A stretch of DNA of 64,000 nucleotides from Candidatus Marinacidobacterales bacterium (GTDB taxonomy: Bacteria > Acidobacteriota > Vicinamibacteria > Marinacidobacterales > SMYC01): NCBI GenBank assembly GCA_965224085.1, contig CBDCYI010000011.1:1376001-1440000 (forward strand), written 5' to 3'. The translations under genes and the position numbers were made by a program. Below, one piece after another: positions 1-64,000 of the stretch. The notes beneath the pieces are model-generated. The model was not told the DNA's origin and made no database searches. It saw only the letters and a program-made list of their open reading frames with translations. Numbering within the stretch: position 1 is the first letter of the stretch; each line of letters starts with the position of its first letter.

Positions 1-699
1 GCCCGTGGTCGCATCGAGCACCGCAACGCGTTTGTTCAGATAGCCATCGGCCACGAAGGCTTCGTTGGTCTCGGCATGAAACGAGACCTCGGCGACCCGG
101 CCGAAGCTCTCTTTGTCGTGGCTATTGCCCATCCATTTCTTGTCGTCGTCGGTGTAGTCTTTCGCGCGTCGCGCGCCAGGCATTCCGAATTGATGGAGGA
201 ACTTGCCGTCGCGGGTGAAAACGAGCATGTGCGCGTCATCTCGACCATTGCCGCCAATCCAGAGATTGTCTCTGGGATCGGCCGTGATGCCGTGATTCGA
301 CTGCGGCCAATCATAGCCGTCGGCTGGACCACCAAAATGGCCTACGAGATTGCCGTCGGGGTCGAACTCGAGAACTTGAGGCGCTGGTACGCAGCACTCG
401 CCGGTCGGCGGGTCCTGAACGGCTCCGACTTCCGTTCGCGCGTTCAAGCTCCCCTGGCGGTGAACGATGTATACGTGATCGCGCGAGTCGACGGTGACAC
501 CAATCGCGGAGCCGATGATCCAGTGGTTCGGAAGCGGCTTCGGCCACATCGGGTCGACTTCGAACATCGGCGCTTCTACGTCCGACTCTTCCGCGGCCGA
601 CGTTCCACCGAGGCTCGCTTGCCCAAAAACGAGCGCGACGAGAACGGCAAGAAAGGCCGTGCCAATAACAACGTTTCGTTTTCCTTTCAAGCTCTCCAT
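1..699 (-). CDS. NHL-repeat beta-propeller protein (PAL-like), secreted; runs off window edge
   Basis: Hand translation from ATG 699 (SD GGAGG upstream): signal peptide, then FEVDPMWPKPLPNHW..GVTVDSRDHVYIVHR..WPQSNHGI..FVADGYLNKRVAV. Absent from the ORF track because no stop lies in the window. Confidence 0.8.
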   Translation of the reverse strand, partial: MESLKGKRNVVIGTAFLAVLVALVFGQASLGGTSAAEESDVEAPMFEVDPMWPKPLPNHWIIGSAIGVTVDSRDHVYIVHRQGSLNARTEVGAVQDPPTGECCVPAPQVLEFDPDGNLVGHFGGPADGYDWPQSNHGITADPRDNLWIGGNGRDDAHMLVFTRDGKFLHQFGMPGARRAKDYTDDDKKWMGNSHDKESFGRVAEVSFHAETNEAFVADGYLNKRVAVLDATTG

Positions 700-790
700 C
701 CTTTCACCCTCCACGACAGGAACCGGTAAGCACCCCTGAGAATGGGCGCAAGTATATGTCAGCGGGACTGAGCTTGTCATGTTGTATGAT

Positions 791-834
791 CAGCATCCAG
801 CATCCAGCATCCAGCATTCCGGGTTCAGGGTTCA
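791..834. repeat. Heptamer tandem repeats (CAGCATC)x3-CAGCATT then (GGGTTCA)x2
   Basis: Directly visible in the intergenic region between divergent genes. Confidence 0.85.
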
Positions 835-857
835 GGCTGGTGGCGTCACCGTTTTTC

Positions 858-2168
858 ATGAAGAACGTTCTTGCGATTTTGCTTCTTTTTGTGCCGGTTA
901 GTGCGGCGGGGCACGAGATTCCTGCCGATGTTACGGTCCGGGTGTTTATCCGGCCCGCGGGGAATCGCCTGGAGTTAATCGTGCGGGTTCCGCTCGAGGC
1001 GATGCGGGATATGCAGGTGCCCACGCGCGAGCAGGGCTATCTCGATCTCAGCCGCGTTGACGACGTCTTGCGTGACGCGGCGATTTTGTGGATCTCCGAC
1101 TATGTAGAGATTTATGAAGGTGAGACCCCGCTCGGCAGTCCGGAGATTGTCGCTGTTCGCGCATCCCTACCCTCGAACTTGGCCTTTGCACGATACGAGA
1201 CCGCGCGGGAGCATGTAACGAGCGCGCCGCTTTCCGAGGATACAGAGATTTATTGGGACCAAGGCGTCCTTGACGTCTTGTTCGAGTACGCGATCGGCTC
1301 CGAAGCGTCCGAGTTCTCGATCAACCCCGGCCTCGAGCGGCTCGGGATCCGGGTGATCAACATCATCCGCTTTCTTCCACCGGACGGTATCGTACGCGAG
1401 CTCGATTTTCCCGGCAATCCCGGTCGCATCCCTCTCGACCCCAACTGGGGTCACGTGGCGTTTCGCTTCAGCAAGCTCGGCTTCTTCCACATCCTCGACG
1501 GGCTCGACCATCTGCTATTCCTGTTCTGCCTCGTGATTCCCTTCCGGCGCTTTCGCTCGCTGGTCGTGATCATCACGTCGTTCACGGTGGCGCATTCCAT
1601 CACGCTCATCGCGTCGGCGCTCGGCTACGCACCGGACGCCTTGTGGTTTCCGCCGCTCATCGAAACTCTCATCGCTCTGTCTATCCTCTATATGGCCTTT
1701 GAGAACATCGCGGGCGCGCGTTTGAAACGGCGGTGGCTCATCACGTTCGGCTTCGGGCTCATCCACGGTTTCGGCTTCTCGTTCGTTCTCCGCGAGACGT
1801 TCCAGTTCGCGGGATCGCATCTCGTCACTTCCCTGCTCGCGTTCAACGTCGGCGTCGAGCTCGGACAGCTTCTCGTGCTCGTGCTCATCGTCCCCGCGCT
1901 CGTGCTCTTCTTCCGCTATGGCATCGCTGAGCGGATGGGGACGATCTTCCTTTCTGCGCTCGTCGCGCACTCGGCGTGGCACTGGATGGTGGAGCGCGGC
2001 GGTGCGCTGAGCCAGTTCGGCTGGCCGGTCATGGACGCGGCGTTCTTCGCAGGCGTCTTGCAGCTGTTGATGTTCGCGGTGCTTTTCGCTGCGTTCGTTT
2101 GGCTCTGGGGCGTGCTCCGAACTCGAAGTCCAGAAGACGAAGCGGCGCCTCTCGAGGCAGAGAAATAG
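858..2168 (+). CDS. HupE/UreJ-family membrane protein with N-terminal periplasmic domain
   Basis: Signal peptide ending AAGH; motifs GFFHILDGLDHLLFL, FTVAHSITL, FGLIHGFGF, FNVGVELGQ. Confidence 0.85.
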   Translation: MKNVLAILLLFVPVSAAGHEIPADVTVRVFIRPAGNRLELIVRVPLEAMRDMQVPTREQGYLDLSRVDDVLRDAAILWISDYVEIYEGETPLGSPEIVAVRASLPSNLAFARYETAREHVTSAPLSEDTEIYWDQGVLDVLFEYAIGSEASEFSINPGLERLGIRVINIIRFLPPDGIVRELDFPGNPGRIPLDPNWGHVAFRFSKLGFFHILDGLDHLLFLFCLVIPFRRFRSLVVIITSFTVAHSITLIASALGYAPDALWFPPLIETLIALSILYMAFENIAGARLKRRWLITFGFGLIHGFGFSFVLRETFQFAGSHLVTSLLAFNVGVELGQLLVLVLIVPALVLFFRYGIAERMGTIFLSALVAHSAWHWMVERGGALSQFGWPVMDAAFFAGVLQLLMFAVLFAAFVWLWGVLRTRSPEDEAAPLEAEK

Positions 2169-2206
2169 CGCGTGGCGCATTACGCCGCTGGTTCCTCGCG
2201 CGAAGC

Positions 2207-2842
2207 ATGACGCGACTTGCTCTCGCCCTCCTGCCAGCAATCCTGCTGGGGTGCTCCGAGCCCGAGGCGCCGGCACCCACGCCGGAGGAAGATGCGCCCA
2301 CGTTGCAAGAAACGGGCATCGCTGTGACCGGCCGAGCGCCTCGAGCGAGCGGTGGCTTCCCTTCCGTAGTTCTTTTCGAACCCGTCGACGCCGAGCCATT
2401 CCCGGTGCCGGAGACGAAGCCGCTCATGGACCAATACGGAATGGAGTTTCATCCGAACATTCTTCTCGCGCGCGCCGGGCAAACGCTCGAGTTCCGCAAC
2501 AGCGAAGACGAGCTTCACAGTGTCCGCGTCGTGAATACCAGAAGCCGCGTAACGCTCTTCAACGTCGCGACGCCTATCGTGGGCTCGTACTCGCACAAGT
2601 TCGAAGAGCCCAGCGAGTACGACGTCGCTTGCGATACCCATCCTGCGATGGCGGCCTTCATCATCGTTAGCGAGACACCCTATGTGGTCATCGCCGACAA
2701 GAACGGACCGTTTACGCTCGACGCGCTCCCCGAAGGCTCGTACAACGTCCGGGTTTGGAACGTGAGCGAGAAGCGCCGCATCGAAACGACGATCTACATT
2801 GATGAGGAGCACGCCGCGCTCAACCTGAGAGTCGGAGAATAG
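2207..2842 (+). CDS. Cupredoxin-like lipoprotein with carboxypeptidase-regulatory-like C-terminus
   Basis: Lipobox LLGC; MDQ..F.P, F.NS...HSV and CDTHPAM, an arrangement resembling type-1 copper ligands. Confidence 0.65.
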   Translation: MTRLALALLPAILLGCSEPEAPAPTPEEDAPTLQETGIAVTGRAPRASGGFPSVVLFEPVDAEPFPVPETKPLMDQYGMEFHPNILLARAGQTLEFRNSEDELHSVRVVNTRSRVTLFNVATPIVGSYSHKFEEPSEYDVACDTHPAMAAFIIVSETPYVVIADKNGPFTLDALPEGSYNVRVWNVSEKRRIETTIYIDEEHAALNLRVGE

Positions 2843-2875
2843 AGAGGCGCCCCTGCTACAAAACCAGCTTCGAAC

Positions 2876-3428
2876 CTACTGAAGCCGAGCTCGCCCGGGC
2901 GGGATCCGAAGACGGCGGGCGTGATCGTGGCAGGCGGTCTGGATATCGCGCGTGGATTGCTTCGCCTGCGCGACTTCCTCCGGCATCGAAGCGCAATCGA
3001 CGGTCCAGTACCACCCAACGAAGCCGGGCCTTTCAGGGGGGGGCGGTACCGTCGTCGCAATAACTTTTGAAAGCTTCGGCGTCGCTCAACATCTCCTTCG
3101 CGTCTCGATAGGCCGTTTGGTAGTCTTCGTAAAGCTCGGCCCAAGGGTCCGCGTCGACGCTCTCCGCCAAATTGTCGAGCGCAAAGCTCACGACTGAAGC
3201 TTCGGGGACGGAGAATGCGTCCTCGGACACGGACGGCTCGTCGGCGGCATCGATCTCGTCCCCTCGACCCGAGCCCAACTGCGCTTCCGTAATGACCTTG
3301 CTCGGGTGCTTCTTGCCGAGGTTCGCACGGCGAACTATTTCTTTTTCAGCAACTTGGCCGAGCGTCTGCCCATTTGCCGAAAAAGCGCAAAAGAACAGGC
3401 CGATTGTAATCGTGCAAATATGGCGCAT
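2876..3428 (-). pseudogene. Secreted QxLGxVA-type hypothetical protein, frameshifted in a C8 run
   Basis: ORF stops right after the G8 run (3036-3043, + strand). Removing one base continues ERPGFVGWYWTVDC...ARRLRIPPGRARLQ* to TAG at 2876. Confidence 0.65.
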
Positions 3429-3510
3429 GGACCAGTCCCCCCCGAACGGTCGGCCCACATTCTATAACGTTTGACCCCCTGAACGCGAGGGGTACCCCTA
3501 GAACAGCAAG

Positions 3511-3579
3511 TCAGCAATGGCGGCTTCTGTTACTGACAAGCTATCGGACATTTCTGATATGGTCGCTTTGCTGGATTAG
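3511..3579 (+). pseudogene. Fossil of IS1-like transposase C-terminus
   Basis: Translates SAMAASVTDKLSDISDMVALLD*, resembling the TPAMAAGVTD.LW...D.V.LL C-terminal motif. Confidence 0.45.
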
Positions 3580-3698
3580 CAAAGAAAACTAAGGAAAAAA
3601 GTTCGCCTAATATTGCCGGATACGGTTTTCAGATCAACGGCACATGTGTTCGCACTTTCGTCGCTACACCATAGTCGTAACCTCGGGCTAGGAAACCA

Positions 3699-4448
3699 TT
3701 GCAGACCGCGGTCAAGAGCCTTTTGAAGACCCTCGGGCTGAAGGTGAGCCGACTGCGTGCCGTGGGGCGTTTCCAGGCCATGGATGCATGTTTGGAGCGC
3801 ATGCGTGCCCTCGATTACGAGCCCGCCGTCATCATCGACGGGGGCGCGAACTTTGGTCAATTCTACGGACTGGCGAGCGCCGTCTACCCGCGAGCGGAGT
3901 TCCACCTCATCGAGCCGCAGGCCGCCTGCGCTCACGAGTTCACGAAGATCGCGGGTCGGAGCTCAGCACGGATTCACGTGCACAACGTTGCCCTCAGCGA
4001 GCCGGGCGTGAACGTGGTCCGCCTGCTCGGGACGGGACCCAATGGAGGAAGCTCGGGGGCCCCATGTCGCCGAGCCGGGGGAGTCCGAGCCAAACGAGTT
4101 GGTCGTGCCGGCAACGACGCTCGATAAACTTTTGAGCGGGGTTGTCGTGGACGAGCAGCGGAGCCTCTTGAAGCTGGACGTGGAAGGGCACGAGCTTGCA
4201 TTCTTCGAGGCGCTCCGAAGCTGCTTGAGAAAATCGAGGCCGTCCTTCTGGAGGTACAGTTCTATGACATCCACGGCTCGGGGCGGCCCGTCTTCGAGCA
4301 AGTAGCCAGCTTCGTTCACCGGCAGGGCTTCCATCTGTACGATATCGCCTCCTTGACACCGCGACCCCGCGACATGAGGCTTCGCATGGGCGATGTGATG
4401 TTCGTTCGAACGGGAAGCCGCCTTCTCCTTGATGACGGCTGGGCTTAA
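3699..4448 (+). pseudogene. FkbM-family SAM methyltransferase with two compensating frameshifts
   Basis: IIDGGANFG (first frame), LLKLDVEGHEL (second frame), VLLEVQF...GDVMFV (back in first frame); shifts near 4061 and 4200. Confidence 0.75.
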
Positions 4449-4571
4449 AAGATGCTTCCGTCGTGAATTTGAAACTGCTCCCGACGAGGCCGAAGGCCGG
4501 CTGCCGATGTACTTTCCCCCGCCATCACAACGCCACGGATTCGCCACATTGGAGCTCTACGATGGCCCTAG

Positions 4572-5555
4572 ATGAAAGACCTACGGGTTTACGACCGCAT
4601 CTCCGAGGCGGTCGGCTGGACCCCGATGGTACGCCTCGCACGCGCCCTTCCCGATACCGCGTGTGAGGTCTACACGAAGCTCGAGTTCCTCAATCCAATG
4701 GGGAGCACAAAGGACCGCATCGCGCGCCATTTCATCGAGCAGGCGATGACGTGCGGCAAGCTAGAGACAGGAGGCACCGTGGTCGAAGCCTCCTCGGGAA
4801 ACACTGCGATGGGGCTAGCCATGATGGCGACGCTCGAAGGATTGCACCTGAAGATTATCGTACGAAAAGAAACGAGCCCGGAGAAACTCTCCAATTTACA
4901 AGCGCTCGGCGCGGAGCTCATTCTCGTTGATGGCGATCGCCCACCGGAGGATCCGGAGAGCTTCAACCGAAAGGCGCCGCTCGTGGCGGATGCCATCCCG
5001 GGAGCGTGGTTTCCCGACCAGCACAACAACCGCGCGAATAACGACGCGCATTACCGAACGACAGGGCCGGAGATCTGGGAGCAGATGGAAGGACGCGTCG
5101 ATGTGCTCGTCGCCGGCATCGGCACCGGTGGCACGCTCTCCGGGACGGCGCGTTATCTGAAAGAGCAGAACCCGGAGCTGCGGGTGATCGCAGTCGACGG
5201 CGAGGGCTCGGTCTTTACGGAATACTTTCGCACGGGCCGCCACGGCGCCTCGACGCCGTACATGCTCGAAGGCCTCGGCGACGAGGAGATCATCGGGTGT
5301 CCCGAGTTCGAGCTCTTCGACGACATGATTCAGGTCAAGGACCGCGACGCGTTCTTGAGCGCGCGAGAACTTGCGCGCACCGAGGCGATGTTCGCGGGCG
5401 GCTCGAGCGGCGCAGCTTTGTGGGCCACGCTTCAAGTGGCACGCACGGAGCCTGCGACGTCGCGCATCGTGACGATTTTTTCCGACGCTGGCACCCGCTA
5501 CCTGAGCACGATCTACAACGACGTTTGGATGCGCGAGAAAGGCTTTCTCAGCTAG
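4572..5555 (+). CDS. PLP-dependent cysteine synthase / cystathionine beta-synthase family
   Basis: KLEFLNPMGSTKDR, EASSGNT, GIGTGGT, GGSSGA motifs. Confidence 0.9.
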   Translation: MKDLRVYDRISEAVGWTPMVRLARALPDTACEVYTKLEFLNPMGSTKDRIARHFIEQAMTCGKLETGGTVVEASSGNTAMGLAMMATLEGLHLKIIVRKETSPEKLSNLQALGAELILVDGDRPPEDPESFNRKAPLVADAIPGAWFPDQHNNRANNDAHYRTTGPEIWEQMEGRVDVLVAGIGTGGTLSGTARYLKEQNPELRVIAVDGEGSVFTEYFRTGRHGASTPYMLEGLGDEEIIGCPEFELFDDMIQVKDRDAFLSARELARTEAMFAGGSSGAALWATLQVARTEPATSRIVTIFSDAGTRYLSTIYNDVWMREKGFLS

Positions 5556-6210
5556 AAGGGTCCGAGCTCGTTGCTTGCGCGGCCTTCTTCACCAGCTCGC
5601 CGTGCTGCTTCGCCTGAGCCACGCCGCCCTCACGCGCTTGCCAGCTCACCCGGCCGTCGCCATTGGCGTCGACGCCTTCGAGGACGTGCTGCGTCAGCTC
5701 CGCGATCTTCTGAGTCGCGTCCGCAGCGTCCTTGGCGGACTCGGCGTTCACGACTTTTTGGGACTCGGTGAGGATCGTCGTGCACCAGGCGACGACGTTT
5801 CGGGCACTCGTCGCGACGTGGTTGGCGTGCATCTCGATACCTTCCGACGAGCCAACCGACTTGGTCGCAAGCATGATATGGGTCTCGACTCCTTTCGCAG
5901 CTTTCGAGACGCCGTAGCCTTTGCCCGGCCCCTTGGGCTCGGTGGACGGATCCACAGCGTGGCGGACGTGACGGATGTGACGTTGCATCGATTCGAGGCT
6001 CTCGGTGTCCGCGGCTGCAAGCTTGGCGTGGTGCGCCGCAATCTGGGCCTCCTCCTCCAAAATGCTAAGAAGCCCCACCCGGTCCGGCGTGCCATTAATG
6101 GCGTCGACGACGTGACGAATGTGGACCTGCGCGGGCGTCGGCTCTTGCTGAGAGGCCGCCGCCACTGGGAACGAGAGAGTAACCAAGGCAAGGAATCGAA
6201 AGAATCTCAT
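5548..6210 (-). CDS. Secreted His-rich helical hypothetical protein with DxNxDG motif
   Basis: Signal peptide MRFFRFLALVTLSFPVAAA; many His residues on amphipathic helices; DANGDG. Confidence 0.65.
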   Translation of the reverse strand: MRFFRFLALVTLSFPVAAASQQEPTPAQVHIRHVVDAINGTPDRVGLLSILEEEAQIAAHHAKLAAADTESLESMQRHIRHVRHAVDPSTEPKGPGKGYGVSKAAKGVETHIMLATKSVGSSEGIEMHANHVATSARNVVAWCTTILTESQKVVNAESAKDAADATQKIAELTQHVLEGVDANGDGRVSWQAREGGVAQAKQHGELVKKAAQATSSDPSS

Positions 6211-6275
6211 AATGATGCTCCGTCTTTTCGAGAATGCTCTAGCGAAGATTACCAAAAACGGAGCGTCGAGAAAAC

Positions 6276-7898
6276 TCACGAGCTACACGAGAGCATCGAG
6301 CAGCCGGGGCGATCACGAGCCCAGTCGGGACGCTTTTGGGCGTGCTCTTCTCTTCCGGGCTGCTCGGCGTAAGGGTGTCGCAGCACGTCGAGCAGCTCTT
6401 GGACAAGCGCGTAATCTCCCGCCTCGGCTTTGTCGGTGGCGAGCTGGGCCATGTAATTCCTGAGCACATATTTGGGGTTCACGGCGTCCATGCGCTCACG
6501 ACGAACGGCACCGGGAACGGCGTCCTCTCTTAGACGGGCGCGATAGGTTCGAAGCCAGCGCGCCCAACGTTGCCGATGCTCTACCGTCAACGCGTCGGGT
6601 GTGTAGAAAGCATCCATCAGCGGCGCCAGAAAAACATCGTCACGGACTTCGTCGTCCGGCCCCGACGCATCCGCGGCGACGAGGGCCAAGCGGCGATAGA
6701 AGATAGTCATGTCCGTTTCGGCAAGACGCAAAAGCTTCTGAAGCTCCGCGAAGCACTCGCTGTCGGGCTCCTTTTTGTAGGACTCGAACCCTAGCTTACT
6801 CGCCATCATCGCCGTCCACGCCTTCTCGAACGTCTTCGGATAGACCTCGAGGGCAGCCTGAATCGCCGGGACGTCCTCGATGAGAGGATGGATGGCGTTA
6901 GCAAGCTGGACGAGGTTCCACATCGCGATGTGCGATTGATGGCCGAAACGGTAGCGGCGGCCCGTGGCATCAGTGGTGTTCGGCGTCCAATCGGGATCGA
7001 AATCGTCGAGCCAACCATACGGGCCGTAGTCGATCGTGAGACCGACGATGGACATATTATCGGAGTTCATCACGCCGTGAACGAAGCCCACGCGGAGCCA
7101 ATGCACGATGAGTTCCGCCGTCTTGCGGCAAACCTCCTCGAAGCAAGCCACATAGGTGGCCTTCGACGGCTCACCCAAGTGCGGGAAATCATTCCGAATC
7201 GTGTAATCGGCGAGCTTGCGCAAGACGTCGATCTCGCCACGGGACGTGAAGATCTCGAAACTCCCGAAGCGAGTAAACGAGGGCGCGACCCTGCAAACGA
7301 TGGCGCCAGGCTCGAGCGCCGAATGGCCGTCGTAGAACATGTCCCGCATGACCTCTTCGCCCGTGAGCACGAGGCTCAAGGCCCGCGTCGTGGGAACGCC
7401 AAGATGGAACATCGCCTCACTACACAAGAACTCGCGTAGCGAAGAGCGCAGAACCGCGAGCCCGTCCGCCGAGCGCGCGTAGGGCGTCGGCCCAGCTCCT
7501 TTGAGCTGGAGTGTCGACCGCAGCGCCCCCTCGCCGGCGACCTCCCCAAGATTGATGGCCCGTCCATCACCGAGCTGCCCCGCCCAATGACCGAATTGAT
7601 GGCCGCCATAGCAGGTCGCGTAGGGGTCCATACCTTTCAGCACCCGATTCCCGGAAAAAACCTGGACGAAATCCTCCGACCGGGCCGTATCGGGCCAGAG
7701 CCCAAGCCCTTCCGCGACCTCCGCGGAATAAGCGACCAGCGCCGGCGCGCGAACTCTGGCAGGGTGGACACGAGAAAAGCACGCGCCGAAGACTTGGCGT
7801 GGTCGATTCGTTTCATCGGGATCTGCGGGGAGCTCCCGAGTGAAACGGTTGTCGAAAACTAGCTCGTCCAGAGTCTTCGATGCTAACACGGAGGGCAT
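6276..7898 (-). CDS. selO: Protein adenylyltransferase SelO/YdiU
   Basis: YGGHQFG..GQLGDGRA, LKGAG.TPY, GFVHGVMNSDN, IDYGPY, C-terminal CSMLSCSS. Confidence 0.95.
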   Translation of the reverse strand: MPSVLASKTLDELVFDNRFTRELPADPDETNRPRQVFGACFSRVHPARVRAPALVAYSAEVAEGLGLWPDTARSEDFVQVFSGNRVLKGMDPYATCYGGHQFGHWAGQLGDGRAINLGEVAGEGALRSTLQLKGAGPTPYARSADGLAVLRSSLREFLCSEAMFHLGVPTTRALSLVLTGEEVMRDMFYDGHSALEPGAIVCRVAPSFTRFGSFEIFTSRGEIDVLRKLADYTIRNDFPHLGEPSKATYVACFEEVCRKTAELIVHWLRVGFVHGVMNSDNMSIVGLTIDYGPYGWLDDFDPDWTPNTTDATGRRYRFGHQSHIAMWNLVQLANAIHPLIEDVPAIQAALEVYPKTFEKAWTAMMASKLGFESYKKEPDSECFAELQKLLRLAETDMTIFYRRLALVAADASGPDDEVRDDVFLAPLMDAFYTPDALTVEHRQRWARWLRTYRARLREDAVPGAVRRERMDAVNPKYVLRNYMAQLATDKAEAGDYALVQELLDVLRHPYAEQPGREEHAQKRPDWARDRPGCSMLSCSS

Positions 7899-7960
7899 GC
7901 CGAAATGCTAGCACACGCCGTAGCACTCACGGGCGTTTCGTCTCGCTTTGAACTTTGGCT

Positions 7961-7989
7961 TTGACAAACGCGCCGGTTGGACCTACATT
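7961..7989 (+). promoter_or_regulatory. Sigma70-type promoter for the aldo/keto reductase
   Basis: TTGACA-17 bp-TACATT. Confidence 0.6.
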
Positions 7990-8011
7990 CGTGTCCGAGA
8001 GGTCAAAGGCC

Positions 8012-8986
8012 ATGGCATCTTCCGACAAGAGGATCGATCGACGAGATTTTCTCAAGACGACCGTTGGCGCTGGACTCGTCGCATCGGCGTCCAATCCGGC
8101 GGGCGCACAGCCGTCCGGCCTTCCACGCCGTGAGCTCGGCAAAACGGGTGTCAAGGTCTCCGTTCTCGCTTTCGGAGGAGGAAGCCATTTCCTTGGCCGT
8201 GTCGACGGCAGCGAAGACAAAGTCAGAGCACTGATCGAAAGAGCGCTCGAGCTCGGGATCAACTATTTCGACACCGCAGCCGGCTACACTTTTCGTCCCC
8301 AGGTCCGATTATCCGAGACCTACTTTGGACGAATTTTGGCTCCGCACCGAGAACGAATCTTCCTCGCCTCCAAGGCCCAGGATCGCGACCGGGAAGGGAT
8401 GCTCCGCTCGGTCGAAAAAAGCCTGGAGCTCCTTCAAACCGACCATCTCGATCTCATCCAGATGCACAGCCTCTCTCAGCTGGATGAGCTCGACCGACTC
8501 GAGGCGCCGGACGGCGCGCTGACGGCACTTCGGGAGTTGAAAGACCAAGGAGTGGTGCGATTCTATGGAGCCACGGGACACTACAATCCGGCCGTCTTGC
8601 TGGAGGCCGTGCGCCGTTTCGATATCGATACGCTTCTCGTCTCAATGAACGCCGCGCAAGCGAGACATCCGCTATCGATGAGCCCGGACAAGCCGCTAGC
8701 CGCGTTCGAAGAAGAGGTGCTTCCGGCGGCGGTGGAAAAGGGCATCGGTGTCATTGCGATGAAGGTCATGGGCCAGTCGAGCATCGTCGGCCACGGAGAA
8801 GGTAAGGCAACGCCGGAGGAGCTCATTCGCTACGATCTGTCACTCCCCATCGCAGCTTGCGACATCGGCCACACGAGCATCCCGATCCTCGAGCAGAACG
8901 TAGCCGCGGCCCGCCGCTTCGCCCCGATGAGTAGCGGCGAGATGGCGGCTCTGAACGCTCGGCTGGCACCAAGCGCGCGCGCTTGA
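8012..8986 (+). CDS. Aldo/keto reductase with twin-arginine signal
   Basis: DRRDFLK Tat motif; RELGKTG..VS.L, GINYFDTA..Y, SL..LQTD.LDL..MH, G.IAMK. Confidence 0.9.
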   Translation: MASSDKRIDRRDFLKTTVGAGLVASASNPAGAQPSGLPRRELGKTGVKVSVLAFGGGSHFLGRVDGSEDKVRALIERALELGINYFDTAAGYTFRPQVRLSETYFGRILAPHRERIFLASKAQDRDREGMLRSVEKSLELLQTDHLDLIQMHSLSQLDELDRLEAPDGALTALRELKDQGVVRFYGATGHYNPAVLLEAVRRFDIDTLLVSMNAAQARHPLSMSPDKPLAAFEEEVLPAAVEKGIGVIAMKVMGQSSIVGHGEGKATPEELIRYDLSLPIAACDIGHTSIPILEQNVAAARRFAPMSSGEMAALNARLAPSARA

Positions 8987-9008
8987 AGAGCGCGCGGCCC
9001 ACGTCGCG

Positions 9009-9207
9009 ATTCGTCCCGGCCGTCTACACGAGCACGGACTGGAAAAACAGGATCGTCATGTGAAAATGGACTGCGATGAGAATCCCCAAGATCGCCTGTC
9101 TCTCGTCAAACCAATCCGAGCGGTGGGTCGCGTTCTCGCGCAACCAAAAGGACGACCTCGCCACGATAGATTTGTTCACGGTGCCGACCGCGTCGCTTCG
9201 GCTGTTA
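9009..9207 (+). pseudogene. Degraded integrase-core (rve, IS481-like) transposase fossil
   Basis: Fragments RPGR, M...ENP and RWVAFSRNQKDDLATIDLFTVPTASLRLL, resembling W.TFL.NH....A.DFFTVPT..FR.L. Confidence 0.55.
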
Positions 9208-9311
9208 GCTCCCAGCTCCCGCTCCAATTAATGATGACGAACGACGGGTCGCCACCCGCATCGAATGGACACCGAGACCTCGTTCGCGACGGCCGCTCTA
9301 AGCGGTAAGCC

Positions 9312-12050
9312 TCACACGGTGGGGACGCCCCTCGGCGGTGACACCGGCACGCCTTTGCCGAGGCCAGGCTTCCCTTCGCCGGAGGCTTTGGGGCGACTCG
9401 TCTTGTTAATGCGCTCAGCGAGACCTCGCTCCTCTTGGAGGACTTTCGTGGCGACCTCCGCCTCCTTGATGGTGTATTCCATCTGACTCAGCTTTTCGGC
9501 GATGTGATCGATGAAAGCTTTCTGCTTATGGAAGTTCTCGATGTTGACATCAATGTCCTGGAAGAGATGGCTCAGGCCAGCGAGCTTGCTCTCCGCCTCT
9601 TGAATCGCGCCATACTTTTGTTCGACGGCGCTCACCTTCTTCTCGATTTGGCCCGTCTGTCCCAGTAATTTCGCCACCAATTCCTTGGTGTCGAGGATGT
9701 CCTTGCGGGATGCCGCAATCGCCGTCGCCTCTTTGTTGACGCGCTCCGATACATCGAACACGCCATTCACGTCGCGGGCCACCCGTTCCACGGTGCTCTG
9801 GCGCAAGTCCAGCTGCCCTATGCTGCGGTCGAGCACAGCCACCATTTCCCGGTGTGATAGGAATTTGGCTTCGAGCTCAGCCATTTTCGAGCCTTGAGCT
9901 GCGAGCTCACGCTCCTTCTGGTCCAGCGCTTTTGTGAGGTCGCCAATCTTTTCGAGCTGAGCCGCTCCGGATTCGGCCTGAACCGCTGTCTGTTTCTGAC
10001 GCAACTCGAGCTCGAGCAGCTCCTTTTCCCATCGCTTCCGAAGCTCTCCCGCTTCTTTGAAGTGCTCGTCGAGAGCTGCGAGCTCCTCGACGCGCACCGC
10101 AGCACGTGAGAGAACGCCTTCGACCTGCTCCATGACATCAGCGGTTGTCTTCTGTGCGTCGACGAGCCCTCGCTTTTCGCTCTCGATCTCTTCGAGTCGT
10201 CTCTCCGCCGATTCCAGCCCCACGCTCAGTCCGTCCGCTTTCTTGTCCAGATCCGTGAACTTCCTCGAACGATGCACCGAGGACATCTGTTGATGAAGAT
10301 CCTTGAGCTGGGCTCCGAGACTCTCCTGCGTCGAATGCATGGATTCGAGGCTCGCTTGCCGTGCCGCTTGCTCGCCAAGCCGGGTCTCCACGTTCTGGCT
10401 CAGCTCGTTGAGAGCATCGACCCGACTCTCGACCGTCTCGACCATCTCCAGTCTGTGCTCGAGGTCCTCCGACTTTGCAGCGAGTGCGTCGGACAGCTTC
10501 AGCGCGGCGTCGAGACGGTCGCTGAGACCGTCCAGGCTTTGGAACTGCTCCGTCAATTGCTTCGCTCGCGCCTCCGCGTCGACGCTCTCGCGCCGGAACG
10601 TAGCGAGTACGAAGTTCGCGCGGTCGATCTCGGCACTCTGCTCAGATAGCGTTGAGAGCTTGCCGACGAGCTCGTCTTGGCGCTTCGTGAGCTCGCTCAC
10701 CTTGCCGTCGATCTGCTCCACCGCCGAGCCGCGTGCCCGGAGCATTTCCATGTCGTGTGACACTTCCGTTGAAATCTTAGTCACCGAGTCGAGACGTTGT
10801 TCGATCGCAGCCAGGCCCGCTGCTTTTTCGTGTACGCCTGCGAGGCCCGATTGTATGGTTTGAAGGCTAGCCTCCAGGCGATCCGCCTTCCTGATTGTGT
10901 TGTCGAGCTCCTCGTCCTTGGCCGCGAGATCCTTTACCTGACGCTCGAATCCGCTCACGGTTGTGTTGAGTTCCTGGACCCTCTGTCCGGAAAGCTCCAC
11001 TTGTTGCCGCATGGAGTCGGTCCGGGCAAGCTCCTCGCGCAAGCCGCCGAGGGCGGATTCTATGCCTTTCGTCAGCTCTAAGCTTTCGCTGCCGAATTTC
11101 TTCTCTTCCTGCTTGGCGGCATCGATGCGGGCGTCGAGTCCGTCGTACAGCTTGGTCAGTTTGTCCAGCCGGTCGGTCGACTTGTCCATGAGACGTTTGT
11201 TGTCACTGAGCTTCTTTATCTGACGATCCACGCTCCAGAGCAACTCGTTGACCCGCGCCGACTCCGCGTTGGCCCGCTCCACCGTGCCCTGGAAAGCGTC
11301 GAGAGCGCTCGCCTTCTGAGTGACGTGCTCGCACATACCGTTGAGCGCGTGGACCTGCTTCTCGAGCGACTTGGAAAGCTCCTCGCCAGAGGCGAGTTCG
11401 GAGAGCGTGCCTTCCAACTTGCCCGCTTTCTCCATCGCTTGATCAAGCTCTTTCTTGAGCTCTCCGCCGCCCTTCCGGAGCGTCGAGGAGCTCTTTTCGA
11501 GAGAGTCGGCGGCCGCGTGAAGCTTTTCATGGTCCTTCTGCATCGTTGCCAGGCGATCCTGGAATTCGTCCAGTTGAGCCGTCACGCCGGCAATCTGCTT
11601 TTCTGAGCTCGTCAGCTCGCCAGCCGATTTTTCGAAAGATTTGAGCCGAGCATCCGCTTCGAGACTGAGATCGAGAATCTTCTGAAGCGACTTGGAGCTT
11701 TCTTTCGCCTCGGTGGCCAAATTGTCCGCCTCGCCGATCGCTTTCCGCGTCTCCTCCACCCGTGTCTGGAAGCTTGTCAACGTCTCCTCTGCTCGTTCGA
11801 GCCACGCGGATAGTTTCGAGGAGGCCTCCCAACGCGTGTCTACCGTATCCAGGTTTTCCTCCGCACGCGTTATACGCTCTGCGATCGAGTCCACCGAGCT
11901 CGACACCCCAGACAATCCGTCGACTTTCCCTTGAACTTGATCGATAAGTTTCTTGAGCTGGGCCTTCTGATGCTTCGCCTTCTCCGTTGCGTCTTGCAGC
12001 TCTTTTGAGGCTTTCCCCGAGACCGACTTCGAACTGCTAAAAATACTCAT
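9312..12050 (-). CDS. 912-aa coiled-coil protein, no recognisable ATPase or TM domain
   Basis: ATG 12050 with SD AAGGAG; heptad-rich E/K/L/A/S sequence throughout; no Walker A/B seen. Confidence 0.8.
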   Translation of the reverse strand: MSIFSSSKSVSGKASKELQDATEKAKHQKAQLKKLIDQVQGKVDGLSGVSSSVDSIAERITRAEENLDTVDTRWEASSKLSAWLERAEETLTSFQTRVEETRKAIGEADNLATEAKESSKSLQKILDLSLEADARLKSFEKSAGELTSSEKQIAGVTAQLDEFQDRLATMQKDHEKLHAAADSLEKSSSTLRKGGGELKKELDQAMEKAGKLEGTLSELASGEELSKSLEKQVHALNGMCEHVTQKASALDAFQGTVERANAESARVNELLWSVDRQIKKLSDNKRLMDKSTDRLDKLTKLYDGLDARIDAAKQEEKKFGSESLELTKGIESALGGLREELARTDSMRQQVELSGQRVQELNTTVSGFERQVKDLAAKDEELDNTIRKADRLEASLQTIQSGLAGVHEKAAGLAAIEQRLDSVTKISTEVSHDMEMLRARGSAVEQIDGKVSELTKRQDELVGKLSTLSEQSAEIDRANFVLATFRRESVDAEARAKQLTEQFQSLDGLSDRLDAALKLSDALAAKSEDLEHRLEMVETVESRVDALNELSQNVETRLGEQAARQASLESMHSTQESLGAQLKDLHQQMSSVHRSRKFTDLDKKADGLSVGLESAERRLEEIESEKRGLVDAQKTTADVMEQVEGVLSRAAVRVEELAALDEHFKEAGELRKRWEKELLELELRQKQTAVQAESGAAQLEKIGDLTKALDQKERELAAQGSKMAELEAKFLSHREMVAVLDRSIGQLDLRQSTVERVARDVNGVFDVSERVNKEATAIAASRKDILDTKELVAKLLGQTGQIEKKVSAVEQKYGAIQEAESKLAGLSHLFQDIDVNIENFHKQKAFIDHIAEKLSQMEYTIKEAEVATKVLQEERGLAERINKTSRPKASGEGKPGLGKGVPVSPPRGVPTV

Positions 12051-12219
12051 CCGCGAACTCCTTTTACGTGAGGGCCACCACTGTCGGGGGAATGGCAGTC
12101 GATTTTTACCACAGCTGGAGGGCAAACTCAACAGTTTTCGCCGCACGGACGTGGCACTCCTCGTCCGGGCTCTGATCGAGGGAGACGCGAATCCTCTATT
12201 GGCTCACGAACTAGCGCCT

Positions 12220-12872
12220 CTAGAGCGACCCGTTGTCCCACGGGCCGGTGATGGCGAACGTGATCCCAGGAAACTGGATGTTCACAAACAGCCACCGTCC
12301 TTCTGGGCTGAAACACGCCCCCGCCCATTCCTTGTTCCGGAAGTTTCCGGAGAACCCGTTGACCTCGCCCGCGAGTACGACGTTATTTTTCGCGAAATCG
12401 AAGATGTTGCCGTTCCCGTCGAGACCTTTCATTCTTTGCACCGACTGCGCGCTGTCCTCACACAGGATGATGCCGCCTCGCGGGCTCACCGTCACGTTGT
12501 CGGGTGAATTGAGCACGTCGAATGAGCTCGAGGCGTAGACGAGTCGCAGCGTCTCGCGCCGCGGGTCGTACTCCCACAGCTGGCCTCGTCCGATCGGCCC
12601 GCCGTTGGTCGCCGTGAAGTAGACCGCGCCGCTGTCGTACCAAGCGCCCTCGAGCCTCCTGAACTGCGCCGCTCCCTGGTCGAAACCGTGCCGGTACACC
12701 CCGCGCTCGTCGGAAGTCCCGGGAGAGTGGAGTCTTTCCGGGTCGTCGATGGTGACCCACTCGACGTCGAGCACAGCGCCGATGTCGCCGCGGTCGCGCA
12801 GGTCGAAGCTCAACTTGCCTTCACCGCCGTACTGCACACCTGGACCCGGAAGCTCCTGTTCCATCCACACCT
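12220..12872 (-). pseudogene. phoX: C-terminal fragment of PhoX (DUF839) alkaline phosphatase
   Basis: F.RLEG.W, SPDNVTVSPRGGIILCED, EWAGACFSP.G..LFVNIQ.PG.TFAITGPW; N-terminal half absent. Confidence 0.8.
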
Positions 12873-12877
12873 GGGAT

Positions 12878-13400
12878 GGTCGAAACCCCTCGCCTTTAGG
12901 CGAAGAGAAGATCGTGGTATTGTGGTCGCGTGCGTCACTACAGGCACGGAGCGCGCACGAAAACGGACCTAAAAGCGCACATCGTTTGGATACCGAAATA
13001 TCGTAAAAAGGTTTTGATCGGTCCAGTAGCGGTTCGTGTGCGCGATCTGATTCGTCAGATCGCGATGGAACATGAGCTGCACATAATCTCGGGTAAGGTT
13101 GCACGCGACCACGTCCACGTGTTCGTATCCTACCGACCACACCAGGACCTGAGTACGATCGTGCAGTGGCTAAAAGGAATAAGCTCCCGAGTACTCCTTC
13201 AGGAGTTTGCTCACCTGAGGAAGAAGTTTTGGGGCCGGCACTTCTGGGCCCGAGGATATCTGGCGGTGAGTTCAGGAAGCATAACGGACGAGATGGTAAA
13301 GGAGTACATAGACTCCCAGGATGGCGAGCCTCTTCACGACGACAGTCAATTTCCAATTGACAGCCCTTGAAGCCACCGCCTTCTAGGCGGTGGTTGTTCA
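12878..13400 (+). mobile_element. IS200/IS605-family element (tnpA only), copy 1
   Basis: Identity with copy 2 spans 12873-13403. Subterminal hairpins TCGCC-TTTA-GGCGA and CCACCGCC-TTCTA-GGCGGTGG; ends ...GTTCA; exact ends inferred. Confidence 0.9.
12930..13370 (+). CDS. tnpA: Y1 HUH transposase TnpA
   Basis: HIVWIPKYR, DHVH, LKG.SS, FWARGY, YI motifs. Confidence 0.95.
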   Translation: MRHYRHGARTKTDLKAHIVWIPKYRKKVLIGPVAVRVRDLIRQIAMEHELHIISGKVARDHVHVFVSYRPHQDLSTIVQWLKGISSRVLLQEFAHLRKKFWGRHFWARGYLAVSSGSITDEMVKEYIDSQDGEPLHDDSQFPIDSP

Positions 13401-13409
13401 CTTCAATTA

Positions 13410-13484
13410 CGGTTTGCACGAATGCTCGCTCTACAAGCATCGTGCCTCGCGTAACGCCGTGCTTCGCTCGATTCCTGCAAACCG
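13410..13484. repeat. REP/MITE-like inverted repeat
   Basis: CGGTTTGCACGAAT ... ATTCCTGCAAACCG (14 bp, 1 mismatch). Confidence 0.55.
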
Positions 13485-13787
13485 CTATTAATTAGGTCGT
13501 TGAGAAAGTCGAAATGGTCACCTTCGCGAGGGCGGTGACCGTGATGAAATCCTCCACGGGATCCTCGATTTCTACAGCACGGCGGGCTCAGGTTCTGCAG
13601 CGGCTAATTCGTACGCCTCGATGACCACCAACGGACCCCGCCGTTTTTTCAGCGGAACCACCGCCTTTCTTGTCGCCCCGCCGCTTTTGCGGGCGCATTC
13701 CGGAGGATCCCGGAATGGCCAAGGTCAACAAAGAGCGTAAACGCCATCAAGAGAACAGTCACAAGAAAGATCCATCCTGAACCGACC

Positions 13788-13803
13788 TGGTACAGCTCTT
13801 GCA
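13788..13803 (+). promoter_or_regulatory. Sigma54 (-24/-12) promoter upstream of PilZ gene
   Basis: TGGTAC-AGCTC-TTGCA; GG and GC separated by exactly 10 nt. Confidence 0.6.
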
Positions 13804-13902
13804 CCGACACCCTGGAGACCAAAACTCGTGCAGGGACAGAACCAGAAGTTCTCTCGCTCGGCATTGGACTTTCAACGGCCTACCCCCTTTGGAGGATCAG
13901 CT

Positions 13903-14397
13903 ATGCCAAAGCGTTTCGAAATCGCGCAAACGATTCGACGGATGGCACCCAGACACCCCGCGACCGCGGCAGTGTTCAAGGATTTCCAACAGATTGCCTG
14001 CGGTGTGCTGACCAACGTCTCGGTGACCGGTGCGTGCATCGTGACCGACAGCTGTTTGGCTCCCGCGAGCGAGGTCGACCTCAAGCTCTCCTTCTACCTT
14101 CAGCTCTCCTCCTACCAGCAGCCCCGCCTGTACGAGGTCGCGGCTCGCGTCGTTTGGAGCCGACGCGCCGGGGCCCTCGAGAAGGACTTCGAGGGCCTGA
14201 CACTACACGGCGTGCGGTTCTCGTTTTATAGCGCACTCCAGAAATCGCGCCTACACGCGCTTCTCGCCAGCAAGGATTTCGTCGACGTCTTTCGTCTCTC
14301 CGAGACTGAGTTCAACTTTTTCGTGAAAGCGCCTGTCGTTGATCTCGACGAGCTCGTTCAGCAAGAAAGCACAAGACCACGGGCGAGATTGTTGTAG
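13903..14397 (+). CDS. PilZ-domain protein
   Basis: SD GGAGGA; RRMAPR (RxxxR), NVSVTG (D/NxSxxG), ARVVW, HGVRF. Confidence 0.8.
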   Translation: MPKRFEIAQTIRRMAPRHPATAAVFKDFQQIACGVLTNVSVTGACIVTDSCLAPASEVDLKLSFYLQLSSYQQPRLYEVAARVVWSRRAGALEKDFEGLTLHGVRFSFYSALQKSRLHALLASKDFVDVFRLSETEFNFFVKAPVVDLDELVQQESTRPRARLL

Positions 14398-14530
14398 CTA
14401 GACCACCTGTCCATCATCTTTATTGATCCGCCCAGGCAGGAAGGCCCATGCGGCTCGGTGATGGCGACGGCGGCGGGCCGATCGCACGCGAGACGGCGCC
14501 GAGATCACACGGCCAGCGGTTTAGGTTTAA

Positions 14531-14607
14531 TGGTCGGGGCGGCAGGATTTGAACCTGCGACCCCCTGATCCCGAACCAGGTGCTCTACCAAACTGAGCCA
14601 CGCCCCG
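14531..14607 (-). tRNA. tRNA-Pro (anticodon CGG)
   Basis: Reverse complement CGGGGCGTGGCTCAGTTTGGTAGAGC..CCTGG-TTCGGGA-TCAGG..GGTTCAAATCC..CGCCCCGACCA. Confidence 0.95.
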
Positions 14608-14679
14608 ACCGAGGCAAGACGATTAGTTTACACCGGAACGGACGCCCTCAGAAGCGGTTCTCCGGATGACGGGCGCTAT

Positions 14680-15054
14680 TTATTTATCTGCCTGTTGCTC
14701 CGCGAAATCTCCGAGGATTGGGAGCTTGAACATCTGGTGCTGAAACGCCTTTACGAAGCAGATGATCCAGACCACGAACATCACGAGCGGGAAAAACATG
14801 AGCACGATCCAGCCCAGGATCGGGATCGTCCCGAGCACCATGCTGATCCCCGTCGAGACGACAGCGAGCGCAATCGCCTGGATCGAGTGGAATCGCACGA
14901 AGCGATTCTTGTTGTACGGCTCGAGGACCAGCCAAACGATCGCGACGATCACGAGATAGGCGAGCGCTCCGGCAACGTTTTCGTCCAGACTGCCCACTTG
15001 CGCGGTTCCGGAGCTCGCGGCTTGCGGTGGTGGTGGTTCGGATGCCTTGCTCAT
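14680..15054 (-). CDS. DUF4870-type small membrane protein
   Basis: LDENVAGALAY, NRFVRFHSIQ, FKLPILG; native ATG at 15054. Confidence 0.85.
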   Translation of the reverse strand: MSKASEPPPPQAASSGTAQVGSLDENVAGALAYLVIVAIVWLVLEPYNKNRFVRFHSIQAIALAVVSTGISMVLGTIPILGWIVLMFFPLVMFVVWIICFVKAFQHQMFKLPILGDFAEQQADK

Positions 15055-15073
15055 TAGTGTCTCTTCCGGGGAT

Positions 15074-15596
15074 GGTCGAAACCCCTCGCCTTTAGGCGAA
15101 GAGAAGATCGTGGTATTGTGGTCGCGTGCGTCACTACAGGCACGGAGCGCACACGAAAACGGACCTAAAAGCGCACATCGTTTGGATACCGAAATATCGT
15201 AAAAAGGTTTTGATCGGTCCAGTAGCGGTTCGTGTGCGCGATCTGATTCGTCAGATCGCGATGGAACATGAGCTGCACATAATCTCGGGTAAGGTTGCAC
15301 GCGACCACGTCCACGTGTTCGTATCCTACCGACCACACCAGGACCTGAGTACGATCGTGCAGTGGCTAAAAGGAATAAGCTCCCGAGTACTCCTTCAGGA
15401 GTTTGCTCACCTGAGGAAGAAGTTTTGGGGCCGGCACTTCTGGGCCCGAGGATATCTGGCGGTGAGTTCAGGAAGCATAACGGACGAGATGGTAAAGGAG
15501 TACATAGACTCCCAGGATGGCGAGCCTCTTCACGACGACAGTCAATTTCCAATTGACAGCCCTTGAAGCCACCGCCTTCTAGGCGGTGGTTGTTCA
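15074..15596 (+). mobile_element. IS200/IS605-family element (tnpA only), copy 2
   Basis: Direct copy offset 2196 bp from copy 1; one difference seen (G12955 vs A15151). Confidence 0.9.
15126..15566 (+). CDS. tnpA: Y1 HUH transposase TnpA
   Basis: Same as copy 1 except residue 9 (H vs R). Confidence 0.95.
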   Translation: MRHYRHGAHTKTDLKAHIVWIPKYRKKVLIGPVAVRVRDLIRQIAMEHELHIISGKVARDHVHVFVSYRPHQDLSTIVQWLKGISSRVLLQEFAHLRKKFWGRHFWARGYLAVSSGSITDEMVKEYIDSQDGEPLHDDSQFPIDSP

Positions 15597-15629
15597 CTTT
15601 TCTCCCGTCGTTGGGTTTTGCGACGGGTT

Positions 15630-15659
15630 ATTCTAATCGAACGTACGAACTGGGCTCAA
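15630..15659 (-). promoter_or_regulatory. Candidate sigma70 promoter of the DUF4870 gene, now separated from it by IS copy 2
   Basis: TTGAGC-18 bp-TAGAAT on the minus strand. Confidence 0.4.
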
Positions 15660-15696
15660 GCGTCGCGTGCAAAAACTTGCATCGCCGCGGGTGGAG

Positions 15697-16452
15697 CTAT
15701 TTCGTGCCGTTGAAGCGCAGGTCCCACGACTCGAGCTCGTCGAGCGCTTTGTAATTCGTGAAGTCGAATTGGAGCGGCGTGACAGAGATGTAGTGGTTAC
15801 GGAGTGCATGAATGTCCGACATCCCGTTTTTTTCCCAGCGGCTGAAGCCTTGCTTGATCCAGTAGTAGACGCGTGACCGCGGGTCGACGCGCTCTTCGAC
15901 TTTGGCCCAGTAGTCGCGCCGTCCTTGGCTCGTGACGCGGACACCGTGAACCTTTCCTCTGGGGACGTTGACGTTCAAGAAGGTCCTCCGGTTCCATTCC
16001 TTTTTCTCGACCATGGTGCGAACGATCTCGGAGGCGAAGCCTGCCGCGGCACTGTAGTCGGCGTCTTCGTCCTTGCTGGCGAGCGAGACCGCGATCGACG
16101 GAACGCCTAGCATCGCGGCTTCACGCGCACCCGCCACCGTTCCCGAGTAAGCGATGTCATCACCTACGTTCGCGCCGTGATTGATGCCCGAGACAACGAT
16201 GTCGGGGGGGTGGGGCAGAAGCTTCCCAACGGCCAAGTTCACACAGTCCGCGGGTGTGCCTTCAACGAAGAACGTCCGGGCTTCGAGGTGCTCGAATCGC
16301 AGCGGCGCCGAAATCGTGAGCGCGTGGCTCACGGCGCTCATCTCGCGCAAAGGCGCCACGATGGTGACTTCGCCCAATTCTCGAAGTCTCTCGGCAAGCG
16401 CCTTGATCCCGGGCGCGTGCACGCCGTCATCGTTCGTGACCAGGATATTCAG
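15697..16452 (-). CDS. surE: 5'/3'-nucleotidase SurE (probable CTG start)
   Basis: NILVTNDDG, GTPADCV, SGINHGAN.G....YSGTV, ISVTPL. Confidence 0.95.
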   Translation of the reverse strand: MNILVTNDDGVHAPGIKALAERLRELGEVTIVAPLREMSAVSHALTISAPLRFEHLEARTFFVEGTPADCVNLAVGKLLPHPPDIVVSGINHGANVGDDIAYSGTVAGAREAAMLGVPSIAVSLASKDEDADYSAAAGFASEIVRTMVEKKEWNRRTFLNVNVPRGKVHGVRVTSQGRRDYWAKVEERVDPRSRVYYWIKQGFSRWEKNGMSDIHALRNHYISVTPLQFDFTNYKALDELESWDLRFNGTK

Positions 16453-16541
16453 AATGGCGACACTCCTTCCGTGTTGGCCGTTTGGAGCTCGAAGCTCGGT
16501 AGCGTCCCTTCAACTACCCATCAGAAACGTTGGGTTCAGAA

Positions 16542-16618
16542 TGGTCGGGACGGCCGGATTTGAACCGACGACCACTTGCACCCCAAGCAAGTGCGCTACC
16601 AGGCTGCGCTACGTCCCG
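16542..16618 (-). tRNA. tRNA-Pro (anticodon GGG)
   Basis: Reverse complement CGGGACGTAGCGCAGCCTGGTAGCGCA-CTTGC-TTGGGGT-GCAAG..GGTTCAAATCC..CGTCCCGACCA. Confidence 0.95.
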
Positions 16619-16692
16619 ATCCCATTCCGCATACTGCGCCGTCCTCGTGGAAGGTTCCGCGACGATAGCACGTCGTCAGATCACGGTCAACG

Positions 16693-17088
16693 CTACTTCT
16701 CGCTCGCTTTCAAATCGCGGTCGAGCATATCGAGTATTCCGTGCAGCTCTGCCTTGATCTCTTTGACTTCGTGTTCGAACGTCGCCTCACCGTTCGATTT
16801 ATTCGCTGCCGGTGTTGCCACCGCGCCTTTTAACTGTTCTTTCATTTCCTGCTCCAGCTTTTTCTTAGCCCCCGCGATCGTGAATCCCTCTTCGTATAAG
16901 AGCGTTTTGATCCGCTGGATCGTCTCGATGTCGCGACGGCGATAAATCCGCTGGCCGGAATTGTTCTTGGCGGGTGCGAGTGCCGGAAACTCCGACTCCC
17001 AGTATCGAAGCACATAAGGTTGGGTGTCGGTGAGCTCGCACACCTCTCCGATTTTGAAAAAGAGCTTGCTTGGGATCTGGGAGTCCAC
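16693..17088 (-). CDS. MerR-family regulator (ihfA-linked)
   Basis: FKIGEV....YVLRYWESEFP.L.P.K..GQR.Y, LLYEEGFTIAGAK. Confidence 0.9.
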   Translation of the reverse strand: MDSQIPSKLFFKIGEVCELTDTQPYVLRYWESEFPALAPAKNNSGQRIYRRRDIETIQRIKTLLYEEGFTIAGAKKKLEQEMKEQLKGAVATPAANKSNGEATFEHEVKEIKAELHGILDMLDRDLKASEK

Positions 17089-17104
17089 TAATGGCTCCCT
17101 GCTT

Positions 17105-17380
17105 TCACGAGAAGCCGTTCTGGAAATTCTTGGAGGGCCGGAAAACGACCGACTTGCGCGAGCGGATGGTCATCTCCTCCCCCGTTTGAGGGTTGCGCCC
17201 TTTGCGCTCCTTCTTCTCTCGCACGAGAAAAGTACCAAATCCACTGATTTGAACTTTGTCGCCGTCCCCAAGCCCTTCTTTGATGAGCGCGAGAATGAGG
17301 TCCACGAGCCTGGCAGCCTCCTTGTTCGAGATGCCACCATGCCGCTCGTAAACGACTCTTGCCAGGTCTGCCTTCGTCAT
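17105..17380 (-). CDS. ihfA: Integration host factor alpha / HU family
   Basis: MTKADL, ISGFGTF, GRNPQTGE, VVFRPS; synteny with merR-tRNAPro. Confidence 0.85.
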   Translation of the reverse strand: MTKADLARVVYERHGGISNKEAARLVDLILALIKEGLGDGDKVQISGFGTFLVREKKERKGRNPQTGEEMTIRSRKSVVFRPSKNFQNGFS

Positions 17381-17485
17381 GGAGCGTCAAGGATCCAGCT
17401 TTCAGACCACAAGAGTTAGGGCGACGTTGCTAATTCTTGACTTTAAGGATTAATAGGATAGAAGTTAAAACCACGTACCTAAAGT

Positions 17486-17513
17486 ATTATATGAGACCCT
17501 GAAATGAAGTCAA
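17486..17513 (-). promoter_or_regulatory. Sigma70 promoter for ihfA
   Basis: TTGACT-16 bp-TATAAT in an AT-rich spacer. Confidence 0.6.
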
Positions 17514-17519
17514 GCGTAA

Positions 17520-18869
17520 TCATTGGTCCTTTGACTGCTGGCGTTTTCGGATTGCCACGCGTATCGGGGTCCCTTCGAACCCGAAGGCCTCCCGCAGCCG
17601 GCGGGCGAGGTAGCGCGGGTAGGTCGCGTCGAGCTCGAAGCGGGCGCGATTCGAGAACACGACGAACCGTGGCGGAGCGACCCCGGTCTGGGCGGCGTAG
17701 TAAAAACGTACCTCTTTGCCATCCCGGGCCCGGGGCGGCAAACGCTCGGCAGCCGTCTCCAAGAAACAATTCAGCTGCGGGGTTGGAACACGCAGGAGTT
17801 GCTGTTCGCGGACCGCGCGGATCCTCGGAAAGAGCCCCGTCATGCCACGCCCCGTCAGCGCGGAGAGAAAAACGATGGGAGCAAAGGAGAGATGCGGAAG
17901 CTTTTCGCGGGCGTCGAGCTCGAGCTCTTTGGCTTCGGCTTCGCGGCCGTCCACGAGGTCCCACTTGTTGAAAACGATCACGACGCCGCACCCCGCTTTC
18001 TCGATCTTGGCGCCGATGGATGCGTCTTCCGTGGTCACGCCTGCCGTCGCATCGAATACGAGCAGGCAGATTTGCGCGCGCTCGATGGCGCGCTCGGCAT
18101 AGATGACGCCCATCCGGTCCGCTTGGCTCGGCGTCTTCCCTTTCCGCCTTATGCCAGCCGTGTCGACGAAGCGGTAGGTATCGCCTTTCACGGTGAGGAC
18201 GGTATCTACGGCATCCCGCGTGGTTCCCGCCATTGCGCTCACGACCGCGCGCTCCGCACCGACGAGCCGGTTGAGTAGCGACGACTTCCCTACGTTCGGC
18301 CGCCCGGTGATGGCGACGCGCCGCTCGTCGATGTCCTCCGCCTCTTCGATGTCCGGGATTTCTGGAACTTTGGAGAGGAGCTCGATCATCGCGTCCATGA
18401 GCTCCGCGACGCCAAGTCCATGCTCCGCCGAGGTTTCAAAGAGGTCAGAAAACCCGAGTCGGTGAAACTCAGCCGCCTCCGGGATGTGCTTCGCTTCGTC
18501 GATCTTGTTCACGACGAGCATCACGCGGTCGGAAATCTTGCGCAACCTCTTCGCGATGTATTGTTCTTCGGCTAGAAGCCCTGCGCGTCCATCGACGACC
18601 CAGCATACGAGCGCGGCGCGCTCGATCGCGGTGTCGACTTGCGCGCCGACCTGCTCGTCGAGCGGCGTCTCTGCGTCTTGCATGATCCCGCCCGTGTCCA
18701 CGAGCTCGAAGCTTCGTCCTCCCCACGCAACGATCACGGTGTTGCGGTCACGCGTTGAGCCGGCGACGCGATCCACGATCGCTTTGCGCGATCCGTTCAT
18801 ACGGTTGAAAAGGGTCGATTTACCGACATTGGGGCGACCCACGATCGCGACTCTCGGTAGCGTTTTCAC
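17520..18869 (-). CDS. der: Ribosome biogenesis GTPase Der/EngA
   Basis: Two GRPNVGKS P-loops, DTGG/DTAG, NKID/NKWD, KH-like C-terminus. Confidence 0.97.
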   Translation of the reverse strand: MKTLPRVAIVGRPNVGKSTLFNRMNGSRKAIVDRVAGSTRDRNTVIVAWGGRSFELVDTGGIMQDAETPLDEQVGAQVDTAIERAALVCWVVDGRAGLLAEEQYIAKRLRKISDRVMLVVNKIDEAKHIPEAAEFHRLGFSDLFETSAEHGLGVAELMDAMIELLSKVPEIPDIEEAEDIDERRVAITGRPNVGKSSLLNRLVGAERAVVSAMAGTTRDAVDTVLTVKGDTYRFVDTAGIRRKGKTPSQADRMGVIYAERAIERAQICLLVFDATAGVTTEDASIGAKIEKAGCGVVIVFNKWDLVDGREAEAKELELDAREKLPHLSFAPIVFLSALTGRGMTGLFPRIRAVREQQLLRVPTPQLNCFLETAAERLPPRARDGKEVRFYYAAQTGVAPPRFVVFSNRARFELDATYPRYLARRLREAFGFEGTPIRVAIRKRQQSKDQ

Positions 18870-18984
18870 CCCATATCTCCTTGATCTAAAAAGACTTCCG
18901 AAAGAAGCGATTATATCACTGCGGGGCCAGACGTAAGGAGCAGCCTAACTCGAACGTTTAGAGCATGATAAGAGGAGATGAGGC

Positions 18985-19013
18985 TTGACACGTCCCGGCC
19001 CGGTTCCTATAAT
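18985..19013 (+). promoter_or_regulatory. Consensus sigma70 promoter for the HU-family gene
   Basis: TTGACA-17 bp-TATAAT. Confidence 0.8.
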
Positions 19014-19039
19014 GATTCCGTATCCCTTGGGAGGTCAAT

Positions 19040-19309
19040 ATGATAAAGGTGGACATCATCAACGAGGTGTCCGCTACCGCAAGCATCACGAAAGTGAAAG
19101 CGGAACAAGCTGTGGAGGCGGTGCTGGACGCGATGAAGAACTCGATGAAGCGCGGCGAGCGCATCGAGCTTCGCGGCTTTGGGGTATTTCAGGTGAAACC
19201 CAGAAAGCGCGGAATCGGTCGCAACCCGCGCACGGGCAAAGAAGTTCGCATCCCGCCCGGCCGAACGATCCGGTTCAAACCTGGCAAAGACCTCCAGAAC
19301 ATACCCTAG
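19040..19309 (+). CDS. HU/IHF-family DNA-binding protein
   Basis: SD GGAGG; IELRGFGVF, GRNPRTG, FKPGK. Confidence 0.92.
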   Translation: MIKVDIINEVSATASITKVKAEQAVEAVLDAMKNSMKRGERIELRGFGVFQVKPRKRGIGRNPRTGKEVRIPPGRTIRFKPGKDLQNIP

Positions 19310-19379
19310 GGCACCTAGCGTAGACGACTGGAGCCGCGCGCGCTTACCGCGGCGGACGGCATAGAATCGGGCACGAACT

Positions 19380-20318
19380 CTGTCCCTCCGGCATCTTATC
19401 GTTCTCGTCCTGTTTCGGTTCGCAACGAGCCGTGCGCTCCCCCTTTTTTTCTTCTTCCTCACGGTTGCCTCGACGCTCTATGTCGGCGGCTATCACGGTT
19501 TGGGGTTCTGGGCTCCCGAACGCTTGGCGAAAGACTCAGTCTCTCTTCGAGACTGGTTGGTGTACAGTTTTCCTTTCAGCTTCACTATCCTCGCGATCAT
19601 CGGGACGCACGAGATGGGGCACTACCTCACAGCGAAGCGCTACCGAGTAGAGACATCTCTTCCAGTCTTCGTGCCGTTTCCTATCTCTCTCATCGGTACG
19701 CTCGGCGCCTTCATATTGATCAAATCGCCGTTTCCGAACCGGCGTTCACTGATCGATATTGGGCTCGCGGGTCCCTTTGCGGGATTCGTCGTGTGCGTGC
19801 CCGCACTCCTCATCGGGGTCGCAACCTCACGTCCTAGCGTCGAGACAGCTTCCGGAGGCATCGGGCTGGGCCTGCCCCTGCTTTTCCAAGGGGCGGTCAA
19901 GCTGCTGTGGCCGGATCTCCCGGACGATCAGAATTTTCTTGTCAGCCCGATAGGGCTCGCAGCGTGGTTCGGGCTACTCCTGACGGCAATCAACCTACTC
20001 CCCATCGGCCAGCTCGACGGCGGGCACGCGAGCTATGTGCTCTTCCGCGAGAAAGCGCATCGGCTGTCGTCTATTTTCTTCTCCATTCTTTTGCTGCTTG
20101 CTATCCTCACGCCGTCATGGCTCTTCTTCGCTCTGCTCGCCTATGCGATCGGCATCCGCCGCCCGCACCCAAAAACCCTGTTCGACAACGAGCCTCTGCC
20201 GCGAAGTCGCTTCGTGATGGGCATCCTCGCCCTTGTCACGTTCGCGCTTTGCTTCACGCCCGAGCCAATCCAGATCTCGTGGAGTGACTTCCCCGACGCG
20301 TTCCGCGAGCTCTCTTAG
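19380..20318 (+). CDS. Site-2 protease (M50) family; start codon uncertain
   Basis: HEMGH, GT.GAFI, IGLAGP, NLLPIGQLDGGH; frame is open upstream of TTG 19500 through a TM helix to CTG 19380. Confidence 0.88.
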   Translation: MSLRHLIVLVLFRFATSRALPLFFFFLTVASTLYVGGYHGLGFWAPERLAKDSVSLRDWLVYSFPFSFTILAIIGTHEMGHYLTAKRYRVETSLPVFVPFPISLIGTLGAFILIKSPFPNRRSLIDIGLAGPFAGFVVCVPALLIGVATSRPSVETASGGIGLGLPLLFQGAVKLLWPDLPDDQNFLVSPIGLAAWFGLLLTAINLLPIGQLDGGHASYVLFREKAHRLSSIFFSILLLLAILTPSWLFFALLAYAIGIRRPHPKTLFDNEPLPRSRFVMGILALVTFALCFTPEPIQISWSDFPDAFRELS

Positions 20319-20324
20319 TCTCCT

Positions 20325-22775
20325 TCATGAAAGCGTCATCGGGTCCACGTCGACGAGCATCACGCGCGCGAGTGTCTCGTCTTTCAAAAGCCCGCGCAGC
20401 CAATGCCGGAGCCGCGCGTGCTCGCGGCGCGGAAGCTTGATCAGAATCTGACACCGATAGCGACCCGCGACTTTCGAGCGGACGGCAAAAGCCGGGCCGA
20501 GAATGCGTACGCCCGCGACCGGCTCTCGCTCGAGAAAGCTCGCCGCGCGTCGCGCCTCTGCTGTCGCTTCTCGCATCGAGCGGCCTTCAACAATGATGTT
20601 GATGACGCTCACCGCGGGCGGGTACAAAAGCGCGCGCCGAAACTTGCGCTCGGACTCGTAGAAGCCCTGATAGTCCTGCGCTTGGGCGAACTGTAAGCTG
20701 TAGTGATCGGGCTGGTAGGTCTGGATGAGCACTTCCCCCGTACGGTCACCTCGACCAGCGCGGCCCGCCACCTGCGTCAAAAGCTGGAAAGTTCGCTCCG
20801 CGGCCCGAAAATCGGGAGCGCCAAGACCGTTATCCGCGCCCAGGACACCCACGAGTGTGACCGCGGGAAAATCGTGCCCCTTCGCCAACATCTGAGTCCC
20901 GACGAGCACGTCGATCTCACGCGACGCGAACTTCGCAAGGAGCGACTCGTAGCCCCCTTTGCGCCGCATCGTGTCGCGGTCCATGCGAGCGACGCGGCTT
21001 TCGGGAAACATCTCTTTCACGAGGGTTTCGAGCCGCTCCGTCCCGTAGCCCACCGAACGCAAGTACTCCCCTTCGCAGACATCGCACTTCGTCGGCTTCG
21101 GCCGCCCGAGTCCGCAATAGTGACAGACCGCGAGCGTCCCACCCTTGTGAAGCGTCATCGCTACGCTGCACTCACTGCACATCAGGGCGACGCCGCACTG
21201 TCGGCAAAGAAGCTGGCCGGCGAAGCCTCTTCGGTTCAGGAGCAAGAGTGCCTGCTCGTCTGCGTTGAGACGTTGTTCGAGCGCGCCTCGGAGTGGCGCC
21301 GAGATCACTGTGTTGGGGCCCTCTTCCCGCACCACCTCCTTCATGTCTATGAGCTCCACCGCCGCCAGGGGCCGGCTCGCAATACGCTCGGGTAAGCTGA
21401 CCAACCGATAACGTCCTTCCAGAGCACGGGTGAACGTTTCTAGGGACGGTGTCGCGGAGCCGAGCACCACCACAGCGCCGTCGTCCCGCGCGCGCACGAT
21501 CGCGACGTCGCGTGCGTTATAGCGCGGGCTTTCTTCCTGCTTGTACGAGCCCTCGTGCTCTTCGTCCACGACGACGAGGCCGAGATTTTCGAGCGGCGCC
21601 AAGATAGCAGCCCGCGCACCCACGACGACGCGGGCCTCGCCATGACGTATACGCCACCACTCGTCCCGCCTCTCTCCGGACCCGAGCGCGCTGTGCAAGA
21701 TCGCAACGCGCTCGCCGAACCGGGAATAAAGAAGTGCCGCGAGCCGTGGCGTGAGCGCGATCTCGGGGACGAGGATAAGCACACTCCGGCCGCGTGCGAG
21801 CGCGTCCTCGGCCGCATGTAGATAGACTTCGGTCTTCCCGCTTCCGGTAACGCCGTGCAGCAGGAGAGGCTCGAAGCTCCCCTTTGCGAGCGCTTCCCGG
21901 ATCGCGATGACGGCAGCGCGTTGGCTCTCGGCAAGATCGAGCTTCACAGACGGTTCCGCGCCGAGGCGCCGCCAAGGTGTTTGAGGTACGGTTTGAGCGA
22001 CGAGCTCGATGTACCCTTTTTGAGAAAGCCGCGGAAACGGGCCTCGCTCGATGGAGAGCTCGTTGCGTATCGTATGTAGTGGAACGGGATCGGTGGCGAC
22101 CGACAGGAGCGTGAGGATTCGGGACGTCGTCGGGTGCAACTTTTCCGTTTCGAGCGCTCGGCGTCCACCTTCAGTGATGGCGGCCACGCGCATCGTGCGG
22201 CCGCCTTTCGTTCCGCTCGGCGCGCGGCATCGGACGAAGCCTTTTCTCAAAAGCGCTGCGATCGTCCCCGCGACATTCTTCTTCCCCACGGCCTTCGCGA
22301 TAGCGCGCGCCGTCATCGGGCGATCGAGCAGTTCGAGAACGCGTTTCGACAACCCCCTGACGTCCCCTATTTTGACGTCGCCCATTTTGACGTCGCCCAT
22401 TTCGCGGCGCTCATAGAGCGCTCTCTCCTCACGAGGTGTCTCGGGCGGCAACATACCGCGGCAAACGAGCCCGGGTGAAGCAAGGTAGTAATCCGCAATA
22501 AAGCGACTGAGCTCAAGCTGCGAAGGTGTCAACACCGGCTCTTCATCAAGAAGCGTCAAAAGCGGTTGCAACGTGATGTCGGATGGAAGCTCAGGCACCG
22601 TGTCCCCGACCTCGGTGATGCAGCCAATGAGCACGCGGTGCCCAAAGCGGACACGGACCCGCATCCCTGGCTGCGCACTCAAAAGAGGATCGGGAACCCC
22701 GTAGGAGAACGTCCGAAGGAGCGGAAGCGGAAGCCCGACCTCCGCGAAGGCGGAGAAGTTAGGAAGACTGCCCAT
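20325..22775 (-). CDS. priA: Primosomal protein N' (PriA)
   Basis: GVTGSGKT, VPEIALT, DEEH, SATPS, Cys-rich Zn motifs, GTQMLAKG.DF, QVAGRAGR, DVDP. Confidence 0.97.
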   Translation of the reverse strand: MGSLPNFSAFAEVGLPLPLLRTFSYGVPDPLLSAQPGMRVRVRFGHRVLIGCITEVGDTVPELPSDITLQPLLTLLDEEPVLTPSQLELSRFIADYYLASPGLVCRGMLPPETPREERALYERREMGDVKMGDVKIGDVRGLSKRVLELLDRPMTARAIAKAVGKKNVAGTIAALLRKGFVRCRAPSGTKGGRTMRVAAITEGGRRALETEKLHPTTSRILTLLSVATDPVPLHTIRNELSIERGPFPRLSQKGYIELVAQTVPQTPWRRLGAEPSVKLDLAESQRAAVIAIREALAKGSFEPLLLHGVTGSGKTEVYLHAAEDALARGRSVLILVPEIALTPRLAALLYSRFGERVAILHSALGSGERRDEWWRIRHGEARVVVGARAAILAPLENLGLVVVDEEHEGSYKQEESPRYNARDVAIVRARDDGAVVVLGSATPSLETFTRALEGRYRLVSLPERIASRPLAAVELIDMKEVVREEGPNTVISAPLRGALEQRLNADEQALLLLNRRGFAGQLLCRQCGVALMCSECSVAMTLHKGGTLAVCHYCGLGRPKPTKCDVCEGEYLRSVGYGTERLETLVKEMFPESRVARMDRDTMRRKGGYESLLAKFASREIDVLVGTQMLAKGHDFPAVTLVGVLGADNGLGAPDFRAAERTFQLLTQVAGRAGRGDRTGEVLIQTYQPDHYSLQFAQAQDYQGFYESERKFRRALLYPPAVSVINIIVEGRSMREATAEARRAASFLEREPVAGVRILGPAFAVRSKVAGRYRCQILIKLPRREHARLRHWLRGLLKDETLARVMLVDVDPMTLS
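22358..22402. repeat. In-frame 15-bp tandem repeat x3 in priA (MGDVK-MGDVK-IGDVR)
   Basis: TGACGTCCCCTATTT then TGACGTCGCCCATTT twice. Confidence 0.9.
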
Positions 22776-23466
22776 CGAGCAGTCGTCGAATGAGCTTCAT
22801 GTCCTGCCAGCACTCGCGCTTTTTTTCCGGATTACGAAGCAGATAGGCTGGATGAAGAGTCGGTACGAGCTTAGCACCGCGATACGGATAGATGCGGCCT
22901 CGAATGCGCGTGATCCCTTCATCCGTCCGAAGCAAATTCAACGCCGCGACCCGCCCAAGCGCACAGATGACTCTAGGACGAATAGCATCGACCTGCCGAT
23001 CAAGAAACGACCGACACTCCTCCACCTCCTCTGGCTCCGGGTCCCGATTCCGTGGCGGCCGACACTTCACAATATTCGCGATATAAACATCGTCTCGACT
23101 CAAATCAATAGCACTGATAATCTTCGTAAGAAGCTGCCCCGCAGGCCCAACAAAAGGAATTCCCTGCCGATCTTCTTCAAACCCCGGTCCTTCCCCAACA
23201 AACATCAAATCAGCGCTGGGATCACCAGCACCAAAAACAAGATTCGTCCGCTTCTTATGAAGCACACACCGAGTACATTCCCCAAGATCCGCCCGAACCT
23301 CGGAAAGCGTCTCCCGACCCCGAGGCGCCCTCTCCTGAACACCCGCGGAAAGCTCTTCCACCGGCGCCACCGCAACCGCTCGCCGCTCAAACCCAAGCTC
23401 CGTCATCGACCGATAGAACAAAATCCTCTCCCGAATTTGCCCCACGATCCAACTCCGTTCACTCAT
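22759..23466 (-). CDS. Uracil-DNA glycosylase family 4
   Basis: CxxC, VGEGPG..ED..G.PFVG.AG, N.VKCRPP.NR.P, HPAYLLR. Confidence 0.95.
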   Translation of the reverse strand: MSERSWIVGQIRERILFYRSMTELGFERRAVAVAPVEELSAGVQERAPRGRETLSEVRADLGECTRCVLHKKRTNLVFGAGDPSADLMFVGEGPGFEEDRQGIPFVGPAGQLLTKIISAIDLSRDDVYIANIVKCRPPRNRDPEPEEVEECRSFLDRQVDAIRPRVICALGRVAALNLLRTDEGITRIRGRIYPYRGAKLVPTLHPAYLLRNPEKKRECWQDMKLIRRLLDGQSS

Positions 23467-23506
23467 GCTCTTCCACGCAAAGAAAAGAAACCAGTCACTC
23501 TTTTTT

Positions 23507-23607
23507 AACGCAACGAAGCAAAGGAAAGACTCTCAAAGTATCAAATCCACTCTCGTTTTTTGTGTCTTTCTTCTCTTCGCGCCTTCGCACCTCTGCGTCT
23601 TTGCGTT
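23507..23607. repeat. Imperfect palindrome with octamer tandem arms
   Basis: Left arm AACGCAACGAAGCAAAG; right arm CTTCGCGC-CTTCGCAC-CTCTGCGT-CTTTGCGT-T (reverse complement starts AACGCAAAGACGCAGAG). Confidence 0.75.
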
Positions 23608-23618
23608 ACGCTTTTCTC

Positions 23619-24242
23619 TTATTCTCTAAATGACTCCACAATCGGCCGAATTCGCTCTTCGAGTAGCCGCGGCCGTGTCCTCTCCGCGAGCACGATCGCC
23701 TTCAGTAGCTCCGAAGTTCGTTCCACGCTGTCATTGACGAGCACGTAGTCGTAGTCCTTATAATGATAAATTTCGTGGCGAGCTTCTTCTAGCCGCCCCA
23801 AGATTACCTCGTCCGAATCTTGGCGCCGTCCGCGGAGCCGCTCTTCCAGAACCTCGAACGACGGGGGCAGGACAAACAGCGTAATGGCGTCCGGCTGCGC
23901 CTTGCGCACTTGCGCGGCCCCTTGGACGTCCACGTCCAAAAGGATATCCTCCCCAGACGCCCGCACTTGCTCGGTCACGATCTTCGACGTCCCGTAGAAG
24001 TTGCCGTGGACTTCGGCCCATTCCAGGAACTCGCCATCTTCGATTTTCGCGCGGAACACGTCCTTGGTCACGAAGTGATAGTCGATGCTGTCGCGCTCAG
24101 TCCCGCGGACGGGACGCGTCGTGAACGACACCGAAAAGCACACGTCATCGAGTGTGTCGAGAAGGCGCCGAACGAGCGTCGTCTTGCCGGAGCCCGAGGG
24201 CGCCGAGATGACGAAGAGGTTGCCTCGCCGTGCGGTCGTCAT
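23619..24242 (-). CDS. gmk: Guanylate kinase
   Basis: SAPSGSGKTT, S.TTR..R..E, FLEWAEVHGNFYGT, DVQGA. Confidence 0.97.
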   Translation of the reverse strand: MTTARRGNLFVISAPSGSGKTTLVRRLLDTLDDVCFSVSFTTRPVRGTERDSIDYHFVTKDVFRAKIEDGEFLEWAEVHGNFYGTSKIVTEQVRASGEDILLDVDVQGAAQVRKAQPDAITLFVLPPSFEVLEERLRGRRQDSDEVILGRLEEARHEIYHYKDYDYVLVNDSVERTSELLKAIVLAERTRPRLLEERIRPIVESFRE

Positions 24243-25117
24243 TCGATATTCTGAACCTGTTCCCGGACTCTCTCGATTTCGGATTTCATCGCAATCACTT
24301 GCTCCGCAATCTCAGCGTCTTGACTCTTCGAGCCTAACGTATTTACTTCTCGGTTCATCTCTTGGACGATGAAGTCGAGCTTCTTGCCACAAGGCCCGGC
24401 CGACGACATCGTCCCTTTCCAGAGCTCGAGGTGGCTCCGGAAGCGCGTGATCTCTTCGGCGATATCGGCCCTCTCCACGAGACGGGCGACTTCCATTGCG
24501 ATGGCGGAAGGCTCGAGAGCGGAGCCGACGAGCTCCGCGACTTTGGCCGCTAGCTCCCCGCGCCGCTCCTCACGCCTTGCGTTGCTGCGCGCCTCGATGC
24601 GATCGACTAAAGACGCGAGCTCCGTCGTGCGGCGCTCGAGATCCGCCGCCATCTCGGCGCCTTCGGCCGCGCGCATACGCTCGAGCTCCTCGAGCGCCTG
24701 GCCGAGAGCCGGCTCGAGCGCGTCCCACAGGCTGGTGCCTTCGGATAGATCACGCTCTTTCACTTGAAAAGCCGGCGAAAAACCAACCAAGTCCCGAAGC
24801 TCGAGCGACGCCGCGACACCGATTTCTTTCCCTATCTCGGTAGTCACCCGTACGAACTCCGAAAGCAAAGGCCGGTCGACCTCAATTTGGTGCGTGCTCT
24901 CGCCTTTCGGCTTGAGGTGCAGGCTGACGTCGACTTTTCCGCGGCCGAGCGACTGCGCGATGCGATCGCGCACTTTCTTGTCGATCGTCGTGAGCCCGGC
25001 CGAGCCGCGTGTCCGCACGTCGAGATATCGGTGGTTAACCGTACGAATCTCGACGACAACTTCATGGGCGTCGTTCTCGATTCGGGCTCGTGAGAAACCC
25101 GTCATGCTTTTCAGCAT
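24239..25117 (-). CDS. yicC: YicC/YloC-family endoribonuclease
   Basis: MLKSMTGF, VNHRYLD, RGKVD, GKKLDF..QEMNRE.NT.GSK, REQVQNIE. Confidence 0.95.
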   Translation of the reverse strand: MLKSMTGFSRARIENDAHEVVVEIRTVNHRYLDVRTRGSAGLTTIDKKVRDRIAQSLGRGKVDVSLHLKPKGESTHQIEVDRPLLSEFVRVTTEIGKEIGVAASLELRDLVGFSPAFQVKERDLSEGTSLWDALEPALGQALEELERMRAAEGAEMAADLERRTTELASLVDRIEARSNARREERRGELAAKVAELVGSALEPSAIAMEVARLVERADIAEEITRFRSHLELWKGTMSSAGPCGKKLDFIVQEMNREVNTLGSKSQDAEIAEQVIAMKSEIERVREQVQNIE

Positions 25118-25124
25118 CGTTCGC

Positions 25125-26879
25125 TCATGTGTCGCTCGTCACGGGTTCGGCCGCAGCACCCTGAGAGAACTGAAGCTCGTAGAGCCGTCGATAGACCCCT
25201 CCCGAGCGGACGAGGAGCTCCTCTTGGGTTCCTGTCTCCTGCACTTGGCCGCCCTCTATGACGACAATGAGATCCGCTTTTCGGATCGTCGATAGCCGAT
25301 GAGCGATGACGAGCGTCGTGCGGTTCGCCATCAAGTTCTCTAGAGCTCGCTGGAGGAGCGCTTCCGACTCCGCGTCGAGCGAGCTCGTGGCCTCGTCGAG
25401 CACGAGAATCGGAGGGTTTTTCAATATGGCGCGGGCGATAGCGATCCTCTGCCGCTGGCCGCCGGAGAGCCGTTGTCCGCGCTCGCCGATGACGGTGTCG
25501 AAGCCGTGTTCTAGCTCCCGAATGAACTCGAGAGCGCAAGCAGCCTCCGCCGCCGCCACGAGCGCGTCTTCCGAGACCGAGCTCAGGCCGTAGCCGATGT
25601 TGTTGCGCACGGTGTCGTTGAAAAGGATCGTCTCTTGCGTCACGAGCCCGATTTGCCCGCGAAGCGACGATAGCGTCGCCTCGCGAATATCGACGCCATC
25701 GAAAAAGATGACGCCGCCGGTCGGGTCGTAGAAGCGCGGCACGAGGCTCGCGAGCGTGCTCTTCCCTGCCCCGCTCGTGCCAACGAGGGCGACGACTTGC
25801 CCTGCTTCGATGACGAGGTTCACATCGTGAAGAGTCGCGCCTTTGCCGTCGTCATACACGAAGTCGAGGTTCGAAAACTCGATGCTCCGCGAGAGCGGCT
25901 GGAGCTCGACAGCGTTCTCGACTTCCTGGATGGAATGCTCGACGTCGAGCACAGCAAAAATCCGACTCGCGGCCGAGAGCGCTTGCTGGAGGGTGGCATT
26001 CACGCGGGAGAGCTTCTTCACCGGCATGTACATCATGAAGAGCGCCGCGATAAAGGATGAAAACTCGCCTGTCGTCATCGTCGATGCCGCGATGCGACCG
26101 CTCCCGTACCATAAGGCCGCCGCCATCCCGACCCCGCCAACGAGCTCCATGATGGGAGGCATCGTCGAGATGACGCGGGTGATGCGCATATTGGTCCGGA
26201 AGAGGCTGTCGGTGGCAGCGACGAAGCGTTTCGTCTCGGACGCCTCCATGCGGAAAGCCTTGACGATGCGGCTTCCCGAGATCGTTTCGTGTAGGACGTT
26301 TGTGATGTCGCGCCAACGCTCGAGCCCGGTATCCGTCCGACGCCGGAGCTTACGGCCAAGGGTCACGAGCGGGTAGATAGCGAGGGGAGCGATCACGAAA
26401 CAGAAAATGGCGAGCCGCCAATCGTAATAGAACACGAGCGTACCGTAGCCGAGGAGCGCAAAGCTCTGCATGAGCAGATCGCCCATAGCACCGGAGACCG
26501 CTTGCTGGATCTTCTCGACGTCGTTCGTGATGTGACTGATGAGCGTTCCCGTCGGCTGGCTCTTGAAGAAGCTCACCGATTGGCGGATCACGTGCTGGTA
26601 GAGGACGTTCCGAAGGTCCATGACCGTCCGCTGCCCCACCCAGCTCATCAGATAGGTCGAGAAGTAAGAAAAGAGCCCTTTCGCGAGATAGAGCAGGATG
26701 ATGAGCACCGCGACCTGAGCCAAGTTCTCGTTCTGGATCAGAACGTCGTCAAAGACGGGCTTGATGAGATAGGCGAGCCCGCCCGAGGTCGCGCCAAAAC
26801 CCACCATCGCAAAAGAGGCCAAGAGGAATCGCCCCCTATATGGCCAAGCGTAAGAAAGTAGGCGCCGGAACTCTTTCAC
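25125..26879 (-). CDS. msbA: MsbA-like ABC exporter (TMD+NBD)
   Basis: 6-TM domain, GTSGAGKS, LSGGQRQR, LDEATS, IAHRLST. Confidence 0.85.
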   Translation of the reverse strand: MKEFRRLLSYAWPYRGRFLLASFAMVGFGATSGGLAYLIKPVFDDVLIQNENLAQVAVLIILLYLAKGLFSYFSTYLMSWVGQRTVMDLRNVLYQHVIRQSVSFFKSQPTGTLISHITNDVEKIQQAVSGAMGDLLMQSFALLGYGTLVFYYDWRLAIFCFVIAPLAIYPLVTLGRKLRRRTDTGLERWRDITNVLHETISGSRIVKAFRMEASETKRFVAATDSLFRTNMRITRVISTMPPIMELVGGVGMAAALWYGSGRIAASTMTTGEFSSFIAALFMMYMPVKKLSRVNATLQQALSAASRIFAVLDVEHSIQEVENAVELQPLSRSIEFSNLDFVYDDGKGATLHDVNLVIEAGQVVALVGTSGAGKSTLASLVPRFYDPTGGVIFFDGVDIREATLSSLRGQIGLVTQETILFNDTVRNNIGYGLSSVSEDALVAAAEAACALEFIRELEHGFDTVIGERGQRLSGGQRQRIAIARAILKNPPILVLDEATSSLDAESEALLQRALENLMANRTTLVIAHRLSTIRKADLIVVIEGGQVQETGTQEELLVRSGGVYRRLYELQFSQGAAAEPVTSDT

Positions 26880-26953
26880 GTCGGATTCATGCTATCAAGA
26901 TTTATGGATCTGGGGTGACGCGTTTCCGCAATACGAGTTGCTATCGGCTCCAA

Positions 26954-28156
26954 CTAATCGCTTATGGTGCGGGTCAGGCGCCGGATCGCTTCTTCGATTT
27001 GGTCCTCGCGGACGAAGCTGTAGGAAAGACGCAGATAGTTGGCGCCACTACCATCGGGGAAAAAAGGCGGGCCGGCGACGAAAGCCGTCTTTTCCTCTTC
27101 GATCGCACGGCGCAAGAGCGCCTCGCTATCCGTATCTTCGGCCAGGCGCACCCAGATAAAGAACCCGCCACCGGGGTGGACCCAGCTGGCATCCGATGGA
27201 AAATGTGCGGTCATCGCACGCTCCATGACGTCGCGCTTGCTGCGGTAGAGCTCGATCGACCGCCGCACTTGCGCGTCGATGAGACCCCGGGTGCCGTAGT
27301 CGTGGACGAGTCGTTGGGTGAGCGTATTGGCGCACTGGTCCGTGCCGAGCTTGCAAAGTCCGAGCCGCTCGATGAGCGCGGGCTCAGCCGCAACCCAGCC
27401 GAGCCGCGCGCCTGGACCGAAGATCTTCGAGAACGTGTGGATGAAGAGAACGTTCTCCGGATCGAGTGCTTTGAGCGGCGCAAGCGCCTCGCCATCATAG
27501 ACGAGCTCACCATAGGCGTGATCTTCCGCGATGGGCACCTCGTAACGCCGGCAAAGCTCGACGATCCTCTCCCGGCGCGGTAGGTCCATGGTGCGCCCGG
27601 AGGGGTTTTGGAACGATGGATTCGTGTAGAAAAGGCGCGGCCGGACGCCTTTTTTGTCGAGCTCCCGAAGACGTTGTTCGAGAGCTTCCGGGTCGACACC
27701 GTGCTCATCGAGAGGGACCGGGACGATGCGGGCTTCGTAGGTGCGGAAAACATGAAGCGCCATCATGTATGTCGGCGCACCGACGAGTACAGTGTCCCCT
27801 TTGTCGAGAAGCGCCATCGCACACAAGTTCAATCCATCGACGCCGCCAGAGACGACGAGAATGTTCTCGGGCGACAACGAGACGTCGCAGCGCTCGGCCA
27901 TCCGTCTGGCAATCCATTCCCGCAGCTGGCCATAGCCAGCATTCGGCCCGTAGTTGAGCGCCGCCGCGCCCTCGTCGCGCAAGACGCGGTCCATCGACTC
28001 GCGAACCGCATCGAGATCGAAGACCGCCGGATCGGGAAGCCCACCGGCAAGCGAGATGACGTCCGGCCGCTCGGCAAGGTCGAGAATCTCCGTGACAGAG
28101 CGCGAGGGCTCGAACAGCGCCATGCGCCGCGATAGTTCAGTCGTTTGGGTATCCAT
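26954..28156 (-). CDS. PLP-dependent class I aminotransferase (LysN/Aro8-like)
   Basis: ISLAGGLP, FQNPSG, EDHAY, TFSKIFGPG.RLGW, LRLSYS. Confidence 0.9.
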   Translation of the reverse strand: MDTQTTELSRRMALFEPSRSVTEILDLAERPDVISLAGGLPDPAVFDLDAVRESMDRVLRDEGAAALNYGPNAGYGQLREWIARRMAERCDVSLSPENILVVSGGVDGLNLCAMALLDKGDTVLVGAPTYMMALHVFRTYEARIVPVPLDEHGVDPEALEQRLRELDKKGVRPRLFYTNPSFQNPSGRTMDLPRRERIVELCRRYEVPIAEDHAYGELVYDGEALAPLKALDPENVLFIHTFSKIFGPGARLGWVAAEPALIERLGLCKLGTDQCANTLTQRLVHDYGTRGLIDAQVRRSIELYRSKRDVMERAMTAHFPSDASWVHPGGGFFIWVRLAEDTDSEALLRRAIEEEKTAFVAGPPFFPDGSGANYLRLSYSFVREDQIEEAIRRLTRTISD

Positions 28157-29138
28157 CTGGAAAACGCTCCTTGAACGACCACGCGGACTCGACGATCCGC
28201 TCGAGCGATGGGAATCGAGGCTCCCAGCCAAAAACTTGACGAATTTTCCTGGACGTCGCCACGAGCCTGGGTGGATCGCCCAAGCGCCTCGGCGCGATCT
28301 CGCGAGGCACTTTCTTGCCGCTCACACGCTCAACGGCGTCGACCACTTCGAGAACGGAGTGGCCGGTCCCCGTGCCAAGGTTGAAGCTCGCGGAAGCACC
28401 GCCGGCCCGCAGGTGCTCGAGCGCTCGCACGTGGGAGATGGCGAGATCTTGAACGTGAATGTAATCGCGAATGCAGGTGCCGTCGGGCGTGTCGTAGTCG
28501 TCGCCGAAAATAGAGAGATGGGCGCGCTGTCCCATCGCCGCTTCGCAGACAAGCGGGATCAAATGGGTCTCGGGGCGGTGGTCTTCCCCGAGGTCGCCCT
28601 TTTCGTGCGCGCCCGCAGCGTTGAAGTAGCGCAGGTTGACGTGGCGAATGCCGCGCGCGGCTTCGAAATCTTGGAGAGCCCATTCGAAGACGAGCTTCGT
28701 CCGTCCGTAAGGATTGATCGGCCGCTGCGGATGGTCCTCGGCGATGGGGACGCGTTCCGGGTTCCCGTAGGTCGAGCAAGTCGACGAGAAGATCAACGCC
28801 GGCACCCCATGGCGCGCCATTGCGGAGATGAGCTCGAGGCCCCCGCTAACGTTGTTTCGGTAATACTTCTCTGGCTCTTCGACCGATTCCCCGACATAGG
28901 CCTTCGCTCCGAAATGAACAACGGCGTCGAAAGGCTCGCGGCCGAGCAACTCGTCGAGTGACTCTGCGATGTTCGGGCCCGATAAATCCGCGCGCACGAT
29001 CTCGGCGCCGCTCGCTGCGACAACGTGGCCAGCGCTTAGGTCATCGAGAATGACGACGCGCTCGTCGCGCTCGAGAAGCTCCCGGACCGTGTGGGAGCCG
29101 ACATAGCCACAACCGCCGGTGACGAGGAGCGCGGCCAC
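28137..29138 (-). CDS. galE: UDP-glucose 4-epimerase
   Basis: TGGCGYVGSH, FSSTC..YG, PYGRTK, LRYFNAAGA, DGTCIRDYIHV. Confidence 0.95.
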   Translation of the reverse strand: MAALLVTGGCGYVGSHTVRELLERDERVVILDDLSAGHVVAASGAEIVRADLSGPNIAESLDELLGREPFDAVVHFGAKAYVGESVEEPEKYYRNNVSGGLELISAMARHGVPALIFSSTCSTYGNPERVPIAEDHPQRPINPYGRTKLVFEWALQDFEAARGIRHVNLRYFNAAGAHEKGDLGEDHRPETHLIPLVCEAAMGQRAHLSIFGDDYDTPDGTCIRDYIHVQDLAISHVRALEHLRAGGASASFNLGTGTGHSVLEVVDAVERVSGKKVPREIAPRRLGDPPRLVATSRKIRQVFGWEPRFPSLERIVESAWSFKERFPDGYPND

Positions 29139-29139
29139 G

Positions 29140-30450
29140 CTAGCGACGCCCCACGCCGAAATAGGAGAACCCGAGATCTCTCAGCTTGTCCGGATTGTAG
29201 ATGTTGCGTCCGTCGAAAATCACTGGCTCTCTGAGCAAGTCGCGGACGCGGCCGAAGTCTGGCTCGCGGAACTCGTTCCACTCGGTGACGAGCACGAGAC
29301 CGTCGGCACCATCGCAAGCCTCGTAACTCTTGCGGCAATATGTCACGCTCCCGTCGACGCCCGCGAGGTGCCGGCGCGCCTCGTCGATGGCTTCGGGATC
29401 ATAGACACGGACTGAGACGCCTTCATCGATGAGTGCATGGATCAGCGCGAGCGCCGGTGCCTCGCGCATGTCATCGGTGCGGGGCTTGAACGCGAGCCCC
29501 CAGACCGCGAGACGTTTTCCTTTCAGACCATCGCCAAAATGATCGCGGATCTTCGAGACCAGATAAATCTTCTGGGCTTCGTTCACCCGCTCTGTGGCTT
29601 CGATGAGCTCGAGCCTGACGCCGGCATCACGCGCCGTCTTCAAAAGCGCGCGGATATCTTTCGGAAAGCAGGATCCGCCATAGCCGACGCCGGGAAAAAG
29701 GAACGGGTGTCCGATGCGGCTATCGGTGCCGAGAGCACGGCGCACGTTCGCCACATCCGCCCCGACGTTCTCGCACAGGCGTGCGATCTCATTCATGAAG
29801 CTGATGCGGCTCGCGAGCATCGCGTTGGCGGCATATTTTGTGACTTCGGCGCTCTCGGGGTCCATCACGAGGACGGGATTGCCGGTACGCATGAAGGGCC
29901 GGTAGAGCTCTTTCATGAGCTCCGCTACCGCAGGGTCGTCCGTGCCCACAACAACGCGGTCGGGGCGCAGAAAGTCGTCGATCGCCGCACCCTCTTTCAA
30001 GAACTCGGGGTTCGAGACAACGGCAACCGGGTGACGCGTGATTCTTGAGAGGGTCTTCTTGACGGAGCGGTTCGTGCCGACGGGGACGGTGCTCTTGAGG
30101 ACGACGATCTTGTACTCGTCCATGGCATGACCGATGCCTTCGGCGACGGAGACAACGTGCGACATGTCCGCCGAGCCGTCTTCACGCGTCGGCGTGCCGA
30201 CGGCGATGAAGAGAATCTTCGACTGCCGCACCGCGTTGTCGAAATCCTTCGTGAAGCTCAAACGTTCTTCGTCGACATTCCGCTTCACGAGCTCCGCGAG
30301 CCCAGGCTCGTAGATAGGGATTTCGCCACGCTGCAAACGAGTAATTTTGTCTTCATCGATATCGACAGCGATAACATGGTTGCCGTTCTCGGCGAGACAA
30401 GCCGATACGACGAGGCCGACATAACCGGTTCCTACAACTGAAATATTCAT
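29140..30450 (-). CDS. ugd: UDP-glucose 6-dehydrogenase
   Basis: GTGYVGL, KSTVPVGT, SNPEFLKEG, GYGGSCFPKD, GLAFKP.TDDMRE. Confidence 0.96.
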   Translation of the reverse strand: MNISVVGTGYVGLVVSACLAENGNHVIAVDIDEDKITRLQRGEIPIYEPGLAELVKRNVDEERLSFTKDFDNAVRQSKILFIAVGTPTREDGSADMSHVVSVAEGIGHAMDEYKIVVLKSTVPVGTNRSVKKTLSRITRHPVAVVSNPEFLKEGAAIDDFLRPDRVVVGTDDPAVAELMKELYRPFMRTGNPVLVMDPESAEVTKYAANAMLASRISFMNEIARLCENVGADVANVRRALGTDSRIGHPFLFPGVGYGGSCFPKDIRALLKTARDAGVRLELIEATERVNEAQKIYLVSKIRDHFGDGLKGKRLAVWGLAFKPRTDDMREAPALALIHALIDEGVSVRVYDPEAIDEARRHLAGVDGSVTYCRKSYEACDGADGLVLVTEWNEFREPDFGRVRDLLREPVIFDGRNIYNPDKLRDLGFSYFGVGRR

Positions 30451-30590
30451 CTACCCTCTTGCTAACGTAGCGGCCCAAGCCGGTTATTTTATCGCGTGAA
30501 CCAGTGTCCTGCCAGGAAGGGGTAACGGGGACCCGCCAGGTGTCGCGAACGGGGCGGTAAAGCGGCGCGAGATGCTAACATCGCGGAAAC

Positions 30591-31712
30591 ATGGCGAAGC
30601 TCACCATTGGTGTCGATTTCCGTCCGGCGCTGTCACACGCGACGGGCGTCGGCCGCTACTTCGAGGGACTTGTCGGAGGTCTTGGCCGCGTCGACAGCGA
30701 GAATAACTACGTGCTGTTCTCGAGCTCCTGGAAAGAGCGCCCCGAGCTGCGGCCGCGGCCGGATAATTTCCGGCTCATCGACCGCCGCGTCCCGGTCCGT
30801 GTTCTGAACGCGCTCTGGCACCGGTTCGAGACCCCCTCGCTCGACTGGCTCGCCGGCGAGCGTCTGGACGTGGCGCATTCTCCGACTCCCCTCATTCTGC
30901 CTACCCGTCGCGGCCGTACCATCATTACTATATGCGACCTATTCTTCCTCGAGCGGCCTGAGGCCACGAGCCGCGAGATCCGACGGGATTACGTGAACTT
31001 GGTCCGCTCGCATGCCAGAAAAGCCGACGCCGTCATCGCCATCTCCGAGACCACGGCACGTGACGTCCAAGAAAAACTCGACGTACCTCCCGAGCGGATC
31101 ACCGTGATTCACGCCGGGCTCGACAGCCGATTCTCGGGGCCCACCGAGAAGGTCACCCCCGCCGTGCACGAGGACTACATCCTCACGGTCGCCTCGCTCG
31201 AACCGCGCAAGAACCTCACGAGACTCCTGGAAGCGCTCGCGCTTTTGCGGGAGAGGGGCTTCGAAGGTCGTTTGCGCATCGCGGGTGGCGACGGACTCGA
31301 TGCGCCGCGCGTCGACGACACGATCCACCGGCTGATGCTCGAAGACAGCGTCGACAAGCTGGGCTATGTGGACGCGGCGGCTCTGGTATCGCTCTATCGG
31401 TCCGCGCGCATCGTGGTAATGCCATCCCTCTGGGAAGGATTCGGCCTCCCGCTTTTAGAAGCGATGGCGTCGGAAACGCCTCTCGTTGCCTCCGACATTC
31501 CGGTCCATCGCGAAGTGGCGGGAGACGCGGCGCTCTTCGCCCCGCCCGGGAACGTTCGAGCGCTCGCGGACACCATCGACCGCACGTGGTGCGACCAAGA
31601 GCTCCGCGCACAGCTCGTCGCACGCGGCTTGGAGCGAAAAGAGCTTTTCTCTTGGGACGCGTCCGCAAACAAAGCGCGCTCTCTCTATGAGCGCGTTGCA
31701 GGTAAAGTGTGA
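30591..31712 (+). CDS. Glycosyltransferase family 4
   Basis: TGVGRY, EPRKN, PS.WEGFGLPLLEAMA. Confidence 0.92.
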   Translation: MAKLTIGVDFRPALSHATGVGRYFEGLVGGLGRVDSENNYVLFSSSWKERPELRPRPDNFRLIDRRVPVRVLNALWHRFETPSLDWLAGERLDVAHSPTPLILPTRRGRTIITICDLFFLERPEATSREIRRDYVNLVRSHARKADAVIAISETTARDVQEKLDVPPERITVIHAGLDSRFSGPTEKVTPAVHEDYILTVASLEPRKNLTRLLEALALLRERGFEGRLRIAGGDGLDAPRVDDTIHRLMLEDSVDKLGYVDAAALVSLYRSARIVVMPSLWEGFGLPLLEAMASETPLVASDIPVHREVAGDAALFAPPGNVRALADTIDRTWCDQELRAQLVARGLERKELFSWDASANKARSLYERVAGKV

Positions 31713-32596
31713 CGGAGCTCTCCATCGCGATCGTGAGCTACAACGCTCGGGGCGAACTCGAGAACTGTCTCCGTTCCATCCTCGAGAACTCGGATGGGTG
31801 CGAGCTCGAAATCGTGGTCACCGACAACGCGTCCACCGATGGCAGCGTTGCGCTCGTCGAGAGCAACTTTCCGAGCGTCGCGATCGAGCGCTCTGGCGAG
31901 AATGCCGGTTTTTCCAGGGCATCGAACCGTTCTTGGAGGCGGGCTCGAGGGGAGCTCGTATTGTTCTTGAACAGCGACACCGTTGTCCCGAAGGGCGCCA
32001 TCGCAACGATGGTCGCACGCATGAAGGCACGGCCCGAGATCGGAGCGCTCGGTCCCCGCTTGCGCAATGCGGAAGGTGCTCTCGAGATGTCCTTCGGAGC
32101 GATGTTGTCGCTCACCGCGGAAGCTTGGCAGAAATTTCTGAACGCGGGTTACCACGACGGCGCCGGTCCGCTGCGGGGTTTCGTCGAAGCTCGACTCGCA
32201 CGCGAGCGGGAGGTCGATTGGGTGAGCGGCGCGTGTCTGATGACGCGCCGAGATCTGCTTGAGACGATCGGCGGCTTCGACGAAACGTTCTTTCTCTATT
32301 CCGAGGACGTCGATCTCTGCGCATGCATTCGTGCCCAAGGCAAGAAGGTCGTCTTCACACCCGACGTCGAAGTAACCCATCTTCGAGGCCGATCGACGAC
32401 CCAGCTTCCCGACAAAGCGTTTGTGGAGTCCCAGCGAAGCCGTTTGCACTTCTACGCGAAACATTACGGCCAGCCGCGTCTCGGGTTGCTGAAACTCTAC
32501 ATGACGGCGGGACTCGGACTGGCATATCTTTTTCGCCCCTCATTGCGGCGCACCTATGGGAAGGCCCTGCGCCTTTTGGTCCAAGGAGACCACTAA
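31709..32596 (+). CDS. Glycosyltransferase family 2
   Basis: SYN, DNASTDGS, LNSD, DWVSGAC, FDE.FFLY.EDVD. Confidence 0.92.
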   Translation: MTELSIAIVSYNARGELENCLRSILENSDGCELEIVVTDNASTDGSVALVESNFPSVAIERSGENAGFSRASNRSWRRARGELVLFLNSDTVVPKGAIATMVARMKARPEIGALGPRLRNAEGALEMSFGAMLSLTAEAWQKFLNAGYHDGAGPLRGFVEARLAREREVDWVSGACLMTRRDLLETIGGFDETFFLYSEDVDLCACIRAQGKKVVFTPDVEVTHLRGRSTTQLPDKAFVESQRSRLHFYAKHYGQPRLGLLKLYMTAGLGLAYLFRPSLRRTYGKALRLLVQGDH

Positions 32597-32669
32597 TGAA
32601 AGCCGCAAGCCGAGAGCCTAGCCAGGTAAACCTTAGAACTTTTGAAACGCAGAGACATTCGGCAGCACG

Positions 32670-33635
32670 ATGAAAATCGTAATCGTCACCCCGGGAAGCG
32701 AGCCTTCCCTGCAGGGGCAAGTGACCGGTAACGAGGTCACCGCGCGTCGCTGGGAAGCGGTGCTTCGCAAGCTCGGTCACGATCCCATTGTGCTCGAGCA
32801 ATATGCGAGCGAAGAAGCCGACCTTCTCATAGCACTCCACGCTCGCAAGAGCTCCACGTCGATCGAAGCGTTCAAAGAGTCTTTCCCCAAAAAACCGCTC
32901 GTCGTCGCGATGACCGGCACCGACCTCTATCAAGATCTACCCGATGATGACGAGGCCGTTCGCCGCTCGCTCGAGCTTGCGACGCATATCGTCGTGCTCC
33001 AGCCGGGTGGGCGCGATATTCTCGACGCGTCGCTCCGCCCGAAGACGATAGTAATCTATCAATCCGCGCAACCGATCGCGCGCACCATCACGAAAGCGGC
33101 CAATTGTTTCCAGGCCTGCCTCGTGGCGCATCTTCGCGATGTAAAGGACCCGCTGCTCGCGGCCGAAGCCGCGTCCATGCTTCCGAGAACGTCCCGGGTG
33201 CAAATCGTGCACGCTGGCGCGGCGGCGTCTTCGAAGATGGAAAAACGCGCGAAACACGCCGCGACCCAAAACACTCGCTACCGCTGGATCGGTCCGGTCC
33301 CGCACGAGGAAGCCAGGCTTCTCGTAGCGCGCAGCCACATCCTTTTGTTGACGTCGCGCTCCGAAGGCGGCGCGAACGTGCTCTCCGAAGCCTTAGCACT
33401 CGGCACCCCCATCCTCACGAGCCAGGTGCCAGGCGTCGAAGGCCTGCTAGGTCCACACTTTCCGGGATATTTCCCTGCGGGAGACGCAGGGAGCCTAGCG
33501 ACGCTTCTCGAGCGGGCAGAGCATGACGAAGTGTTCTATCGGAGACTCGAGCTCGCGGGCGAGAAGCTCGCATCGATGGTGGCGCCTTCCTGGGAGCTTC
33601 AGTCTTGGAGGCGATTGCTCAGCCCCATGGCGTGA
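32670..33635 (+). CDS. senB: TIGR04348-type glycosyltransferase (selenosugar synthase SenB-like)
   Basis: IVTP....GN.VTA.RW, LIALHARKS, TGTDLY, HLR.VKDP, SEGGANV.SEA, G.LG..FPGYFP.GD are characteristic of the family. Confidence 0.8.
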   Translation: MKIVIVTPGSEPSLQGQVTGNEVTARRWEAVLRKLGHDPIVLEQYASEEADLLIALHARKSSTSIEAFKESFPKKPLVVAMTGTDLYQDLPDDDEAVRRSLELATHIVVLQPGGRDILDASLRPKTIVIYQSAQPIARTITKAANCFQACLVAHLRDVKDPLLAAEAASMLPRTSRVQIVHAGAAASSKMEKRAKHAATQNTRYRWIGPVPHEEARLLVARSHILLLTSRSEGGANVLSEALALGTPILTSQVPGVEGLLGPHFPGYFPAGDAGSLATLLERAEHDEVFYRRLELAGEKLASMVAPSWELQSWRRLLSPMA

Positions 33636-33686
33636 CGGTCGATCTGGCGGAATCTCGTTCGTCTCCAAGATGAAAGGAGAAACGAC

Positions 33687-34043
33687 ATGCAATATGCGCT
33701 GCTGATTTATTCCGACGAGGCGAAGGAGCCGAAACCCGGCACAAAAGAGTTCGACGACTATATGGGGGCCTATTTCGCGCTCTCCGACGAGGTCAAGAAA
33801 AACGGCATTTACCAGTTCGGCAGCGCGCTCCAGGACGTCGCCGCGGCGACGACGGTGAAGGTGCGCGACGAGCAGACCACGACGATCGATGGTCCGTTTG
33901 CGGAGACCAAGGAACAGCTCGGCGGGCTCTACGTTCTCGAATGCAAGGATCTCGACGAGGCGATCGAATATGCTGCACGGATCCCGACGGCGAAACACGG
34001 CTCGGTCGAGATCCGGCCCGTCATGAATTTCGATCAGGAATGA
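33687..34043 (+). CDS. YciI/DGPF-family protein
   Basis: DGPFAETKEQLGG, VEIRP. Confidence 0.92.
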   Translation: MQYALLIYSDEAKEPKPGTKEFDDYMGAYFALSDEVKKNGIYQFGSALQDVAAATTVKVRDEQTTTIDGPFAETKEQLGGLYVLECKDLDEAIEYAARIPTAKHGSVEIRPVMNFDQE

Positions 34044-34044
34044 G

Positions 34045-35295
34045 GTGACATCATCCACGAAGGAGGCTGCGGCGCGCGTCTTTCGAGATCACTCGGGACG
34101 CGTGCTGGCCACCCTCATCCGCCAGCTCGAAGATTTCGATCGCGCCGAGGACGCGCTCCAGGACGCCTTCACGCGCGCGCTCGAGACCTGGCCTGAACGC
34201 GGCATCCCGGACGAGCCCGCAGCGTGGCTCATCACGACGGCGCGGAACAAAGCCATCGACCGTCTCCGCCGCGAGAGCAACTTTGCCGCGAAGCAAGATG
34301 AGATCCGGAGGACAGTTGAGCGCTGGGCTCCTGCGCTCGATGACGAAGATGACTCCATCATTGCCGATGATCCGCTCAAGCTCATCTTCACCGCATGCCA
34401 CCCGTCACTCTCCATGGAAGCGCGGGTCGCGCTCACACTGCGCACGCTTGGAGGGCTGACCACGCGTGAGATCGCGCGCGCGTTTCTCGTCCCTGAAGCA
34501 ACGATGGCGCAGCGACTCGTGCGCGCGAAGAAAAAGATCCGTATCGCCGGGATCCCTTACCAAGTTCCCGATGCGCCTCGGCTTTCGGAGAGGCTCGACG
34601 GCGTGCTCGCCGTGCTCTACCTCATCTTCAACGAAGGCTACGCCGCGAGCGCGGGCGACGTGCTCGTCCGGCAAGAGCTCTCGTCGGAAGCCATTCGCCT
34701 CGGGAAGCTTGTCTGCGAACTCGCTCCCGGCGAGCCCGAAGCTCTCGGGCTGACATCGCTCATGCTTCTTCACGACGCCCGCCGGGCCGCGCGCGTCTCG
34801 GATTCAGGGGAGCTCGTGACGCTCGAAGAGCAAAACCGTGCTCTCTGGGATAAAGAGCAAATCTTTCTCGGACTCACCTATCTCGATCGCGCGATGCGTC
34901 TTCGGCGGCCCAGACCCTACCAGCTCCAGGCAGCGATTGGCGCCTGTCATGCGAGCGCGGCGTCAGCGGAGGCGACCAACTGGGCACGTATCGTCGAGCT
35001 CTACGACCACTTGTGGAAGCTCACCGCCTCGCCCATCGTCGCGTTAAACCGCGCTGCGGCCATTGGCATGGCACGCGGACCCGAGGACGGTTTGAAAGAG
35101 CTAGAACAGGTGTCCGCGAGCGGAAGCCTGAGCGACTACTATCTCCTTCACGCAGCACGCGCGGACCTTCTGCGCCGCTCCGGCCGATTCGAAGAGGCCG
35201 CCTCCGCCTATGACGAAGCCCTCGCCCGCGTCACGAACGACACCGAGCGCAGCTATCTGATGCGCCGTCGCCGAACCGTGACGCGAATGCGTTGA
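34045..35295 (+). CDS. ECF sigma factor with C-terminal TPR extension (ECF42-type)
   Basis: AEDA.Q.AF..AL..WP, CHP.L, TM.QRLVRAK, YLIFNEGY, YQLQAAI; adjacent DGPF gene. Confidence 0.9.
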   Translation: MTSSTKEAAARVFRDHSGRVLATLIRQLEDFDRAEDALQDAFTRALETWPERGIPDEPAAWLITTARNKAIDRLRRESNFAAKQDEIRRTVERWAPALDDEDDSIIADDPLKLIFTACHPSLSMEARVALTLRTLGGLTTREIARAFLVPEATMAQRLVRAKKKIRIAGIPYQVPDAPRLSERLDGVLAVLYLIFNEGYAASAGDVLVRQELSSEAIRLGKLVCELAPGEPEALGLTSLMLLHDARRAARVSDSGELVTLEEQNRALWDKEQIFLGLTYLDRAMRLRRPRPYQLQAAIGACHASAASAEATNWARIVELYDHLWKLTASPIVALNRAAAIGMARGPEDGLKELEQVSASGSLSDYYLLHAARADLLRRSGRFEEAASAYDEALARVTNDTERSYLMRRRRTVTRMR

Positions 35296-35320
35296 CAACG
35301 TGGCGTCCTCCTACTAAGAT
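35292..35320 (+). promoter_or_regulatory. Sigma70 promoter for second PilZ gene
   Basis: TTGACA-17 bp-TAAGAT. Confidence 0.7.
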
Positions 35321-35389
35321 ATCTACCCAATCCAGGCGAAACGCGCCCCCCAACGGCGTATGTGAGTAACATCGACAGCAAGGACTCCA

Positions 35390-35860
35390 ATGGCGACGCA
35401 GTTCGATAAGTTACGAACGATTGGACGGATGGCCCCGAAGACGCCGGCGACGGCTGCGGTCTTCCAGGATGGCCAAAAACTCGCCTACGGCGTCGTCATC
35501 AACATGTCGGTCACGGGCGCCTGCATCGTGACCGATAGACGGCTCGCGGAAGGGCACGATATGACCCTAAAGCTTTCGCTCTACAAGCAGGCGGAGCTCT
35601 TCGAGATCCCGGCGCGCGTCATTTGGGTGCGACAAGGCCGGGCGCAAGAGTTAGGCGTCGACGGGCTGCAGCTACACGGCATCAAGTTCACGGAATCAAG
35701 CGCGACCCTCAAAGCCCGGCTTCACGCTGTCCTCGGCGGGGATGCCTTCGTCCACGTGTTCAGCCCGTCCACGGAGCTCGACGTGCTTCAGAGCGAGCTC
35801 GCGGTTGAGCTCAAGAACCTCGGCGTCAAGATGAATCAAACAACGGGCGACAAATCGTGA
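35390..35860 (+). CDS. PilZ-like protein (paralog of 13903-14397)
   Basis: RMAP..PATAAVF.D, N.SVTGACIVTD, ARV.W, LHG.kF shared with the first copy. Confidence 0.8.
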   Translation: MATQFDKLRTIGRMAPKTPATAAVFQDGQKLAYGVVINMSVTGACIVTDRRLAEGHDMTLKLSLYKQAELFEIPARVIWVRQGRAQELGVDGLQLHGIKFTESSATLKARLHAVLGGDAFVHVFSPSTELDVLQSELAVELKNLGVKMNQTTGDKS

Positions 35861-35914
35861 TAGTGTTCTCGAAGTTTGCATGGAGCATCTGGGCTGATGA
35901 GGGCGTAGCGGATC

Positions 35915-37027
35915 ATGCGGATCGCGATCGACGTCCGCAAGATCAAAGATTTCGGTATTGGGACCTACCTTCGAAATTTGATCCGGCACCTTCCAGCGCT
36001 CGACACGGATAACGACTACTACCTCCTTGGGTACCGGCAGGACGAGACGCTCCTGCGCTCATTGTCCTCGATGTTCGAGATCTCCTTCGTCAAAGCGCGT
36101 AACTATTCGCTCTCGGAGCACGTCACGATCCCGTTCGCCCTCAAGCGGATTAGGGCTGACCTCTACCACGCGCCCCACTACGTGCTACCCTTTTTCACGC
36201 CATGCCGCTCCGTCGTCACTATCCACGACGTCATCCACCTCTTGTTTCCGCAATACTTGCCCTCGGCCTGGGCCAAACACTACGCGAAGTTCATGATCGG
36301 CCGAGCGCTCGAAAAGGCGCGGATCGTCATGACGGTCTCGAAAGCGTCCAAGCGCGATTTGCTCGGATTTTTCGATGTTGACGAAGCCAAGATCCGCGTC
36401 ATCCCGAACGGCATCGACCCCATCATGACGGAGGAGCTCGAGTCGGGCGCGATCGACCGGCTGCGGCAGCGATTTCAGCTCAAAGGCAGGAACGCGCTCT
36501 TCGTCGGCAACATCAAGCCTCACAAAAACGTCGAACGCTTGATTGCAGCCTTGGCCAGGCTTCGCGACAGCACGTGGTTCTCAGATGTCAACCTCATCGT
36601 CGTCGGGGACGAAATGTCGAGATATCCTTCGCTGCGACGCGCGGTCGAACGACACAAAGTGCGCGGCAACGTTCGCTTTTTTGGCTTCGTTCCCGAGCTC
36701 ACGCTCGTAGCTTTGTACCGCGCCGCCGATGTGTTCGTATTTCCATCCTTGTACGAAGGCTTCGGCCTTCCGCCGCTCGAAGCGATGGCCAACGGCACGC
36801 CGGTCATCACGTCCAAGATCTCGTCGCTTCCCGAAGTCGTGGGCGATGCCGCGCTCACCGTCGACCCCTATAACGTCGATGAGATCGCCGAGGCCATGAA
36901 AACGGTTCTGACCGATGAGGCGACGCGTGAGCGGCTAAAGCAGAAAGGCCGCCTTCGCGCCGAACGTTTCTCGTGGAAGGAGGCGGTGGCGCAGATCCAA
37001 GACACTTACATGACCGCCCTGAGTTAG
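35915..37027 (+). CDS. Glycosyltransferase family 4
   Basis: [30 protein letters not shown]. Confidence 0.92.
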
Positions 37028-37028
37028 T

Positions 37029-38135
37029 ATGCGCATCGCCCTCGTCCACGACTGGCTCACCGGCTTGCGCGGCGGCGAGAAAGTTCTCGAGGGTTTCTGC
37101 GAGCTCTTTCCCGACGCGACGCTCTTCACACTAGTGCACGTCACAGGGGTAACGAGTCCCCGGATCGAGTCGCTTCCGATCCGCACCGCGTTCACGCAAA
37201 AGCTTCCGGGGGCGAAACGACTATATCGCTGGTATCTGCCGCTCCACCCCTGGGCCATCGAATCGCTCGATCTCAGCGGATTCGATCTTGTGCTCTCGAG
37301 CTCGCATTGCGTCGCCAAAGGGGTCCAGCCGGCCGAGGGCGCACTTCACATCTGCTACTGCCATACCCCAATGCGCTACGTTTGGGACCGGTTTCACGAC
37401 TATTTCGGCTCGGGGTTAAAGGCCAAGCTTCTCTACGGCCCCGTCGCAAAGAAGCTTCGCGCCTGGGACCGCGCCTCGGCTAGCCGTGTCGATCATTTCG
37501 TTGCTAACTCGAGTTATGTCGCCGAGCGCATCGACAGGTATTACGGGCGCGCGACCGATGCCGTGATCCCACCGCCGGTCGACACCGACTTCTACGTACC
37601 GTCCATATCCGATGGCGAATCCGACGGCCAATCCTTCTGCCTCGTGGTCTCCGCCCTCGTACCGTATAAGAGAATCGATCTCGCCATCGAGGCCTTTCGC
37701 CATCGGAAAGACGAGCTGGTCGTCGTCGGAAGCGGGCCGTCGGCAGCCCGGCTAAAGGCAACCGCACCCCCGAACGTCCGTTTTCTCGGCTGGGCCGATG
37801 ATGCGACCCTGCGCGAGCTGTACCAAACCTGTCGCGCTTGCTTGCTTTTGGGAGTCGAGGACTTCGGGATCGTGCCTCTCGAGGCACAAGCTTGCGGGAC
37901 TCCCGTCGTCGCCTACGGTAAAGGGGGCGCTCTCGATACGGTGCGGGATGGAGAAACAGGCGTTTTTTTCCACGAGCCCACACCCGAAGCCCTATCGCGC
38001 GCCATTGACAATGTATACTCGTTGGGAGTAAATAAAAAGCTGCTCCGGGAGTGGGCGCTCGGCTTCTCGCGAGAAGCGTTTCAAAACCGCATGAGAGAGT
38101 TCATAAATACACGTGCCAAAGCGGCCGGTCTCTAA
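37029..38135 (+). CDS. Glycosyltransferase family 4 (WbaZ-like)
   Basis: VHDWL...GGEKVL, YCHTPMRY.W, EDFGIVPLEAQACG. Confidence 0.9.
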   Translation: MRIALVHDWLTGLRGGEKVLEGFCELFPDATLFTLVHVTGVTSPRIESLPIRTAFTQKLPGAKRLYRWYLPLHPWAIESLDLSGFDLVLSSSHCVAKGVQPAEGALHICYCHTPMRYVWDRFHDYFGSGLKAKLLYGPVAKKLRAWDRASASRVDHFVANSSYVAERIDRYYGRATDAVIPPPVDTDFYVPSISDGESDGQSFCLVVSALVPYKRIDLAIEAFRHRKDELVVVGSGPSAARLKATAPPNVRFLGWADDATLRELYQTCRACLLLGVEDFGIVPLEAQACGTPVVAYGKGGALDTVRDGETGVFFHEPTPEALSRAIDNVYSLGVNKKLLREWALGFSREAFQNRMREFINTRAKAAGL

Positions 38136-38146
38136 CAGGCTGCTTC

Positions 38147-39583
38147 ATGGTCAAACAGCAAAGCCGGATCTGGACAGGCATTTACTTGGCCAGCGATCTT
38201 GTCGCCACGTTGTCTGCTTTCGGCTTCGCCTATTTCGTACGATTCGAGAGCGGCTGGTTCCACGTCACCAAAGGCGTCAACCCCTTCAGTCAGTATTTGC
38301 TGCTGCTTCTGCTTATCATTCCCCTCTGGCCTCCCCTCTTTTACGCGCACGGGCTCTACAGCTTGAAGCGGATCCGCTCGCGCACGGACGAGCTTTTCTC
38401 GATCATCTGGGCTGTGGCGATGGGGACGGCCGTGACGCTATTCGTGGCCCTCTATGCGCGCGTCTACTACCTCTATGGTCCGCCCGCGTTCTCCGGACGG
38501 TACGAGTTCTCCCAGCTCGTGCTCGGCTTGTTCGTCATTTTCGACGTCACAGCACTCACCGTCGCGCGCACCGTCATTCGCCGCAAGCGTGAAGCCCGCT
38601 GGCGCCGCGGCGAAGGCCTCAGGAGCATCTTGATTGCCGGCGCCGGCCAACTTGGACGCACCGTCGCCGACAAGTTGATCGACCACCAAGAGATGGGTTT
38701 TCGGGTAACCGGATTTCTCGACGATAAGCTGCGCGGCGAGTTCGCGGGCCATCGCGGTATCCCGATCCTCGGCGGTGTCGACGACGTGGCCGACATCGTC
38801 TCTAACGCAACGGTGGATTCGCTCTACATCGCGCTGCCACTCGAAGCCCACAACAAGATCCGCCACCTCGTCGCCTTCGCGAACCGTGAGGCGCTCGACG
38901 TCAAAGTCGCCTGGGACTACTTGACCGATGCGGCGCTTCACGCTGGGGTCGAAGATCTCGATGGGATGCCGATCATCAATCTCTCCCAGCCCCCTATCCG
39001 CGGCTGGAATTGGCTCGTGAAGCGCGTCATGGACATGGCGGTCTCTGGCGCACTTCTTACCCTCCTCGCCATCCCTTTCGCCGTCATCGCCGTTCTGATC
39101 AAGCTCACCTCCAAGGGTCCGGTGTTCTACGCGCAAGAGCGCATGGGTCTCGACAACAAGTCCTTCACGATTTACAAGTTTCGGTCGATGCACGACGAGG
39201 CCGAAAAAGGGACGGGCCCCGTTTGGGCCGTTTCGGAGGATCCGAGACGTACGGGCCTTGGCCAGCTTCTGCGCCGCTTCAGTGTCGACGAACTGCCTCA
39301 GCTCTATAACGTGCTCAAGGGAGACATGTCTCTCGTGGGGCCGCGACCGGAGAGGCCGAACTTTGTCCAAGAGTTCAAGAGCCGCATCCCTCAATACATG
39401 CTTCGCCACAAGGTCAAATCCGGCATGACAGGCTGGGCACAAGTGAACGGATGGCGCGGCAATACTTCCATCGAGAAGCGGATCGAGCACGACCTCTACT
39501 ACATCCAGAACTGGTCGCTCACGCTCGATGTTCAAATCCTCTGGCGCACTTGGCGCGCCGTTCTCCAAAAGCACGCATTTTGA
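38147..39583 (+). CDS. Undecaprenyl-phosphate sugar phosphotransferase (WcaJ family)
   Basis: N-terminal TMs, [40 protein letters not shown]. Confidence 0.93.
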
Positions 39584-40518
39584 CGAAGCGCACGCTCATT
39601 ACCGGCGCGGCAGGATTCATCGGCTCGCACCTCGTCGACTATCTACTTGCCCGGGATCACGAAGTCATCGGGATGGACAACTTCATCACCGGCAACCCGA
39701 AAAACCTCGCGCATATCAAGAGCCCCCGGTTCACGCTTGTCGAGCACGACGTCACGGAAGAGATTCACGTCGACGGCGCGATCGACCACATCCTTCACTT
39801 CGCAAGCCCTGCAAGCCCCATCGACTATCTCGAGCTTCCCATCCAGACACTGAAAGTCGGCTCGCTCGGAACGCACAAAACTTTGGGCGTCGCGAAAGCG
39901 AAGAAAGCAGCGTTTCTTTTGGCCTCGACGTCGGAAGTCTATGGCGATCCGCTCGTCCATCCGCAGACGGAAGATTACTGGGGCAACGTCAATCCGATCG
40001 GACCACGCGGCGTCTATGACGAGGCGAAGCGCTTCGCCGAAGCGATGAGCGTCGCCTATCGTCGCTTCCACGGCGTCGACGTAAAGGTCGCGCGCATCTT
40101 CAACACCTATGGGCCGAGAATGCGCGTTCGAGACGGCCGCGCAATCCCTGCCTTCGTGAGCCAAGCGCTCACGGGCGAGCCGATAACGGTGTTCGGCGAT
40201 GGACAACAGACCAGAAGTTTTTGCTTCGTGGACGACCTCGTCGAAGGTCTGTGCCGCCTCGCGTTCTCGAAACATCCCGGCCCCGTCAATATCGGAAACC
40301 CAGCCGAGATGACGATGCTCGAGCTCGCGAAAGTCATCGTCGAGATGACGGGCTCGAAGAGTGAGATAACGTTCAAGCCGCTGCCCGAGGACGATCCGAA
40401 AATACGCCAGCCCGATATCACCCTCGCGAACAACCTCCTCGATTGGAGCCCGAAACTCACCCTTGAGGACGGCTTGACGCAGACCATCGCTTATTTTAGG
40501 CAAGCGCTCGGGCTTTGA
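39580..40518 (+). CDS. UDP-glucuronate decarboxylase (UDP-xylose synthase) family
   Basis: [42 protein letters not shown]; TTG start overlaps upstream stop. Confidence 0.92.
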
Positions 40519-40538
40519 GTCCGCGGTCGAGGTCCGGG

Positions 40539-40628
40539 CAAGAATAAATGCCGATTCTTGCGCCCGATCTAATAAAGGGCGCCCGCATGGCAAAGCGCGG
40601 GATGTCCAAGAATCGGCAGTTATTCTTG
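40539..40628. repeat. Branched palindrome (REP/MITE-like)
   Basis: 22-bp arms CAAGAATAAATGCCGATTCTTG / CAAGAATCGGCAGTTATTCTTG (1 mismatch) enclosing two small hairpins. Confidence 0.7.
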
Positions 40629-40732
40629 GGCCCTTAGCTGCCTGCCACCTGTTACCGGCGACCGTTGCTTGCGACGGACGACTGACGCTTTTACCACACA
40701 CCGTGATAGCATCCTCGGTTTGAGGGGGTTGG

Positions 40733-41689
40733 ATGAGTACAGTCGGCAGGTTTGCTCTCCTTACGGCATCTTTTCTTGCGCCACAGGTAGTGCAGTGTCA
40801 GACACTTTCCTTTGCAACCGGCAATCCTTCTGGGATCTATTATCCACTTGGGGGCGGGCTCGCCTCCATCTGGTCTCGTTACGTCGACGGCATCAACATC
40901 AAAGCTGAAGTGACGGCGGGGTCGGTGACCAACCTCGTACAGGTCGCGAAGCTCGAAAGCCATGTCGGCTTCGCCCAGGGGGACTCGGTCGCAGACGCGG
41001 TCGCCGGAGAGGGACGTTTTCCCTATCCGCTTCCGCTCGCGATCCTCGGCAAGATGTATCCGAACGTCGTTCACCTCGTGACGGTCGAGCGCTCGGGCAT
41101 CACATCGTTCGAGGATTTGAAGGGGAAGAAGGTTTCCGTTGGCCCGCCTGGGTCGGGAAATTTCGTGACCGCTTGGAACATCCTCAAAGCACTCGGGATC
41201 ACCGAGAGCGACTTTACTGTTCGCCAGCTCAACTACTCGGAGACGTCGAACGGACTCAAGGACGGCACGATCGACGCGGGTTTCATCGCCGGCGGGCTCG
41301 GCATCGCCGCGGTAGTGGAGCTCGCGGTCACGCGCAAGATTGCTCTCGTCCCCTTCACGGATGAACAAATGAAGAAGGTGACGGCGCACATCCCCGCCTA
41401 TTCGGCGTTCTCGGTACCGCCAGGGATCTATCGCGGCGTTGACGAGCCGGTCCAGACGCCGACACTCTGGAACCTCCTGGTCGTCCATCGTGAGATGGAT
41501 GAGGACGTGGCGTACCGGCTCATCAAAGCGTTGTTCGACTTTCGTGGGAGTTTGGAGCACATCTCGAGAGTCGCCCAGTTCTTCGTCCCCGAAACCGCAG
41601 CTTCAATAGGCTCCCTGCCGCTTCACCCTGGCGCGAAACGTTACTATGACGAGATCCTCGGAACCACACGGGCAAGAGCAGCCAAATAG
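40733..41689 (+). CDS. TAXI-family TRAP solute receptor
   Basis: ATG..SG.YY.LG, T.GSV.N, G..GSG, PLHPGA.RYY. Confidence 0.93.
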   Translation: MSTVGRFALLTASFLAPQVVQCQTLSFATGNPSGIYYPLGGGLASIWSRYVDGINIKAEVTAGSVTNLVQVAKLESHVGFAQGDSVADAVAGEGRFPYPLPLAILGKMYPNVVHLVTVERSGITSFEDLKGKKVSVGPPGSGNFVTAWNILKALGITESDFTVRQLNYSETSNGLKDGTIDAGFIAGGLGIAAVVELAVTRKIALVPFTDEQMKKVTAHIPAYSAFSVPPGIYRGVDEPVQTPTLWNLLVVHREMDEDVAYRLIKALFDFRGSLEHISRVAQFFVPETAASIGSLPLHPGAKRYYDEILGTTRARAAK

Positions 41690-43574
41690 CGAATCGGCCC
41701 GCCTCGAGGAGACTCTTTTGAAGATCGCATTCGTTGGCGCCATAGCACTATCTTGCTTTCAGGTCTGGCAGAGTGTCACGGGCTCGATCGGCGCCACTTT
41801 CATGCGCCCGGCCCATCTCACCTGGGTGCTCGTGCTCACCTTTGTCTACCATCCGTCCGTGCGCGATCCGGCTTCGAGCCGATACCGTCTCGGCCGTGGC
41901 GTAGATCTCGCGCTCGCCGCACTCGCGCTCTATAGCGGCTATGTCATTTTGACCTTCGACTATCGCGCGATCGACCACATCCTGAACGGTCTCGAACCCC
42001 ACGATTTCATCTCTGGGCTCGTATTCGTCGCGCTTTTGTTTGAAGCGACGCGGCGCTCGATCGGCTGGGTCATGGTCGCCATCGGCGGCGTCTTCATCCT
42101 CTATAACGCCTACGGAAACTTTCTCCCCGACCTCGTGGCCAATCGCGGCTTCACCTTCGAGCGAATCGTACGCTTTCAAGTCTTTTCCGGCGCCGGTATC
42201 TTCGGAACGCCCCTCGGAATAGCCGCGAGCACCGTGTTCATGTTCGTGTTGTTCGGAGCGTTTCTCGAGGTTACGGGCGCGGGTCGTTTTTTCATCGACC
42301 TCGCTTTCGCCGGAGCGGGCCGCTACCGCGGCGGCCCCGCCAAAGCGAGCGTCGTCGCCTCCGCGGCGATGGGCTCTATCTCCGGCTCCGCCATCGCGAA
42401 TACGGTTTCGACCGGCGCGCTCACCATCCCCATGATGAAAAAGCTCGGATACCGCTCCGATCAAGCCGCAGGCATCGAGGCTGCGGCATCGACCGGCGGA
42501 CAGATCATGCCGCCTATCATGGGCGCGGGCGCTTTCATCATGGCGGAGTTCACGAGAACGCCCTATAACAACATCGTCGTGCTATCGATCGCACCGGCCC
42601 TCATGTACTTTTTGTGCACTCTTCTCTTCGTCCACTTGATGGCGGCGAAGCTCGGCCTTCGTGGCCTCACCGGCACGCCGGCGATCGCGGGAACACTTCG
42701 GGACGGCTATCACTTCTTCGTCCCGCTCATCATCGTCACCGTACTCCTGCTCTTGAACTATTCGCCGCCAATCGTCGGCGCGATCGGAAGCGGGGCGGTC
42801 ATCCTCACGGGAGCGCTGCGCGTCCGGACCCGAGTCGGTTTCCGAACCATCCTCGATGGCTTGAAACGGGGTGCGGTGATGGCGCTCCCGATCTCGGCAG
42901 CCTGCGCCACCGCTGGTATCGTTGTGGGCGTTATCGGCCAGACCGGGATTGGCTTGCAGTTTACCGAGTCCGTCGTCGACCTCGCCGGCGGCGCGCTCTG
43001 GCTCGCGCTCGTCCTCATCGCCGCAGCGGCTCTCATTCTCGGGATGGGGCTCCCCGTGACCGCCGCTTACATCGTGATTGCCGTCATGGCCGCTCCGGCG
43101 CTTTCGAGCCTGGGCTTGCCGCTCATCGTTGCCCACATGATCATCTTCTGGCTCTCTCAAACCTCGAACGTGACGCCGCCGATCGCTCTGGCTGCCTTCG
43201 CGGGCGCGGGTATCGCCGGCGCGTCGCCGATGCGCACTGCCGTCGAAGCGCTCAAGCTGTCGGCGGGTTTTTTCATCATTCCGTTGATGATGGCCTATTC
43301 GGGCCTCCTGATGGTCGACGGCGTGTCGCTTTTGGACGGTCTCTGGTCAGTCCTCGTTACCGCGGGACTCATCGCTGTTGTCGCGTTTGCCGTGGAAGGC
43401 TATGCGTCCGTTCCGACCAAGCTTGTCGAAAGAGGGCTCTTCGCGCTCTCGGCCGTCATGCTCGTCTATCCCGATAGCCGTAGCCGAACGCTCGGGCTCG
43501 CGTTAGGGCTCACGGTCTTCGGCGTCAACGTGATTCGAGGAAAGGCAACATCCAAAGGACCCGCGCAAGAATAG
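41646..43574 (+). CDS. TRAP transporter fused permease (DctQM, TAXI type)
   Basis: G.FG.P, F.LFG.FL, GGPAK, EA.ASTGGQIMPP.MGA.AF, GMGLP, TPP.ALAAF. Confidence 0.93.
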   Translation: MTRSSEPHGQEQPNSESARLEETLLKIAFVGAIALSCFQVWQSVTGSIGATFMRPAHLTWVLVLTFVYHPSVRDPASSRYRLGRGVDLALAALALYSGYVILTFDYRAIDHILNGLEPHDFISGLVFVALLFEATRRSIGWVMVAIGGVFILYNAYGNFLPDLVANRGFTFERIVRFQVFSGAGIFGTPLGIAASTVFMFVLFGAFLEVTGAGRFFIDLAFAGAGRYRGGPAKASVVASAAMGSISGSAIANTVSTGALTIPMMKKLGYRSDQAAGIEAAASTGGQIMPPIMGAGAFIMAEFTRTPYNNIVVLSIAPALMYFLCTLLFVHLMAAKLGLRGLTGTPAIAGTLRDGYHFFVPLIIVTVLLLLNYSPPIVGAIGSGAVILTGALRVRTRVGFRTILDGLKRGAVMALPISAACATAGIVVGVIGQTGIGLQFTESVVDLAGGALWLALVLIAAAALILGMGLPVTAAYIVIAVMAAPALSSLGLPLIVAHMIIFWLSQTSNVTPPIALAAFAGAGIAGASPMRTAVEALKLSAGFFIIPLMMAYSGLLMVDGVSLLDGLWSVLVTAGLIAVVAFAVEGYASVPTKLVERGLFALSAVMLVYPDSRSRTLGLALGLTVFGVNVIRGKATSKGPAQE

Positions 43575-43609
43575 CTTCACATTTGGGGACAACGAGAACT
43601 GGAGGCGCT

Positions 43610-44553
43610 ATGACACGCATGTCGTTGGTCTTGTTCGTCGTCTCGTGGACGGCCCTCGCGAGCGCTCAGACGAATCCACTGTGGACCGAGAATAAAATCA
43701 AAAACTATCTCCCGCACATGAGCTGGCCCGAAGTCGAGGCGCTCGCCGAGCGCACCGATATGGTGATTATCCCTGTCGGCTCGCTCGAGCAGCATGGTCC
43801 TCAGCTTCCCATCGGAACAGATGTCTTGAACGGTATCGAGCGAGCGAAGCTCATCGCACGAGAGACCGACGTGCTCGTCGCGCCGATCCTGCTGCCCGGC
43901 AACTCGCCCTATCACATGGAGTTCTCGGGAACGATCACGCTGTCGCTCGAGACGATCCAAGCCGTCTATGTCGAGGCTGCCGCGTCGCTCATGAAACACG
44001 GCTTCACACGCTTCCTCATCTTGAACGCGCATGGCGGCAACCGCGTCGTTTCACGCTTCATCGCCGACCGCATCAATCACGAGACCGCCGGGATCGCGGT
44101 CGAGCTCGGCGAGGCTGCAGCCCCGTTCATGGCGCAGCGTTTCTCGACACAGGAGGCGCCGCGCCAATTCGACCGTCACGGCGGCGTCGGCGAAACCTCG
44201 AACGCTCTTTACTTGATCCCGGCGCTCGTCGAGCTCGACAGAAGCGAGCTCGCCGGGCTTTCGATTCCAGAACACCTACAAGCGATGGTACCTTCGATCC
44301 TCGAAGGCGACGAGACCGCGCTACGTGTGTTTCTCGCCGAAGCCCTCAAGGCCGAGGCCGCCGGCAAGGGCACGACCGCACGGGACATGTCGACGACTGG
44401 AGTGTGGAGCGTACGCAATCCTAACCTAACGAGGCGACCGTTGAGCGAGGACGTGACGCCGCCGAGCGTTTCGTCGACGCCGCCGTCGCGTTCGTCGAGC
44501 GATGGAACGAGCTCAGGCCCCCGGGCCTTGGCAGAGCCGCTCGACCTCGCTGA
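43610..44553 (+). pseudogene. Secreted creatininase-family amidohydrolase with late frameshift
   Basis: PVGSLEQHG..LP.GTD, SPYH..F.GT, NAHGGN, HGG..ETS. Removing the CTAAC duplication at 44421-44430 restores NEATVERG...FVERW and TGA at 44553. Confidence 0.8.
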
Positions 44554-45835
44554 GCTCTTTGGGAACGGCTTCGGTCAAGACACGCCGCCCGCTTCTCGTG
44601 ACAAGAACGTCGTCTTCGATGCGCACGCCAATTCCGCGATAGCGTTCCGGGACGGAGCGATCGCGCGGGCCGAAGTAAAGCCCGGGCTCCACGGTCAAGA
44701 CCATACCGGCTCGAAGGCGGCGCGGCTTGCCGTCCGGATCGACATAGCCGCCCGCATCATGCACGTCCATCCCCAGCCAATGGCTGGTGCCGTGCATGAA
44801 CCAACGACGGTGGGCCTCTTTCGCTAGAAGCTTTTTCCGCTCTCCCTTCAAGAGGCCGAGCGCACGGAGTCCATCGACGGTAGCGCGGACCGCGGCCTGG
44901 TGAGGCGCACTCCACAGCCGACCCGGCGAGACGGCGTGAAGAGCCGCCTTCTGAGCCCGCAGGACGATCCGGTAAATCTCGGCTTGCGGCTCGGAGAAAG
45001 TTCCGGAGACCGGGAACGTGCGCGTGATGTCCGCGGTGTACATGGCGAGCTCGGCGCCGGCATCGAGAAGTACGAGCTCGCCGCGTCGCATCCTCCGATC
45101 GTTCACGACGTAGTGAAGGACACAGGCGTTCTTCCCGCTCGCTACGATCGACTCGTAGCCATTTCGACGCGAGCCGAGCCGGCGAAACGTCGCTTCGACC
45201 TCCGCCTGTAGCTCGTACTCCATGATTCCAGGTCGGGCGAACGCCATCGCGCGGCGATGCCCCGTGGCGCTTACCACGGCGGCGCGATCGAGCGCTTCGA
45301 TCTCGTCGCGATCTTTGACGAGCCTCTCGGTGGCGATCATCGGCCCGGGATCTTCGATGACGGGGTGCGCGGAAGGGTTCCCTCGATAGTCGGCGATGGC
45401 CAGCCTCTCGAAGACACGCTCCAGCGAACGATCCATGAGCCCATCCGCTCCGAGCTTGTAGAACAAGCGTTTCGTTTTTCCGAGAATCGCCTCGAGCCGT
45501 TCGTAGAGCGAGACCATGGGATAGGCCTCGTCGAAACCGAGATGTTTTACCGCGCGGCACGGACCCGAGCGCGGGCCGTCCCAGATTTCGCGCTCGGGCT
45601 CGCGTGGCCTTAGAAACAAGATCGCGTGATGCTCGCGCGCGCTCGAGCGTGTCGCGACGAGCACGGATTCGGGCTCGTTGAAGCCGGTGAGATAGTGAAA
45701 ATCACTACCCGGGCGAAAGGCGTGGGCGACATCCCCATTGCGAAACCGGACGGGTGCCGTGGGCAAAACGAGCAGACCGTCGCCGAGTCGGTTGAGAACG
45801 CGTTGACGACGCCTCCGAAAAAGCTCAGATGACAT
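44513..45835 (-). CDS. pepP: Xaa-Pro aminopeptidase P
   Basis: F.YLTGF.EP, WDG.R.G, LHY, DAG, DITRT, HGTSHWLG.DVHD, EPG.Y, RIEDD. Confidence 0.93.
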   Translation of the reverse strand: MSSELFRRRRQRVLNRLGDGLLVLPTAPVRFRNGDVAHAFRPGSDFHYLTGFNEPESVLVATRSSAREHHAILFLRPREPEREIWDGPRSGPCRAVKHLGFDEAYPMVSLYERLEAILGKTKRLFYKLGADGLMDRSLERVFERLAIADYRGNPSAHPVIEDPGPMIATERLVKDRDEIEALDRAAVVSATGHRRAMAFARPGIMEYELQAEVEATFRRLGSRRNGYESIVASGKNACVLHYVVNDRRMRRGELVLLDAGAELAMYTADITRTFPVSGTFSEPQAEIYRIVLRAQKAALHAVSPGRLWSAPHQAAVRATVDGLRALGLLKGERKKLLAKEAHRRWFMHGTSHWLGMDVHDAGGYVDPDGKPRRLRAGMVLTVEPGLYFGPRDRSVPERYRGIGVRIEDDVLVTRSGRRVLTEAVPKELSEVERLCQGPGA

Positions 45836-46976
45836 TGAGCTCCGGGACCGCGGCTGATTGAAACCGCTCGATGGCATAGGGCGCGATATCCATGCTCAAC
45901 GCGGCGCCGTCGACGATGAGCTCGGAGATGACGAGCCCGACCGCGGGCGCGTGCTGCATACCATGCCCGCTGAAACCATTAGCGCAGACGAAATTCTCGA
46001 GCTCCGGAACCGTCCCGAGAATCGCGTTGTGATCGGGAGAGACTTCGTAGAGCCCGGCCACCGTGCTTTGAATCTCGGCTTCCTCGACGCGGGGGACGCG
46101 CGCGATCGCGTGCGCCGTCACTTCGGCGAGAAACTCCCAGTCGACTTGCTGGTTGAAACTGGGAGGCTCGTTGGGATCCGCTTCGCCAATCAACATCCCG
46201 CCGCTCTCTTTGTGCATGTAAACGCCGCTCCCCCAATCGATGAGAAGCGGCAGGCGATCCGGAATCCAGTCCATGGGTTTGGTGACGAAATATTGGCGTT
46301 TCACTGGATCGACCGGGACCTCTAGACCTGCCATCGCACCAACGCTTCGCGCCCAAGGGCCAGCCGCGTTCACCACCCAATCCAGCTCCCACCGATCGTC
46401 ATCGGTTGTTACAACTCGCACTCGACGCCCCTCGATCTCCATACCGGTGACTTCCGACGATCGCGCGATCTCGACGCCGAGCTTGCGCGCGTTCTTCGCA
46501 TAGCCCTGCACGATCGCGTGGGGGTTGGCGAAGCCATCGGCGCCACAAAACGTCGCGCCGACGAGATCGTCGATGGTAAGCACGGGCACGATGCTGCGCG
46601 CTTGTTCCGGCGTAAGCACTTCGACAGGCACGCCGAGCTCCCGTTGCTTCTCTGCGTTGCCTCGAAACATCTCGAGATCGCGCTCCTCGGTCAAAACGAA
46701 CAAGTAGCCATTGCGCTCGAAGTCGATCGTCTCGCCCATCTCGTCTTCGAACCGCTCGAAAGCCGCTATGCTGAGACGCGACATCTCGACGTTCGCGGTA
46801 GTCGAAAACTGAAGCCGCACTCCGCCGGCGCATTTCGCCGTCGAGCCTGTCCCGAGCGCCTCCTCGCGCTCGAAAACAACGATCTTCTTCACGCCGCGCG
46901 CGGCAAGGTGATAGGCAATCGACGCTCCGATGATGCCGCCGCCGACGATGGCGACGTCCGCGTTTTTCGTCATCAT
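45825..46976 (-). CDS. FAD-dependent oxidoreductase (sarcosine oxidase beta / DAO family)
   Basis: GGGIIGASIAYHLA, GST...AGG, VNAAGPW, SPDH..ILG, GFSGHG..HAP..G. Confidence 0.9.
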   Translation of the reverse strand: MMTKNADVAIVGGGIIGASIAYHLAARGVKKIVVFEREEALGTGSTAKCAGGVRLQFSTTANVEMSRLSIAAFERFEDEMGETIDFERNGYLFVLTEERDLEMFRGNAEKQRELGVPVEVLTPEQARSIVPVLTIDDLVGATFCGADGFANPHAIVQGYAKNARKLGVEIARSSEVTGMEIEGRRVRVVTTDDDRWELDWVVNAAGPWARSVGAMAGLEVPVDPVKRQYFVTKPMDWIPDRLPLLIDWGSGVYMHKESGGMLIGEADPNEPPSFNQQVDWEFLAEVTAHAIARVPRVEEAEIQSTVAGLYEVSPDHNAILGTVPELENFVCANGFSGHGMQHAPAVGLVISELIVDGAALSMDIAPYAIERFQSAAVPELNVI

Positions 46977-47101
46977 TGAATGATCGACTGGTAAACGAGG
47001 GAGCCGACCGCTTCCGGCGTCGCCTTCGATAGCTCGCGAGCTGCGACGAGGTTGGGCGCGAGAACCAGAAACAAGATGTAGAAGAGTGTCTTCATACGCA
47101 T
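46973..47101 (-). pseudogene. Internally deleted serine-hydrolase (beta-lactamase-like) remnant, 42 aa
   Basis: MRMKTLFYILFLVLAPNLVAARELSKATPEAVG joined in frame to SLVYQSIIQ*; stop overlaps next ATG. Confidence 0.5.
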
Positions 47102-47209
47102 CTTTTATCACGTCGCCGAAGGAGAGGTACAGCAGCCTGCTAGGGCGAGGGGAGCGCGGCAAGGCCGTCCAAAATGCCCCAGCCCGCCAAGCGCGTCGTA
47201 ATCGTCAGC

Positions 47210-48666
47210 TCAAATCGTGACTACCGCAACGCTGGGCGTGTCTCGCGACGGGTCGGTGCCGAATCCACGGACAAGGAGGAGCTTTTGTCCTTCGACTCCG
47301 AAACCGAGCTCGCGAGCGAGACAGCAGGCGAGCGCCTGCGGGTCGTCGAGCTCGTTCGGTTCGACCACGACAGGAATGACACGCCAGAGAAGTGTCGCCA
47401 TGCGGCACGTGCTCGCTTGCGGCGATGTAGCGACGATCGGAGCCGCAGGGCGGGACGAGCTTATCACCGCGGCGGTTCGACCGCTTCTCGAGATCACGAG
47501 TATCGTGCGCACCCACAGATCCCGCGAGAGTTGGGCGACCGAACGTGCCAGCGCGTCCTCGACCTCTACGGGAGACGGAGCCTCGTTCGTTGACGAAAGA
47601 CCTCCGAACGCGCCTTGCTGCCACAGGTAGGCTTCGGTCTCACGCGCGATCGTGTCCATCATCGCCACCGCTTCGAGCGGGTAGGGCCCGCCGCCGACTC
47701 CGCCGAGGGCATGACCGCATCAGCTCCGCTCGTGACGGCAAGCGCAACATCGGAGACTTCGGCGCGCGTGGGGCGCGGCTCATGCGCCATCGATTCGAGC
47801 ATTTGTGTGGCGACGATGACCGGTTTGGCGCGCGCTCGAGCGAGGTCGATGAGCTGACTCTGAACCAGTGGCACGGATTGTGGCGGGAGCTCGACACCCA
47901 AATCCCCGCGCGCGACCATGATGCCGTCTGATTCACCGACAATGTCTTCTATGTCGTCGAGTGCTTCCGGCCTTTCGATTTTCGAGATGATGGAAGCGTG
48001 TGCTCCGCTGCTTTCGATGAGCTTTCTGAGCTCACGTACGTCGTCGGCACTTCGCACAAAGGAGAGCGCCAGGAAATCGGCACCGAGCTTGAGAGCGAAC
48101 TTTGCGTCTTCCCGATCTTTGTCCGTTAGAGAAGGCGCGGAAAGGCTCGCGCCCGGCAAGTTCATCCCCTTGTGGTCCTTGAGCTCGCCTCCGACGGTCA
48201 CGGTACAAACGACTTCCGTAGCTTCGATACGGACTACCTCGAGCTCGAGCGCGCCGTCGTCGAGAAGAATGCGATTGCCCGGCTTCACGTCGTCAGGGAG
48301 CGCGTCGTACTGTGACGGGACGAGCCCGTCGCCGCCCATTACGTCCCGCGTCGTCACCGTAACTTCTCGACCCCGCTCGAGCGACACCTGACCGCCGGCA
48401 AATCGCCCAACACGAATCTTAGGGCCACTGAGATCAACAAGAACCGCCGTGGGTCGCCTGCCCGTCTTGTTGGCCACATCGCGGACGCGGCGATAGACCG
48501 CACGGTGCGTCTCGTGCGTTCCGTGGGACATGTTGAGACGGAACACATCCGCTCCAGCTTGGACGAGACGCTCGATAGTGTCCGCGTCGCTCGAGCTCGG
48601 GCCCAAGGTGGCCACGATCTTCGTGCGCCGATACTTGAGGAGCGCGACCTCGGTCGTGATGGGCAT
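47210..48666 (-). pseudogene. pyk: Pyruvate kinase, frameshifted near 47685
   Basis: RTKIVATLGP, RLNMSHG, SKIE, MVARGDLGVE, ATQMLESM, PTRAEVSDV; adding one base gives GPYPLEAVAMM into the C-domain ORF. Confidence 0.88.
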
Positions 48667-48747
48667 CAGTCAGTGGGGCGTTGGTAGGCGAAGTATGTCA
48701 CGAAATAGACGGGGAGGATCGTTCGCAGTTGCCCGGAAGTAGCCGGG

Positions 48748-50202
48748 TCAGGCGCGAAACGGCTCGGGCGGGCGCCGCCGGTGCCAGTCCGTCTCGCGCT
48801 GAAAGATCATCGCGAGGTCCAATAGCACCTGCTCTTTCCAGGCGCCGCCGACGAGCTGAATCGAGAGTGGAAGCCCCTCCGCGTCGAACCCGCACGGGAT
48901 ACTAATTCCGGGAAGACCCGCGACGTTGGCGGCGTTATGGATCTTGAGCCGTGTGTGAGTCCTGCCACCGGGCTCGAGCTCGGGATCCGCCGGAACCGGC
49001 CAGCCATCGACGACCTCGCGACGGGCCGCACCGGAAGGCCACGTGGGCGCAACAACGATCGAGTAGCGGGAGAGAAGGTCGTCGGCCTCTCGGATCAACT
49101 CGCTGCGAACCCTAAGTGCGAAAAGATAATCCGACGTCGGCTGGAGGCGAGCCGCCATCCAACTCGCAACCCTTGCCCGATTGTAGGGAAAACATCCTGC
49201 GATGCGTCCGTTGTCGAAGTAGGGCTCGAAGAACGAGCCACTCTCACAACCGACGAGCTGGGAGAATATGGACCCGTATGGACGATCGGGCAAAGTGATA
49301 TCTTCGAGCCTGCATCCAGCGTCGTGGAGAACGTCGAGCGCGTTGTCGAACACACGGCGGTCCGCCGGCGCGGCGAGCTCGAAAGCGGCCCGCTCCACTC
49401 CAACCTTGGCCCCCTTCGGGGACGTGGGCTCTCGCCGGAACGAGAACTCACGTCGCGCGGTGGCGTTGTCTCGACTGTCATAGCCGGCGATCGCTTCGAG
49501 CACGAGGCCGCAATCTTCGGCCGTTCGCCCCACCGGGCCGAGTTTGTCCAAGCTCCAGGACAAAACCATCGCTCCATAACGGCTAACGCGTCCGAGGGTC
49601 GGTCGGAGTCCCGTGGCCCCGACGGCCGAGCACGGGTAGACGATCGAGCCACCGGTCTCGCTTCCGATGCCGAAGGCGATGAAGCCCGCGACCGTCCCGG
49701 CGGCCGTCCCGCTCGACGAGCCAAAGGTCGTTCGATCGCGTTTCCAAGGATTGAGGGCATTGCTCGTATTGCCGCCCGCGAACTCCCCCATCGACATCTT
49801 AGCCATGAGCACCGCACCGGCGGCTCCGAGTCTTTCCACGACGGCTGCGTTTCGGTCCGGAACGTTGTCGGCGAAAATGCGCGAGCCCCAAGTCGTTCGC
49901 ACACCTCGCGTGTCGAGCAAATCCTTGACACCGTACGGAAGTCCATGGAGAGGGCTCCGGCGGTCGGTGGTGTCGGCGCGCCGGGCGATTTCGAGTGCGT
50001 GCTCCCGAGCGAGCGTAATGACGGTCGCGAGTTTCTCCCCCGATCTCTTGCCGGGGTCGGCGGGTAGGTCGAAGTCGGGCTGATCGAGACGTTCGACACG
50101 ATTCAGGTAGAGCTCGGTAAGCTCGACCGACGAGAGCTGCCGAGTCTCGAGAAGTCTCGAAAGCTCGGCGATCGATGCGAAGTGGATGTCGTTCTGCAGC
50201 AT
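48748..50202 (-). CDS. Amidase-signature family enzyme
   Basis: LHGLPYGVKD, GSSSG, GSETGGSI, GLRPT.GRVS, N..GLP.IS.P.G. Confidence 0.92.
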   Translation of the reverse strand: MLQNDIHFASIAELSRLLETRQLSSVELTELYLNRVERLDQPDFDLPADPGKRSGEKLATVITLAREHALEIARRADTTDRRSPLHGLPYGVKDLLDTRGVRTTWGSRIFADNVPDRNAAVVERLGAAGAVLMAKMSMGEFAGGNTSNALNPWKRDRTTFGSSSGTAAGTVAGFIAFGIGSETGGSIVYPCSAVGATGLRPTLGRVSRYGAMVLSWSLDKLGPVGRTAEDCGLVLEAIAGYDSRDNATARREFSFRREPTSPKGAKVGVERAAFELAAPADRRVFDNALDVLHDAGCRLEDITLPDRPYGSIFSQLVGCESGSFFEPYFDNGRIAGCFPYNRARVASWMAARLQPTSDYLFALRVRSELIREADDLLSRYSIVVAPTWPSGAARREVVDGWPVPADPELEPGGRTHTRLKIHNAANVAGLPGISIPCGFDAEGLPLSIQLVGGAWKEQVLLDLAMIFQRETDWHRRRPPEPFRA

Positions 50203-50253
50203 TCCTGCTCAATTTGCTCCCGGTGGCGGTGATTCTTATCAGCCTGCTAAAGC

Positions 50254-50520
50254 CTAGTAGCGTACGAAGGTGATCGTCGGTTCGGTGTCGGCCGGCAAAG
50301 CGTAGCGTCTCAAGTTCGCCCGCGTCTGGGCGTTCAAGTCGATGGCGTGGCGCAATAGCTCGAGCCACTGGGAATCCGCGAAAATGCCTCGGCCTCCCTG
50401 CGCGTCGAGCATCGCTCCCACGCTTTGCGTGCTGATACGCTCGCTTTCGCTATTCTGGGCGGAAAGACGGACAGCGCTCGCAGAAACGAGCGCCGTGAAT
50501 TCTCTGCGAGAGAGAGTCAT
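50254..50520 (-). CDS. Small Tat-motif protein, GatC/AtzG-like amidase partner
   Basis: SRREF motif; C-terminal LR...LP...EP...F; directly upstream of the amidase. Confidence 0.6.
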   Translation of the reverse strand: MTLSRREFTALVSASAVRLSAQNSESERISTQSVGAMLDAQGGRGIFADSQWLELLRHAIDLNAQTRANLRRYALPADTEPTITFVRY

Positions 50521-50524
50521 GGGG

Positions 50525-50989
50525 TTACTGGCTCGACTCCCACCACAGCGAGCCGCGCCACGACGAAGGGAACACGGAAATCTGATCGATCCCGTCGAAT
50601 CGATCGAACCGGCGCCACCACGCGTCGCCCTTGCCCCACGGATCGGGTCGGGCCACGCCGCCGTGAAGATAGAAACATACCCGGTATCGTTTGGTGGAAT
50701 CGTAATCCTCCGGAACGAGGACGACGTAGTGATGTCGTCCGCCATTGCCTTTGCGGCTCCAGTCGAGCCGCCCGGTCTCGACGTCCGTCGCGTAGACCCG
50801 CCCCGTGCGAAGACGCGCCAAGATGACGGAGAATTCCGGCTCGGTTCGAAGGAGGCGGCGCGCCACTTTTTCTCGTTTCGAAACTTCGGTGGTCGCGAAA
50901 AACTCGGCGAGCGCGCTCTCAAACGTCACCTCTCGCGCAGAACTCACGGGCGCCGCGAGCAAAGCGACGGCGAGAAGGGCGCGCTTCAC
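50525..50989 (-). pseudogene. Truncated secreted alpha/beta hydrolase
   Basis: Signal peptide, Y.V.VPE.YD....Y...FYLHGG; stops at WWESSQ* before any GxSxG. Confidence 0.55.
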
Positions 50990-51054
50990 GGGCGGAAGCA
51001 TAGCACCCTGGCGCGCCGGATGCGTGTGCGGCATAATCCCGCGCGGAGGTGTCC

Positions 51055-52611
51055 ATGAAAGCCCAGTTAACGCTAGTCGTCTTCGCGCTGAGCGCCGGTT
51101 GTATGAGCCCCGAGCCGGGCCGCGATCCCGGCACTGAGACAGAAACCGTCGACGCAGCGATGGCGGCCCCGGAGACGGCCACGCAAGCAGAGGGAGAGGA
51201 CGTGTCGGAGCCTCTCATCCTTGCAGCCAGCGGGGACGCTTTTCCGGAGGAGCTTTTTCCGCTCGCCCGGAAATGGACAGGAGACTTCGATGGCATGATC
51301 GAGCGCCGCGTTATCCGGGCCGTCGTGACCGTCAGCATGACCGGGTATTTTCTCGACGGCGCCACTCAGCGCGGGATCACCTACGACGCGCTTCAAGCGT
51401 TCGAAAAAGCGCTCAACGAGAATCTGAATACGGGGAACCTCAAAGTTCATGTCGCCATCATCCCCGTCGCCAGGGATCAGTTGATCCCGGCGCTGCTTGA
51501 CGGTCGCGCCGACATTGCCGCGGCCAATCTCACGATAACTCCTGGGCGTCAGAGGCTCGTCGACTTTTCCGAAGCCGGATGGACCGGTGTGAGCGAGCTC
51601 GTCGTCACCGGGCCGAGTGCGCCAGCTTTATCCGAGCTTCACGACCTCTCCGGCCAAGAGATTCACGTGCGGGCGTCGAGCAGCTATTACGAGAGCCTGC
51701 AGTCCTTGAACGAAGAGCTCCGAGCCGCCGAGAAGGACCCAGCCCGCCTCGTGCTCGCCGACGAGCACATGGAGGACGAAGACTTGCTCCAGATGGTCAA
51801 TGGCGGCCTCATCCCTATCATCATCGTCGACAGCACGAAAGCGGATTTCTGGGTTCAAATCTTCGACAACATCACGGCTCATCACGACCTCGCGGTGCGC
51901 ACCGGAGGCGAGATCGCGTGGGCGTTTCGCAAGAACAGCCCGAAGCTCGCCGAGGAAGTGAACGCCTTCATTCGCCCGAACCGCAAGGGCACGCTCCTAG
52001 GCAACATGCTCTTCAAGCGCTATCTCAAGAACACGAAGTGGGTCGAGCATGCGCTTTCGAGCTCGGAGATGGCCAAATTCCATGCGACCGTCGATTACTT
52101 TCGGAAATATGGTGACCAGTACGATTTCGACTATCTCATGCTCGCCGCACTCGGCTTTCAGGAGTCGCGCCTGGATCATAGCGTGCGCAGTAGCGCGGGA
52201 GCGATCGGCGTCATGCAGCTTCTTCCGACGACGGCAGCGGACGCGAATGTCGGCATTCCCGATATCGAGATCCTAGAGAACAACATCCACGCGGGCGCGA
52301 AGTATCTACGCTTCGTAAAAGACCGCTACTTCGCCGGAGAAGACATGGACAAGGTCGAGCAGACGCTATTTACGTTCGCGTCGTACAACGCGGGTCCGGC
52401 GCGCGTGCGCGGATTGCGTCTGAAAGCAGAGGCGACCGGGCTCGATCCGAATGTGTGGTTCGATAATGTCGAAGTGATCGCAGCGCACGAGATAGGACGC
52501 GAGACGGTGCAATATGTCAGCAATATCTACAAGTACTACATCGCTTATCGCCAAAGCGAGATCCAGCGACAACGCAAAGGGCAGGTGCTCTCACTCTCGC
52601 CTTCGCGTTGA
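51055..52611 (+). CDS. MltF-like lytic transglycosylase with solute-binding domain (lipoprotein)
   Basis: LSAGC lipobox; WTGDFD.M..RR.IR, QES, GA.GVMQL, NIHAG.KY, ASYNAG, ETVQYV. Confidence 0.88.
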   Translation: MKAQLTLVVFALSAGCMSPEPGRDPGTETETVDAAMAAPETATQAEGEDVSEPLILAASGDAFPEELFPLARKWTGDFDGMIERRVIRAVVTVSMTGYFLDGATQRGITYDALQAFEKALNENLNTGNLKVHVAIIPVARDQLIPALLDGRADIAAANLTITPGRQRLVDFSEAGWTGVSELVVTGPSAPALSELHDLSGQEIHVRASSSYYESLQSLNEELRAAEKDPARLVLADEHMEDEDLLQMVNGGLIPIIIVDSTKADFWVQIFDNITAHHDLAVRTGGEIAWAFRKNSPKLAEEVNAFIRPNRKGTLLGNMLFKRYLKNTKWVEHALSSSEMAKFHATVDYFRKYGDQYDFDYLMLAALGFQESRLDHSVRSSAGAIGVMQLLPTTAADANVGIPDIEILENNIHAGAKYLRFVKDRYFAGEDMDKVEQTLFTFASYNAGPARVRGLRLKAEATGLDPNVWFDNVEVIAAHEIGRETVQYVSNIYKYYIAYRQSEIQRQRKGQVLSLSPSR

Positions 52612-53184
52612 TCTTGACGCGCCGTCGACTACCAGTGCCGGCTCTTCGCCGAGAATGGCGTGTATCGTGTAGAGGTACTGGAGCGCGGAGGCGACGACCA
52701 GGACCACCATCACCCCCAGTAGATAGCCAGTCAAAACATGGTCGGTCCCTCGAAAGTTGCACGCGATCACCCAGAGAATCGTGACGATGTGGACCACCGT
52801 CGTCGCTTTTCCCAAAAAACTCGGAGGAAAGCTTCGTCTTCGGATATAGACGTTGAAGACGAGCACCGCAACCAGAATGCCTGCATCTCGGCTGATCGAG
52901 AGGATGGTGATCCAGACTGGGATGGGCACGACGAGCGAGGCTTTCGGCCACGACAAAACGACGAGCGAGGACGTCACGAGGAGTTTGTCCGCTAGCGGAT
53001 CGAGCATCGTCCCGAGCTCGGTGCGCTCGTGCAGCAGCCGTGCGGCGAGACCATCGAGCGCGTCTGTCACGCCAGCAATAGCGAAGACCAGCAGCGCCCA
53101 CCCATAGAACCCGTAAATGAGCAGGATGACCAGCCCCGGGACCAGGCACATCCTTAGAATCGTCAATTGATTAGCGAGGGTCAC
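52591..53184 (-). CDS. CDP-alcohol phosphatidyltransferase (PgsA-like)
   Basis: N.LT.LR, TD.LDG..AR......LG..LDP.ADK. Confidence 0.92.
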   Translation of the reverse strand: MTLANQLTILRMCLVPGLVILLIYGFYGWALLVFAIAGVTDALDGLAARLLHERTELGTMLDPLADKLLVTSSLVVLSWPKASLVVPIPVWITILSISRDAGILVAVLVFNVYIRRRSFPPSFLGKATTVVHIVTILWVIACNFRGTDHVLTGYLLGVMVVLVVASALQYLYTIHAILGEEPALVVDGASRSTRRRE

Positions 53185-53355
53185 AACTCAACTACATGAT
53201 ACTCTTATGCTTATGGAACCGATTCCATTTAGTGATGAATGGCACTAAAAATTCGTGGACGAACTCAGTATACTCAACGGGCACTTTATCCAGTGCGAAG
53301 CTGACGACCCAACACTCATGACTAGCGGTTGGCATAGGCGCCGGGGGAGATTCTG

Positions 53356-53787
53356 ATGACCAGAATCAAAATGGTGAAGTGCACGCTCCGTTCTCCCGGA
53401 GAGGCACCTAACGCTAGATTTGTGCCGTTGCGCGAGTTCCGGCTCTGGAAGTACTACATGACCCACGCCCACGACAAGATCGTCGACGGCGAGGAAATCT
53501 CTATTTGGGTCGACGCGGAAAGCTATTCCGAGGAGCCCCCCGCTCAAGCCCGCCCGCTTGAGGCCGTGGTTCGGGTGGGTCTCCAATACTGGGACCAGGA
53601 CATGAACACGGCCGCGTTCAGCCAGCGCTATTTCCCGCTCGAGGATTACGACGCGATCCGTGACGTCTTCCTGGAGCACTATCCCGACCATCCCAACCCC
53701 GATGGTCGCACTGTGGCGCGCAAGAAGATTACCGAGACCCGGGGTTACTATCTCCATCCGAGGCTTCCGGAAGCTCGGGACTCCTGA
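53356..53787 (+). CDS. Hypothetical protein, 143 aa
   Basis: SD GGGGGAG, host-like codon usage, no recognised motif. Confidence 0.7.
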   Translation: MTRIKMVKCTLRSPGEAPNARFVPLREFRLWKYYMTHAHDKIVDGEEISIWVDAESYSEEPPAQARPLEAVVRVGLQYWDQDMNTAAFSQRYFPLEDYDAIRDVFLEHYPDHPNPDGRTVARKKITETRGYYLHPRLPEARDS

Positions 53788-54715
53788 GCGCAAAAGTGTC
53801 CTCGACGAACTCGATCAACATGGCCTCGTAGGCGTCCGCGTGCGTTCGATAAGCGGCACCGTGCCGCGCCTCCGGGAACGAACGAAAGCGGCTGGCCTCG
53901 CTCACTGACGCCTCGAACACGCGCTCTTGAAGCGCCACCGGCATCCTTTGGTCCGCTTCACCCGCGACAATCAAAACAGGGCGTGCGCCCATCCGGGCGA
54001 CGGCTTTCTCGAGGTCGAAATCGTCGCGGTCGAACCCGGCTGAAAGCTCCAGAGCGAGCAAGAGAGAGCTTCCGAACGGAAAGCGCGGTAAACCGAAGAT
54101 CAAATCTAGGTGATGCAAGACGGTGTGCTCGATGTTGAGAAAAGGACTGTCCGCGATGACCGCGTCCACTTCGGTAAGTTCGCTCGCAGCAAGGAGCGCC
54201 GCCACGGCACCCATAGACACGCCGTAGAGTAGAACTTTCACGTGCGGACGCCGCTCACGAAGAAACCGTACCGCGCCGCCGAAGTCATTGCTCTCGTGAT
54301 AGCCGAGGGTCACTCGCTCTCCTGTGCTCTCGCCGTGGCGCCTGAAATCGAAGACGAGCGTGTCAAAACCTTGCTTTCGAAAAAAAGCAGCGCGATCTAA
54401 AACCTCGCGTCGTGAGCGAAAGAGGCCATGACCGCAAGCGACGACGAGCTCCGAGTCGGCTCCTCCCATGTACCAGCCGGAAAGCTCGACACCGTCGGTG
54501 GACGTGAGGACGACGCTCTCGTAGTCGAGGTCGTAATCCGCCGGGGTTGAAGTGAGCTTCAAGTCCATCGGGCGCGTGCCGGCGCGCGTGACGAGACTGG
54601 CGAGCGCAAAAGGCAGCCCGATCGTGATCCCGAGCACGAGCACGAGCAAAAGACCGAGAAGGATCTTCTTCCAGCGTTTTCGTTTCGCCAAGGTTTTACT
54701 CTTTGTCTTGTTCAT
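53729..54715 (-). CDS. Membrane-anchored alpha/beta hydrolase
   Basis: N-terminal TM, L.GWY, FDFR.HGES, GVSMG, D and H catalytic candidates. Confidence 0.88.
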   Translation of the reverse strand: MNKTKSKTLAKRKRWKKILLGLLLVLVLGITIGLPFALASLVTRAGTRPMDLKLTSTPADYDLDYESVVLTSTDGVELSGWYMGGADSELVVACGHGLFRSRREVLDRAAFFRKQGFDTLVFDFRRHGESTGERVTLGYHESNDFGGAVRFLRERRPHVKVLLYGVSMGAVAALLAASELTEVDAVIADSPFLNIEHTVLHHLDLIFGLPRFPFGSSLLLALELSAGFDRDDFDLEKAVARMGARPVLIVAGEADQRMPVALQERVFEASVSEASRFRSFPEARHGAAYRTHADAYEAMLIEFVEDTFALRSPELPEASDGDSNPGSR

Positions 54716-55871
54716 GCTCTTCTATAAGAAGGATCAAAACAACGGCCACGGCGCTGAAGCCAGCTGTCAACCAGCAGATATATTGAAAACCAAGCGGGTA
54801 AAGCATGGACGCGAGGTATGCCGCGGTCGCGTTGCCGCACTGCGAGAGCGTGTTACGTAGCGCCACGAATGCACCACGATGCTCGCTCGTCACGAGCTGG
54901 GTCACCAGTGATTGCAGAGGCGCCACCCGCGTCGCAGCGGACAGTCCAACCATCCCCAACGCAGCGTACATCACGAAGCCCGCCGTCGCCGGAACCACAA
55001 CGACAAAAACCACCATTGCCGTGCTGCCCGCGAGCGCCACTCGTGTTTTTCCGATGTGATCGGACAGGCGCCCGGCCGCGAGCGCACCGAACAAGCCCGC
55101 GAGACCGCTCAAAGAAAAGACGTAGCTGACGCTGCTCAGCGAGAGCCCGATTTCCGTGCGCAAATGGGCACCGAGAAAGAGCAAGAAGCCGGTGAGTCCG
55201 CCAGTTACGAAAAACGCCGACAGCGCCCCGGCGGCAGTCGAGCGTGCCGTCATGAATCGTAAATAGCCAGGAGAGCGGGCCCAACTATAGGATCGGATCC
55301 GCGGCTCATCGAACCACAGGGTGACGACAACGGCTACGAGGCTCGCGCTGAACGTGAACAGGAGGTAGATCGTCCTCCAACCCGCAAGCTCGGCAATTCT
55401 TGCGGCGACGGGAATCGCGACCACCGGGGCTGCGTAGGCCATGCCCACCCAGCCCATCGCCCTTCCTCGTCTCTCGTAGGGAACGGAGTCAGCGATGGCC
55501 GCAACCGTCAGAGCCGATATCACGCCAGCGGCAGCGCCGGTGACCATGCGCGCCACGACGAAAACCCGAAGGGATCCGGAAGCGACGACGAGAAGGCTTC
55601 CGAGTGCAAAAACACATCCCGCGCCGATGAGAAAACGGCCTCGTCCGGTGTGGTCCGAGACGGGACCGGCGATAAGTGCCGCGAGGGCAGCGCAGATCGC
55701 ATAACCGATGACGGTGCGTCCAATGTCCTCGGGCGACGTGTCGAGGCTCGCGGCGATCTCCGTCAGTATCGGTGACAGTAATTGCGCGTCAACGAGGCCG
55801 AGAGTAAGAAGGCTGACGAGCGTCGCAACGGTCCGTTTCTCGCCCGGCGTTGGTGATAGCTCGCCCGTCAC
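54696..55871 (-). CDS. MFS transporter
   Basis: About 12 TM segments; GP.SD..GR and G.LSD.IGK motifs. Confidence 0.9.
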   Translation of the reverse strand: MTGELSPTPGEKRTVATLVSLLTLGLVDAQLLSPILTEIAASLDTSPEDIGRTVIGYAICAALAALIAGPVSDHTGRGRFLIGAGCVFALGSLLVVASGSLRVFVVARMVTGAAAGVISALTVAAIADSVPYERRGRAMGWVGMAYAAPVVAIPVAARIAELAGWRTIYLLFTFSASLVAVVVTLWFDEPRIRSYSWARSPGYLRFMTARSTAAGALSAFFVTGGLTGFLLFLGAHLRTEIGLSLSSVSYVFSLSGLAGLFGALAAGRLSDHIGKTRVALAGSTAMVVFVVVVPATAGFVMYAALGMVGLSAATRVAPLQSLVTQLVTSEHRGAFVALRNTLSQCGNATAAYLASMLYPLGFQYICWLTAGFSAVAVVLILLIEEHEQDKE

Positions 55872-55943
55872 GTGAACATACTAGCGCAACCAATCTTGCT
55901 CGCATTCGGAACGCGATGGTACGATGCCCGGCGGTTTTTACCT

Positions 55944-57461
55944 ATGAATTACGGCTTCATCATCGACAATCGAAAATGTATTGGTTGCCACGCGTGCACG
56001 GTAGCGTGCAAGTCCGAGCACGACACGCCGATCGGCGTCAATCGCACCTGGGTGAAATATATCGAGAAAGGCAACTTCCCGAACACCCATCGTGCGTTCA
56101 GTGTCATGCGCTGCAACCATTGCGCCGAATCTCCGTGCGCGACGATTTGCCCGACGACGGCGCTCTATGCGCGCGACGACGGTATCGTCGACTTCGACAA
56201 CCGACGCTGCATCGGCTGTAAGGCTTGCATGCAGGCCTGTCCCTACGACGCCATCCACATCGACCCGTCTAACGGGACGGCGGCGAAATGTAACTATTGC
56301 GCTCACCGCGTCGAGGTAGGGCTCGAGCCTCCATGCGTCAATGTATGCCCGACTCACGCGATTATCTCCGGCAACCTCGAGGATAGTTCGAGCGAGATCG
56401 CAACGCTCTTGGCACGCCACCCCGTGCAAGTGAGAAAACCCGAAAAAGGAACGGAGCCGAAGCTCTACTACATCGAGGGCGACGCCGCGTCGCTAACGCC
56501 AGGCGCGACCGATAGCGCCGGGAGCTACATGTGGACCGATGCCCCGCCTTCGGGTGTCGACCTCGACGCGTGGAGGATCGCATCGGAGCGACACAGCCAG
56601 GAACAATCCGCTTACGAGACGAAAACCGAAGGCGCCAAGAAAGTCTACGCTTCGCCCGAGCCTCATCGCGGAAGTTGGGGAAAGACCGTCTCCGCTTACC
56701 TCTTTACTAAATCCATTTCGGGCGGCGTCGGCCTCGTGCTCGCGTCTTTGCTTCTTTTGGGAGCACCGTTCTCCTTCGCCACCATCTCGACGGCGCTTCT
56801 TGCCTCGCTCGTCTTTCTCGGCCTGACGAATTTTCTACTCGTGTACAAGCTCGAGCGGCGCGATCGGTTTTTTTACGTCCTGGTGAAACCGCAATGGGGC
56901 TCATGGCTCACGCGCGGCGCTTACATCATGACGGCCTACGGACTGCTCGCGACCATAGCACTGCTACTCGCTCTCGCTTCAATCCGTCCGCCACCTCTTC
57001 TGCTCGTCCTCGTCCTCGTCGGTGCTTTCGGCACCGCCGTCTATAGCGCGTTTCTCTTCAATCAGGCGAAGGGGCGCGACTTGTGGCAAAGCCCGGTGCT
57101 GCCGCTCCATTTGATGGCGCATGCGGTCGTCGCTGGAGCCGCAACGCTCGGGCTCCTCTCCGGTTCCGCGACAACGATGTCACGGCTTCTCGCTGGCGGG
57201 CTCGCCGTCAGCCTCTTAGCACTCGGCGCGGAGTTTTTCTCTCGACACGCCACGGCGGACGGTGAGGCCGCAGCGAAGATGATCGTCTCGGGGCGGTTCC
57301 GCATACGGTTCTGGCTGTGGGTGTTCCTGCTCTGCCACCTCGTCCCGATTTTGCTACTCGCGGCGGGAGCTTTCACGGTGGCGGCGATTCTCGCGCTCAT
57401 TGGTATCGCACTTTTCGGGGACATGTTCGTCGAGGCAGGCCAGTCCCTGCCGCTCGCTTGA
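55944..57461 (+). CDS. 4x[4Fe-4S] ferredoxin fused to NrfD/PsrC-type membrane anchor
   Basis: CIGCHAC..ACK, CNHC...PC...CP, CIGCKACMQACPY, KC.YC..R......P.C...CP, followed by about 8 TM helices. Confidence 0.9.
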   Translation: MNYGFIIDNRKCIGCHACTVACKSEHDTPIGVNRTWVKYIEKGNFPNTHRAFSVMRCNHCAESPCATICPTTALYARDDGIVDFDNRRCIGCKACMQACPYDAIHIDPSNGTAAKCNYCAHRVEVGLEPPCVNVCPTHAIISGNLEDSSSEIATLLARHPVQVRKPEKGTEPKLYYIEGDAASLTPGATDSAGSYMWTDAPPSGVDLDAWRIASERHSQEQSAYETKTEGAKKVYASPEPHRGSWGKTVSAYLFTKSISGGVGLVLASLLLLGAPFSFATISTALLASLVFLGLTNFLLVYKLERRDRFFYVLVKPQWGSWLTRGAYIMTAYGLLATIALLLALASIRPPPLLLVLVLVGAFGTAVYSAFLFNQAKGRDLWQSPVLPLHLMAHAVVAGAATLGLLSGSATTMSRLLAGGLAVSLLALGAEFFSRHATADGEAAAKMIVSGRFRIRFWLWVFLLCHLVPILLLAAGAFTVAAILALIGIALFGDMFVEAGQSLPLA

Positions 57462-57466
57462 GTTTC

Positions 57467-60181
57467 ATGAAGATCCCACGCCTGACACCACCGGGTAAGC
57501 TCACGAGTTATCCGCCACCCGAGAAATGGGACGACTGGGTCGAGTACGACCCGAAGCGTTGGCCCGAACGTGTGCCGCGGCACTATACGATCGTGCCAAC
57601 GATTTGCTTCAACTGCGAAGCGGCTTGCGGTCTACTCTCTTATCTCGACAAGGACACGCTCGAAGTACGCAAGTTCGAAGGCAACCCGTACCATCCGGGG
57701 AGCCGCGGAAAGAACTGCGCCAAAGGCCCAGCGACCATCAATCAGGTCAAAGACCCTGAGCGCATCCTCTACCCGCTCAAGCGCAGCGGCGCCCGCGGCG
57801 AGGGCAAATGGGAACGCGTATCTTGGGAGTCCGCTCTCGACGATATCGGGGGGCGCATCCGTAAAGCGATCGATGAGGACCGACGAAACGAAGTGATGTA
57901 TCACGTGGGCCGCCCCGGGCACGAACGTCATATGGATCGTGTCCTTCAAGCGTGGGGCATCGACGGACACAATAGCCATACGAATATTTGCTCCGCCGCG
58001 GCGCGCCTCGGCTACGCGCTCTGGTCGGGCTCCGATCGTCCGAGCCCGGACCACGCGCACGCCCGCGTCATATTGTTGCTCTCGGCGCATCTCGAATCGG
58101 GGCACTACTTCAACCCTCACGCGCAGCGAATCCTCGAAGGCAAGCTGTCCGGGGCAAAGCTCGCGGTGATGGATCCGCGTTTGTCGAACACCGCCTCGGT
58201 GGCCGATGAATGGCTTCCGACGTGGCCGGGAAGCGAAGCAGCAGTGCTATTGGCCATGGCGCGCATCTTGCTCGTCGAGAACCTATTCGACCGCGATTTC
58301 GTCCATGATTGGGTCAATTGGCAGGACACCATGAAGGCGTACCATGACGAGGAGGGGGCGAGCTTCGACGATTTCGACGACTTCATTGGGGCGCTCATCG
58401 AGCATTACGCCGAGTTCACCCCGGAATTCGCCGAAAAAGAGTCCGGAGTTCCTGCCGAGCAAATCACGCGCGTCGCACATCAAATCGGTGCTGCCGGCAA
58501 TCGCTTCGCCTCGCACATCTGGCGCGGCGCCGCCTCCGGCAATCTGGGCGGCTGGCAAGTCGCGCGCGCGCTCCAGTTCTTGACGGTGTTGACGGGGAGC
58601 GTCGGCACGAAGGGCGGCACCCTCCCCCACTCGTGGAACAAGTTCAAGCCGGAATTTTGGGAAGACCCGACACCACACGAGCAGTGGAACGAGCTGCTGT
58701 TTCCCAAAGAGTTCCCGCTCAGCCATTTCGAGATGGGCTTTCTTCTCCCGCATCTGATCCTCGATGGACGCGGCCGGCTCGAAGTCTATTTCACGCGTGT
58801 GTTCAATCCTGTGTGGACGAACCCGGATGGTCATGCGTGGATGGAGGTCCTGAAGGACGAGAAGAAAATGGGTCTACACGTGGCTCTCACGCCGACGTGG
58901 AACGAATCAGCTTTCTTCGCCGACTACGTCCTTCCCATGGGGCTCGCGGGCGAGCGTCACGATATCCAGAGTCAAGAGACCCACGCCGGCAAATGGGTCT
59001 CGTTCCGCCAACCCGTAGCACGGGTAGCGATGGAGCGGCGTGGTCAGAAAGTCGAGCTCACTCACGAAGCCAATCCAGGGGAGGTCTGGGAAGAAGACGA
59101 GTTCTTCGTCGCGCTCTCGTGGAAGATCGACCCTGACGGCGCGCGCGGAATCCGAAAACACTTCGAGTCTCCCTATCGCGAAGGCGAAAAGCTCACCGTC
59201 GACGACTACTACCGTCACGTCTTCGAGAACTCGGTGCCCGGTCTCCCGGAAAAGGCGGAGGAAGAAGGGCTCACGCCACTTCAATACATGCGCAAATACG
59301 GGGCCTTCGAGATCGAGAGCAATGTCTACGAGCTTTACCAGCGTGAAGTTGCCCCGAGTGAGAGCGGTGTCGAGGTCGGGGGCAAGACGCGTCGCGGCTT
59401 TGAGACCCCGTCGAAGAAGCTCGAGCTCTATTCGAGCACGCTCGCCGACTGGGGATGGCCGGAATACGCGATGCCGGGCTACATCCACTCGCACGTACAC
59501 CCGTCGAACATCGATAGAGCGAAGGGCGAGTTCGTGCTCGTACCGACCTTTCGCCTACCGACACAGATCCACACGCGATCGGCGAACTCGAAATGGCTGA
59601 GCGAGATATCACACCGGAATCCCGTATGGATCCACCCCGAGGATGCGCACCGGCTCGGGGTCAATACCGGGGATCTTCTTCACATTGCCACCGAGATCGG
59701 CTATTTCGTCAACCGCGCCTGGGTCACGGAATCAATCAAGCCCGGGATACTCGCGTGCTCGCATCATCTCGGCCGCTGGCGCCTGAAGCCCGATGAAGGC
59801 AGCCGCTGGACGTCGACCCTCATACGCTTCGAGGATCATGGCAGCGGCACGCGTCTCAGGCACGTCGAGCCGCTTTCCGCTTTCGAGAGCATCGACCCGG
59901 ACTCCTCGCGCATCTGGTGGAGTGATGGCGGCGTTCATCAAAACTTGGCCTTTCCCGTCCAGCCGGACCCGATCTCCGGAATGCATTGCTGGCATCAGAA
60001 AATAAGCGCGAAGAAGGCTCCGAGCGAGGACCGCTATGGGGACGTGTTCGTCGACCGCTCGAAATCGCGCGAAGTCTATAGCCGCTGGCTCGCGGAGACG
60101 CGGCCGCCCACCGGAAAACTGCGGCGACCTCTCTGGCTCGGACGCCCAGTGAAACCCGCTCTGAAGATGTTCGAGTTTTAA
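57467..60181 (+). CDS. Mo/W-bisPGD oxidoreductase catalytic subunit, no Tat signal
   Basis: CFNCEAAC..C cluster motif, RILYPL.R.G.RGEGKW, DPR.S.TA, ADYVLP, W.HP.DA..LG...GD. Confidence 0.9.
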   Translation: MKIPRLTPPGKLTSYPPPEKWDDWVEYDPKRWPERVPRHYTIVPTICFNCEAACGLLSYLDKDTLEVRKFEGNPYHPGSRGKNCAKGPATINQVKDPERILYPLKRSGARGEGKWERVSWESALDDIGGRIRKAIDEDRRNEVMYHVGRPGHERHMDRVLQAWGIDGHNSHTNICSAAARLGYALWSGSDRPSPDHAHARVILLLSAHLESGHYFNPHAQRILEGKLSGAKLAVMDPRLSNTASVADEWLPTWPGSEAAVLLAMARILLVENLFDRDFVHDWVNWQDTMKAYHDEEGASFDDFDDFIGALIEHYAEFTPEFAEKESGVPAEQITRVAHQIGAAGNRFASHIWRGAASGNLGGWQVARALQFLTVLTGSVGTKGGTLPHSWNKFKPEFWEDPTPHEQWNELLFPKEFPLSHFEMGFLLPHLILDGRGRLEVYFTRVFNPVWTNPDGHAWMEVLKDEKKMGLHVALTPTWNESAFFADYVLPMGLAGERHDIQSQETHAGKWVSFRQPVARVAMERRGQKVELTHEANPGEVWEEDEFFVALSWKIDPDGARGIRKHFESPYREGEKLTVDDYYRHVFENSVPGLPEKAEEEGLTPLQYMRKYGAFEIESNVYELYQREVAPSESGVEVGGKTRRGFETPSKKLELYSSTLADWGWPEYAMPGYIHSHVHPSNIDRAKGEFVLVPTFRLPTQIHTRSANSKWLSEISHRNPVWIHPEDAHRLGVNTGDLLHIATEIGYFVNRAWVTESIKPGILACSHHLGRWRLKPDEGSRWTSTLIRFEDHGSGTRLRHVEPLSAFESIDPDSSRIWWSDGGVHQNLAFPVQPDPISGMHCWHQKISAKKAPSEDRYGDVFVDRSKSREVYSRWLAETRPPTGKLRRPLWLGRPVKPALKMFEF

Positions 60182-60195
60182 TCAGGTGTCATTGG

Positions 60196-61335
60196 TCAGT
60201 GGTCCGTTTTCAGAGAGGCTAGGCTGCGTTCTATCTCCATTCTTTCGGTCACGCGGTCGCGCGGAACGAGGTTCAGCGCTTTTTGGAGCGGGTCGCGAGC
60301 TTCGCGGATGAAGCCTCGCCGGATGTAGAGCTCGGCAATCCATTTTAAATACTGCCAAGCGTTGTCTTGGTCGTTGACCATGAGTCGGTCGCAAGCCGCG
60401 AGCCCCGCCTCCTCGTCGTGGCCGTTGGACAGGACGAGCTCGGCGAGGTCGCGGTTGTAGCGAATCTCGTCCGGTGCGAGATGGCACGCTCGATTCAGAA
60501 GCTCGAAGGCGGCCTCGGAATCACCTCTTCGCCGCAGCACATCCGCCGCCTCGAAATAGGCTTCGTGGAAACGCGGCTCCTTCTTGACGGTCTCGCGAAA
60601 TTTCTCGAGCGCGGCATCGCCCATCTTTGCGCCCGCGAGGGACCGGCCGAGAAGGAACGTGATGTCGGGGTCATCGCTCTCGTCACGGGCTAGGACCTCG
60701 AGACGCTCGCACGCCTCGTCGAAACGCCCGAGGTCGATGTTCACGGCACACAGCAGAATAGAAACCTCGACGTCGCTCGGTGCGGAACGCTCCGCAGTTT
60801 TCAGAGCTTCGCGCGCCTGGTCCATGCGCCCGGCAAGGGCCAACGCGCGCCCGAGCTCGAGATTCACGACGAAGGACGCGCGTTTCTCCTTTGCCGACGC
60901 CGCAAGAGACCCGACCGCGCGCTCGGCGTTTCCCTGCACCAGAGCGACATATCCCGCCTTGAAGTCATCACCAAGCACACGATAAGCGTCGATGCGTCCG
61001 CGCGATTTGTCCGCGATCGCGAGCTCGAAAAGGTCGTCGATACCGGGATAGAATCCGCCCTCCTCCGTATTGGCAGGCGCCTCATGCACGCCCGGCAGGT
61101 CAGGCGCGACTACTTTATGCACGATACCGCTCGAAGCTCGAAGGCCGGCTAGAGCGTCGCATTCGCGCAACAGCGCTTCGATCGTAGTCGCGCGGTGGTC
61201 GCCCTCGCGAAGTACGGCGCGCGCTCTCGAATATTCCACCCGCGCTCTCTCGAACTCACCTGAGAGAAAGAGACGGTCGCCGCGATGACGAAGGCGTTCG
61301 TAGCCGTAGAGATAATTGAGAAGGTGAGTAAACAA
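60196..61335 (-). CDS. Tetratricopeptide-repeat protein
   Basis: Repeated LG..L...G....A helical pairs; TTG start inferred. Confidence 0.75.
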   Translation of the reverse strand: MFTHLLNYLYGYERLRHRGDRLFLSGEFERARVEYSRARAVLREGDHRATTIEALLRECDALAGLRASSGIVHKVVAPDLPGVHEAPANTEEGGFYPGIDDLFELAIADKSRGRIDAYRVLGDDFKAGYVALVQGNAERAVGSLAASAKEKRASFVVNLELGRALALAGRMDQAREALKTAERSAPSDVEVSILLCAVNIDLGRFDEACERLEVLARDESDDPDITFLLGRSLAGAKMGDAALEKFRETVKKEPRFHEAYFEAADVLRRRGDSEAAFELLNRACHLAPDEIRYNRDLAELVLSNGHDEEAGLAACDRLMVNDQDNAWQYLKWIAELYIRRGFIREARDPLQKALNLVPRDRVTERMEIERSLASLKTDH

Positions 61336-61337
61336 TA

Positions 61338-61910
61338 TTACCGTCTGGGTCGTTCTGGAACGAATGGGGCCGGCTCGTCCGGCTGTTCCGGCAGCAAGAA
61401 CTCCCAATTGTATTGGTTTTTCCGAATCTCCTCGAGCCGATATTCGGCGACGACGAGACGCTCATGGACACCGCTACAATCGACGGCGATGGGCACGAAA
61501 AAGTAGTGGCTCGCGGCGCGGCATTGAAACACGTGGTCTTTCGCGATTTCGAGCTCTCTCTCAGCCGCTTCGAGCTGTTCTTTCCAGACTCGGCGCCACG
61601 TCTCACGAAGCTCGCGGACTTCGTTCGATGAGAGCCGTTTTGAGGCCGGCCGCCCGCGCCGGGATGTGCCTACCCTGGCTTCCTCGGCTTCTCCGGAAAC
61701 GGCGGCGACCGAGCGGCCCGTCACCGAAAGGCCCTCCCCCTCCGAAGCCTCGAGCTCTCGCTCGCGAATGACCAAGACGGGCGTGTCGGATGCGGATTCG
61801 GCGCGCCGCTGTCTCTCCTTGCGGGCCACTTCCCCGAGGCTTTGAGTCCACACCGGCCCGCACAAGAGAAACGAGGTCGTGAGCCCGAGCATCCACCGCT
61901 TCCCCGTCAT
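61338..61910 (-). CDS. Secreted QSLGEVA-type hypothetical protein
   Basis: Signal peptide, QSLGEVARKERQRR, coiled segment, C..VDC pair. Confidence 0.7.
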   Translation of the reverse strand: MTGKRWMLGLTTSFLLCGPVWTQSLGEVARKERQRRAESASDTPVLVIRERELEASEGEGLSVTGRSVAAVSGEAEEARVGTSRRGRPASKRLSSNEVRELRETWRRVWKEQLEAAERELEIAKDHVFQCRAASHYFFVPIAVDCSGVHERLVVAEYRLEEIRKNQYNWEFLLPEQPDEPAPFVPERPRR

Positions 61911-62024
61911 GCCTATACTTTGCCGCAGAAGTCATCACCACCGCAACGACCCGCCATTTGAGGTATAGTTTGGCTTTGCCCCACCGAGCATCAGAGATAG
62001 GACGCTACGGGACCTAGGACTCCA

Positions 62025-64000
62025 ATGAGCCTGCTGAACCGTCTCCGGCCGAAACTCAAGAACAGCGATCCAGACATTCGCGCGGAGGCCGTTCGTGAGC
62101 TCGCAAAAGAAGAGGTGGATCTTCTGATCGCCGTCGCCCAAACGGACACAGATATTCGCGTCCGAAGGATCGCGGTCAAGAAGCTCGAATCGCCGCGTCA
62201 TCTACTCGATATTTCCGAAAAAGACGAGGACGAGGGCCTGCGCGCTTTTGCTCGAACACGCGCCCGCCAGCTCCTTGTACAAATCGGATGCGACAACCGC
62301 GATGTCGAGGAATCGCAACGCGCGCTCGGCCTTCTCAAAGCCCCCTCCGATATCGCGGCCGTCGCCGACAAGGCCCATTTCAACAACGTCCGCGCCAGTG
62401 CATTCGAAGCTCTAACGGACGATAGCGCCCTCGCCGAGCTCGTGCGTCGCTCGAGAAATCCCGAGCTTCGCTCGCGCGCGCTCGAGCGCGTCCGTGAACC
62501 GGCTTCGCTCAGGAGCATAGTTTTGGACGAAGACTCCGGCGATCTGGCGCTCACGGCGCTTGGCCAGCTCGATGACATCGCCTCTTTGGAGACGATCGTA
62601 GACCATGGAGCGGTGGGCAAGACCGTACGTCGCCAGGCCCTCGCCAAGCTCGAGAAGCTCATCCCGGAAGATCATCCCATCAAGGTTCGGCGACGCGACG
62701 AGCGCTACAAGGAGATTTTGAAGCAAGTGAGAGCACTCGACGAGAGCGGGGTGCCCGCTCAGACAACGGAGCTCGAGACGCTGGTGTCGCAGTGGAAGGA
62801 GCTCGGGGCGTTGTCGAAGCCGAGTGCTGCGCTCGTCGAGCCTTTTCAGAAAGCGCGGGAGAGCATCCGCGAGCGTGCGAAAACACTCGCCAAGCGCGAC
62901 CAGCAACAGCTCGAATCTGCCGATACGACTGACGGCACGCCCGCAGAACCGGAATCCGAGTCCACGGACGAAGCGCGACTCGCGCTCCTACGTAACGTTG
63001 TCGAGCTCCCGGAGGGCGATCTCGAAAAGACCCTGGAAGCCGCCTGCGCCCAATGGAGCGTACTCGGCCCTTCTCTCGATGACGCGCTCACACAAAGGTT
63101 CGAAGCCGCAATCGCGAAAGGCGAAAAACGTCTCAGCACTGCGAAAAAGGCTGACGAGCGCGCACGCGCTCTAGTGGAGTTTCTCGAGAACGCGGAGAGC
63201 ATCGTGAAGGGCGGTAAGCTCCCCGCCGCGGCGCGCGAGTGGCAGAAGCTCGAGCGAACTTGGCCGAGCTTCGACGGTATCGCGGACGCGGAAGCAAAAG
63301 CCCGCTATGCCCGCGCCGAGGCCGTGCTCACTGGTCGGAAGGAAAAACAACGCCTCGACCGCGAAGCACAGGGTCAAGCGGCACTATCCGACATACAGGC
63401 GCATCTAAAGAACATGGCATCGCTCGCCGCCATGGACTTGGTGTCGATCAAACAAGCCGAGAAAGAGCTCCGGGCAACGCAGGATCTCTTGAAGACGATG
63501 GGGCCGCTCGCGCCGAGCGTCAACCGCAGGAAAATTCGTCGTGAGATCTCTGACGCGCGCGAAAAACTCTTCAAGAAGACCCAAGAGACTCGCGACATCG
63601 AAGAATGGAAGCGCTGGGCCAATGTGGACATCCAAAACGGACTCATCGCTCGTATGGAAGCGCTTCGCGAGTCGAAGGATGTCCCTAAAGTCGCCAAGGA
63701 GATGCGGACCATCCACGAAGAGTGGAAAAAAGCCGGCGCGGCTCCCGCGCAGAAAGCCGAAGAGCTCTGGCAAAAATATAAACCTGTAAGGGACGAGCTC
63801 AAGTCTCGTTGCGACGAGTTCTTCAAGAAGCAGAACGAGGAACGCGGTGTCAATCTCGAGAAAAAAGTAGCTTTGTGCGAGAAAGTCGAAGCTCAGAAGG
63901 ACTCCGAAGACTGGAACAAAACGGCGGACGCCATCAAAAAGCTACAGAACGAGTGGAAGACGATCGGTCCAGTCCCGCAAAAGAAATCCGACGCGATTTG
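62025..64000 (+). CDS. DUF349-domain protein (partial)
   Basis: Hand translation MSLLNRLRPKLKNSDPDIR.EAV...; EWKRWAN, WK.AG..P....ELW..Y, NLEKK.ALCE, LQ.EWK.IGPVP repeats; open to window end. Confidence 0.85.
   Translation, partial: MSLLNRLRPKLKNSDPDIRAEAVRELAKEEVDLLIAVAQTDTDIRVRRIAVKKLESPRHLLDISEKDEDEGLRAFARTRARQLLVQIGCDNRDVEESQRALGLLKAPSDIAAVADKAHFNNVRASAFEALTDDSALAELVRRSRNPELRSRALERVREPASLRSIVLDEDSGDLALTALGQLDDIASLETIVDHGAVGKTVRRQALAKLEKLIPEDHPIKVRRRDERYKEILKQVRALDESGVPAQTTELETLVSQWKELGALSKPSAALVEPFQKARESIRERAKTLAKRDQQQLESADTTDGTPAEPESESTDEARLALLRNVVELPEGDLEKTLEAACAQWSVLGPSLDDALTQRFEAAIAKGEKRLSTAKKADERARALVEFLENAESIVKGGKLPAAAREWQKLERTWPSFDGIADAEAKARYARAEAVLTGRKEKQRLDREAQGQAALSDIQAHLKNMASLAAMDLVSIKQAEKELRATQDLLKTMGPLAPSVNRRKIRREISDAREKLFKKTQETRDIEEWKRWANVDIQNGLIARMEALRESKDVPKVAKEMRTIHEEWKKAGAAPAQKAEELWQKYKPVRDELKSRCDEFFKKQNEERGVNLEKKVALCEKVEAQKDSEDWNKTADAIKKLQNEWKTIGPVPQKKSDAI

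Follow-up and report, generated by a model that had tools for sequence, protein, structure and literature searches.

Strand-specific cytosine depletion over a predicted uracil-DNA glycosylase gene in an acidobacterial genus

Transcription-associated strand asymmetry was reportedly the subject of experiments in Escherichia coli by Beletskii and Bhagwat, and is said to have been analyzed by Francino and Ochman. In eukaryotes, GC-skewed R-loop zones occur at CpG-island promoters and immunoglobulin switch regions, and both AID somatic hypermutation and engineered targeted hypermutation by deaminase–RNA polymerase fusions place C-to-T changes on the non-template strand near the transcription start, fading downstream. 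Asymmetric cytosine deamination is presented, in passages of one source, as the accepted main driver of bacterial skews (PMC2031905), and passages of another describe how dCas9 R-loops in yeast deaminate the displaced strand and how a persistent R-loop raises cytosine deamination there (PMC6411842).

Here we describe a cytosine-depleted zone in the window, by which we mean the whole stretch of 64,000 nucleotides that was analyzed. Its features are the following.

22759..23466, minus strand: udg, gene for a predicted family-4 uracil-DNA glycosylase of 235 aa (ORF and profile matches); core of the coding-strand C depletion
20325..22775, minus strand: priA, primosomal helicase of 816 aa, downstream of udg (Pfam domains); composition ordinary past about codon 115
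22431..22775, minus strand: priA codons 1 to ∼115, over which the anomaly tails off downstream (40-codon windows)
23619..24242, minus strand: gmk, guanylate kinase, upstream neighbor of udg (PF00625, E 3.2e-48); composition ordinary save in the last codons
23622..23651, minus strand: last ∼10 codons of gmk, probable upstream onset of the zone (change-point fit)
23467..23618, no strand: gmk–udg spacer of 152 bp with a palindromic REP/MITE-like repeat element (alignment of genus genomes)
22852..23508, plus strand: antisense ORF of 218 aa opposite udg; not a gene but a consequence of codon structure

The udg product matches PF03167 (E 6.5e-41; 140.1 bits, cut-off 24.3) and TIGR00758 UDG_fam4 (223.8 bits, cut-off 125.3), the latter with residues 64–230 over profile positions 1–171 of 173. 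With family models matched full-length above curated cut-offs, it is predicted to be a family-4 uracil-DNA glycosylase. The translation contains GECTRC, GEGPGFEED, KCRPP, and HPAYLLR, which may include the iron-sulfur cysteines and the catalytic motifs (GE.PG and HP.) of this family. The 5' end of priA, whose product carries the Pfam domains PriA_3primeBD, DEAD, PriA_C, and Zn_ribbon_PriA, overlaps the 3' end of udg by 17 bp.

The strand asymmetry of udg is real and extreme. Third positions over the whole gene are A.10, C.12, G.42, and T.36, against C.36–.44 and T.12–.15 in the neighbors priA, gmk, yicC, and an msbA-like gene. An earlier note on this DNA had counted third positions by hand, and its counts proved exact both for 60 udg codons at 23101–23280 on the minus strand (T 31, C 3, G 20, A 6) and for a control at 1500–1679 on the plus strand, frame 0 (C 27, T 7). 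A sliding-window analysis places the udg region at the GC-skew extreme of the 6.87-Mb genome: its value of -0.368 is the most negative of 68,632 windows of 600 bp, and the region again ranks first with 450-bp windows (-0.392). Among 5453 ORFs of at least 120 aa, udg has the lowest third-position C (C3) and the largest difference between G/(G+A) and C/(C+T) (0.572; z 7.25, next 4.65). The departure affects one strand only, C/(C+T) being 0.25 but G/(G+A) 0.82; other low-C ORFs of the genome, unlike udg, are AT-rich on both measures, and the runners-up for asymmetry are mostly apparent spurious wrong-frame ORFs. The coding strand holds 248 G (35%) and 144 C, with 19 runs of at least three G versus two C-runs, 14 of the 19 G-runs lying within the first 330 nt.

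All genomes concerned are metagenome-assembled, which would be in keeping with chance or an assembly artefact. That explanation is refuted by the recurrence of the same state in five species-level genomes and in two independent metagenome contigs, by nine runs from three studies that contain 87–100% of the sampled words of segment 22300–24300, which includes udg, and by the z score given above.

Compared with deamination-driven strand asymmetry in bacteria, the locus agrees in substitution type, strand, and sign, the coding (leading-strand) sequence of udg having gained G and T. It differs in magnitude, with a skew of -0.37 to -0.39 over ∼1 kb against a background of ∼-0.03, in being one gene plus a tail inside a long co-directional gene string, and in being limited to one genus and no longer operating. 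Because the operon is co-directional with replication (judged from cumulative skew in G000 and from dnaA positions in G002 and G003), the local skew has the sign of the background skew, at more than 10 times its size.

With GC-skewed R-loop zones, udg shares a non-template strand of positive GC skew, G-runs concentrated at the 5' end, a polar profile that decays over ∼1 kb, and C-to-T change on the strand that an R-loop would displace. Unlike them, it fails the QmRLFS rule (G 35% versus 40%), shows no deaminase motif, and belongs to a bacterium with coupled translation. It resembles the targets of AID and of engineered hypermutation in its non-template C-to-T changes, which begin near the start and fade downstream, but no deaminase, sequence motif, or current activity was found for the locus, and its changes accumulated slowly under purifying selection. 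Like horizontally acquired atypical genes, udg is a single gene with codon usage far from that of the genome; in contrast to them, it departs on one strand only, and its synteny and phylogeny are vertical.

Relative to related genes, C3 is lowered and T3 raised in udg, whereas neither A3 nor the G:A ratio of twofold sites has changed. The odds of T over C are shifted by a factor of 10.1 at twofold and 10.3 at fourfold sites, equally in all codon families, including those read by the same tRNA. Whichever base precedes or follows the site, the shift amounts to 4- to 11-fold, and spontaneous deamination therefore fits better than a motif-specific enzyme. When substitutions were polarized, as the earlier note had advised, udg showed a C-to-T excess on the stem of the genus: of 28 C3 sites conserved in ≥ 70% of outgroups, 14 became T, versus 20 of 149 in the flanks, here gmk, yicC, and the part of priA past codon 110 (Fisher p 4.8e-5). 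The pattern is that of strand-asymmetric deamination, a coding-strand C-to-T excess without a matching G-to-A excess.

At fourfold sites, one third of the lost C was replaced by G, and G-ending codons are frequent (CGG in 17 of 31 Arg, GGG in 10 of 18 Gly), with AGR Arg codons not raised (3/31). Second codon positions of the variable N-terminal linker moved in the same direction, with C2 of.19–.22 in the genus versus.19–.37 in 13 outgroups and T2 of.29–.33 versus.17–.28. In the conserved core, codon positions 1 and 2 show no change, the shift being confined to synonymous sites and this loose linker. A single hypermutation burst would have altered these core positions as well; the shift was built up from numerous individual substitutions, with purifying selection acting on each of them.

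C3 of udg is.12–.23 in all five species of the genus and.35–.49 in all 15 other orthologs of the order; three of the genus lineages have drifted back to.18–.23. The gene order yicC-gmk-udg-priA is kept across the order (20/20 loci). The UDG protein tree recovers the genus as a clade (support 99) whose sister group is L006 and L007, as in the trees of flanking genes; the stem length of the genus is 0.17 here, 0.22 in the priA tree, and 0.15 with the flanks concatenated. UDG identities follow those of the neighboring genes at every depth. Asymmetry is below 0.2 in 78 of 80 metagenome loci and 78 of 80 genome loci, and among these 160 loci of two collections the anomaly was not found outside the genus, which itself supplied the only high-asymmetry loci.

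The earlier note had rejected the import of a single gene, and synteny and the UDG tree uphold that rejection; the discordant udg phylogeny with recent transfer that it named as counter-evidence did not appear, the trees being concordant. Horizontal transfer of udg is thus ruled out by concordant trees, kept synteny, and the lack of a donor among the 160 loci. The udg gene is native and was passed down vertically, and its shift arose on the stem branch of the acidobacterial genus.

A narrower exchange would be homologous replacement of ∼1 kb, taking in udg and the beginning of priA, in the ancestor of the genus, by DNA from a T-rich, C-poor donor that was either an unsampled relative or an ssDNA replicon (a phage or rolling-circle element). 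Recombination tracts are typically ∼1 kb, and ssDNA phages have T-rich, C-poor coding strands; a tract of ∼1 kb with one sharp edge agrees with such an event. We nevertheless hold it to be quite improbable: tree position, stem length, and identities at every depth all agree with the flanking genes, no donor-like sequence occurs among the 160 loci, and replacement would merely shift the origin of the skew to another replicon.

The asymmetry peaks at udg codons 40–140 (∼23050–23350). Its upstream onset is sharp and lies ∼30 nt before the udg start codon, a two-change-point fit placing it at gmk codon 197–198 in four of the five genus genomes; over the final 27 codons of gmk, G3 is.63 and C3.21 within the genus, versus.41 and.30 in outgroups. 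The downstream edge is diffuse, the zone dying out toward the 3' end of udg or reaching as far as ∼115 codons into priA, with fitted ends at udg codon 208–212 (two genomes), priA codon 40 (two), and priA codon 95 (one). Over priA codons 1–120, five consecutive 40-codon windows lie at the 91st–99.5th percentile for asymmetry among 76,154 genome windows, and ordinary values return from about codon 101–140 onward. A dip at priA codons 60–105 recurs in each of the five genus genomes and is missing from outgroups L006–L008. In the stem test taken by itself, the tail in priA is not significant (3/20 versus 20/149, p 0.74).

The shift, local, strand-specific, and of C-to-T type, thus runs across a gene boundary into priA, as the sequence had first suggested, and the T-rich codons reported there are real, though weaker than in udg. 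Two other parts of that description are not confirmed. The 3' end of gmk, which had been counted in, has a weakly raised T/(C+T) (87th–89th percentile) and no strand asymmetry (33rd–63rd percentile), and the zone is not centered on the repeat element at 23507–23607, as its peak lies within udg and its onset at the udg start.

That palindrome had also been offered as the cause, through repeated cutting or invasion followed by strand-biased mutation, either ssDNA deamination or error-prone repair. It does adjoin the zone, and the two genomes of lowest C3 (G000,.12; G002,.14) are the two with a gmk–udg spacer, a pairing that represents at most one phylogenetic event, G000 and G002 being sisters in the udg tree. 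The element itself, the ∼125-bp interior of the spacer (DNA fold -18.8 kcal/mol, z -1.9), is private to G000 among the five anomaly carriers: the G002 spacer of 26 bp matches both ends of the G000 spacer, and in G001, G003, and G004 the gmk stop overlaps the udg ATG, leaving no spacer. Elsewhere in the genome its right arm recurs as eight partial copies, of which seven have flanks with an absolute GC skew of ≤ 0.18, an outcome that the earlier note had itself named as counting against its proposal. The remaining copy, C4:1810769, has a 350-bp flank skewed with the same polarity (GC skew -0.32, AT skew +0.46), but this is an A-rich, low-complexity palindrome partner (GC 0.47) rather than a C-depleted coding region. 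With the anomaly peak 150–450 bp away as well, we consider a causal role for the element very improbable indeed; the repeat is a later insertion unrelated to the anomaly.

Within the genus, terminal branches show no current C-to-T excess in udg (5/18 versus 61/245 in the flanks, p 0.78), and T-to-C changes there number 14/55 versus 25/67 (p 0.18). When patterns seen only in L001 were excluded, C-to-T changes per C site were 3/16 in udg versus 44/228 in the flanks, and T-to-C changes per T site 11/52 versus 11/53. Close strains, represented by contigs of four runs, gave one udg difference among 40 listed of 367 over 17 kb, with 1.7 expected at uniform density; the C>T excess that reads had been expected to show is not seen in this set. 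Because udg and the flanks change at equal rates per site, from C to T as well as from T to C, the anomaly is a slowly decaying relic, and the region is drifting back at ordinary rates. The strand-biased mutational process first proposed therefore stands as a local, strand-specific C-to-T-type shift, stripped of its link to the repeat and of present activity, and, with no present C-to-T excess, a deamination mechanism must be placed in the past.

Our preferred reading, which we hold tentatively with a probability of roughly 0.45, is that cytosines were deaminated locally in excess, over a long period in the past, on the strand that serves as non-template strand and at the same time as lagging-strand template. 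Spontaneous conversion of C to U, read as T, would have accumulated on the coding strand of udg, non-template in transcription and lagging-strand template in replication. Roughly 1 kb would have been single-stranded for unusually long, beginning ∼30 nt before the udg start codon and weakening along transcription, and this regime would later have ended. An internal transcription start, a stable R-loop, or an open complex in the stem lineage would fit, and the placing of such a transcription start before udg is speculative. A consensus scan returned no minus-strand promoter-like site upstream of udg, and among the sequencing runs none recorded as RNA contained the stretch. Our own implementation of the m1/m2 rules described in part of the QmRLFS source (PMC4489302), which ask for an initiation zone of G clusters and, no more than 50 nt farther on, ≥ 100 nt with ≥ 40% G on the non-template strand, yielded 356 merged loci in the genome but no R-loop-forming sequence in udg, the nearest locus being 22181–22367, inside priA.

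Past deamination is favored by the spread beyond the reading frame into priA codons 1–120 and to position 2 of the linker, by the polar shape with its sharp onset and diffuse downstream end, by the affected strand being the one for which exposure is expected, and by a T-to-C rate like that of the flanks, which selection for low C would suppress. Against it, the third of C that became G at fourfold sites needs a long-acting secondary GC3 pressure, and the zone's upstream edge falls where the udg reading frame begins, a position that gene-level selection would explain as well. In addition, transcription-induced deamination is reportedly ∼4-fold in E. coli experiments, and a sustained 10-fold local excess exceeds this.

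The main rival holds that past selection, acting on nucleotides or on the RNA, disfavored C in the sense strand, which amounts to favoring an antisense strand that is rich in C, poor in G, and unstructured. Several purposes are possible: the udg-priA message could be a poor Rho substrate, sparing priA from polarity; any antisense transcript could be an ideal Rho target; transcription of a uracil-repair gene could be tied to a high UTP:CTP ratio; or rare T-ending codons could throttle UDG synthesis. Rho loading (rut) sites are long, C-rich, G-poor, unstructured RNAs, and the genome encodes Rho (719 bits). An antisense RNA of udg would be C-rich and G-poor and is predicted to be far less structured in the genus (-0.25 to -0.32 kcal/mol per nt) than in outgroups (-0.38 to -0.46), so that composition and low predicted structure would fit a putative rut-like antisense (-0.25 kcal/mol per nt). 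Selection would also account for the position of the upstream edge, for the replacement of C by G where synonymous ("anything but C"), and for the retention of the low-C state in five species, and we estimate the necessary fixation bias at about ln 10, within the known range of codon selection.

We nonetheless judge such selection unlikely. The T-to-C rates above give no sign of maintenance, and three lineages have drifted back. The sense mRNA is predicted at -0.38 to -0.42 kcal/mol per nt versus -0.37 to -0.46 in outgroups, which leaves an unstructured message unsupported. AGR codons, which would remove C from Arg, are not raised, the equal shift across codon families follows no tRNA logic, and the zone spills into priA and nonsynonymous linker positions. 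A literature search found no known system of this kind.

The antisense strand of udg also carries the 218-aa ORF listed above, which has no NCBIfam match. Antisense ORFs of more than 200 aa lie opposite udg in 10 of 13 outgroup orthologs that are without the anomaly, and by frame arithmetic position 1 of the antisense codons faces the fast-changing position 3 of the sense codons.

The genome under study (G000; 6.87 Mb, 60% GC, 12 contigs) carries the uracil-DNA glycosylase gene udg within the following string of genes (window positions; the window is C11:1376001-1440000 of G000):

25125-26879, minus strand: msbA-like gene
24239-25117, minus strand: yicC/yloC-family endoribonuclease gene, upstream of gmk (TIGR00255, 235 bits)
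23619-24242, minus strand: gmk
22759-23466, minus strand: udg, encoding a full-length member of uracil-DNA glycosylase family 4 (TIGR00758 at 223.8 bits, cut-off 125.3)
20325-22775, minus strand: priA

Hand counts in an earlier note on this DNA, according to which C-ending codons nearly vanish from udg, were reproduced exactly: 31 T-ending and 3 C-ending among the 60 codons at 23101-23280, and 27 C-ending and 7 T-ending in a control stretch. Taken over all its codons, udg has a third-position composition of A.10, C.12, G.42, and T.36; in the four neighbors of udg, C is.36-.44 and T.12-.15. Nowhere else in the genome is GC skew as negative as at the udg locus (-0.368 among 68,632 windows of 600 bp), which also ranks first among 450-bp windows (-0.392). 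An absolute skew of 0.33 is attained in only five windows, of which three belong to the udg locus and two to IS-like repeats. Among 5453 ORFs of 120 aa or longer, called with a crude longest-ORF caller, udg shows both the lowest third-position C (C3) and the largest asymmetry, defined as G/(G+A) minus C/(C+T) (0.572; z 7.25, next 4.65). The ORFs ranked behind it for asymmetry are mostly spurious-looking, Arg-rich, and wrong-frame. Since the remaining low-C genes of G000 are AT-rich by both measures, the one-strand character of udg is unique within this genome.

The other top GC-skew windows of G000 lie in multi-copy ORFs of a 312-aa family and a ~417-496-aa family, probably IS transposases (C4:1864501, C11:660801, C4:61551, C9:116301, C5:802951, C11:626851, C4:1683051, C11:289701, C5:1763351, C4:1482551, and C11:765101). 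Their coding strand is C-rich and G-poor (C3.40-.50, G3.15-.22), a polarity opposite to that of udg.

We measured the extent of the anomaly against 76,154 40-codon windows taken from a set of 3721 long, GC-rich ORFs. Of the ten windows in udg, the first eight (codons 1-180) fall at the 99.9th-100th percentile. For T/(C+T), the remaining two reach the 99th and 98.7th percentile, and for asymmetry they reach the 99.5th and 91st. The T-rich tail into priA that the note had described is borne out (asymmetry percentiles 99.5, 95.9, 91.4, 99.5, and 98.1 over codons 1-120), with composition back to normal from about codon 101-140. The 3' end of gmk, which had been counted as part of the same anomaly, reaches just the 87th-89th percentile for T/(C+T), without asymmetry, and is not confirmed as belonging to it. 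When C/T third positions are fitted with two change points, the onset falls at gmk codon 197-198 in four of the five genomes of the genus and the end at udg codon 208-212 in two genomes, priA codon 40 in two, and priA codon 95 in one. The zone measures ~0.7-1.05 kb, with a sharp upstream and a diffuse downstream edge. Its peak lies at udg codons 40-140 and not, as first proposed, at the intergenic repeat. Just downstream of the zone end, priA contains a 15-bp unit repeated 3.0 times (window 22358-22402, minus strand, 93% matches) that encodes the GDVKM-like repeat MGDVKMGDVKIGDV; tblastn spans suggest 6-8 residues fewer in this part of priA in the other genus genomes.

The gmk-udg junction differs within the genus. 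In the alignment, the gmk stop overlaps the udg ATG in G001, G003, and G004; G002 has a spacer of 26 bp that looks like an empty site, and only G000 has a spacer of the G002 type enclosing a ~125-bp palindromic element. The right arm of the element consists of CTTTGCG-type repeats with eight other partial copies in G000, seven of which have normal flanks (absolute GC skew ≤0.18), while the eighth adjoins an A-rich, low-complexity palindrome partner. As the element is absent from four of the five carriers of the anomaly and seven of its eight other copies have ordinary surroundings, the suggestion that the palindrome caused the C depletion fails by the note's own standard, and the two are unrelated. 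The repeats form a family of short intergenic sequences of CTTTGCG-like heptamers that end in GCGTTACGCTTTTCT, often followed by ATATTGATC, with an inverted partner at some copies (REP/MITE-like). Copies lie at window 23565-23618 and at C11:1484919, C4:1810769, C11:787827, C5:746078, C4:1816868, C5:1053338, C5:736377, and C4:1641247 of G000. Rfam gave no match within 21500-25500 at E values up to 1.

An assembly artefact was rejected, as the anomaly is present in five species-level genomes and in two independent metagenome contigs; in addition, nine runs of three studies contain 87-100% of the words sampled from window 22300-24300, an interval that includes udg. No RNA run is listed as containing this interval. 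The earlier view that udg was not imported also holds, given its conserved gene order and a tree placement and stem length in line with its flanks. The order yicC-gmk-udg-priA is conserved in 9 of 20 order-level loci, and the other 11 have gmk-udg-priA intact in a 1.5-kb flank that stops short of yicC. UDG identity parallels neighbor-gene identity at all depths, and in the UDG tree the genus is monophyletic (support 99) and sister to loci L006 and L007, with a genus stem length of 0.17 (priA, 0.22; concatenated flanks, 0.15). A udg homolog occurs in all 31 genomes, a tally that takes in the unpublished G027 and is the only result here to draw on it.

The anomaly itself is confined to the genus, here sampled by only five species, all MAGs. 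All five have C3 of.12-.23 and T3 of.26-.36, compared to.35-.49 and.07-.19 in 15 other udg orthologs of the order. Among 80 metagenome loci, asymmetry of.35-.43 was seen only in two genus loci, matching the species of G001 and G004 (remaining 78: -0.21 to +0.19); among 80 genome loci, a set overlapping the first, only G002 and G004 exceed 0.3 (other 78: -0.10 to +0.17). This distribution places the origin on the genus stem.

Every codon family of udg is shifted. Twofold pyrimidine sites have a C/T count of 12/46 in udg compared to ~42/16 in outgroups, and fourfold sites change from.43 to.13 in C, from.10 to.31 in T, and from.38 to.48 in G. The T:C odds are shifted ~10-fold in both classes alike, and fourfold A and twofold G:A are the same as in outgroups, so that the additional G cannot be put down to deamination of adenine (A to G). 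At third positions with C in at least 70% of outgroups, the genus has T at 14 of 28 sites in udg compared to 20 of 149 in the flanking genes (gmk, yicC, and priA beyond codon 110; p 4.8e-5). Because C/T is shifted 4- to 11-fold for each 5' and 3' neighbor base, a motif-specific deaminase or methylase is ruled out.

Codon positions 1 and 2 of the conserved UDG core are the same as in outgroups, and only six conserved residues were altered on the genus stem. In the variable N-terminal linker, second positions have lower C and higher T than in 13 outgroups. The shift operates at the level of nucleotides and not of codon choice in itself. Had it come in one hypermutation burst, constrained positions would have changed as well; it must have accumulated through many separate events under purifying selection.

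Present-day turnover was assessed within the genus, where third-position differences of 8-30% are unsaturated, from pyrimidine patterns across the five genomes and from changes on terminal branches, with small counts for each individual branch.

Third positions of udg with pyrimidines in all five genomes
TTTTT: 41 sites
CCCCC: 13 sites
T to C in one lineage: 14 sites
C to T in one lineage: 5 sites

C/T changes in udg and in the flanks
C to T, all terminal branches: udg 5/18, flanks 61/245, p 0.78
T to C, all terminal branches: udg 14/55, flanks 25/67, p 0.18
C to T, without patterns confined to locus L001: udg 3/16, flanks 44/228, p 1.0
T to C, without patterns confined to locus L001: udg 11/52, flanks 11/53, p 1.0

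Per-site change rates in udg are indistinguishable from those of the flanks, and since T sites outnumber C sites, the net flow is now towards C; C3 has drifted back to.18-.23 in G003, G001, and G004. Third-position pyrimidine differences between G000 and G002 (9/94 in udg, 48/348 in the flanks) argue against a 10-fold mutation excess that is still active, with a wide confidence interval. In close strains, as seen in contigs of four runs that hide rare variants, udg holds one difference among the 40 rows listed, out of 367, over 17 kb, compared to 1.7 expected at uniform density. A first parsimony count of ongoing C to T in G000 (6:0) and G002 (5:0) was superseded by the site patterns; we distrust it because it used a C-rich outgroup with near-saturated synonymous sites and a tree with G000 basal. 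Flank trees place G000 basal (support 85-87), in conflict with the udg tree, which joins G000 and G002 (support 87); under the latter rooting, C to T may continue in these two genomes, judging by four TTCCC sites and no CCTTT site.

We consider the zone best read as the product of a past, long-lasting local excess of spontaneous cytosine deamination, to which we give a probability of roughly 0.45. This reading draws on the one-strand pyrimidine-transition signature without sequence-context dependence, the spread into priA and into unconstrained nonsynonymous sites, and the polar shape of the zone combined with the absence of maintenance today. The excess would stem from unusual single-strandedness that began just upstream of udg and decayed downstream, under a regime that would have stopped before or early in the genus radiation. 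Its weak points are the absence of any excess in present lineages, the negative promoter scan and R-loop call described below, the fourfold gain of G, which needs a secondary GC3 pressure beside deamination, and the large size of a sustained 10-fold effect.

The main rival, in which selection either removed C from the sense RNA or favored an antisense strand rich in C and free of structure, appears rather unlikely. The alignment of the upstream zone edge with the gene, the ‘anything but C’ pattern of substitutions, an antisense RNA predicted to have very little structure, and a Rho encoded in the genome would suit it, but T-to-C reversion proceeds without any brake, Arg AGR usage is not altered, the anomaly extends into priA, and the sense mRNA is predicted to be as structured as its outgroup orthologs. 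Selection for an unstructured sense mRNA was accordingly rejected, predicted folding energy per nucleotide equaling that of outgroups. An antisense gene opposite udg was also rejected (no family match; antisense ORFs of equal length in outgroups). A link to the co-operonic YicC/YloC endoribonuclease was dropped: according to the abstract of a 2026 preprint on its specificity, the enzyme prefers small structured RNAs, and no preferred base is named there. The true rho lies at C5:1370239-1371477 of G000, and a second Rho-like gene at C4:347837-348964 scores 460 bits, short of the 509 required by TIGR00767.

For the deamination reading, the strand affected is the non-template strand of transcription and, since the operon is co-directional with replication, also the lagging-strand template. 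Co-directionality is based on the cumulative skew peak of G000 at C11:1,198,551 and on dnaA positions in G002 and G003, and its presence in three genomes rejects a head-on replication-transcription conflict. The local skew shares its sign with the background (about -0.03) at an amplitude more than 10 times larger. The cumulative GC skew maximum of G000 is probably the replication terminus, ~200 kb from the window; dnaA is on contig C5 (1829989-1831308), and the udg operon is likewise terminus-proximal in its replichore in G002 and G003. A consensus promoter scan found a single plus-strand site and no minus-strand site upstream of udg, and terminator-like sites in the scanned region were no more frequent than by chance. 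Under the R-loop rules of QmRLFS (PMC4489302), udg is not called (G 35%, 40% required).

Strand asymmetries in bacteria are usually weak and genome-wide. Compared with those driven by deamination, udg is an extreme, local, and dated version, and its zone is similar in shape to eukaryotic R-loop and hypermutation zones. Among the open-access papers listed by our searches on these themes, none describes an island of this kind and size within a native gene of a bacterium. It is conceivable, but quite improbable, that we see the fossil remains of an ancestral, transcription-polar udg/priA deamination zone, the bacterial equivalent of the skew zones known from somatic hypermutation or R-loops. Such a zone may have been self-reinforcing, in that a G-rich transcript would form a stabler hybrid, prolong non-template exposure, and so increase skew. 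A connection with the proteins encoded by its two genes is conceivable as well: uracil-DNA glycosylase repairs uracil in single-stranded DNA, and PriA restarts replication at R-loops and D-loops. That a gene removing deaminated cytosine lies just upstream of priA is striking, but for a single locus this may be coincidence.

Thus, one core gene carries a skew more than 10-fold above background, the strongest in a 6.9-Mb genome, genus-wide and neutrally decaying. If the mutational reading is true, it is a dated natural record of a prolonged ~10-fold strand-specific C-to-T excess over ~1 kb of a bacterial chromosome, bearing on local mutation-rate variation, transcription-associated mutagenesis, and bacterial R-loops, and its decay across five lineages is a small natural experiment on the speed of relaxation to normal composition. 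If selection is responsible, udg would be one of the few known genes whose message was selected for nucleotide content over its whole length. As a practical warning, this native gene would be flagged by composition-based transfer screens.

The contigs of the four runs show a further feature at window 15000-16700, where summed depth exceeds that of the remaining sequence 10- to 60-fold in every run (in X3, 1586 compared to ~25). Contig joints and loose ends are numerous at 15057-15101 and 16619. There are tRNA genes at 14534-14607 and 16545-16618, and the segment may be a multi-copy or mobile one that inserted beside a tRNA. Behind position 16651, the contigs of runs X8 and X6 carry 12 additional bases that those of X3 and X9 lack, a strain-level length polymorphism.
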